Numbered from the stretch's first letter, positions 1-64,000 are shown. The stretch is DNA of 64,000 nt from Pavona decussata (GCA_977016875.1 CDRNST010000038.1:1922001-1986000), one strand, 5' to 3'. Program-made: numbers and translations. The notes: generated by a model from the sequence alone, not told the origin.

Positions 1-36
1 CCATTTTGAATGACGTCATATTGTAGTTCCCCGAAT

Positions 37-172
37 GGAAGATCTTAAATAACAAGGACATCAACCAGATCTCAGAGCCCAGCGGTTTTCGCGAAAACAA
101 GGGTTCGGTGGGGGTGCCCATTCTCGCGGGCTCACAAACCTGGTTCAAGTCCTCGTTATTTAAGGATTTTCC
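37..172. mobile_element. ~135-bp foldback MITE-like element (second copy at 33511-33646)
   Basis: Terminal inverted repeats cttaaataacaaggac / gtcctcgttatttaag. A near-identical copy lies in an EFTUD2 intron. Confidence 0.7.
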
Positions 173-1509
173 CCACAAATAGACATTTCGAACTTTGATA
201 ACAGCTAGTTATGAATCTAAATTACATCAGTGAGGACTGATAGAGATTTGTCACTCAACTGAAACATGATTAAATAATCTTGATCAATCTACTAAGAGAG
301 AACACAGGGCTGGCAGTTCAACATGGATTTGAATCACTTGTAAAGGTTTCCTTTTTTTGTGAAATGAGACAATTGCCGATAGTTTAAGGTTCCATAAAAG
401 AATCTTGGAAACTTATTTCCCCCCACCACCACCAAACAATGTCGAAGTCGAATTTTTTACCGAAACATGTCTTGTAAACTCAAAACTGTTACAAGAGTTT
501 TGTTTGATTCCTCACTGTCATCATTGTTTAGGGGAGGGGGGAAGAATTTTCATGTTTTAAAGTAAAAAAATGTCCAAGTGTCCCGAACGTTTAGGCCAGT
601 GCTGTAGTCCTGGTTGACCAAAGCACTATTACGTTAATGATATCCAATCGAGCGGTGATTATTCTCAACTTTGAATACAGAGTAGACAAAAAGAGTTTTG
701 TTTAGTGTACTTCATTTTTGGATTGATTAACCTCAAACCAAAATTCAATTTAGTAGCGAGAAACGCCCTCAGTGAAGACAAACAATACCCTTTGTTCCGA
801 GTAAACTTGGAATAGCGTCGATCGGCCTTTGAATGACCAAGCTCAAGCATGTAATCCGAGAACAGGTATCCCATTCAAAATAACTATCAGCAAAACAGCG
901 TTAACAGCTCGGAAGGTTGGAATACATTGAATTTTACATATCTCAAAAGTGAATAAAACTGATTTATGTTCACGGACGGGAATTCAATGAGAACTCTAAT
1001 TCAAGCTGGACTGTTTTAACTGTTTACCTCATGTGGCAGGTGGTATAGGGTGGATTACGTGTGGCAAGAAAATCTTGCTTCCCATTTAGTAATTGTTAAC
1101 TCCAATTCTCTTTTCCAACAACATTTTCGCCAGTGTTGAAACGCATACCGTTTTCAATACCTTCCCATTTTTTTTTTACTTGAATTTTGTATTTACGAGA
1201 TACATCCATCGAACACAAACATCAATGTGTTCAACGATATCAAAGAATGATAGCTTTGCTCCTGGAATTTGTTTCGCGAATGTTTTTAAATGCGAAAAAA
1301 TCCACACTCAAACCAATCCGCATCTAAAAATCCTATCGGCCGGTCCGTAACCCAGTTTTGCGAGAAAATACGCTATTGGCTCTATACTTAGTTTTACCAA
1401 AAGCACGTTTCGAATTAATTTATTCCTTCAGTGCGTGTTCGCTTGCAGTGATTTATTAAAAGCCGTAAACGTAAGTCGAGAAATATAAGAGAAAATGCCA
1501 ACCGCTTAC

Positions 1510-1603
1510 CTTTCTTTATCTTCGTAGCTTTGGGGTGTTTTCCTGCCTCAACGTAGGCAACCGCCAATATTAAAAGACATACTAAAAATGTCTTAGGAGC
1601 CAT
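1510..1603 (-). CDS. First coding exon (signal peptide) of an unidentified secreted protein; the rest of the gene probably lies left of the window
   Basis: MAPKTFLVCLLILAVAYVEA|GKHPKATKIKK: hydrophobic core with a V-E-A cleavage-like site. Acceptor ttttcag at 1612-1610, phase-1 donor AAG|gtaagc at 1509. A strong upstream donor GAAG|gtaagt at 1933/1932 suggests a non-coding exon 1. Confidence 0.7.
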
Positions 1604-3139
1604 GTTTAGCTGAAAAGGATGTACATTACACTAAATTAGATTGGCATAAAGGGGCAATTAAACATCCCAGTTTAAAGTTAGTCGAAAACCAAAATCAGAC
1701 TTTTAGGTGAATAAGATTGTTGTCTACCGTTAAATAACTTCAAGTGACCAAGTCTGTGGTAATGAAGTATTCAGTTTTCTTTCGCCAAAGCTACAATATC
1801 TCAATAAAATAAAGGCTAATTTTCTCTAGCGTTGAACTCCTTTTTAAGGGCAATAGATTCTTCGATAACCTTTGTTAGTTTGCGTTGAAGCAAAGCAAAG
1901 CCATTGACTGGAACGCCAATGCATTCACTTACCTTCCCTCTGAAGCTTCTCCCTTGAACACGGATTGAATTATGATAAACTGAAATAAAACGTTTTATGC
2001 CAGGGCCTGGAAATGCTAAATTATTCACCGGCCTTTGTAATCCCTCATTCACTCAGATCAGGGACCGCGGATGATTAATAATTGACACCCCCTTAGGTAG
2101 TTTGTTTCTCGAACGTCACCGCTTATTTCTAGAACAGGGCATTATTCTTGATCCCTCGCAAACAAATTTCGTTGCTGCTGAAAAAAATACCTAGCCTGAT
2201 TTTGTTTTCGTGATGAAATATTTCCCACTATTTTCAAAATGCCATTTTCCAAGTTCAGTGGCTTCGACTCGGGTCAGTGACTGTTGTTAATATTTTAGTA
2301 CACACCAGTTGTAAAGTTAGCAAGTGACAAGAGAGCACCAGGACAAAAATGGACAAAAAAGATTGGGAAATTTACTTTCCTCTCTATTTCGCAATGTCGA
2401 GTCTCTAACGTCCAATAAATGCCACTTCTCTTTCTCAAACACAACGCAGTACCGAAGAAGTTGCGTGACTAATCGCTACTTGACATTCAAGCAACTTTTT
2501 CAACACTGCTAGAAGAATTTTCATCGAACTTGAAAAATCTTGTTTTGACTTAGACGCGTAGTACCTGCACCTCTAATGAAATTCATTGCTTGTTGCCGTT
2601 ATTAAGAAGAAATCCCGTTTCTAGACCATGATCGAGAAACAACATTGGAGTTAAGTTTTCGCCGTGTTTCCTGCAGGGCGCGGTCGCTTTGGTTTAACGC
2701 CTGCCACTGGTTTTAATACTCGCACTAGCACCCCATGTTCAAAACCGTAGAAAAACCGCCCGTAATTTATTTCACTTGTTTAAAAACAAACAGTTTGAGA
2801 TGAAAAGGCTGGTTAATACATTTTTATTTGAGTGGTCACACCGTTGTGGCTTTCATGTATACAATCAAGGTTAAAATCGCGTTATATAGAGCATTACTGA
2901 CCCGGGAAGGAACGCGGCTGACCCATGGAAAACAACAGTTGCAACGGCTCTTAAAGGTTCACTGAGTTGACAAGACAGTCTGCCCCAAATCATATCGATT
3001 ATATTAAGTTTATTTGTTGAGCTGTTTCGGTAATTTGTTTTCTTGAAGCTTAAAACTTTCCAAACAAAAATCACAGTTAATTCTTTCAAACAAACTGATA
3101 TGTTTACAGAAAGCACAGAATAACAATATAAGCTCAAGC

Positions 3140-3420
3140 TACATACAGGGTTTTGTCCACAGATCAAACATAAAACCACCTTTTCCATCCTTATTAATAG
3201 CACCATAGGATAGTGCTGCTCGGTAACTTTCATTGATTTGTATGATCTCTTTAAGATTTCATTCAAATTAACTCAAAAGTTACAACTAGCTTGTGCAGCA
3301 TAAGACGTTTAGCAGTACCACACGCAAAGCGATTGAATGGACTTTTATCTTACTGCTGGTTTACCATGTGGACTTCGAAAAAAATTCAATCTGTAACAGT
3401 TTCAATGAAATATTTCCTCC
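3140..3420. repeat. Degenerate copies of the ~106-bp satellite unit found at 50770-51300
   Basis: Shares atagcaccatagga..tgctgctcggtaactttcatt..aagatttcat..actcaaaagtt with the array downstream of DHX37. Confidence 0.55.
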
Positions 3421-6400
3421 TAAACACAACTACTTGTGGCGAAATGGTCTTTTTAAGACTAATTAATGGCAACAAATGCCGTCAAATCTCATGTGTACTG
3501 TTGATGGATACGAAATTTGTGTTTGGAAATATTAAACATCTGATTTCTCATCAACTCTTCATCACGATATTTTATATCGAGGGTAGACTAATTTGACAGA
3601 TGAGCAACAAGATATGATGATGTATTATGCGCATGCGCCAAGGACAAATGAGAACGCATGCATGAGTAATGATTGACACCCCGTCAACAACACCAGAGGC
3701 GAAAAACAAAAAAAACCTAAATTGTTGCAGTTTAACCTACTTGTTTATTTGATTACTGAAATTGAAAAGAACTGTCTAGTTTCTCAAAATTCAAAATCAC
3801 AAGATTATTCATGACAAGAAGCGTAACCAGAGTACTTTTACTAGCTGGGGGATGGCGACTTTATACTGACAAGAGAACTGACCAGTTCTGGAACAGTTTT
3901 GAAGCAGGTTGTATAGTGGTGGGTAAGGGCTAGTGTGAGTCACGTGTAGCCTTTGAGCCCATATCGAGGCCGTGAATAAAGCAGATGTTTTTTAGTTCGT
4001 ATTCTCTTGGATAGAAAGCTACTACATCACAGGGCAGTGACCCAAACATTCTGTTAGATTTCATAAATCTCACTTGTGTGAGTCACGTGAAGCCCTGTAG
4101 GTCACCGCGCCCTGGTCACATTAGGCTGTGGGTTACATATATCCCGTGAAAGACGTAGGCGTAGTTCGTCTCAACTTGGATGGAATGCTGGTATATCGTA
4201 CTGTTGACCCACTGGCAGGCGTTGTTGGATTTCAAAGAGGTTTCCAAGGAGATACACGGGGCAAAGTTTGTTGTCTTAGGAACAACACTTAAACCTTGAT
4301 CAAGGTCGAACCATCCGCCTTTAATTCGAGTTTGTTCGAATTAATTCGAAAATCGTCTCCAAGAGGAGACGAAAGTCCGGCAAGCTAACTTCTTGGAAAC
4401 CACGCCTCTGAAATAAGCACACAGTAAATCCCGCTTTGTCCAACACCTTTCTCTGGTCTTCTTTTCCGCCATCTCAAGCAGCAGAAACTCGTTAATGATA
4501 CTGGCTTATAGTACAGTAATTACGCCATTGGTTATCTTGAATTGCCACTTTGATCTCGGACGGAACTTTTTTTGTGTTTCAGGTGTAGGGAATATGAGTG
4601 GTATTTGACAAGATAAAACCAAGAAAGGTAGGAATACCAATTTTAACACCGCAGTTGGCTTTTAGGTAGAAAGAAAACCCCGGTATCCCATAGAAATATC
4701 CTTGGAATAAGACAGAAAAATTGCAACAAGTTGCGAACAAGGCACGTACTAGGGAGAGGAACATTTCTGTCCAAAGACGTTATTTTTAGCGTCTCGGTCT
4801 ACACAATACCACCAATAAACGCAAGGTACACCAGCCCTACCCCACCCCAGCCGTTTCGCTTCACGGTGCTCAGGTTCTAACCAGTACGTTATCACCTCGT
4901 TTTTTCTTCAGGGAACATGAGTCCAGTCTCCACTCATTCTCAAATGAGCTCTCTGGAACCCAGTTCAGACGCCGTACAGTAGTGCGCAGTTGCCTGGCAG
5001 CGGTTTGGCGCCAAAATCCGTTTTTTCGACAGATTTCAACTTGAAGCGCGGCAAAATCTGAAAGCACGCGCGCCGGAGTCGGGGGCATTCCAACATTTGA
5101 CAGGATTATTAATTTTTCTTAGTATTTCAATGTGTTCGAAATAACACCGCCACTATCACCTTTACCAACGACAAATGAAAAGTCTCCAGTTATTTATTAT
5201 TAAAAATACAGCTCTTCAATCAATGTGTCCATCAGTCCTCTATTTACAATAACGTTGCGTGAATTCGTATATTATTACTAGGTCTCATCTGCCTGTGTTC
5301 TGTAACCTGATTAAACTATTACTGTTAACTATTACTTAGTTTTTACCTCCTTTAAAAAATAAGCTTTATACATTTTGTTATTGATTATAACTAGGGCTTT
5401 AGGGTGAAAACGGGGAAACATTTTCTTTCAGACATGGAACAAATTAATCGAAGAAATGGTGTTACCTAAGGATTTGAGAGTTGAGTTTTTTCAACTATTT
5501 TGCGCTTTCCATGTTAAATACGAAGCAGCTTTCTCTCGGAACATCTTCAGAAATTTCGAACTTCGATAAAGTTAACTTAGCTTCTCTTATTCAATGCCTA
5601 CGTTCTTACAGTTTCTTGAGGCAGTTTTAAGAGCAGAACCGTAAACATGAAACTTTCGAACCAAAATCTTCACTGCACATTATTTTGTTAATGTACTATT
5701 CCGCGTCAAAACAAGTCTTATTCCCGTCAAATTATCGAACATGTTCCATCGACTTCGACAGCACAAACTGCATGAAGTCACGTGACAAGACGATCACGTG
5801 ACAAAAGGAAATCTGTGTCCCATGGTCTGTTTAATCCTAAATGAAGGACAGCCGGTCTACTAAAGGTCAAATAAGGTCCTATGTTATCGATGGAACCAAA
5901 TGCCTACACAAGTAAAATTTGTTTACACTCGTATGGCACTAACATTCAAGCTATTCCCCAGGCCATCTCCTAAAACTATGAAAGACTGACGGGAGTAAGG
6001 GATTGGGGAACGTTTGGGTGCGCAGGGGGGAGGGGGAAAAGACAACGTGCCGGCGAACAGAGAATTTCTCAGCTTTTACTAGGGGTAGTATAGCTCTTGT
6101 TAAATACTTTCCTCGCAGCTGACTGTTATTGTAAAGTTTGAAAATTCCGTGTTCGCTCCCCCAAACGATCCCACAACTCTTCACTCTCACAAGGCTCCCC
6201 ATAGTTTCTAGAGTGGGCAATTAGCGAGGCTTCACTTCGGGCCTCATTTTACGGCTTTTGCAGGATCATCAATGCTTTCGTTTAAACATCTGTGGAAAGC
6301 ACACCCCAAACTCCACTGCCACTTGCACTGTAAAGAAATTTTCTCACAGCTTTAAAAATCCCCTATAAAAAATAAGTTCCTGAAATGTCAGGCATTGACT

Positions 6401-6476
6401 TTTATAGTTCTACGTGGAGTAAGTTGTCCAAGGGACTGTTTCAAAGGTTTTCAAACAACCATTCTATTTGCGCTCC

Positions 6477-9400
6477 TCATGTTGATGATCCGCTGCTTGC
6501 GTCACCAGATGAAACCATCACGTCACTGTTTCTAAAGAATCCTTGATCACTGTCTTTCTTCTTGAGAGCTTTCTTACGCGCAGTCAAATTCGTTTTCTTT
6601 GATTTCTTCTGCGGTTTTATTCGCTGAATTTCAGTCCTCTTGCTCGCCTCGTACAACGCATCTTCGTCCATGGTCGGTTCGCCCGACTCTGATCCCTCGG
6701 CTGCACCCGACGACTCGGTGGATTCCGGAGCTTTTGTTGGAGAGAGCTTGGGCAAGGGTGAGATGATCAAAGCCGCCATTTCCATTCGGCTCATATCTGT
6801 AAGAAAAAGATAGGTTGTGGGCTCGAGTCACGTGGTGTCTTCACCCGGTTTGGGGGTGGGGTATTCCCATATATAGGCTAGATAGGTATGTGCCGCCCAA
6901 CAGGGTATGGTTTTTGAGAGTTTCAGGGTCAGGGTTTAAGAACCTGGGCGGCACACAGCTTTCTCAAAATTAATTCCAATCTTTTAGCTTTGCCGTGGAT
7001 AACACCCAATATAGCAGAATCTTCATTACGTCGTCACCCTCGGGGAATGGTTAATGACCGTTTAATATACAGGCTGCACAGAATACACGTCAAACACAAT
7101 TTAAAATCTATCACATTTGATCACCCAGTTTAGGCACAAAAGTGCTCACAAAATCACTTACTCGGTTAACCTGTAGTGCGTTCTTTGAAAACGTCTTGAA
7201 AGTACTGCGGATCATTGCACCTTGGACATTTTAAAAGCAACGAATAAATCGTGAAAAAAAATCCCCCACTAGTATCTGAAGAGATGGGCATTGTTAGAAT
7301 AAAGCCGTTCATTAAATACCTGCAGTCTTTTCGTTCCACAGTTGCCACAGCGGTTGCAGTTTAGCGGGTATGCGCGGACCGCACGTCAGAAGATGACAGG
7401 TAGAACCGCAAGGACTACACACTGGCAGAGAACACTGTGCGCATGTGTTGCAGGGGTTACAGGGATCCGGTGGGACATACGGGCTTGGGGGAAGCAGATC
7501 CGGCAGTCCCATGGCCGGGGCGTATGCCGGAGGGGCTGGGGCTAGAATTACAAAAATACATCAAGTTATTTCTGGGATGTTTTGAGAGGCCAGAGGAAAA
7601 AATGGCGCTATAATACGAAAGCATTGGAGGATGGTGGGTTCCTTGGAGTCGCTGCGTTCCGGAAACGAAGTGGCTTGCGGCTTAAATGACCGTGACAATA
7701 GCAAGCAAAAATTCACAATTAAAGAAAAAGACAAAATACCTTTTTTAAAAAAACTGTATTTGGTAACATGTTCAAAATTTATTTTGTATTCTAGTTGTAT
7801 ACTGCCTTCATGTTCTTTTCTTCTTCTATTTTGTCGTTTAGTACCCTTTTAGAGCAGTTTTCATTTGAGCAACGAAAGTAATTCGCATTTGCCTTCTATC
7901 TTGCTTTACCGCGCTCTTAATTGATTAGCAAAACTCGGGCCAACCAATGAAAAGCAATCGTGACATGGTTGCAAGCGTTTTCCCGCGCTTGACGCCCGTT
8001 ACATGTATTTGCTTCGAGATCTGATTGGTTCGTTGCGCTGTTTGCGTCTGCTGTGAATGGCCAGAGTCATTATTCTTATAAGACCAAACTCTTTACTCTT
8101 TTGTGGTCGTAGAGTTCCACCGTACATTCGGCGGTCATTCAAATCTGCCGATATTAACTTGTTGGCTTTTAAAAAATCGCGCCTTGTGCCTACCTGGATA
8201 TGGCGCCGGTGCGTAGGAGACTGGGGGTGGGAGAGGATTCACGTACTGTGGGGCGGGCTGGTAACTAGCTGAAAGGTAAACACAGTAAGGTCGTTTAAAA
8301 TAAATAAATGGATATTTCAGTGGCTCATCCACAGAGTACTTCTTCGTCCACTATTTCCTGTAAGAATTGGAATTTAGAAATGGTGGTTTTTGTGGATGAA
8401 GGAAAACCGGAGTACTCGGAGAAACTTTTGAGCAGGGACAAGAACCAACAACAAACTCAACCCACATATGGTGTCAACACCGGGAATCGAACCCGAGCCA
8501 CATTGGTGGGAGGCAAGTGCTCTCACCACTGCGCCACCCCAGCTCTTCTACATAAAATAGGGAAACGATTGACACAAATTGCAGCAATTGCTTGCAGCAC
8601 TGTGGCTTAAGTAAGTATTGGGCTTTGAGCCTCTTACGTAAGCCACGCACGCGGAATAAATGAGCATCTGACAACTCTAATAGGCCCGTCAACTAAAAGA
8701 GAATGTAATACCTAAGGCCGTGGTGCACATACTCCAAATAATTTTGTCCAAGCTGTCATATTTGAAATAAACTGTCCTTCACGCAACCCGAGTAAAGCCT
8801 TGTGAAAATAGAAACCTTCCGTGGTTATTTTACTCTTTTTTTCTCTTCCTTCAGTTTTATCGTTTCTCCAATTGGAGAAATGTTTTCTTTGGGTTTTCTT
8901 TCCCTTAAAGTTACCCTCTCCTTGAACAACGGCGGCCAGGAATTAAATGTTCAACAAAACCAGCAGTGTTCAGTATCTTTTTTTCCCCCTACAACATCAG
9001 TTCTTTATCAAACATTAAGTTTATGAGAATGGAACATATGATTACCATAGACAAAGCGTCATAGTATTTAATTAAATTCTCCAAGCCAGTAGCATAAGAA
9101 ACACATGGAAAGATATGACACGAATGTACATTGTGGGGAGCAGGGGTGGCGCAGTGGTGAGAGCACTTGTCTCCCACCAATGTGGCCTGGGTTTGATTCC
9201 CGGACTCGGCGTCATATGTGGGTTGAGTTTGTTGTTGGTTCTCGTCCTTGCTCCGAGAGGTTTTTCTCCCGGGTACTCCGGTTTTTCCCTTCTCCTCAAA
9301 AGCCAACATTTCCAAATTCAAATTCGATGTAGAATTTGAGGGCCACAGGTTTGTCAGTCGAAACAGACTTTTAAGTATCACCCTCGTTAAACAACGTTGA

Positions 9401-11357
9401 TTTGATTTGATTTTACATGTTGACATTCGGGTTTAAAAGGCATTGCCACTCACCTTGACTATATGCTGGAGCGGGAGGTGCATAGGGAACTGGAAGAAAA
9501 CACAAAAAGATCGATTGAGACATTGAAAATTGTAAACCACACGGCAACAAACGCTTTAAAAAGACAATATACAATATCAACACCTTGAAAATAGTACTGT
9601 AATGGCTGAATGAGTTGCTGAAGACCAGGAGACGACGATTTAGTTACATCTCGGGATGGCGAATCGTGCTTTTTAAGCGCTATTTTAAAAAACGTCAAAT
9701 GCAAAGTTACAACGCATGATATCAAGTTACAGCTATTGACAAAACGCAGCTAAAGATCAGAGAAGTTCCGTTATATAGTTAACTATGTCAATCGAAACCT
9801 TTTTCATGGCGATGCGGTTTAGAATGATACTTCCAGAGATCATACCAGTGAAGCGAAGGAGCTACAGAATTGTAAAAAAAGAGCAAATAATATCAGTCGT
9901 GACTCGCGAATTTTGACTGAAAACAACAAACGCTTCCATGATATACCGGACAACCAAAATACCTGCTAAAACAACGTTGAAAAAACTCAAGAAAACGAGT
10001 ATTAAAGAAATCTCGAGTGTAAAATTCCCCATTTTGCAAGGATCGATGCACTCCGAAATCAGACACCCGGGGCTCTATTTTCGGGTGATCTTACTTGTTT
10101 ATGCAGGTGATATCCGAGCTTCCTTGCACGCGATTGGCTGTTGACAATTGAGTCATTGCAAAGCTTTACATATGACATTAGATATATCTAGGTGGGACTC
10201 GCAAAATTTTCCTGGCACAAAAATGGCGGGGTATATGTAAGGATTCATATTTATCGTTGGCGTAGTCGAGCAGAGGTGACAATTTTAAATGCGGTAACCA
10301 CCAGCACTTTATTGCACTTTACTATACACCGACTTTCGTTCTTTACATCTGCGGGTGGCCAAAAGCGATTCTGTAATAAATTTTTTGTGTAAATGATTTT
10401 TAGTCTTAATATTTTTGCGCGGATTATTTAAAGCTGGTCATCTCCTGGTCTTAATTTACGGAATCGAACAATGCGGAAGAATCGCTCTCAAAAAGCCACT
10501 AAGCACGGCTTTCCTTTTCTAAATGTTGTGCTCATGATCGCTAGACTAAACATTACCTAACGGACAATACATGAAAATGGCTGACATTTTAATATTTTTT
10601 TGTTTGCATTCAAATTAGCCCTTACTAAACTCGTTCTTGAGTTCAATAATCAAAAGAATATTTCATTTACCTTGAACGAGGCTCGTAAGGCTAATTTGAA
10701 TGCAGACAAAAGAATATTAAAATGTCAGCCATTTATGCATCAGGTCTATGTAATTCAGGTCCCAGATAAACTGGTAAAACTCGAAGCAAACCAGTCCAGT
10801 GACGGCACAAACACAAAGTATTACACTTTACTTAGAGAGGTGAATGACATAAAAGTCGAGCAACCTGCAGATTTGATTCTTATCTTTAACTTAAACTGTA
10901 TTCACTGGGACAAAAATACCAGGCAGAAATAAGGCCTCAGATGTTTCGTTGACAACTGATCCATACAAAATCAGTTTTTCTACGCGTGAAATGTTGCGCG
11001 CCACAGTATTTCCCTCAACGTTTAACAAACGTCACACCATTACACGTTTTTGTATTGGCACAAGATTCAAGGCACTCGAAACCAAAACTAAGGAAGCTTG
11101 AATCCGGTCAAAAGTGGCATTGATCATTTACCTTTGACCATTGAGAGGCTCTTCAGATACCAAAAACAAGAGTTTTCCAGCGAGATACAAAATTCAAAAC
11201 TCCGCTGATCCCTCAACTCACGAACGTATGCACGTGCTTACGTAGCACACGTGGCAAACACTAGAATGGGGAGGGATAGAGGAGAATCGGGAAACGAGAG
11301 GAGCGCGTGTGAGGAGCGCGCGTGTGGTGCGCACGTGAGGAGTGAAATGTAACTTCT

Positions 11358-11398
<41 letters not shown>

Positions 11399-11634
11399 TG
11401 CATCGCGAGATACTCGGGTTTCCTATGGGTGGTGCCTACTAATACAGGAATATTTTTGCGCGGTTTAAAACTGTACGGAGAAAGCAGAACTTACCAAATG
11501 CCTTTGGTATCCCCCCCAAAAATTGGGGGTAACCATGCATTTTTCAGAGGAAATTAAGCTTCAATTTAGGAAAAAATCCCATACATTGCTTTATATTTTG
11601 GCGCTTTTTAGAGATATTGTTGCTTAATTATCTC

Positions 11635-11673
<39 letters not shown>

Positions 11674-14600
11674 CCAATAGGCCTTGCTAAGATCTGCTTT
11701 TCCCGCATAGTCATAAACCGCACAAAAATACTTCGATATTAGTAGGCACCGTCCTTAAGGCTAATTTAGACGGTACAACTTTTGCTTACGACTGTCGCAT
11801 GCGATTTCTAGAGCGCGCGCTGCTCGCGTCATGCAAAAAGTGGCACACAACTCCCGTCATTCAACGTTGCCTACACCTACGATTGTCGTAGGATTGTAAA
11901 ACCTTTTTTTTAAATCCTACGACAGTTTTTGTGACGTACACGACAGTCGTAAGCGAGTTGTAGGTTTGATTTACACGAAAAAATTCGTGCCGAAGGCCTG
12001 TTGTAAGCTTGTCGCATGCAACAAAGTCGTACCGTGCAAATCACCCTTTACCTTCCTTTCCTTCTCCTCCCTTCTCGCTCCGCGCTCTCTCAACGCGTGT
12101 ACAAACACGATGCCCCTCCTCCCTTAATCTTCCTAAGCGTCTTCCACGCAGGCTAGTTCTTGAACTCCATTATGTTATTTCTCATTAACCTACCTGCATT
12201 ATTCACGCAGTCGTAGTTGACATCTAGATACTTGTTCGAGTCCGGGCACGCGTCACCGAACATGTCATTGCTTGCAAACAGATCACAGTCCTCGTAGCCC
12301 TCGCATTCTCGCTTCACGGTCTCATACGCGCCTGGCGTGCGGCACGGACCAGACGGCACGGGATCGGACTCCTTTAGACAACCGACATTGCCGGTATCAC
12401 CATAGTCAGCATTTAAGATCCTTATTTTCTGTTCGGGCGGGCAGGAGATTTTTTGTCTCGAGTCTTTGCAAATGATCGCCCTCTGTGTGGGTGAGGAATA
12501 TGCACCGCTTGGACGACCTCATGAAAAAGCAAACAACAGTTATTAATCCCTAACTCACATTTATCTTGTCCGGATTAACTTGCTTTTTATCACATCAATT
12601 CTTTGCATCATTTTAATTATTGCTAACCATTTTAATCGCTAATTCTACTGGAATTTGAAACTGTTGTGTTCTTTTGTTGTTTACTTGTTTGTTTGTTTGT
12701 TTTGTAGACGGAGAACAACGGTAGAACTAGGGGTGACTGAGCAAGGAAGAGAGCCAATAGTAAACTCAACTAACAAGAGTACACAGAGTCCGAAATTTAA
12801 AGCCAGGAGACACACGTTTTTGGCGAACGTCTTTCGCTATCTGCCTCGTCCCCAGTTGCTCGCTCGAAATTGTAGCGGGTGCGCGGGGAAAGACGGGAAG
12901 GGGATATGCTCCCGGTTCGCGCTGGTTCCCATGCTCCGGCAGCTCGTATTCGCACTCATTCCCAACTCCCTTATAAAGAAGGGAGGGGACTGTGGACGAG
13001 GCAGTTTCGCTATAACAACTAAACTGCTCCCCAAACCACTCCCCTGAGTACCCTTTTTAAGTAAGTTTTAGAAGAAACTCAACCGAAATTATGAAAAGAA
13101 ATTTCAAAAGACCTACAGATGTAACTTGCCAATTGATCGCTACTGACCTCACTGATTAAATACTTACTATGTGATAAATAAGATAGCGCTTGTTCCGCCT
13201 GTTGATCAGCAGCATAATTGGCTTGAGTGGCTCCTATCAGAGTTTCGTCAGGAGGTGGTGTATCATAATCATCTTCGGATTCACTCGTTTGTTTGTCGTT
13301 GGACACTGCAGTCGTCTCAGTGTCCACTGGTGGTGGGGTTTCTATATCCACATCGTTTTCAGCTTCAGCAGCTTGCGGTTGGTTTTGTTCTTGCTGCGTG
13401 GTGCTATCTTCTTTTGGCGGTTCGCTCTCGTCATTTGAAGACGAAGTATCTTTGGCTTGAGTGACACTTGCTTCTTTATTTTTAGAACTCTCGTCCTGAG
13501 AAAATAAACTTTCTTTCGCCTCTGCATTGCTCTTCGCTCCCTGTGGCTCGGTTTCTTGCTTCTGAGCCTCGTTCGCATCCTTCGAAGCTTTAGTATCTTT
13601 GCTCTGTGATTCGCTTTCAGGGGCCGCTGATTGGCTACCAGACGCTTCTACGTCACTCACCTCTTGCCCACTAGATTCCAGCTCCCCACTTGAAGCGGCC
13701 AGAGCTTCTTTGACGTCATTGTCAGTTATAGTGATATCATTGTCATTTTCATCTGAAAATGAATGGTCACTATTGATGTCTTCATCTGCGTCATCATCGT
13801 CGTCGTTACCAGACCCCTCGGAGTCACTATCCATGGTATCTGTACAAGAGAAAAGCGTGTAGAATATTAGAAAGTATATCCACCAATAGCAATCTTATCA
13901 TCGGGCTAAACATTAAATAAGAAGTTTGTTTGATTACTCTAGCAAGGATTTTACTTCGTTAGATGAATTGTTAACGTTAGCCTGAGCAATTATATGCTGC
14001 TTTTTGAAGGCCTACGTTGCTCGAAGTTAAAATGATTTAACATGCTTTTCTCCGAGTTTACTACAATTTGTTGTTGTTTGGTTCCTGTAACATGTTAGGG
14101 AACTGAAACACTTGTTACGAAGTCGTTTAAGTCTTAAAAGCGTTTCTTGTTCTGGCTTTCTCAGAACGGAAAGGAAACGAATGGAATGTAACGTAATCCC
14201 CAATTGTTACGTTGTGGTAGTTGTTGTTGTTGTTGTTGATGACAATGCCGTTGTGCTGATTCTTTCGTAGTGGAGTTTGTTGTTACAACTCTCGTTGTTT
14301 TTGTGTTACGTGATTATTTTTATCCATGTGGTTGTTGTTGTTGTTGTTGTTGTTGTTGCTGTGGTTGCTTCTGCTCTGCTATGGTTGAGTTTGTTGTTAC
14401 AACTGTCGTTTTTTTTTGTGTTTCTTGATTATTTTTATTTATGTGGTTGTTGTTGTTGTTGCTGCTGTGGCTGCTTCTGCTGTTGTTATGTTTGTTGTTA
14501 CAGCTGTCGTTGTTGTGTTTGGTGTTTTTATTAATGTGGTTGTTGTTGTTGTTGTTTAGCTTTGTTTTTGTTACTGCTAGTGTCGTTGCTTCTGCCCATA

Positions 14601-17600
14601 TGAAGCAGTCCTTGTTACCTTTCCTGATCAATCAACGTCATTTTCTGATCTATGAACCCACGACAATCTTTGTTCTACTTTCCGTTCGTTCCATGAGTAG
14701 CCACGTCTGTTGTTCTCTAGTGCATCTACAGCGACCATTCTCTGAAAGTGCTGTCTTAATTACCGGTAGATATTAAATAGAAGTAAAGTGTCCTCCTGAC
14801 GTTTTTCCTGCAGTTGTTTGTTTAGTGTCCATCTTTCCGCTAGCCATTGTCTGAGTTGTCAGTTTAAAGAGTTTTTAGAGCATGTGTTTGTTTTAACAAG
14901 AAGTCTGTACGCTGTTAGTCTTTGTCTGAATTCTCCCCTCTGTTGTAGCGTCATAAAGAGCTTGCCCTTCGTTACTTTTTCCTGCAGGGAAAACACAACT
15001 ACGATGAGACCACGTGAAAAAGAAAATATGTGAAAATGGTTTTGCTTTGAATCTTCTTTCTTAATCCTCCAGGATCAGTTCACTTGTTTCCTAAACTTTT
15101 TCATCGTTCCTTTTTTTTTTTTTTTGCAAACAAAAATTAATACTTTTGCATCCTGTCAAATTTCGTCAGTTATTTAATTTTAGAGCTTTGTTATTCTCGA
15201 TTTTATTAACCGTTCCTGAGAATACTGCTGGGTTTTTTGCGTTTTAATCAACTTCTTACCTAGCGTTATGTTTTCCACTCCTTGCATTCTGTTAAATTTT
15301 CTCAGTTATTTAATTTTAGAGCTTCATTTTTTTTTATTTTTTAACCGTCCCTGAGAATGTTGTTGGTTTTCTTTTGGTAGTTGTTTTATAATCAACGTCT
15401 TGCCAAGCGTCACGTTTTCCACTCACCTTCCCCGATTAATCCCGCGAAGTACATGGCTGATTTGTAGATATCAATAGCCTGTTGTCTAGTCAAGTTCATC
15501 GGAAGACCTGGTGCTGGAAAAACAGGCGGCTTATTATTCGTGCCAGCTAACATAAACGCTACATCAGAAGCGCCTCCAAGCAAACCGGGATTCATAAACC
15601 CTTCGTCAACGCCACTTCCGCTTCCACTTAGTACCTGCGGTTCTTGAAAGTCAGCGGTGGTTTCCATGTCAACAGGTTCGGCAAAACCGGAACCGGAAGC
15701 GGAACCGAAACCAGAGCCGGAGCCGAAGTTCTCGGCTGCAGTTTCATCCGATGACAGGGCCTGGTACGAAGGCAGTGCGCTTGTCGTTTCATCTTGTATA
15801 GTGTTAGATGTGGTATAAGCCGTATCTTCGGGATTTTCATTGTATATATCGCTGGCGTCATTGTCTTTGAAGTCGTTCGCTAGTGGAACTTGGTCACGTG
15901 CTTTATTAATAGCGGAGTAGCTTTGTTGTCCTGGTTGCAACATTCCCGGATAACCAGCTTGGTAACCGGACCTTGTTTGGTAACCAAGTCCCCCTGGTTG
16001 ATCATGAAAGTTCGGGTAACCTGCATAAGCCTGTTGGTAGTTAAATGGCCTGTTACCCGCACGTCGATAATTTTGATACCAAGGTGTACTTTGGCTTGGA
16101 GTAAAAATGTCTGATTTCTTAAAGCCTGGATATTGGGTCATATATCTTCTTAAAGTGTTGACACTTCCAATGCCGTAGCTGGACTTTCCTGATTGGCTAT
16201 AATCTGGAGAATTTTGGCGGTAAATTGTATTTTTCCTATCGTATGCTAATGGCTGACGGTAAACATTTGTGTACATGCCACTTTGGTCCTCATGAAGTGT
16301 AGGACTGGCGTTGAAAGAACTTGGAAACACCGAAGCACCAGTTTTCCCCGTGCTTGTCGCCAAGTTAGGAACTTGTGAGCCTCCTTTCTGTGACTTTTCC
16401 GCCACAAGCTGGATTCCTGCCATTGAATTTCTTGCCAATGGGTTTGTTCTCAGTAGAGTCGTTGCCTGCATGTTGTCCGTCACTGGATTTCCCGCCGGCC
16501 TTTTTCCCGCCATTACGTTACTTGGGTTGCCCAGCGTAAGGTTTCCCGCCCGTGAGTTGCCCACCAATGAGTTTTTCACCGATTGGTTTCCCGCCATTTC
16601 TTTCCACGTTGGCCGATTTCGTACCAGCGAATTTCCCGCCATTTGATTCCACGACGATTGGTTTACTGTCGCTGGCTGGTTTCCCGCCATTTCTTTCCAC
16701 ATTGGCCGATTTCGTACCAGTGAATTTCCCGCCATTTGATTCCACGACGATTGGTTTACTGTTGCGGGCTGGCTTCTCACCAACGAGTTTCCTCCGGGTA
16801 AATTTACCGGCACAGCGTTCAATGTTGGTGGATTCCAAGCATATGGAGCCGCCATTGGAACAAAAGACCGCCGGTTGTTTTGTTCGCTTGTCTGATTCAT
16901 TTGAGATGAGTTCGACTGATTCCGTGACGGAACTATCGTGTCATTCACACCAGATGTGTTTCGAGCCACTGAATTCTCAGTAATCGTCTTACCAAAGGTT
17001 TTCTTCGAAACAAATGATCTCCGAATGTTTTGATCATCATCCTGATTTGGTTGAGACAAGTTCTGTAATCTCTGAGTTATTAGGTCGTAAATACCTTTAA
17101 ATTTGTCATTAGTTTTGTCTGCGAAAACAAATAAATTCTTTCATATATTACTGAATAGTTCACATACTGTTTTACTTTAAATTCACGGCAAACTAGTTAC
17201 GGAAACACGTTTTGCCGAAATCTTTGCGCACACAAATTTGTTTGGGGAAGCAAAATGTTCCTGAAAACGTTCAATGATGTTTTTCCTTCTCGAAAACAAA
17301 TTGCTTCCCCCAACAAATGTTGCGTGTACAAGTGCACTGAACAATCTTTAGCTAAACAATAGGAAAACAACGAAATTCACAGCTTAATTCCTTGGCGTTC
17401 TCCTCCTCACGAAGTACGCGTAAGGGACTGGGAATGGCTCGCGCTAACGCGTTCCCAGAGTGCACCATTCGGTGACGTCATGAGTTTAGGAAACCCCTGG
17501 GAACTGGGCTATGGAATAAAAAATATTTTCTCATTTGTGGCCTGGGCTGATATCGATAACAAAGTAACTAATATCGTTCACGTATGAGCGTATATATATT

Positions 17601-18639
17601 TTTAACGGTATAGTAGACATTTTTTGTTAGATAGACAGAACGATTAAGGAAAAAATGTAATAGGAACCTTTCCATTCGAGCACATGTCAACGACGAAAAC
17701 CGACATCTTCTCCACAAATAAGAAGAAAAAAAATTTCACTGAACTGAATCTCAAACGGAATTCCCAAATACTCTTCCGAAGAATCAGACGCATTTTAGAA
17801 ACACAAAAGTCGAAATGAGAACATCAGTAAGTAAAATCCTTCAATTGTTGCCTCCTTTCAGTTCCCAGATCGTTTTCTGTCCTTTTATAAGACATGTTTG
17901 TCTAAACTAGCATAGTTTGACCTGCTCGGATGCTACATGTATAGCTGACAATATAAGTCGCAGAAAGTTTTAGGAGACGGAATCTTATTCCCCGAATTTA
18001 CGAGCTGTTGTTGGTTCTAAAAAAAATGCTAGCTGACCGTTTTTCGCAGTTTTTACGTCACGTTTTCCCCTAAGAAAACAATTAAAAGGAATAAGTTTTC
18101 AAGTGATACGAAATTTTAAGCTGACATTTTGCTGAATAAAACTTTAGATTTTCTTTACTACTGTATCAGAATTCCTGAGGCGATTAAAGGCCTTCTGAAC
18201 AGATATCCACCGAAATGAACCATTGGGTTGCACAGATGTCTGAATATTACTTTGCCCTGCCAAGTCCTGTTTAAAGTGTTTTGTCAACGAATGTTTTTTT
18301 TTTTTGTTTTTTTATTTCTCCTGTTAATTAAATGGGAACTGCTTGAGGTCAACTATGCCTCATAATGGAGAGGGAAAGGTGATCAAAACCTGACCTTTAC
18401 TGTTAAAATTTTAACGGTACTGACTTTTGTGAAAATGGCCTTTATGACAAAATACAAAAACTGTTTAACGGTGTGATAAGAGCTATGCCAGCATAGCGAT
18501 ATTATGTAAACATACAAATGCACGCTGTTATACGCTTACCTCCTTCGATTGGCATGGCAAAGGACGGTCGAACATCGACAACCAAAATTGAACATCCTAG
18601 GACAAGGCTTAACGCCACAATGAATCGCAGACTATACAT
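6477..18639 (-). CDS. Uncharacterised secreted ~1134-aa mosaic protein with a SUEL (galactose/rhamnose-binding-type) lectin domain, acidic Ser-Gly regions, Pro-rich linker and Cys-rich module
   Basis: Coding exons 18639-18540 (MYSLRFIVALSLVLGCSILVVDVRPSFA|MPIEG signal peptide), 17118-15427, 13839-13168, 12517-12194, 8268-8194, 7541-7320, 6796-6477. All introns are GT-AG and phase 1; the total of 3405 nt is open. Probable non-coding exon ending at 19042 (AAG|gtaagg). AATAAA on the - strand at 5198-5193. Confidence 0.78.
8297..8545 (-). mobile_element. tRNA-derived SINE, copy A
   Basis: The reverse strand has an A-box (ggtggcgcagtggtgag), a B-box (ggttcgattcc), a core (ctccgagtactccggtttt) and an (attt)n tail. 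Confidence 0.8.
9135..9414 (+). mobile_element. tRNA-derived SINE, copy B (same head and core, different tail)
   Basis: ggggagcaggggtggcgcagtggtgagagcac..ggtttgattcccgg head, gggtactccggttttt core, (gattt)n tail. Confidence 0.85.
11362..11754. mobile_element. TTAA-flanked MITE (Kolobok/piggyBac-type target); degenerate relative at ~22120-22460
   Basis: ttaa|ggacggtgcctacta ... tagtaggcaccgtcc|ttaa. Confidence 0.85.
11759..12048. mobile_element. MITE with imperfect TIRs (Harbinger-like), abutting the TTAA MITE
   Basis: ggctaatttagacggtacaacttt ... aaagtcgtaccgtgcaaatcaccc. Confidence 0.65.
12194..12517 (-). other. SUEL/Gal_lectin (rhamnose-binding-lectin fold) domain exon of the secreted protein
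   Basis: Translation RAIICKDSRQKISCPPEQKIRILNADYGDTGNVGC...C...VKRECEGYEDCDLFASNDMFGDACPDSNKYLDVNYDC matches the 8-Cys SUEL pattern (AxYGx ... FGDxCxxxxKYLxVxYxC). Confidence 0.9.
14205..14595. repeat. Compound (GTT)n microsatellite with a ~115-bp internal duplication
   Basis: Several (gtt)n/(gct)n runs. gagtttgttgttacaact..gattattttta..atgtggttgttg occurs at ~14273 and ~14387. Confidence 0.85.
16584..16770 (-). repeat. Coding tandem duplication, 2 x 93 bp (31 aa)
   Basis: QPATVNQSSWNQMAGNSLVRNRP(M/T)WKEMAGN twice, within a looser xAGN-repeat region. Confidence 0.9.
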
Positions 18640-19179
18640 TACACAGTAATTCCACTAATAGACTTGCTACACAGTAGTTGAAAAAGAATTGGTAAACCTG
18701 CAACGAAAATAAAACTCGTTAACACATCGACAGGTGAAAGTAAAACAGCTAGGTTTACATCCCCGCAAAACTTATGAATCAAACTAACGAAAGATGGATC
18801 TAAATCTGTTACCATCGGACGTCTAAAATGTCGTGAAATGAATTTAATAAGAAAGACATAAATTTCTTCTTGTAAGCTGAGACAAAAAGTTCGACCAAGT
18901 AAATCATAGTTTGAAAACAGAGGTCATTGAAGCGTACGCTCTAGGGTGTAATAATCAACTGGTACGCTTCTGCCAAAACGCAGCTAAGCCCCTTTTTTCG
19001 CTCAAATGAAAAGCATGAAAAACATCATTTGACAACCTTACCTTTTATCGAGGTTCCTGAGTCCAAATTTCGCTGAAAACAACTTATTTTCACTTATAAC
19101 ATTTTATTTTCGATAAAGCTAAAAAACGACAGAATGCTTGAAAGCACTACGGAAAAATAACTGATTTAATCTCTGCTGG

Positions 19180-19290
19180 TGCCATGGGCGGGCGGACCAA
19201 ACAGTGACATAATTGCAGAGTTATTCCAGTTATTACGCGTCTTGCGATTGGTTGATTTTGACGAGGGGTGGCCAATCCATTGACACTTTG
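19180..19290 (-). promoter_or_regulatory. Candidate promoter of the secreted lectin-domain gene
   Basis: GC box (gggcgggcgg ~19186) and CCAAT boxes (gattgg ~19245, gccaat ~19271) lie just upstream of the putative non-coding exon ending at 19042. Confidence 0.35.
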
Positions 19291-21407
19291 TTTGAGTGGA
19301 AACGGATCGCGTTTTGATTTTCTCGCTTGATTTCTCGTCCTAATATAATATTTGTGGGTGGCAAAAAGGATTTAAGAAGGTATTTACGAAGTAATTAAGT
19401 GTTTTGTGAGCTTCTCAAGCGTTTCATAGATTAACTCGTTCAAGGTAACTAGATTACGAAGTTGAACTTTCTAGATGAGTGAATATTCAACGAAGCGCAA
19501 CTAGTTGAGTTGCAATTTAGACCTCGCATCTTAGTTGGGTGAGTGATTCAAGCCCCGAAAAACCTGACGATAACCACACAAATGACAATTCACTTTAGTT
19601 TGAGAGACAAATGGCCGGCTATAAAACAGTCAAAAAAGAATGCAGATTCGCTTCTTTTCTCTAAGTTTAATTGTATCCGTTGTGATTGAAATGCGACGAC
19701 GTACATGTACAACGGCGCCTTAAGTATCGAAAACGAGAAGTCTATAAATTGTTCCTCGCTTCGTGCACACTTATCCGGGTAAATTTCAAAACGTGTCTTT
19801 TATTTATTTATTTTTCGACCGGTTTGGCCTTCAGTCCACACTTGAACGGCTTTTTCGACTACCGAAAACGATGATTTTTGAAAACGCTCTCTTAAGTTGA
19901 CAAGATCGCGTTTCACACTCATCCAAATAAGAAAAGATGTGTTTTGAAGTGGATGAGTGTGAACGACGTCTTGGCCAATCTGGAGAGCGTTTTCAAAAAC
20001 CATCGTTTTGGCTGGCCGAAAATGCCTTTTAGTGTGGAATGAAGACCAAACGGAGTAAAAAAATGTTTTGAAATTTACCCGAATTAGAATTTATCTGGAT
20101 AGCACCTCAGTGGGCACCCAATTATAAATGATTGCAATCCAAAAATAGCAAAAAAAAACAAACAAACAAACAAACAAACAGCGAAAGATATTTCACTGTC
20201 CCAGGACATTGTGCACGAGATCGATGTGTATCAGCCGATCATAAAGATTCAGGCTCTAGTCAATCAGATTGACTATGACTGATTCAAGGAGCAAGAATGT
20301 CAAAAATTGTTATTTTTTGGCGTGTTCTCACAAGTTAGTTTAACCTGGTGTCCAGTAGTTTAAAAAACGCGTGCGAACTTAGTTCCTCGTTATGACGAGA
20401 ATGTGAATATTCTCCATCGACTGATTTTATTAATTCACTCAAGGAACAAGCACCGTGATAGACAAGCATGAAAATACACATCCTCCATTTGACACCTTTA
20501 AATAAATAATCAGAGTGAAGAGATGATTATCAAATTAAACCGATGAACCGTTATATCCTCATGTGATTCTCGCTAGTCAGGATTCTTTAAATTCTGCCGG
20601 CTTTGACTCAAAAAAACAAAAAAACAAAAAAGAAGTCACACTAGCCGGGTAGCATCGCCGAATAACTAAGAGTACGAAACAACTTGAAAGTTGGCTTTGA
20701 AATTCCAAAACGCCAGGCATTTTTTTGCGGACTCGTACCAAATCCCTCGGGTTGATTTCGTGCGAGGTAGGGTTGGCGCGAGTGAGTTAGGGCAAGAGAT
20801 TGTTGGAAGGAAGTACTTGATGAACAAAACAATTCTTCTGTACCATGCGTCCTGTGAGGAGCTTTTTAATAAAATACAAAGTAGAAAGACATTATTTACA
20901 AGCGAAAAGTAAACAAAGTTCAGAATGTAATGCTAATTCAATTATACTTCTACTGAGTCCTTGAATTTAGAAGAGCCGCTGACGTCGTCGGTCCGTTCGC
21001 CCGTGACATGGCCCGTGACATCTTACACATTCGTTACCTCGTCACGCAATCTGTCGCGCAATCCACCCTCTGTAAGGATTGCGTGACATACCGCAGAAAG
21101 AAACAGTTTTGTGAGACTTCAGTCTAAGACAGCGTGGTTCAACCAGTTATTTGCTACCCATGGGACAAGTTTCCTGGAGATAAATGTCTTTCCTTTTTTT
21201 TGCCAAAACTTTGCCCTCAAACCCGTCACATTTCCAATTCCCAGTGATTGCAAAACCGGACGATAACACAAGCACACTAAAACTATTCTTTCTTAAGCTG
21301 TAGGAAGAATATGCAGGGTCTTGTTAACTGCAAAGGAGGCTCACGTTCATTCATTCCATCCTCCAGTTTGAAACAAACAAATGAAGTACGGAGTAAAAAC
21401 TGCAGAG

Positions 21408-46016
<24,609 letters not shown>

Positions 46017-46301
46017 CTTGAAAACGTGCAAGCGAACGCTCGGATTAAGACTGGAACGAGACAATTTCGCTCGGATTGAATCTGGGACGAGTTTCTTTGG
46101 CTCATTCCCAGGCGTGCTCGAGTGATTGAGCCCTGTGTATTTAGGCAGCGGAGATACCCATGGAAAAAAGATTTCCAATATGGCGGATTGACTTGTTTCA
46201 TCCACGTGGGTTAAAAGGTTCGAGTTTTTCTTCGCGTTAAAAGTGTTATAGTTTAATGAAACAACGTGTGTGTTGTTTTTATGCTATAAAGAAGTGAAGC
46301 C
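46017..46301. promoter_or_regulatory. Bidirectional promoter and 5'UTRs shared by EFTUD2 and DHX37
   Basis: Only 285 bp separate the divergent ATGs. The stretch is CpG-rich, with a YY1-like aatATGGCGG at 46177-46186 and an E-box CACGTG at 46203-46208. Confidence 0.75.
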
Positions 46302-49300
46302 ATGGGTCGGATGAGGAAAAGACACAACTGGAAAGCGAGATTACAGCCAGATACATCGAGGGATGTGAAGACGAAAACAAACACACTTGAACACAAAACT
46401 GTCCTGGAGGATTCTACGAAAGATGAAGAGTATAAAACATCTCACGAGGACACTAATGTTCTACTTGCTCCCAGCAAGAAAGAAAAGCTCAAGATTATGC
46501 GAAAGGATCCGAATGAGAAGCGGAGAAAGCTTACTAAGAAACAGAGAAAGAAGCTCGAAAAGATCGTAGAGACGAAGAAGAAGAAATCCAAGCGAGCAGA
46601 GCTGCTTAAAGCGCTGTCTGATCATGCTGTGAGTGATAAAGAACTTGCTCAGATGAGTTCTACGACTGATCTAGGACAGCTGACAACAACTCGGAAACGT
46701 AGTTTTTCTGAAACGGTGGACACAGGTGAGAGGAAAGCTATCTCAAGTATCCGAGGCGGACGCAAGAAAGGGAAGAAGCTACGTTTGGAAAAGAAAGCCT
46801 TCGAACCTGCGCCTGTTAAGGTTGCACAGAAGGCGGCGGAAGAATCCGAATCTGAAGAATCGTCTGAAAGTGATAACGAGGAAGAAAAAAACCTTGATAT
46901 ACGAGAAGAAAACAGTGACATGAAAAGCGAAGACGTTGTTATAGATTCGTCCAAACCCAAGCAAAAAGGAGACTGTGATAATGATGACAGGATGAATTCA
47001 AAATCCAGGATCGTAGAGGCTAAAGGTAAAGAACTTGCTCAAGCGGAAGATAAGAAAATCGCTACGAAAAGCGCGCCCGTGAAAGCTGATTCTGAGCCGG
47101 CTATCTTCAAGGAAGTGAAACGCGATCCCGAGATTCAAGCCGCCAGGTTGCAGCTTCCGATTCTTGGGGAAGAACAAGCCGTCATGGAGGCGATTCACGA
47201 TAACGATGTTGTGATCCTTTGCGGTGAAACCGGAAGTGGAAAAACCACCCAAGTGCCCCAGTTCCTGTATGAAGGTGGTTACACTACGCGGGGAATGATT
47301 GGCGTGACAGAACCTCGGCGAGTAGCTGCCGTGACCATGTCACGCCGCGTCGGTGTGGAGCTGAATATGAGCACTGATTTGGTTTCTTATCAGATTCGTT
47401 ACGAAGGCAACGTGACGGAAAACACGATCATTAAGTTCATGACTGATGGTGTGTTACTTAAGGAGATCGAAAACGACTTTTTCTTGTCTAAATACTCCGT
47501 GATTGTAATAGATGAAGCTCATGAACGTAGTGTCTTCACTGACATTCTTCTTGGTTTACTCTCCAGAATTGTTCCGATGCGAAAAAAGCAAGGCAAGCAA
47601 CTGAAACTTGTCATAATGTCCGCAACTCTTCGCGTGGAAGACTTCACGGGAAATACGCGTCTCTTCCCTTCCCCACCCCCGGTGGTAACTGTCGAGTCCA
47701 GGCAGTTCCCAGTCACTGTCCACTTCAACAAGAGAACACCTGAAGATTACTTAAATGAAGCGTTCCGTAAAGTGTGCAAAATCCATCGCACACTACCCCC
47801 GGGAGGGATTTTAGTGTTCATGACTGGGCAAGCGGAAGTTCATGGATTGTGTAGGAGGCTGAGAAGAACATTCCCGTATGACCCGGAGAAAATCAAATCG
47901 CGGAATACCACAGATGCGAACGGTGGTAATTCTGATAGTGATGAGGATGGAGAGTTTAATCTTGACAATTACCCTGTGAACCCAGCCTTGGAAGAAAGAG
48001 ATGCTGAAGAGGAGGACTTAGGGGAAGAAGGTGAAGAGAATAATGATTTTGATCTTGACGACAGCGCATTTACATCCTTGGTCGACAGTACGATTCCCAT
48101 GTTTGTTTTGCCGCTGTATTCGCTTCTCTCGAGTCAGCAGCAAGCTAAAGTGTTCCAATCGCCACCTGAAGGAGTGCGCCTTTGTGTTGTAGCAACAAAC
48201 GTGGCGGAGACTTCGTTGACCATTCCCAACATCAAATACGTAGTTGATACAGGTATGGTGAAAAGACGCTATTATGATAAAGTCACAGGCGTGTCCTCGT
48301 TTAAGATTACGTGGACATCCAGGGCTTCAGCCAATCAGAGAGCTGGCAGAGCTGGTCGAGTGGAGCCCGGGCACTGCTATCGGTTGTATTCATCGGCGGT
48401 ATTCACGAACGAGTTCGAGGAGTTTTCGCTGCCGGAAATCTCGCGACGGCCAGTCGACGATTTGGTTCTGCAGATGAAGGATATGAACATTGACAAGGTT
48501 GTTAACTTTCCCTTTCCAACTCCCCCTGATGCAACTGCGTTGCAAAGCGCGGAGAAGCTGTTGTTAAATCTGGGAGCGTTGGAAGAGAAGAAGACAGTGA
48601 AGGGAAACGTCAACGCGGTGATTACACCACTTGGTCGTGCCATGGCGAAGTTCCCGGTTTCTCCGAGGTACGCGAAAATGCTTTGTCTTGGACACCAAGA
48701 GCGATGCATGGAGTACGTTATCTCCATTGTTTCTGCTCTCACGGTGAAAGAGATCTTCGCTGATGAAAACGATCGAGAGGCTGGCCAAGTGAGCAAGGAG
48801 GAACGGCGCAAGATTTCCCGCTTGAGGCGGACTTGGGCGGGCCAGGGAGACGCGCGGAGACTGGGAGACGCGATGGTTCTTTTGCGAGCTGTTGGAGCGA
48901 GTGAATACGCGGGATGTACTGTGAAGTTCTGCGCTGAAAACGGCCTGCGCCACAAGGGAATGGTTGAGATCAGAAAGCTCCGAGCACAGCTCACCAACTC
49001 GGTGAATCTTGTGAATCCTGACGCCAAAGTTGTGCTTAATCCTCGCATGAGCCCGCCATCCCCTGTTCAGTGCAAGGCTCTAAGGCAGATCTGCCTCTCG
49101 GGGCTTGGTGACCATGTCGCACGTAAGAGCCCCGCTGCAAATGACCCCCAGTTAAAGAACGCCTACAGCTGCATGTCCCTGGACGAGCCTGTGTTCATTC
49201 ACCCATCATCAGCGCTGTTCGAAGTTTTACCAGAGTACGTGGTTTACCAGGAGGTAGTGGAGACCTCAAAACTTTTCATGAAAGGTAAGAATTGCATATG

Positions 49301-50650
49301 TGCTGTGGAAAAACCAGCTGTTGTATTAATTTGTTGTTTTCAGTGACAATGACTGTAGGCAGACTTTTTTGTAGAAAATACAGTAGAATCCCGGTAACTC
49401 GAACTCTTAAGGGAAACGAAAAACTGTTTGAGTTAGCAGGGTTTCGAGTTATCGGGGTCGATTAAAATATTCAATTTTCCAGGTTAATAATTAATAGTTT
49501 ATTGACTTTCAGCACTTCGGTATACAATACAGTGCAAATTAAACTTATTTCACGAGAAACTAATACATTTTGCTATCTGTTCGTTGCACTAATTAAAATC
49601 AAATTGCTCCAGTCTTTGATCTAGCATTAGAATTCGATCACACGATAAGAAAAGCTAATGGGATATCTCAATGGGCATCCGCGGCGAGTTCAGTATAAGA
49701 ACCAGAAATTCGAGTTATCGGGGTAAATTTTGATGAAGGGAAACGAAATTTAGTTCGAGTTAGCGGGAATTTCAAGTTATCCGAGTTCGAGTTAACCGAG
49801 TAAAAATGACTGAAAAGTTGGGTCAAATCCAAGAGAATTAAGACTCAGTTCGAGTTAGCGGGGGAGTTCGAGTTATCCGAGTTCGAGTTAACCGAGTAAA
49901 AATGACTGAAAAGTTGGGTCAAATCCAAGGGAATTGAGACTTAGTTCGAGTTAGCGGGGGAGTTCGAGTTATCCGAGTTCGAGTTACCGGGGCTTTACTG
50001 TAGTTCTTGAAGTTTGTCCAGGTTTTCTTACTTGTCAAGTGGAGCGAGATAAGTAAACTGTTTTCGGTTTGACAAGGTGGCACGAGACTACAAAGGAAAG
50101 CCCTTATCTCTGAGAGGAGTTCAACTCACACAAGTCAAAACAAACCCGTGTTATTTCTGTTTCAGGTGTTATTGCCGTTGAGCCAGACTGGATTCCCGTT
50201 TTGGTTCCCAGTCTTTGCACGTTCTCCAAGCCATTAGAGAATCCTCCGCCTCGTTATGACTCTGAGGCGGGCATAGTCAATTGTCACATGACATGCACGT
50301 TCGGTCCCAGATCCTGGCAGATTCCAGCTCAAGAGATTGAATACCCGGCAGGACTCGGCAGATACAAGTGGTTTGCCAGATTCCTACTCGAAGGAAAAGT
50401 TGTCGCAGCGCTTTCTAAATTTGTACCTTTTCTGCTGAACGCGCCTGTTACAATGATCAAGTCCTGGGCGAAGCTGCAACCAAGAACTGAAGTATTGTTA
50501 AGTGAACTTGTCAGCGGGAATGCTGATAGCAAGATGGCGCTCAAAGCAGCTTGGAAGAAGGATCCGACATTTTTACTCGCTGCGTTTAAGCAGTGGATTC
50601 CTCAAAGCAAACATGGTGAACTGAGTTTGATGTGGCCACCTAAAGAATGA
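46302..50650 (+). CDS. DHX37: DEAH-box ATP-dependent RNA helicase DHX37/Dhr1/kurz (~1155 aa)
   Basis: Exons 46302-49284 and 50166-50650 (AAG|gtaaga ... tttcag|GT, phase 1). Motifs [64 protein letters not shown]. The N-terminus [13 protein letters not shown] and the C-terminal domain ([21 protein letters not shown]) are typical of DHX37. Confidence 0.95.
49381..50000. mobile_element. Tc1/mariner (pogo/Tigger-like) MITE filling most of the single DHX37 intron
   Basis: ta|cagtagaatcccggtaactcgaactc ... gagttcgagttaccggggctttactg|ta, with an internal ~96-bp tandem duplication rich in gttcgagtt. Confidence 0.9.
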
Positions 50651-50769
50651 GGCATCGCGATAAAGGCGGAAGAAAATTGCAGAAGAAAGTTGCAAAGTGC
50701 TGATGTATTCCATTAATTTGATTGTTGACAACTGGAAATTTTATCTACAGGTCTAAATTTAGAGCCACC

Positions 50770-51300
50770 TTGGACATACCGCCAGAAAGGTCTGCTCAGT
50801 AGCTTTCATTTAAATGGTCACACTGAAGGATTTCATCCAGATTCAAACGTTCGAACTATCCTGTAGAGCGTAATCAACAGCACCACAGGAAGGTACTGCT
50901 CAGTAGCTTTCATTTGAATGGTCACACTTTAGGATTTCATCCATGGACTCAAAAGTTGGAATCACCTTGTACAGCATAATAAACAGCAGCACAAGAAAGT
51001 ACTGCTCAGTAGCTTTCATTTGAATGGTCACACTTTAGGATTTCATCCACAGAGTCAAAAGTTAGAATCACCTTGTATAGCGTAATAAACAGCACCACAG
51101 GAATTTACTGTTCATGATCAGTAGCTTTCATTTGAATGGCTACACGTTAACATTTCATCCAGCCTCAAAAGTTAGAAACACCTTGTAAAGCATACCGCGC
51201 CATGTACTAAACAGCACCACTTGAAAGTATTGCTCAGTAGCTTTGAGTTGAATGGCCACTCAAGGTTTTCGTACACAAACTCAAAATATGAGAACGAAGG
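50770..51300. repeat. Tandem array, ~5 units of ~105-115 bp
   Basis: ctcagtagctttcatttgaatggtcacac..ggatttcatcc..tcaaaagtt..aaacagcaccac recurs at ~50796, 50900, 51006, 51118 and 51234. Confidence 0.9.
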
Positions 51301-52181
51301 AGATAAGTTAATTTAGGTTAAACTACGGAAGTGAGAGCATAAACCCAAATTTTCAAGATAAAGTTGTTCGTAATTGGAATCTTGTGGTGACATAATGTAC
51401 TTTTTCGCCGTGAGGTGCTATATTAATAAGTATCGTGTGAATTATAATCTTCTACTTGAGTTGTGGGACCAATAGAATATTTATTAATTCTGTACTTTCA
51501 TGTCAAACAGTACTCTATCTTCAGTGTTTGTCGGACTCCTTTAGAGTCAATAGAATAGTGCATCGTCAGTTGATTTTATGCGTGCGTCCTTGAGCTGGAC
51601 CGAAATCACGAAATGTGTACGTCATGCTTGTCGAAAACACTCGGTCATGATTTATCTGGACTTTTCTCTTTCGCAAGGAATTGCCCCGACTTCAAGTCGA
51701 TTGACCATGTCGAACTTTGCCGCCATAGCGATACATATCAAGGCGCTAAGATCCACTATGATTGGGCAATTTAAAAAGAAGCAGCACGTTGATTGGTCAG
51801 TGCGCTTCCCAAGGTAAATGACAAACGAGAATATTCTTTACTTGGTGGTTTATTGAGAATTCGGATTTTTTGTGTGTGTGAGAAAGTCGCATAAAACACA
51901 ACTTGAAAAGTCCCCAGTTTGGGTCAGAAAATAATTACCTGGACTCCTTCATAAAAAGATAATTTATTTACAGTATAAGTTTTCCTATGAAACATATAAG
52001 TAAGAATTGATCAAAAGTTAATTAAAAAATAAATACGCAGCTTGACAGCTTATCATAATTACATCTTTTCTTAATATGTGAGGAAGATATTTACTCCCCA
52101 AAAACGCACTTTGCTCTGACGAAAAAAAACTTAAGTCTGGCTCTTTCAGATACGTGTCAAACTCAAACCTGTTTGGTAATT

Positions 52182-52349
52182 CATGAAACAAGAAATATGA
52201 GTGATAGGGACCGACGTTTCGGTGCATCTTGCGCCATTATCAAGGCTACATAATTAATGATAAAAAGCGGTTTGTAAAAAGGCGCAAGATGCACCGAAAC
52301 GTCGGTTCCTATCACTCATATTTCTTGTTTCATGTATTTCTAAATCATT
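52182..52349. mobile_element. Penelope-like insertion with an inverted 5' segment and a minimal hammerhead motif
   Basis: 12-bp direct repeats tgtttggtaatt at 52170-52181 and 52350-52361; 54-bp inverted arms 52182-52235 and 52281-52334 (1 mismatch); the - strand reads gccTTGATAAtggcgcaagatgcaccGAAAcGTCggt. Confidence 0.75.
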
Positions 52350-52908
52350 TGTTTGGTAATTAAGCATATAAATTAATTACTTGAAGCTATCGAATGGTAC
52401 GGAATAAATAGAAAAATAGTCTGTTTGATGCCATCGGCTTCCTTTTCAGTAGAATATTTCAAGCAAACTATACTTTAAAAAAGGTCCCTGGCTACATGCA
52501 CAAGCAATTTGCAAGAGCAAAGTTCCTTTGGCAGGATAACTGTTTTACTTCAGCAAGCTGTTTCATAAAATGTTTCTGCGGCACTAGAAAAATTTGTATG
52601 AACTAAAATAAGTCTCTCTGTTTAAAGAGTCCCGAAATGGGTCACATCAAATTATTCACGTTAGCTGACACGACTAAGGCTGGAACAGGCTTGCGAGACA
52701 GCAAATTATCATTTAGGCGAGCTGCAAGTTGTCAGTTAAGTAAATTAAAACCGCGACCGTTAAGATAATAAAGCGTTCAGTCCTTTGAGCGCGATTTCCA
52801 AAAACCTGTTATCAACCAAGCTTCTTATCGCATGTTTGGTCCTGAGAAACTGAACATATTTTGTTATCGTTGACGAAATCCTGGATTTTTTGTATGGTTT
52901 GAGTCTAT

Positions 52909-55900
52909 TTAAGCTTTGTTCATGGGAGTTGCTTCCTCTTCAGTGGCGTTTAAATCTTTCTTCCTTTTGAAAAATCCAAGCTGTAAGAAAAAGTAGAAGT
53001 GGTTAAACATATGAGCTTAATATTTCTGCTCCGTTGATGAATGTTGATTTGTCATGAGCAAAAGGCGGGTTTTTTTTCTTCCATCTAGAACTCCACAGAA
53101 GCAAGAAGGAAAACTAATGTGACTGCCTCTAAAACCATAATCAGAGTTATCACGTTGGGGCAATGACAATCACAGGAAACTCAACTGCAATTGATTGGAT
53201 CGAAATCAAAGCAAGCAAATAAAAAATGCAATCAGTGCGCAGCGTTGTAAAACATGCAAAACGCGGGAAAACATGCAACCGGTGCGCAGTCCATGGAAAC
53301 ATGCAAAACGCGGGAAAACATGCAACTGGTGGAAAGCGCGGGAAAACATGCAACCACTGTAAAGTGGCCTGTGGCGCGTGGAAGATATGCAACGGGTGCC
53401 AAAGCGCGGGAAAACGTTGGGACGCCAAGTCACGATTGGTTTTGTTCCTGATTAGATGAAACTTAACGACTGTTTTGATTGGATAAAAGAGAGGCGTCGC
53501 ACAACTTTTTTAAGCCAATTTTCGATAGGCGCAATGTTTTAATTTTAACCGCAAAACTATTTCCTCTAATAGTATAGAAAAACGAAATAATTATGAATTA
53601 ATATATACAAAATACTAACCTTATATAAGACAAGGATCGCTCCAGCGAGCAAGAGAATACCACCGAGAGCGGATACCAAGTAGACCCACCACGGGATCGA
53701 TTTGCTCTTTTCACCCCTCCTTGCAGGCTTGGCTGTCAGTAAAATCTGTGGGATACAAATGTGTTAAGTTACTGATGTTATAAGTCGGTAAAGTATGATC
53801 TTCCGGGTGAGTTTTGTCCTAAGAGGGACAGTTGATGGCGGTATTGTCTGGCGTTTTAACAACCTGAGAGTTAAGCGGATTGGATTTTATCAGATAATGG
53901 CATTCATTCTCTGGTAAGGTTATTGAGCAGCTGGAGAAATTAAACCCAGGCTAGTAATTGAACTATAGATGTTGAGCTATACTTATTTAAGTATTAGACT
54001 TGGAGTGGTTTTCAATTAAGTGTCTAAAGTAATTTCGCGTTTACTTTGGTTTTGCTTTACTAGACTCTATGATTGGTTGGCAAATTTCGCGCCATTTTCT
54101 CAACCAATAGGAAGACAAAGAAAAATTAATCGTGCTTGGTTGCACGCGTTTTTCCACGCTTGACGCAGGTTACATGTATTTGCTTCGAGTTCTGATCGGC
54201 TGATCGGATTGTGCTGTTTACTTCTGTTGTGATTTTCCAGAGAAATTACTTTGGTTTTGGTTTTACAACACTCAATTGAAAACCGCTCTACTGAACTATA
54301 GTTATTCAAATAATTGGTCAGTGAAGTCGCGAAATTATTAATCGTCTGTCACTAACTACTGGGTTCAAGTTTGATGCCCTTAACTAATAAACGAAACGCG
54401 AACAATGACACCATACCGTCGCGATGTCATTTTCTTTGTCAGGTTGCATGACTTTAGAAGGAGGACGCACTTGTGCAATTGTCTCAAGTTCCACTATCAC
54501 TGGCTTATCGAGCTGAAACCAAACAAACAGCAAACACTTAATTAACTGACACTGAATGTTGATGCTTCAGCTGTTCCTCCCTCCCTCCCCTCCCTCCTGT
54601 TCTTCCCCTCCCTCTCTCCCTCCCTCCCTCCCTTCCCTCTTCTCTCTGAAGGGAACAAACCTCAGCAGCAACTGTTCCAAGAGGGAAGATGACAGTGCAA
54701 TGGGACAAAAAAAACGGATTATCCTTTACAATGGAAATATTCCCTACCTTAAGGAGAGTGTTTTTCCACAGTCGTGACGTCAGTTTGATTTCTACTTTGT
54801 CGCCCTGCCTCAGCCGGCCCAGGCTACACTCAAAAGTTTGGCACACTGCCTGACTGCAGTCCTATAAAACAAGATTGTCAGCGGCTGTTAAATAAGTGGG
54901 ATAACCACCAATCACAAAATGTTGGTCTACACATCAAGAAAAGGGTTACAACGAGAACCCGCGTTTGAGAAACATTTGCTACCTCTGCGCATGCCCGACG
55001 CCTTTACGCGGTGAGCGAAGGACACGTTTTTTGGGAACCATTCTAAACTGAAAATACTTAGAATGACTTTCTGGTGCGTGTTTATTTTATTTATTTATTT
55101 ATTTATTTTTTGTCACGAATTCTCATTTTAGAATCGTTAGAATACCATTCCAGTCAAACAATTCCTTGGGACAGAATGAGCAATTTAGATTTAACTTTTG
55201 AAATGTTCGTTTTCTAAGTCCATTTTCGCTCCAGAAGAGACGAAACAAACGCCTCCGGAGACAGCTTTTAAAGAATGCTTGCGAAGTTGAAACGAAGGGA
55301 ACATGCGCATGCTCTTTTCACACCTACCGGTGACAAGACGTCACGCCTGTCTCTCTTAACATTTTGGACAACAACTGACTCGTTTGCTACCGTTGACTGT
55401 AAAAGAGGAGTGAATGAAGTTAGTAACATTTTTTTTCACAGAATCATCTTACACAAAAAAGAAGTTACTAGAATAGACAGCTTAACAGGAAAAAAGTCAT
55501 TCATGTAAATAGCTTAGGAATTCCTTCACAGTAGTGCATTCAAAAGATAAAACCAGCTCAAGCTGTAAGCCATAAGAAACATAATTACAACTAGTAACAA
55601 TCATGGATTAATAAAGTGCGTTCGATCTCATGGCACCCAGACCGAAGCGAGCCAACCCGCGGGACTTCACTTAGCCAGCGCGATTCAAAGCTCCCGCATG
55701 AAATCGAGGCGAGGGGTCAGCCAGTTCAAGATGGCGCCCAAACCCTGAAATCGAAGAGCATCCAGAAAGAAACGACACGAATAGTATGCGTTCTCTTACG
55801 TCGAACGCAATAAGCCCTCCTCGGTAGCTTTCGTTCGTCAAATTAATGATTCAAACTTTTGGGTCAAACCTCTGTTTAACAGTCTATTTAACAGCTTACC

Positions 55901-58900
55901 TCAATATTGAGAGGATTTACAACAGCATTACAGCTGCCGGAACCAATAACCTACGGAAAGAACATTATAACGGTTAACATTGTAACAAGTAAACTCACTT
56001 GAAAATTATTCAGTTTTAAATGCCCTTTATGTCCTTTTTCTTGAGAGTTGCGCAGACTATCAGAATGGCGAAAGAATGAAGGTTTGGTAGCACCCCACTT
56101 CGCTTTCCTGTCTGCCCCCTTTATTGATTTTTTAGCATATGATATTATTTGTAGATAGGGCCACCGTTGATAACAGTAATTTCATTGTAAATTAGCTGAA
56201 GGTGCTACCCTATTCAAATAAAGATATCATGTCATGTCATGTCCTCAAAAATGAAGTAAAAGAATGGTCCAAGTCTGGAAGTTTGGCTCTAAATAGGAGA
56301 CCAGGACACTAAACGTTTCTAAAATTTAACGCAGTTTTAAGTAGAGTTCTGTGTTCTTCGGAATTTAGGGATGATTAAAGTAAAGCGACTATTTCCCGGA
56401 TGACTCACCTCAACTTGTAGCAGATATATAAGGAAGCTCTCTGGATCATTCTTCTTTAGCAGTTTAGGCACAGTGATTGTCAGTTGCGATCCGTCCACGA
56501 CGCTTGGACCCTCATTACTAACCTAAAACGCAAAAATCATAACGCTGTCAGCAATCTTTGTTCTTTCGCACGATCGAAATTAGAAAAAAATCGTATTCAA
56601 ATTTGCAACGACTTATAAAACCAACGTGACTGAAATTTGTTATTGTAGAACTTTTATTTGAATAACCAGCCTTTGGATCTACAGAGACAATTACGGTATT
56701 CAAAACAGAGTGAAATTAAACTAAGGATAAAGTCTATAATTCCTATGACTTGACTGAAGTCCTTTTTTAATCCGATGAATTGTCTATGACTACCAGAAAA
56801 AATAATCTCAATTTACCGTTTTTGCAAACCTAATGATCCTAATGTTTTTTCGATACATACTGAATCGCTTGTTTTTGTTGTTGTTTTTGTTGCTGTTGTT
56901 GTTTTTGTTGTTTAGAGTGGTGTTACATCGAAAAGGTTTACCTTAATGGTTTGAACAATCTCGGGTCCAATCTCTTCTTCTTTTAACTCTTCAACTTCCT
57001 CCTTCTGTTTCACGGACCCAGAGTAAATGACTTGATCTGGCCTTGAATAACTGTACACAAGATAAATACATATGATTGATTTACACATATGGAACGACCG
57101 AACATCAAAAACAAACACTCTAGTAACAAGAAAGAGTGATGCACGCGAGTCTTGGGCGAGGATTTTTCTCGCTCACGTGCCCGGGTGTTGTCTTGGTTTC
57201 GTTCCTGTTTGTTTGCTTTTCGCTCTTTTTCTGTTTTTTTTTTTTTTTTTATATTATTATTTGCTTTTTGTCTTTTTGTCTTTTTACAGTTAGGGCCAAA
57301 AATTAACTCGTAGCCGCGTTTTGACACCTTAACCGCTTTTCCATTTTGTTATCGTGCTCGTGTTGTCCCGCCTCGACTAGCTTTGTGGCTATTTTAGGGA
57401 CAAACCCCTTATATAATCTGAATTTGTAAATAAATTGTTGTTGTTGTTGTTGTTGTTGTGAGGGGTTTACTCTCACTTTTCTAAACGTGAAAATGTTACA
57501 GATGTGCCTGCAAAACTAAGTGAAATCTTTACTCTGAAAATTACAGTGTGGAACAGAAATTTAACTAGCTGAGAGGATGTGAGCTTGACGGTCAAGTTAT
57601 AACTTATGAAATGGAAAATGATTTCAAATGTCATTATTTGCATGGGAATGCATTAGCCAATCAGAACTCAAAAAACCAACCCAAATTCAACCTCTTTCCC
57701 AGGTCCTCTCACTACCTCGACCCTGGGAACGAGGTTGACCCAAATTCACTTGAAACTTTAGATTGGTTTTCTGGTCGGGTTTCATGAAAATACGTAGATA
57801 TTACTTAAAAGTACGTGTCGCACGTTTAATAAGCTTCGTGTGTTAAAACAATTTGACAAAAACTATTTTATTTTGTGATACGTACCCTTTGACCACTAAA
57901 TCTGCCTCGTACTTCACGGTCACAGGAAAATCTTTTGTGTTATCTTTTTCGTTAGCGTCTGTGTCTTGACTGCAAAACAATTGCAAAATCTTGTCAAAAA
58001 AGAAATTCCATTTTCTAAATAGAGGAGAGCTGCTGTATCAGGATACCAATAGTGTTCAATTTTCAGGAAAGAGTAGTAACATTCTTAAACAACTTGGACA
58101 ATTTTGGCGGCTACTCTTTAGCAATACTTATTTCAAAAACTGCAAGATGAAGTCCGAAAGGGTGGTCATACATGTAATACTTTCCTTTGGTATTATATTA
58201 GGTAGTTTTAACTTTTTAGTCTGTAGACGAATTCTTGATGCGTTTCTATTCAAGCTTTGAGCAGCACTTCAATTCCGCCGTGGGGCAGTTTTTTTCTGTG
58301 TTAAGTATTTCTAAACATTTTAGTCTGTAGAATAGACGAAATCTTAAACGTGGAAAATGAAGAAATTAACTCACCTCTCCGCTGTGACAATGATGGTAAA
58401 ATCTTCCTCCACTGAAGCTGTTGAGAACTTCAGGTTTAAAACTTGCTGGGAGACAAAAAAAGGATAAAATTAGTTAACATTAACAAGTTTTGCAGTACTC
58501 AAGAAATTTCAGAGAGTTTGACGAGCAAGGAGTGGAGGAAATGGCTATAAACACAAGATTCGACTTCATTTACGTGTTGGAAAATCTCTCGGTAACAGAA
58601 CAGGAGGAAAATCCATTCAAAGGGCATAAACTTGTTGTGTGCCTGGTCGGACTTTTTTTTTTTTTTGTTTGTTTGCGTTTGTTTGTTAATTGTTTGCTTG
58701 GTTTTTTTTTCCAGAGAGTTTAACACCTGCGTAATATTATTACATTAGAGAGCGGTTTCCAATTGAGTGTCGTAAAACCAAAACCAGAGTAATTACTCTG
58801 GCCAATCACAACAGATGTAAACAACACATCGAGCCAATCAGAATTTGAAGCAAATACATCGCCAAGCGCGGGGAAATGCGTACGGCGAAAACACGATTGG

Positions 58901-61900
58901 TTTTGGTTTGGATTCCTATTGGTTAAAAAAGTGACGCGAGTTTTGTTAACCAATCACAGATAAGTAATGCAAAACCAAAGGAAACGCGAAATTACCTACG
59001 ACACTCAATTGAAAACCGCTCTATGGAATAAACTAAAGAAGATAGATTTATAATGAGGCTTAAAAAATAACAAAGAAAAGCTATTCACATTGCTGAATCC
59101 TGGAAAAGCTATCCCTCCAACTTCGCAGGAGAGAGAGAACTGAGACTGAGTGTCATTCTGTGGATTGAGGTCCTGTTTGCACTATAAGGTTGTGATAAAA
59201 TAAAAAGACACATGAATTAATTTTAGTAAATCATGCATGGTGATATCAGGGGTAGTATTTGGACTAAACTTTTCTCTAAAAAATTGAAAGGCCAGCGAGA
59301 AGATCCCGGAAAATGCCTACCAAGAAATTTCGTCCCGTTCATGCCACTACCATGGTTACCATATGGTAGTATTTACCACTTTTTGGGCAAGTAATTCATG
59401 GTAAGGTACCATATAGTCACCCACATAACCCTAACCCTCCATGTAGCCACCCTTACCTTGCCATAAATTATGTACCATTTTTTGAACCAAGAGCAAACAG
59501 CTTCCATACATTCTTGAAAGGCGAACGCATCCTTGAGAGTAAATTCTTCTTTTGATATTTTTGTTAAAATCACCAAGGTATTGCCTTTTACAATTATAGT
59601 CATTCAGCTCTCTACAATAATTAGATCGCCTTTGTCGGCTCCCAGAGCTCTTCTATTTTGCTCATGGTTGCACCGTCACGCCAGAGGTCTATGGGTTTGG
59701 GAATGTGAGGTTGCATGCTTCCGTTTTTGTTTTTTGTTTTTTCGATTGGCGATAGTCGACTAAGTTTTGACCATGCCTAGTTAACTATAAGGCTACTGGC
59801 GTTGTATTACGAATGCTGTAACCTGATTGGCTATATTACTCTACGCACTATCTTTTCTATGATAAAAAGTGAGTTGGCCAAGCCTGATTTCGTCACGTCG
59901 TAAAAAGGGCACGAAAATAAAAATCTTGGTCATGATTCGTTAGAATGTGTCACGTGTTCAAAAATCGTCGGCGATTGATCGTAAATTACTTGGATTGTAT
60001 TATCATATCGTTTTTTCTGGTGGTTACGCTGCAAATCGTCGCAAACAAGATGTTAAGATAAAACATTTTCTATCTCTTGCGTTTTATTTGCAATCATCGT
60101 CGACTCGTCGGGAGTCAACGTGAAAGTTGGTTCCACTTACGCAACATGCTTGCGATCTAGCCATCGCAAACCGTTGGCGACTATATGGAAACTATTTCCA
60201 TAGCTCATATTGCCACACATTGACATTCCAATCCTAGCAGTATGCAGGATGTTTGTCCCATGAACCTAGTTTAATGGCCTTAGCTCCCACGAGTCTCCTG
60301 TAGCTCAGTGGTAGAGCATCCGAACTAGTATTCGGAAGGTCTTAGGTTCGACTCCTGATAGGAGCACTCGGATTTTTTTCCGAGTTTGCCTGTGTCATTT
60401 ACTGATTAATACATCATTCTCATATATGGAAACTAGGTTCAATTCAATCAAAACGCGCATTCGGAAAGTTGTTTCCAGACTATTTATATGTAATTAATGC
60501 ATAAATCGTCTTTAAGTCAACTTACATCATCTGTTCGAAGATAGCTTAGTGACCTGGGATATTTGATCACAAGCTTGGAGTAGTACGCGTAGTCGTTGGC
60601 CTTGTTTGAGATGTTGAGCTGTAAAATCAGTGTCTTTACGAGACCGATCAGTAAATGTTGGCTATCTTTTTGATGACGGTCATACCTATTCAAAATAAAA
60701 CACCAATCAGAGAACTTAGAAAAAGGGCTTCGGGTAGGTGTTATCCCGGCCAGAAAGCAAAACTGGATAGGTCGTTTCTTCAGATAATAGGGAGCTTTAG
60801 CAAGGACGAGGACGGCGGCAACAACCAAGACAACAACTATGCACGTGCATTACACTTCTTGTGTACATTTCTTTGCCGTCACTGTACGACTAGGACGTGA
60901 AATGCCCTGATGAGACGTTTTATGGAGGACGTAAACACACGACAACGAATTTTTCTTTCTTTTTCTAAACCTGGGTGTGGACTCCAAGAATTCAACTCCA
61001 GGAAATTTCACCTTCATTTGACATTTAAAGCGAGTTGGAATAATCACGACGACGTTTGAAAAAGCGCGAATTCATTTCAATAGTGACGTTTTCGCTGCCG
61101 TCGCCGTCGATGTTGCTAAAGCTCCCTAATACCATGGCCAAACGGAGTCGCAAAAGCAAGGTTCGTTCCGAGTCGGTTGGCAGGGGCGTTTAGTTTGATC
61201 AAGTGTAAATTTGCACGCAAGACTGCATTGAATGGCGGATTTTTGTCTGGCAACTTGTGTCTTAAGCTTGTGGCTGTGTTTGTCCAACCAACGCAAAGAG
61301 CGCACGCGCGCAAGTGGTATTTATCGATCCCGCTACTGCTCTATTATTTTTTCTACTCACCCAACTAAAATCACTTTTCCATCGACAGCTAAATCAGGTA
61401 CACACACTTGGCGATCCTTGCATCTTTTCATGAAGAAAGCCTAGCAAAAATAATTTCAGACTTGGCATAAAAGTGCAATATAAAGACCTTTATTCACATA
61501 CAATTAAAGTCCATTCTGTGGGACCATTCTGGTGAAATCCTTGCCTGTTATCATTTCTTTAAAGGAAGGGAGTATTTGACACTGATTTGGATGTACGCAT
61601 TACTTAGAATAGAAATGATAGAGAATATTCTCTGTGTCTAATAAAGGGATCACAGTTTTTAAACAACGGAAACAACGGTTTGTTTAGTTAGAATGCTTTT
61701 CACTTGTGAACATCTGGTTCAACCGGAATTAAGCATATAACGTTAACGTAGAAGCGCTTTCCATTTGTCAGAGCCGGCTGGCCAGACCGGTTAGCTTGTA
61801 AACAGAATGTACCAATTTGAAGGATAAGTTTTATCCTAGTCCTTCGAATTACTCCAAAATAACGCGTACCAAAATCGGCGTGATTATTTTTCAAGATTTT

Positions 61901-63567
61901 GCAGCAGCATCCCTTCAAAATGACACATTTCGATTTACAGACTGGCCAGTTAGGCCGGCCAGTTCTGACAAATGGGAACGGTGCCCGTAGTCATCACCAG
62001 GCAGTTCAACCTCAGACGGGAGTCAGTGATCATTCTGTGGCCATTAACATGCACATAGAGTGGTTTTCAATTGACTGCCGAAAGTAATTTCGCGTTTGCT
62101 TTGGTTTTGCATTACTGCGCTCTGTGATTGGTTAACAAAACTCGCGCCACTTTCTCAACCAATGGAAATCCAAACCAAAACCAATCGTGTTTTGGCCGCA
62201 CGCGTTTTCCCGCGCTTGGTGCCAGTTATATGTATTTGATTCGAATTCCGATTGGCTCTTTGTGTTGTTTACATCTGTTGCGATTGGCCAGAGTAATTAC
62301 TTTGGTTTTGGTTTTGCGACACTCAATTGGAAACCGCTCTAAGTGACAGCTGGGATTGGCCTAGTAAATACCGTCCTTAATTTTAAAGTTGTAATTTGAA
62401 AAGCCGTACCTTTGTTGAATGCGTTGCTCGAGTAGAACTGTTTAAGACGGGACACAGATCTCTGTCACAAGACTTCATTAATCCAAAGCTGAGATCAAAT
62501 GACAGCGAAGAAGCTACATCAGTAAGTTCGTCTTTTTCCTGAAAGAAGAAACTTTCACGAGTAAGGAATTTACATCTTTCGAAAGTGTGGTAAATTTAGG
62601 ACCCATCCACACTAATGCGTTTTCGTTTGAAAACGCATACCTTTTGATACGTTTTCGCCTATCGTCCACGCTAAAACGCCCGAAAACGCCGATGAAAACG
62701 GAGACTTTCGAAAACGGTTTCAAAACTGGAGACGTTTGAAAACTCATCGTTTTGAAAACGCTTTGTTTCTAGTGTGGACAGGTGAAAACGGAGACTTTTG
62801 AAAACGGTGACGTATAAAGCGTCACATGCCATCGGTTCCAGTCCAAATCGGAGCATCTATCCAAGATGGCGGATGGTAAACACATGCGCAATCCCAGGTC
62901 CCAGTCGTTTTCTTCTTTTTCGAGCGTTTTAGTGTGGACATGTGAAAACGATACAAAAACGCTAGTGTGGATAAAAATATTTTGCTTCGTTTTCGCCGCG
63001 ATGAAAACGGATATTTTTGAAAACGCATTTGTGTGGATGGGGCCGGAGATACTTTCATTTTAGAATCCTTAAACCAAGAACGAAGAGGTCTTTCTGCCCA
63101 ATCTACAACAAACCCAAATAAGACTATCGATTGAGAAGAGCAAACTCGAAGTAATTTCTGTCAAGGGGAATTAATGGTAATGGTAATGCATTTATATACC
63201 GCATTTTCTATTAACCACTGTAGTATAAATTATTTGACTGTATGATTTAGCTAACAAGCGCTAATCGTGGAAAACGCACCCGACAAAGGCAAGAACCTTA
63301 TGAATGATTTATCTATCTAAAAACATTTCCATACAGTTAAATATAAGCTATACGACAATTCAATGTAGGACACATGACGTACCTTAAGATACACAGTCCT
63401 GGGTGAAGAACAATACAGTCCTCCTAATTTCGTTAAATTGTAAACGCCGCTTATCTTGAAAACTCTATTCTTTGTTATGTCATCTACAAAGAACATGCGG
63501 CGAAAAGAATCCGACCCGCTGTCGCCTTTTGTTCTGTCCAAGTCTATGGTGTACGATATCTCCAACC
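52909..63567 (-). CDS. Integrin alpha subunit, 3' part (thigh/calf domains, TM, cytoplasmic tail); the 5' part lies right of the window
   Basis: In-frame exons 63567-63383, 62538-62410, 61440-61361, 60685-60526, 59181-59089, 58445-58375, 57969-57886, 57050-56942, 56522-56409, 55950-55900, 55396-55328, 54861-54748, 54512-54417, 53745-53620, 52980-52909. Contains the genu CKDRQVCVPDL, NEGPS, the furin site KRDRR, SRLWKNTL, TM PWWVYLVSALGGILLLAGAILVLYK and LGFFKR. Confidence 0.93.
53240..53460. repeat. Imperfect ~27-bp tandem repeat (aagcgcgggaaaacatgcaac)
   Basis: Four to five copies of cgcgggaaaacatgcaa; related to the interior of the CCAAT-rich MITE. Confidence 0.7.
54001..54290. mobile_element. 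~290-bp CCAAT-rich MITE family (other copies at 58749-59023, 62056-62341, partial 7850-8090)
   Basis: TIR (ta)gagcggttttcaattgagtgt ... acactcaattgaaaaccgctcta; the copies align with each other. Confidence 0.85.
56085..56245 (+). mobile_element. LINE 3'-tail fragment (similar tails at ~24450-24780 and ~57300-57460)
   Basis: Stem-loop-like region followed by aaataaa and a short tandem tail: (atgtc)n here, (tctgaaa)n and (gtt)n in the others. Confidence 0.5.
58749..59023. mobile_element. CCAAT-rich MITE copy (opposite orientation)
   Basis: gagcggtttccaattgagtgtcgt ... acgacactcaattgaaaaccgctcta. Confidence 0.85.
60195..60422 (+). mobile_element. Retroposed element with an internal tRNA-like domain and a 13-bp TSD
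   Basis: tatatggaaacta at 60182-60194 and 60423-60435; tRNA-like tagctcagtggtagagc..ggttcgactcc at ~60294-60366 with a non-canonical anticodon loop. Confidence 0.75.
60789..61127. mobile_element. MITE
   Basis: aat|agggagctttagcaa ... ttgctaaagctccct|aat. Confidence 0.85.
61750..61988. mobile_element. MITE with imperfect TIRs
   Basis: ttccatttgtcagagccggctggcc ... ggccggccagttctgacaaatgggaa. Confidence 0.7.
62056..62341. mobile_element. CCAAT-rich MITE copy
   Basis: tagagtggttttcaattgactg ... cactcaattggaaaccgctcta. Confidence 0.85.
62599..63045. mobile_element. Harbinger-like MITE rich in gaaaacg motifs (degenerate relative at ~19760-20105)
   Basis: ggacccatccacactaatgcgttttc ... gaaaacgcatttgtgtggatggggcc. 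Confidence 0.85.
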
Positions 63568-64000
63568 CTACAAGTAGAATGCAAAACAACAATAAGGCAC
63601 AGAGGATCAAATGGCGATAAAAGCTCATCTGCTGGGGGTTAATAGACCAAACTAATTGCAGGGCTGACACTACGGCAAAGGGCTTATTTATTTGGGCCAA
63701 TATTTCAACCCGAAGTGCCAGCCCTGCAATCAGTTTGGTTTATTTACACGTAAAGTGACGTCTGGCACGTGCATTTCTACTACAAGAGATCCGGCAACGA
63801 AACGTATTCAGAACAGTTTATTTGTGCGTCGTGTGGTCCCCTGCATCCAAAAGGTTAATAGACCCTTCTCCAAAATGGCGGCAACAGATTTTAATGAGTT
63901 AAAATTGAACTGAATGAAAAACTGATACCAGCACTGGAACTGAGCACCTTTACTTTAGTAACCTTGCAAAGTTTCAACATATTAGGCGCTATATCAGCTT

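What the first reader, a model, noticed from the sequence alone, without database searches (positions are those of the whole stretch)
6477..18639. Undescribed secreted mosaic protein: Ser-Gly acidic clusters + SUEL lectin + polyproline + Cys module, a candidate cnidarian proteoglycan core or nematocyst/matrix protein
Seen: a signal peptide; many Ser-Gly dipeptides in acidic context (ENFGSGSGFGSASGSGF, LSGSGSGVDE, DSDSEGSGNDDDDD, ASSGELESSGQEVSDVEASGS, ESSGAAEGSESGE, SSGDASSG); one SUEL lectin domain; a Tyr/Pro-rich linker; an 8-Cys module; a Lys-rich tail; no TM helix. Established: acidic Ser-Gly motifs are glycosaminoglycan attachment sites; nematogalectins carry this lectin fold; minicollagens combine polyproline with Cys-rich domains; chondroitin is a component of the developing Hydra nematocyst tubule. 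Inference: this could be a lectin-bearing chondroitin proteoglycan core of the cnidocyst, or an acidic mucus/skeletal matrix protein. I do not recognise this architecture as a named family.
Basis: partly seen in the sequence, partly recalled or inferred. Interest (0 to 1): 0.7.

Follow-up and report, generated by a model that had tools for sequence, protein, structure and literature searches.

The report
Coral secreted lectin-bearing candidate proteoglycan gene
This is a real, single-copy stony-coral gene for a secreted, mostly disordered acidic protein with conserved sugar-chain attachment motifs, one atypical lectin domain and a new cysteine motif; databases list it only as "uncharacterized" or wrongly as "Latrophilin Cirl", and its function is untested.

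Summary
On the minus strand, 18639-6477, lie eight exons with phase-1 GT..AG introns. They encode a signal peptide, two long low-complexity acidic or Ser-Gly exons, one SUEL lectin domain, a Pro/Tyr linker, an 8-Cys motif and a Lys-rich tail. No transmembrane helix was found. RNA contigs from three studies join exons 3 to 7. Eight other coral genomes hold all or nearly all the exons in the same order.

New here:
- The 1.7-kb exon 2 is a cassette exon. Short products (549-570 aa) without it and longer models with it both exist in relatives. Its inclusion was not shown directly in this species.
- Thirteen Ser-Gly sites are conserved, including two near-invariant SGSG clusters beside acidic residues.
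- The lectin domain has Lys in place of the Glu reported as necessary for rhamnose or galactose binding.
- The Cys motif has no detectable relative and does not fit the minicollagen pattern.

Every named relative is a stony coral. Their database names are "uncharacterized protein", "SUEL-type lectin domain-containing protein" and "Latrophilin Cirl"; the last is a misnomer. No paper was found.

Best reading: a secreted matrix or surface-coat glycoprotein and candidate proteoglycan core, built like a lectican. Glycosaminoglycan attachment and tissue are untested. Nothing supports a nematocyst role.

The parts
18540..18639 (-). Exon 1: start codon and signal peptide (33 codons plus 1 base; phase-1 donor AAGGAG|gtaagc)
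   Evidence: The peptide is 61-94% identical in seven orthologous loci and ends in an invariant MPIEG. Kyte-Doolittle maximum 2.35.
15427..17118 (-). Exon 2 (1692 nt, 564 codons): cassette exon. Asn/Gln/Gly-rich repeats, 12 N-x-S/T sequons, a Tyr/Gln/Pro-rich stretch, two SG clusters and a conserved C-terminal block.
   Evidence: An open frame is kept in 16 or more orthologues of 37-85% identity. Ka/Ks is 0.39-0.48. It is skipped in products of relatives and included in others.
16584..16776 (-). 93-nt (31-aa) tandem duplication inside exon 2 (2.1 copies, 95% matches), in the fast-changing AGN/WKQ repeat region
   Evidence: The repeat number varies widely between species.
15686..15721 (-). SG cluster 1 (GSGSGFGSASGS, then GF-AE). 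SG at exon-2 residues 474 and 476 is kept in 15 of 16 orthologues, followed by F-D/E-E.
   Evidence: A weak, sub-threshold Serglycin Pfam hit lies over this region (18.1 bits, cut-off 30).
15611..15628 (-). SG cluster 2 (SGSGSG, then acidic residues). SGSG at residues 499-502 is invariant in 16 of 16, preceded by an invariant Glu.
15437..15568 (-). Most conserved block of exon 2 (SDVAFMLAGTN...GLP..LTR.QA.DIYKSA.YFAGL); no known domain
   Evidence: Invariant columns. No Pfam or NCBIfam hit.
13168..13839 (-). Exon 3 (672 nt): strongly acidic (pI 4.05, 27% Asp+Glu) with four conserved SG sites and a conserved C-terminal helix-like block (DTPPPDET...YAADQQAEQALSYL)
   Evidence: The donor A|GTAAGT is conserved. 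RNA joint 13168>12517 in X1, X9 and X11.
12194..12517 (-). Exon 4 (324 nt): complete SUEL/rhamnose-binding-lectin-type domain with 8 Cys. Lys replaces the sugar-binding Glu after the first Cys.
   Evidence: Pfam PF02140. PDB matches 5h4s, 2zx0 and 2jx9. 72-94% identity in orthologues. Ka/Ks 0.07-0.32. Residue rule from PMC2430599.
9454..9489 (-). Exon 5 (36 nt): Pro/Tyr linker, part 1 (PYAPPAPAYSQ)
   Evidence: RNA joints 12194>9489 (X9) and 9454>8268 (X1, X9, X11). Found in five of the seven close orthologous loci, L001-L007.
8194..8268 (-). Exon 6 (75 nt): Pro/Tyr linker, part 2 (SYQPAPQYVNPLPPPVSYAPAPYP)
   Evidence: RNA joints 9454>8268 and 8194>7541. Conserved in all loci.
7320..7541 (-). 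Exon 7 (222 nt): end of the Pro/Tyr linker, the 8-Cys motif (7461-7381) and the invariant tail RIPA.LQPLWQ.WNE.TA
   Evidence: 37 invariant columns in 8 species. Ka/Ks 0.10. No Pfam, PDB or Atlas relative. Unique in the genome.
6477..6796 (-). Exon 8 (317 nt coding plus stop at 6479-6477): invariant MSRMEMAALIISPLPKL, an acidic SG pair (SGAAEGSESG), a Lys/Arg-rich cluster, and a C-terminal SSGDASSGSST
   Evidence: Ka/Ks 0.06-0.14. Unique in the genome. The E7>E8 joint is inferred from the X1 and X9 contigs, which continue 1285 and 336 nt past E7.
5516..6476 (-). Probable 3' UTR (end approximate)
   Evidence: Inferred only from the length of the X1 contig beyond E7. An ATTAAA lies at 5835.

Best explanation
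The locus is one single-copy gene of stony corals. It encodes a secreted, largely disordered, polyanionic matrix or surface-coat glycoprotein.

Modules in order:
- signal peptide;
- an optional 564-residue low-complexity exon with two SGSG clusters;
- an acidic exon with four conserved Ser-Gly sites;
- a SUEL-type lectin fold with an altered sugar pocket;
- a Pro/Tyr-rich spacer;
- a family-specific 8-Cys motif;
- a tail with two acidic Ser-Gly sites, a Lys/Arg cluster and a terminal SSGDASSGSST.

Proposed mechanism (inferred). The conserved acidic Ser-Gly sites are primed with xylose in the secretory pathway and carry glycosaminoglycan chains, making the protein a proteoglycan core. The strongly constrained C-terminal half (lectin fold, Cys motif, basic cluster) anchors or cross-links it to a partner glycan or protein. 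Inclusion or skipping of exon 2 changes the number of chain sites (13 against 8) and the length of the spacer, as the large GAG exons do in versican.

Shown here: the gene structure, splicing of exons 3-7, conservation, secretion signals, the lectin fold, the conserved Ser-Gly sites, and the cassette exon in relatives.

Inferred: glycosaminoglycan substitution, binding partners, and the tissue where it acts.
For: - Gene model and joints.
- Eight orthologous loci (L001-L008) hold all or nearly all the exons, collinear, and three have the same EFL1-like upstream neighbour.
- Purifying selection is strongest on E4, E7 and E8 (Ka/Ks 0.06-0.14 at Ks of about 0.65-1.0) and weaker on E2 (0.39-0.48).
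- SG sites are enriched and 13 are conserved. The SGSG clusters sit in Glu/Asp-rich context and are the most conserved positions in an otherwise variable region.
- SUEL fold.
- No transmembrane helix. Single copy.
- Cassette exon: E2-less products in Montipora, Pocillopora verrucosa, Oculina isoform X2 and many transcript contigs. The E2>E3 joint appears in Oculina isoform X1 and a P. meandrina model, and the E1>E2 joint in KAL9968243.1.
- The consensus of acidic residues near Ser-Gly or SGxG as the xylosyltransferase site is established knowledge, not tested here.
Against: - No biochemical evidence of any glycan on this protein.
- Ser-Gly in acidic disordered sequence also occurs in proteins that are not proteoglycans.
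- The Serglycin Pfam hit is below its cut-off (18.1 bits against 30).
- The lectin domain lacks the Glu that PMC2430599 found necessary for rhamnose or galactose binding, so any glycan binding is not canonical.
- The cell type is unknown.
- Exon 2 inclusion was not shown in this species. The share of sampled words in RNA runs (0.10-0.18) fits mainly exon-2-less transcripts.
- The AlphaFold model was too poor to use (mean pLDDT 37).
Confidence: 0.55

Rival explanations
1. It is an acidic secreted matrix protein that carries no glycosaminoglycan. It would be a mucin-like O-glycosylated or phosphorylated protein acting in calcification (skeletal organic matrix) or mucus, with the Ser-Gly and acidic runs serving to bind calcium or mineral or to hold water.
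For: - Exon 3 has pI 4.05 and 27% Asp+Glu, with an Asp run.
- All named relatives are stony corals.
- There are 24 S-x-E/S sites in E2, E3 and E8 combined.
Against: - Only 5 strict S-x-E sites.
- The best conserved serines are precisely those followed by Gly.
- No SUEL, rhamnose-binding or other free lectin protein is mentioned in the main text of four skeletal-proteome papers. Supplements were not searched.
Confidence: 0.22
2. It is a soluble recognition lectin of the coral surface or gut. It would bind microbes, symbionts or prey glycans through the SUEL domain, with the disordered regions acting only as spacers.
For: The SUEL fold is the only recognisable domain and is highly conserved. Rhamnose-binding lectins are discussed as cnidarian immune factors in papers listed; I saw only the titles and did not read them.
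Against: - The Glu after the first Cys, needed for sugar binding in latrophilin-1 RBL, is Lys in all orthologues. The residues matching Gly117 and Arg65 are both Asp.
- Conservation is as strong in the Cys motif and the tail as in the lectin fold.
Confidence: 0.12
3. It is a nematocyst wall or tubule component, the first reader's preferred option: a lectin-bearing chondroitin proteoglycan of the cnidocyst related to minicollagen or nematogalectin.
For: It combines a lectin fold, proline-rich sequence and a Cys-rich motif.
Against: - The Cys spacing does not fit CX3CX3CX3CX3CC.
- There are no Gly-X-Y triplets.
- No relatives were found outside stony corals in a profile search of 1.84 billion proteins or in the C-terminal search, whereas core nematocyst proteins are shared across Cnidaria (general knowledge).
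Confidence: 0.06
4. The exons belong to two or more separate genes, and the mosaic is an artefact of reading open frames.
For: In public annotation, Montipora capricornis has one short fragment model on exon 2 alone (XP_068748296.1, 378 aa).
Against: - Spliced contigs join exons 3-7.
- All introns are phase 1, and exon 4 has no start of its own.
- The E1>E2 and E2>E3 joints exist in models of relatives.
Confidence: 0.03

Closest known systems
Lecticans (versican, aggrecan, neurocan, brevican)
   Same: Both are secreted core proteins with a long disordered Ser-Gly region ahead of a lectin-fold domain. In versican the chain-bearing region lies in very large exons that are alternatively included, as with exon 2 here (general knowledge for versican; for this gene).
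   Different: The lectin here is SUEL-type, not C-type. It has no link modules, Ig, EGF or CCP domains (Pfam finds only PF02140). There is no sequence relationship, so this is an analogy of design, not membership.
SUEL / rhamnose-binding lectins (fish egg lectins CSL3 and 5h4s; latrophilin RBL domain 2jx9)
   Same: Same fold signature. All eight Cys align, the Tyr of the YG motif and the Lys of KYL are kept, and E-values run from 8.6e-31 to 5e-10.
   Different: It has a single domain embedded in a 1146-aa disordered protein. The Glu after the first Cys is Lys, ANYGR is ADYGD, and PGTYKYL is PDSNKYL. PMC2430599 reports that even E42D or E42Q abolishes sugar binding.
Latrophilin / CIRL adhesion GPCRs (the name given to the Acropora cervicornis orthologue KAK2570246.1)
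   Same: Only the SUEL/RBL domain.
   Different: No seven-transmembrane region, GAIN/GPS, hormone-receptor or olfactomedin domain, and no transmembrane helix at all. The database name is a misnomer carried over from the lectin domain.
Serglycin and syndecan-type Ser-Gly attachment regions
   Same: Repeated SGSG beside acidic and hydrophobic residues (E..ELSGSGSGD, SGSGFDE) resembles their attachment sites. There is a weak Pfam Serglycin hit over this stretch.
   Different: The hit is below the curated cut-off (18.1 against 30 bits). It has no syndecan transmembrane or cytoplasmic domain and no homology outside the short motif.
Minicollagen / NOWA cysteine-rich domains and nematogalectin (cnidocyst proteins)
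   Same: Proline-rich sequence next to a short Cys-rich motif; a lectin fold, as in nematogalectin.
   Different: It has eight Cys with spacing 2-2-2-4-2-3-4 instead of six in CX3CX3CX3CX3CC. It has no collagen triplets and no detectable sequence similarity.

Membership tests
SUEL / rhamnose-binding lectin domain (Pfam PF02140) | Match to the family profile above the curated cut-off | tested here: met
   47.3 bits for the partial open frame and 65.2 bits for orthologue P0178, against a cut-off of 31.4.
SUEL / rhamnose-binding lectin domain (Pfam PF02140) | Eight conserved cysteines in register with solved RBL domains | tested here: met
   Alignments to 5h4s, 2zx0 and 2jx9. The Cys are invariant in 8 species.
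SUEL / rhamnose-binding lectin domain (functional lectin) | Glu at +1 from the first Cys and Lys of the KYL motif, both needed for rhamnose or galactose binding (PMC2430599) | tested here: not met
   The Lys of KYL is present, but the Glu position is Lys (C-K-D) in the window and all orthologues.
Latrophilin / CIRL adhesion GPCR | Seven-transmembrane region with GAIN/GPS and hormone-receptor domains | tested here: not met
   Pfam finds only PF02140. No hydrophobic segment beyond the signal peptide.
Proteoglycan core protein | Secretory signal plus Ser-Gly or SGxG sites flanked by acidic residues | tested here: met
   21 SG dipeptides, 13 of them with two or more Asp/Glu within about six residues.
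Proteoglycan core protein | Attachment sites conserved in orthologues | tested here: met
   13 SG sites are kept in 7/8 to 16/16 sequences, while five other SG sites (in the variable parts of exon 2) are kept in at most 3 of 16.
Proteoglycan core protein | Covalently attached glycosaminoglycan chain | not testable with these tools
   Needs enzyme digestion or glycoproteomics.
Serglycin (Pfam PF04360) | Profile match above the curated cut-off | tested here: not met
   18.1 bits against a cut-off of 30, E 0.0028, restricted to the SG repeat.
Minicollagen / NOWA cysteine-rich domain | Six Cys in the pattern CX3CX3CX3CX3CC, next to polyproline and Gly-X-Y collagen repeats (pattern from general knowledge) | tested here: not met
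   Spacing 2-2-2-4-2-3-4 with eight Cys and no CC pair. No Gly-X-Y run in any exon.
Lecticans | N-terminal link modules and C-terminal C-type lectin with EGF/CCP | tested here: not met
   None found by Pfam in any exon or in orthologue P0178.
Coral skeletal organic matrix proteins (SOMP, SAARP, CARP) | Identified by mass spectrometry in cleaned skeleton | tested here: inconclusive
   No 'SUEL', 'rhamnose', 'latrophilin' or 'proteoglycan' in the main text of four skeletal-proteome papers. 'Lectin' occurs once, only as the structural match mannan-binding lectin serine protease. Supplementary protein lists were not searched, and the database accessions are not in any searchable paper.

The most novel reading that the evidence does not exclude
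This is a stony-coral-specific analogue of the lecticans. It would be a heparan- or chondroitin-type proteoglycan with a SUEL-fold domain whose sugar pocket has been rebuilt (Glu to Lys), perhaps to bind sulfated polymers or a protein partner. Its chain load would be set by a 1.7-kb cassette exon. It would be the first lectin-bearing proteoglycan core described in a cnidarian and a candidate organiser of the coral surface coat or calcifying matrix.
Probability: 0.25. Interest if true: 0.7.

Novelty: new variant of a known kind. Interest (0 to 1): 0.45.

Why it matters
Stony corals build mucus, a surface coat and a calcifying matrix rich in acidic sugars. Core proteins for such glycosaminoglycans are poorly known in cnidarians; the Hydra cuticle study could not find them (PMC3531485).

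This gene supplies a concrete, conserved, single-copy candidate with defined attachment motifs. It also has a splice switch that would change the number of chains, and two constrained modules of unknown partner: an atypical SUEL fold and a new 8-Cys motif.

It corrects public annotation as well. "Latrophilin Cirl" is a misnomer, and two kinds of model are incomplete: the Montipora fragment, and the Oculina isoform X1 and P. meandrina models, which start inside exon 2 and so lack the signal peptide.

If the protein carries no glycosaminoglycan, it is still a lineage-restricted secreted matrix protein worth locating in coral cell atlases.

Tried and rejected
- **Full-length annotated homologues.** The exon-2 search returned only exon-sized open frames. 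A profile search of 1.84 billion representatives gave 13 true hits, all 757 aa or shorter. The rest matched only the Asn/Gly repeat, for example a Haematococcus protein, and I rejected them as compositional. Using database proteins P0018 and P0168 as length-appropriate queries then found the spliced models.
- **Transcript contigs with exon 2.** L009-L013 all proved to be genomic.
- **Structure.** AlphaFold2 on a 4-sequence alignment of the short isoform gave mean pLDDT 37, and even the lectin fold was not modelled. I therefore ran no fold search.
- **Other libraries.** The ESM Atlas gave nothing for the C-terminal 218 residues. A PDB profile search with the Cys motif gave only chance hits at E of 0.2 or more. 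NCBIfam gave nothing.
- **A wrong recollection.** I recalled that Hydra PPOD cuticle proteins carry SUEL domains. PMC3531485 shows they are beta-trefoil proteins, so I dropped that link.
- **Heparin-binding motifs.** Strict XBBXBX and XBBBXXBX motifs are not present in the Lys-rich tail, so I claim only a basic cluster.
- **Golgi-kinase phosphoprotein.** This has weak support, with only 5 strict S-x-E sites.
- **Joined spliced protein.** Each exon was searched by reference, and natural database orthologues served as stand-ins for the spliced product.


Full report
**What is there.** Between 18639 and 6477 the minus strand carries eight open blocks that can be joined by canonical GT..AG introns, all in phase 1:

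| Exon | Coordinates |
|---|---|
| E1 | 18639-18540 |
| E2 | 17118-15427 |
| E3 | 13839-13168 |
| E4 | 12517-12194 |
| E5 | 9489-9454 |
| E6 | 8268-8194 |
| E7 | 7541-7320 |
| E8 | 6796-6477 (with stop) |

The coding sequence is 3441 nt, or 1146 aa. I placed the E3 donor and E4 acceptor by aligning four species. Conservation stops exactly at A|GTAAGT and starts exactly after the AG at 12519-12518.

**RNA evidence.** Nineteen public runs hold part of the stretch; 15 are listed as RNA or probable RNA, one of the studies being coral metatranscriptomes. I laid four runs from four studies on 7300-13299.
- Contigs from three studies (X1, X9, X11) show the predicted joints 13168>12517, 9454>8268 and 8194>7541, with CT..AC ends on the plus strand. 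X9 shows 12194>9489, and X1 shows it offset by one letter.
- One 2704-nt contig covers the whole of E3 (plus 86 nt further upstream) through E7 and runs 1285 nt beyond, enough for E8 and about 1 kb of 3' UTR.
- I had one read-laying run of at most 6000 letters, so the joints around exon 2 were not examined in this species.

**Comparative evidence.**
- The exon-2 peptide finds 16 unnamed exon-sized open frames of 37-100% identity.
- I fetched eight of their genomic loci (L001-L008). All hold exons 1-4 and 6-8 in the same order and orientation. The 11-residue exon 5 was found in five of them. An EFL1-like gene lies upstream in three, as in the window.
- Identity to the window is 33-85% for E2 and 26-89% for E3. 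It is 72-94% for E4, 74-99% for E7 and 50-98% for E8.
- Ka/Ks at Ks of about 0.65-1.0 is 0.39-0.48 for E2, about 0.2 for E3, 0.07-0.09 for E4, 0.10 for E7 and 0.06-0.14 for E8.
- E7 and E8 each occur only once in the 602-Mb genome.
- A distance tree built from per-exon identities separates a group with the Acropora and Montipora sequences from a group with Oculina and Pocillopora. The window sits in the first group, and L008 falls outside both. The gene therefore predates the split of the two main stony-coral clades.

**Exon 2 is a cassette exon.** Searches with length-appropriate database proteins found spliced models.
- *Without exon 2.* Products of 549-570 aa join the signal peptide (…MPIEG) directly to exon 3. 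These are RefSeq models in Montipora capricornis, M. foliosa and Pocillopora verrucosa, and Oculina patagonica isoform X2. There are also dozens of 2-3 kb assembled contigs that carry the spliced reading frame.
- *With exon 2.* Oculina isoform X1 (XP_078376495.1, 891 aa) and a P. meandrina model (888 aa) run from inside exon 2 across the E2>E3 joint to the end. KAL9968243.1 shows the E1>E2 joint.
- All introns are phase 1, so both forms keep the frame.
- In this species, the share of sampled words in RNA runs (0.10-0.18; about 0.29 would be expected with exon 2) suggests the short form dominates in those samples. This is only an estimate.

**The modules.**
1. *Signal peptide.* A hydrophobic core, with no other segment reaching transmembrane hydropathy.
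2. *Exon 2.*
   - An Asn/Gln/Gly-rich repeat region of very variable length, including a 93-nt tandem duplication here.
   - Twelve N-x-S/T sequons.
   - A Tyr/Gln/Pro-rich stretch.
   - The most conserved parts: SGSG followed by F-D/E-E (15 of 16 sequences); E…ELSGSGSG followed by acidic residues (16 of 16); and a 44-residue block, SDVAFMLAGTN…LTR.QA.DIYKSA.YFAGL, with no database match.
3. *Exon 3.* pI 4.05, with four SG sites kept in 7/8 to 8/8 species.
4. *Exon 4.* A complete SUEL/RBL domain (Pfam PF02140; PDB 5h4s at 8.6e-31, CSL3 at 5.8e-17, latrophilin-1 RBL at 3.1e-13) with all eight Cys.
   - The residue after the first Cys is Lys in every orthologue, not Glu.
   - The latrophilin-1 study found this Glu makes two hydrogen bonds to the sugar. 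E42D and E42Q abolish binding, and the authors consider the Glu necessary (PMC2430599).
   - The Lys of KYL and the Tyr of the YG motif are kept. The residues matching Arg65 and Gly117 are both Asp.
   - The fold is certain; canonical rhamnose or galactose binding is unlikely.
5. *Exons 5-7.* About 60 residues of [AP]-P-x-Y-like repeats.
6. *Exon 7.* DPC.PCNTCA.CSL.VC.PC…C….C..RIPA.LQPLWQ.WNE.TA, with 37 invariant columns in eight species. It has no Pfam, PDB or Atlas relative, and its spacing differs from the minicollagen pattern.
7. *Exon 8.* An invariant MSRMEMAALIISPLPKL, then SGAAEGSESG, a Lys/Arg cluster, and a terminal SSGDASSGSST.

**Interpretation.** Several features fit a secreted proteoglycan-type matrix or surface-coat protein:
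- a secretory signal;
- long disordered acidic sequence;
- Ser-Gly enrichment;
- selective conservation of 13 Ser-Gly sites, while five other SG sites in the variable parts of exon 2 are poorly kept.

Repeated SG with nearby acidic and hydrophobic residues is the classical context for xylosyltransferase priming. That is established knowledge and was not tested here.

The strongly constrained C-terminal half probably binds a partner. The cassette exon would add five conserved sites and a long spacer, as the GAG exons of versican do. This is a resemblance of design, not homology.

What the chains are, what the lectin fold binds and which cells make the protein all remain unknown.

The nematocyst idea gains nothing from the data. 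Calcification and mucus roles remain open. Four skeletal-proteome papers do not mention such a protein in their main text, which is weak negative evidence.

**Known or new.** The protein is in public databases only under automatic names: "uncharacterized protein", "hypothetical protein", "SUEL-type lectin domain-containing protein" and, wrongly, "Latrophilin Cirl". No searchable paper mentions its accessions or describes such a protein. It is an uncharacterised, lineage-restricted family built from one known domain plus new modules, on a known general plan.

**Limits.**
Exons were searched one by one, and natural orthologues stood in for the spliced product.
- I left the N run at 43373-43528 alone.
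- Absence outside stony corals rests on searches that depend on exon 2 or on shared five-residue words, so it is provisional.

Noticed in passing
window 8300-8700, 9070-9340, 10500-10900 and 11300-12100 (introns 4-6 of the gene): Interspersed repeats. Two copies in opposite orientation, at about 8374-8610 and 9072-9332, share a peptide-like frame (…GGAVVRALASHQCG…). These stretches are covered by thousands of RNA contigs at 95-99% identity and very high depth, so the repeat family is abundantly transcribed elsewhere in the genome.
   Followed up: partly
window 14213-14556 (intron 2): A (TGT)n microsatellite within a 114-nt tandem repeat (2.2 copies). It explains the strong AT skew of -0.31 in 14001-16000.
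   Followed up: partly
window 46302-49346, plus strand: A 1014-aa uninterrupted open frame with DEAD, Helicase_C, HA2 and OB_NTP_bind domains, so a DEAH-box RNA helicase. It is encoded almost without introns over 3 kb, unlike its neighbours.
   Followed up: partly
window about 24900-29800, minus strand: Exon fragments of an EFL1-like GTPase (weak EFG_C hit). The same neighbour lies upstream of the orthologous gene in L001, L003 and L006, so local gene order is conserved across corals.
   Followed up: partly
window 12241-12552: One contig from the coral metatranscriptome run X5 reads across the exon-4 acceptor into the intron, with 14 differences. It may be unspliced RNA, DNA carry-over or another coral species.
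   Followed up: no
Acropora cervicornis model KAK2570246.1 (P0168): This annotated product joins exon 1 to an acceptor inside exon 2 (…PIEG|DFFQH…), skips most of exon 2, and also lacks the N-terminal part of exon 3. The window has no AG at the matching place, so this is either a species-specific splice form or an annotation artefact.
   Followed up: partly
window 43373-43528: A run of 156 N (assembly gap or masked stretch), left as it is.
   Followed up: no
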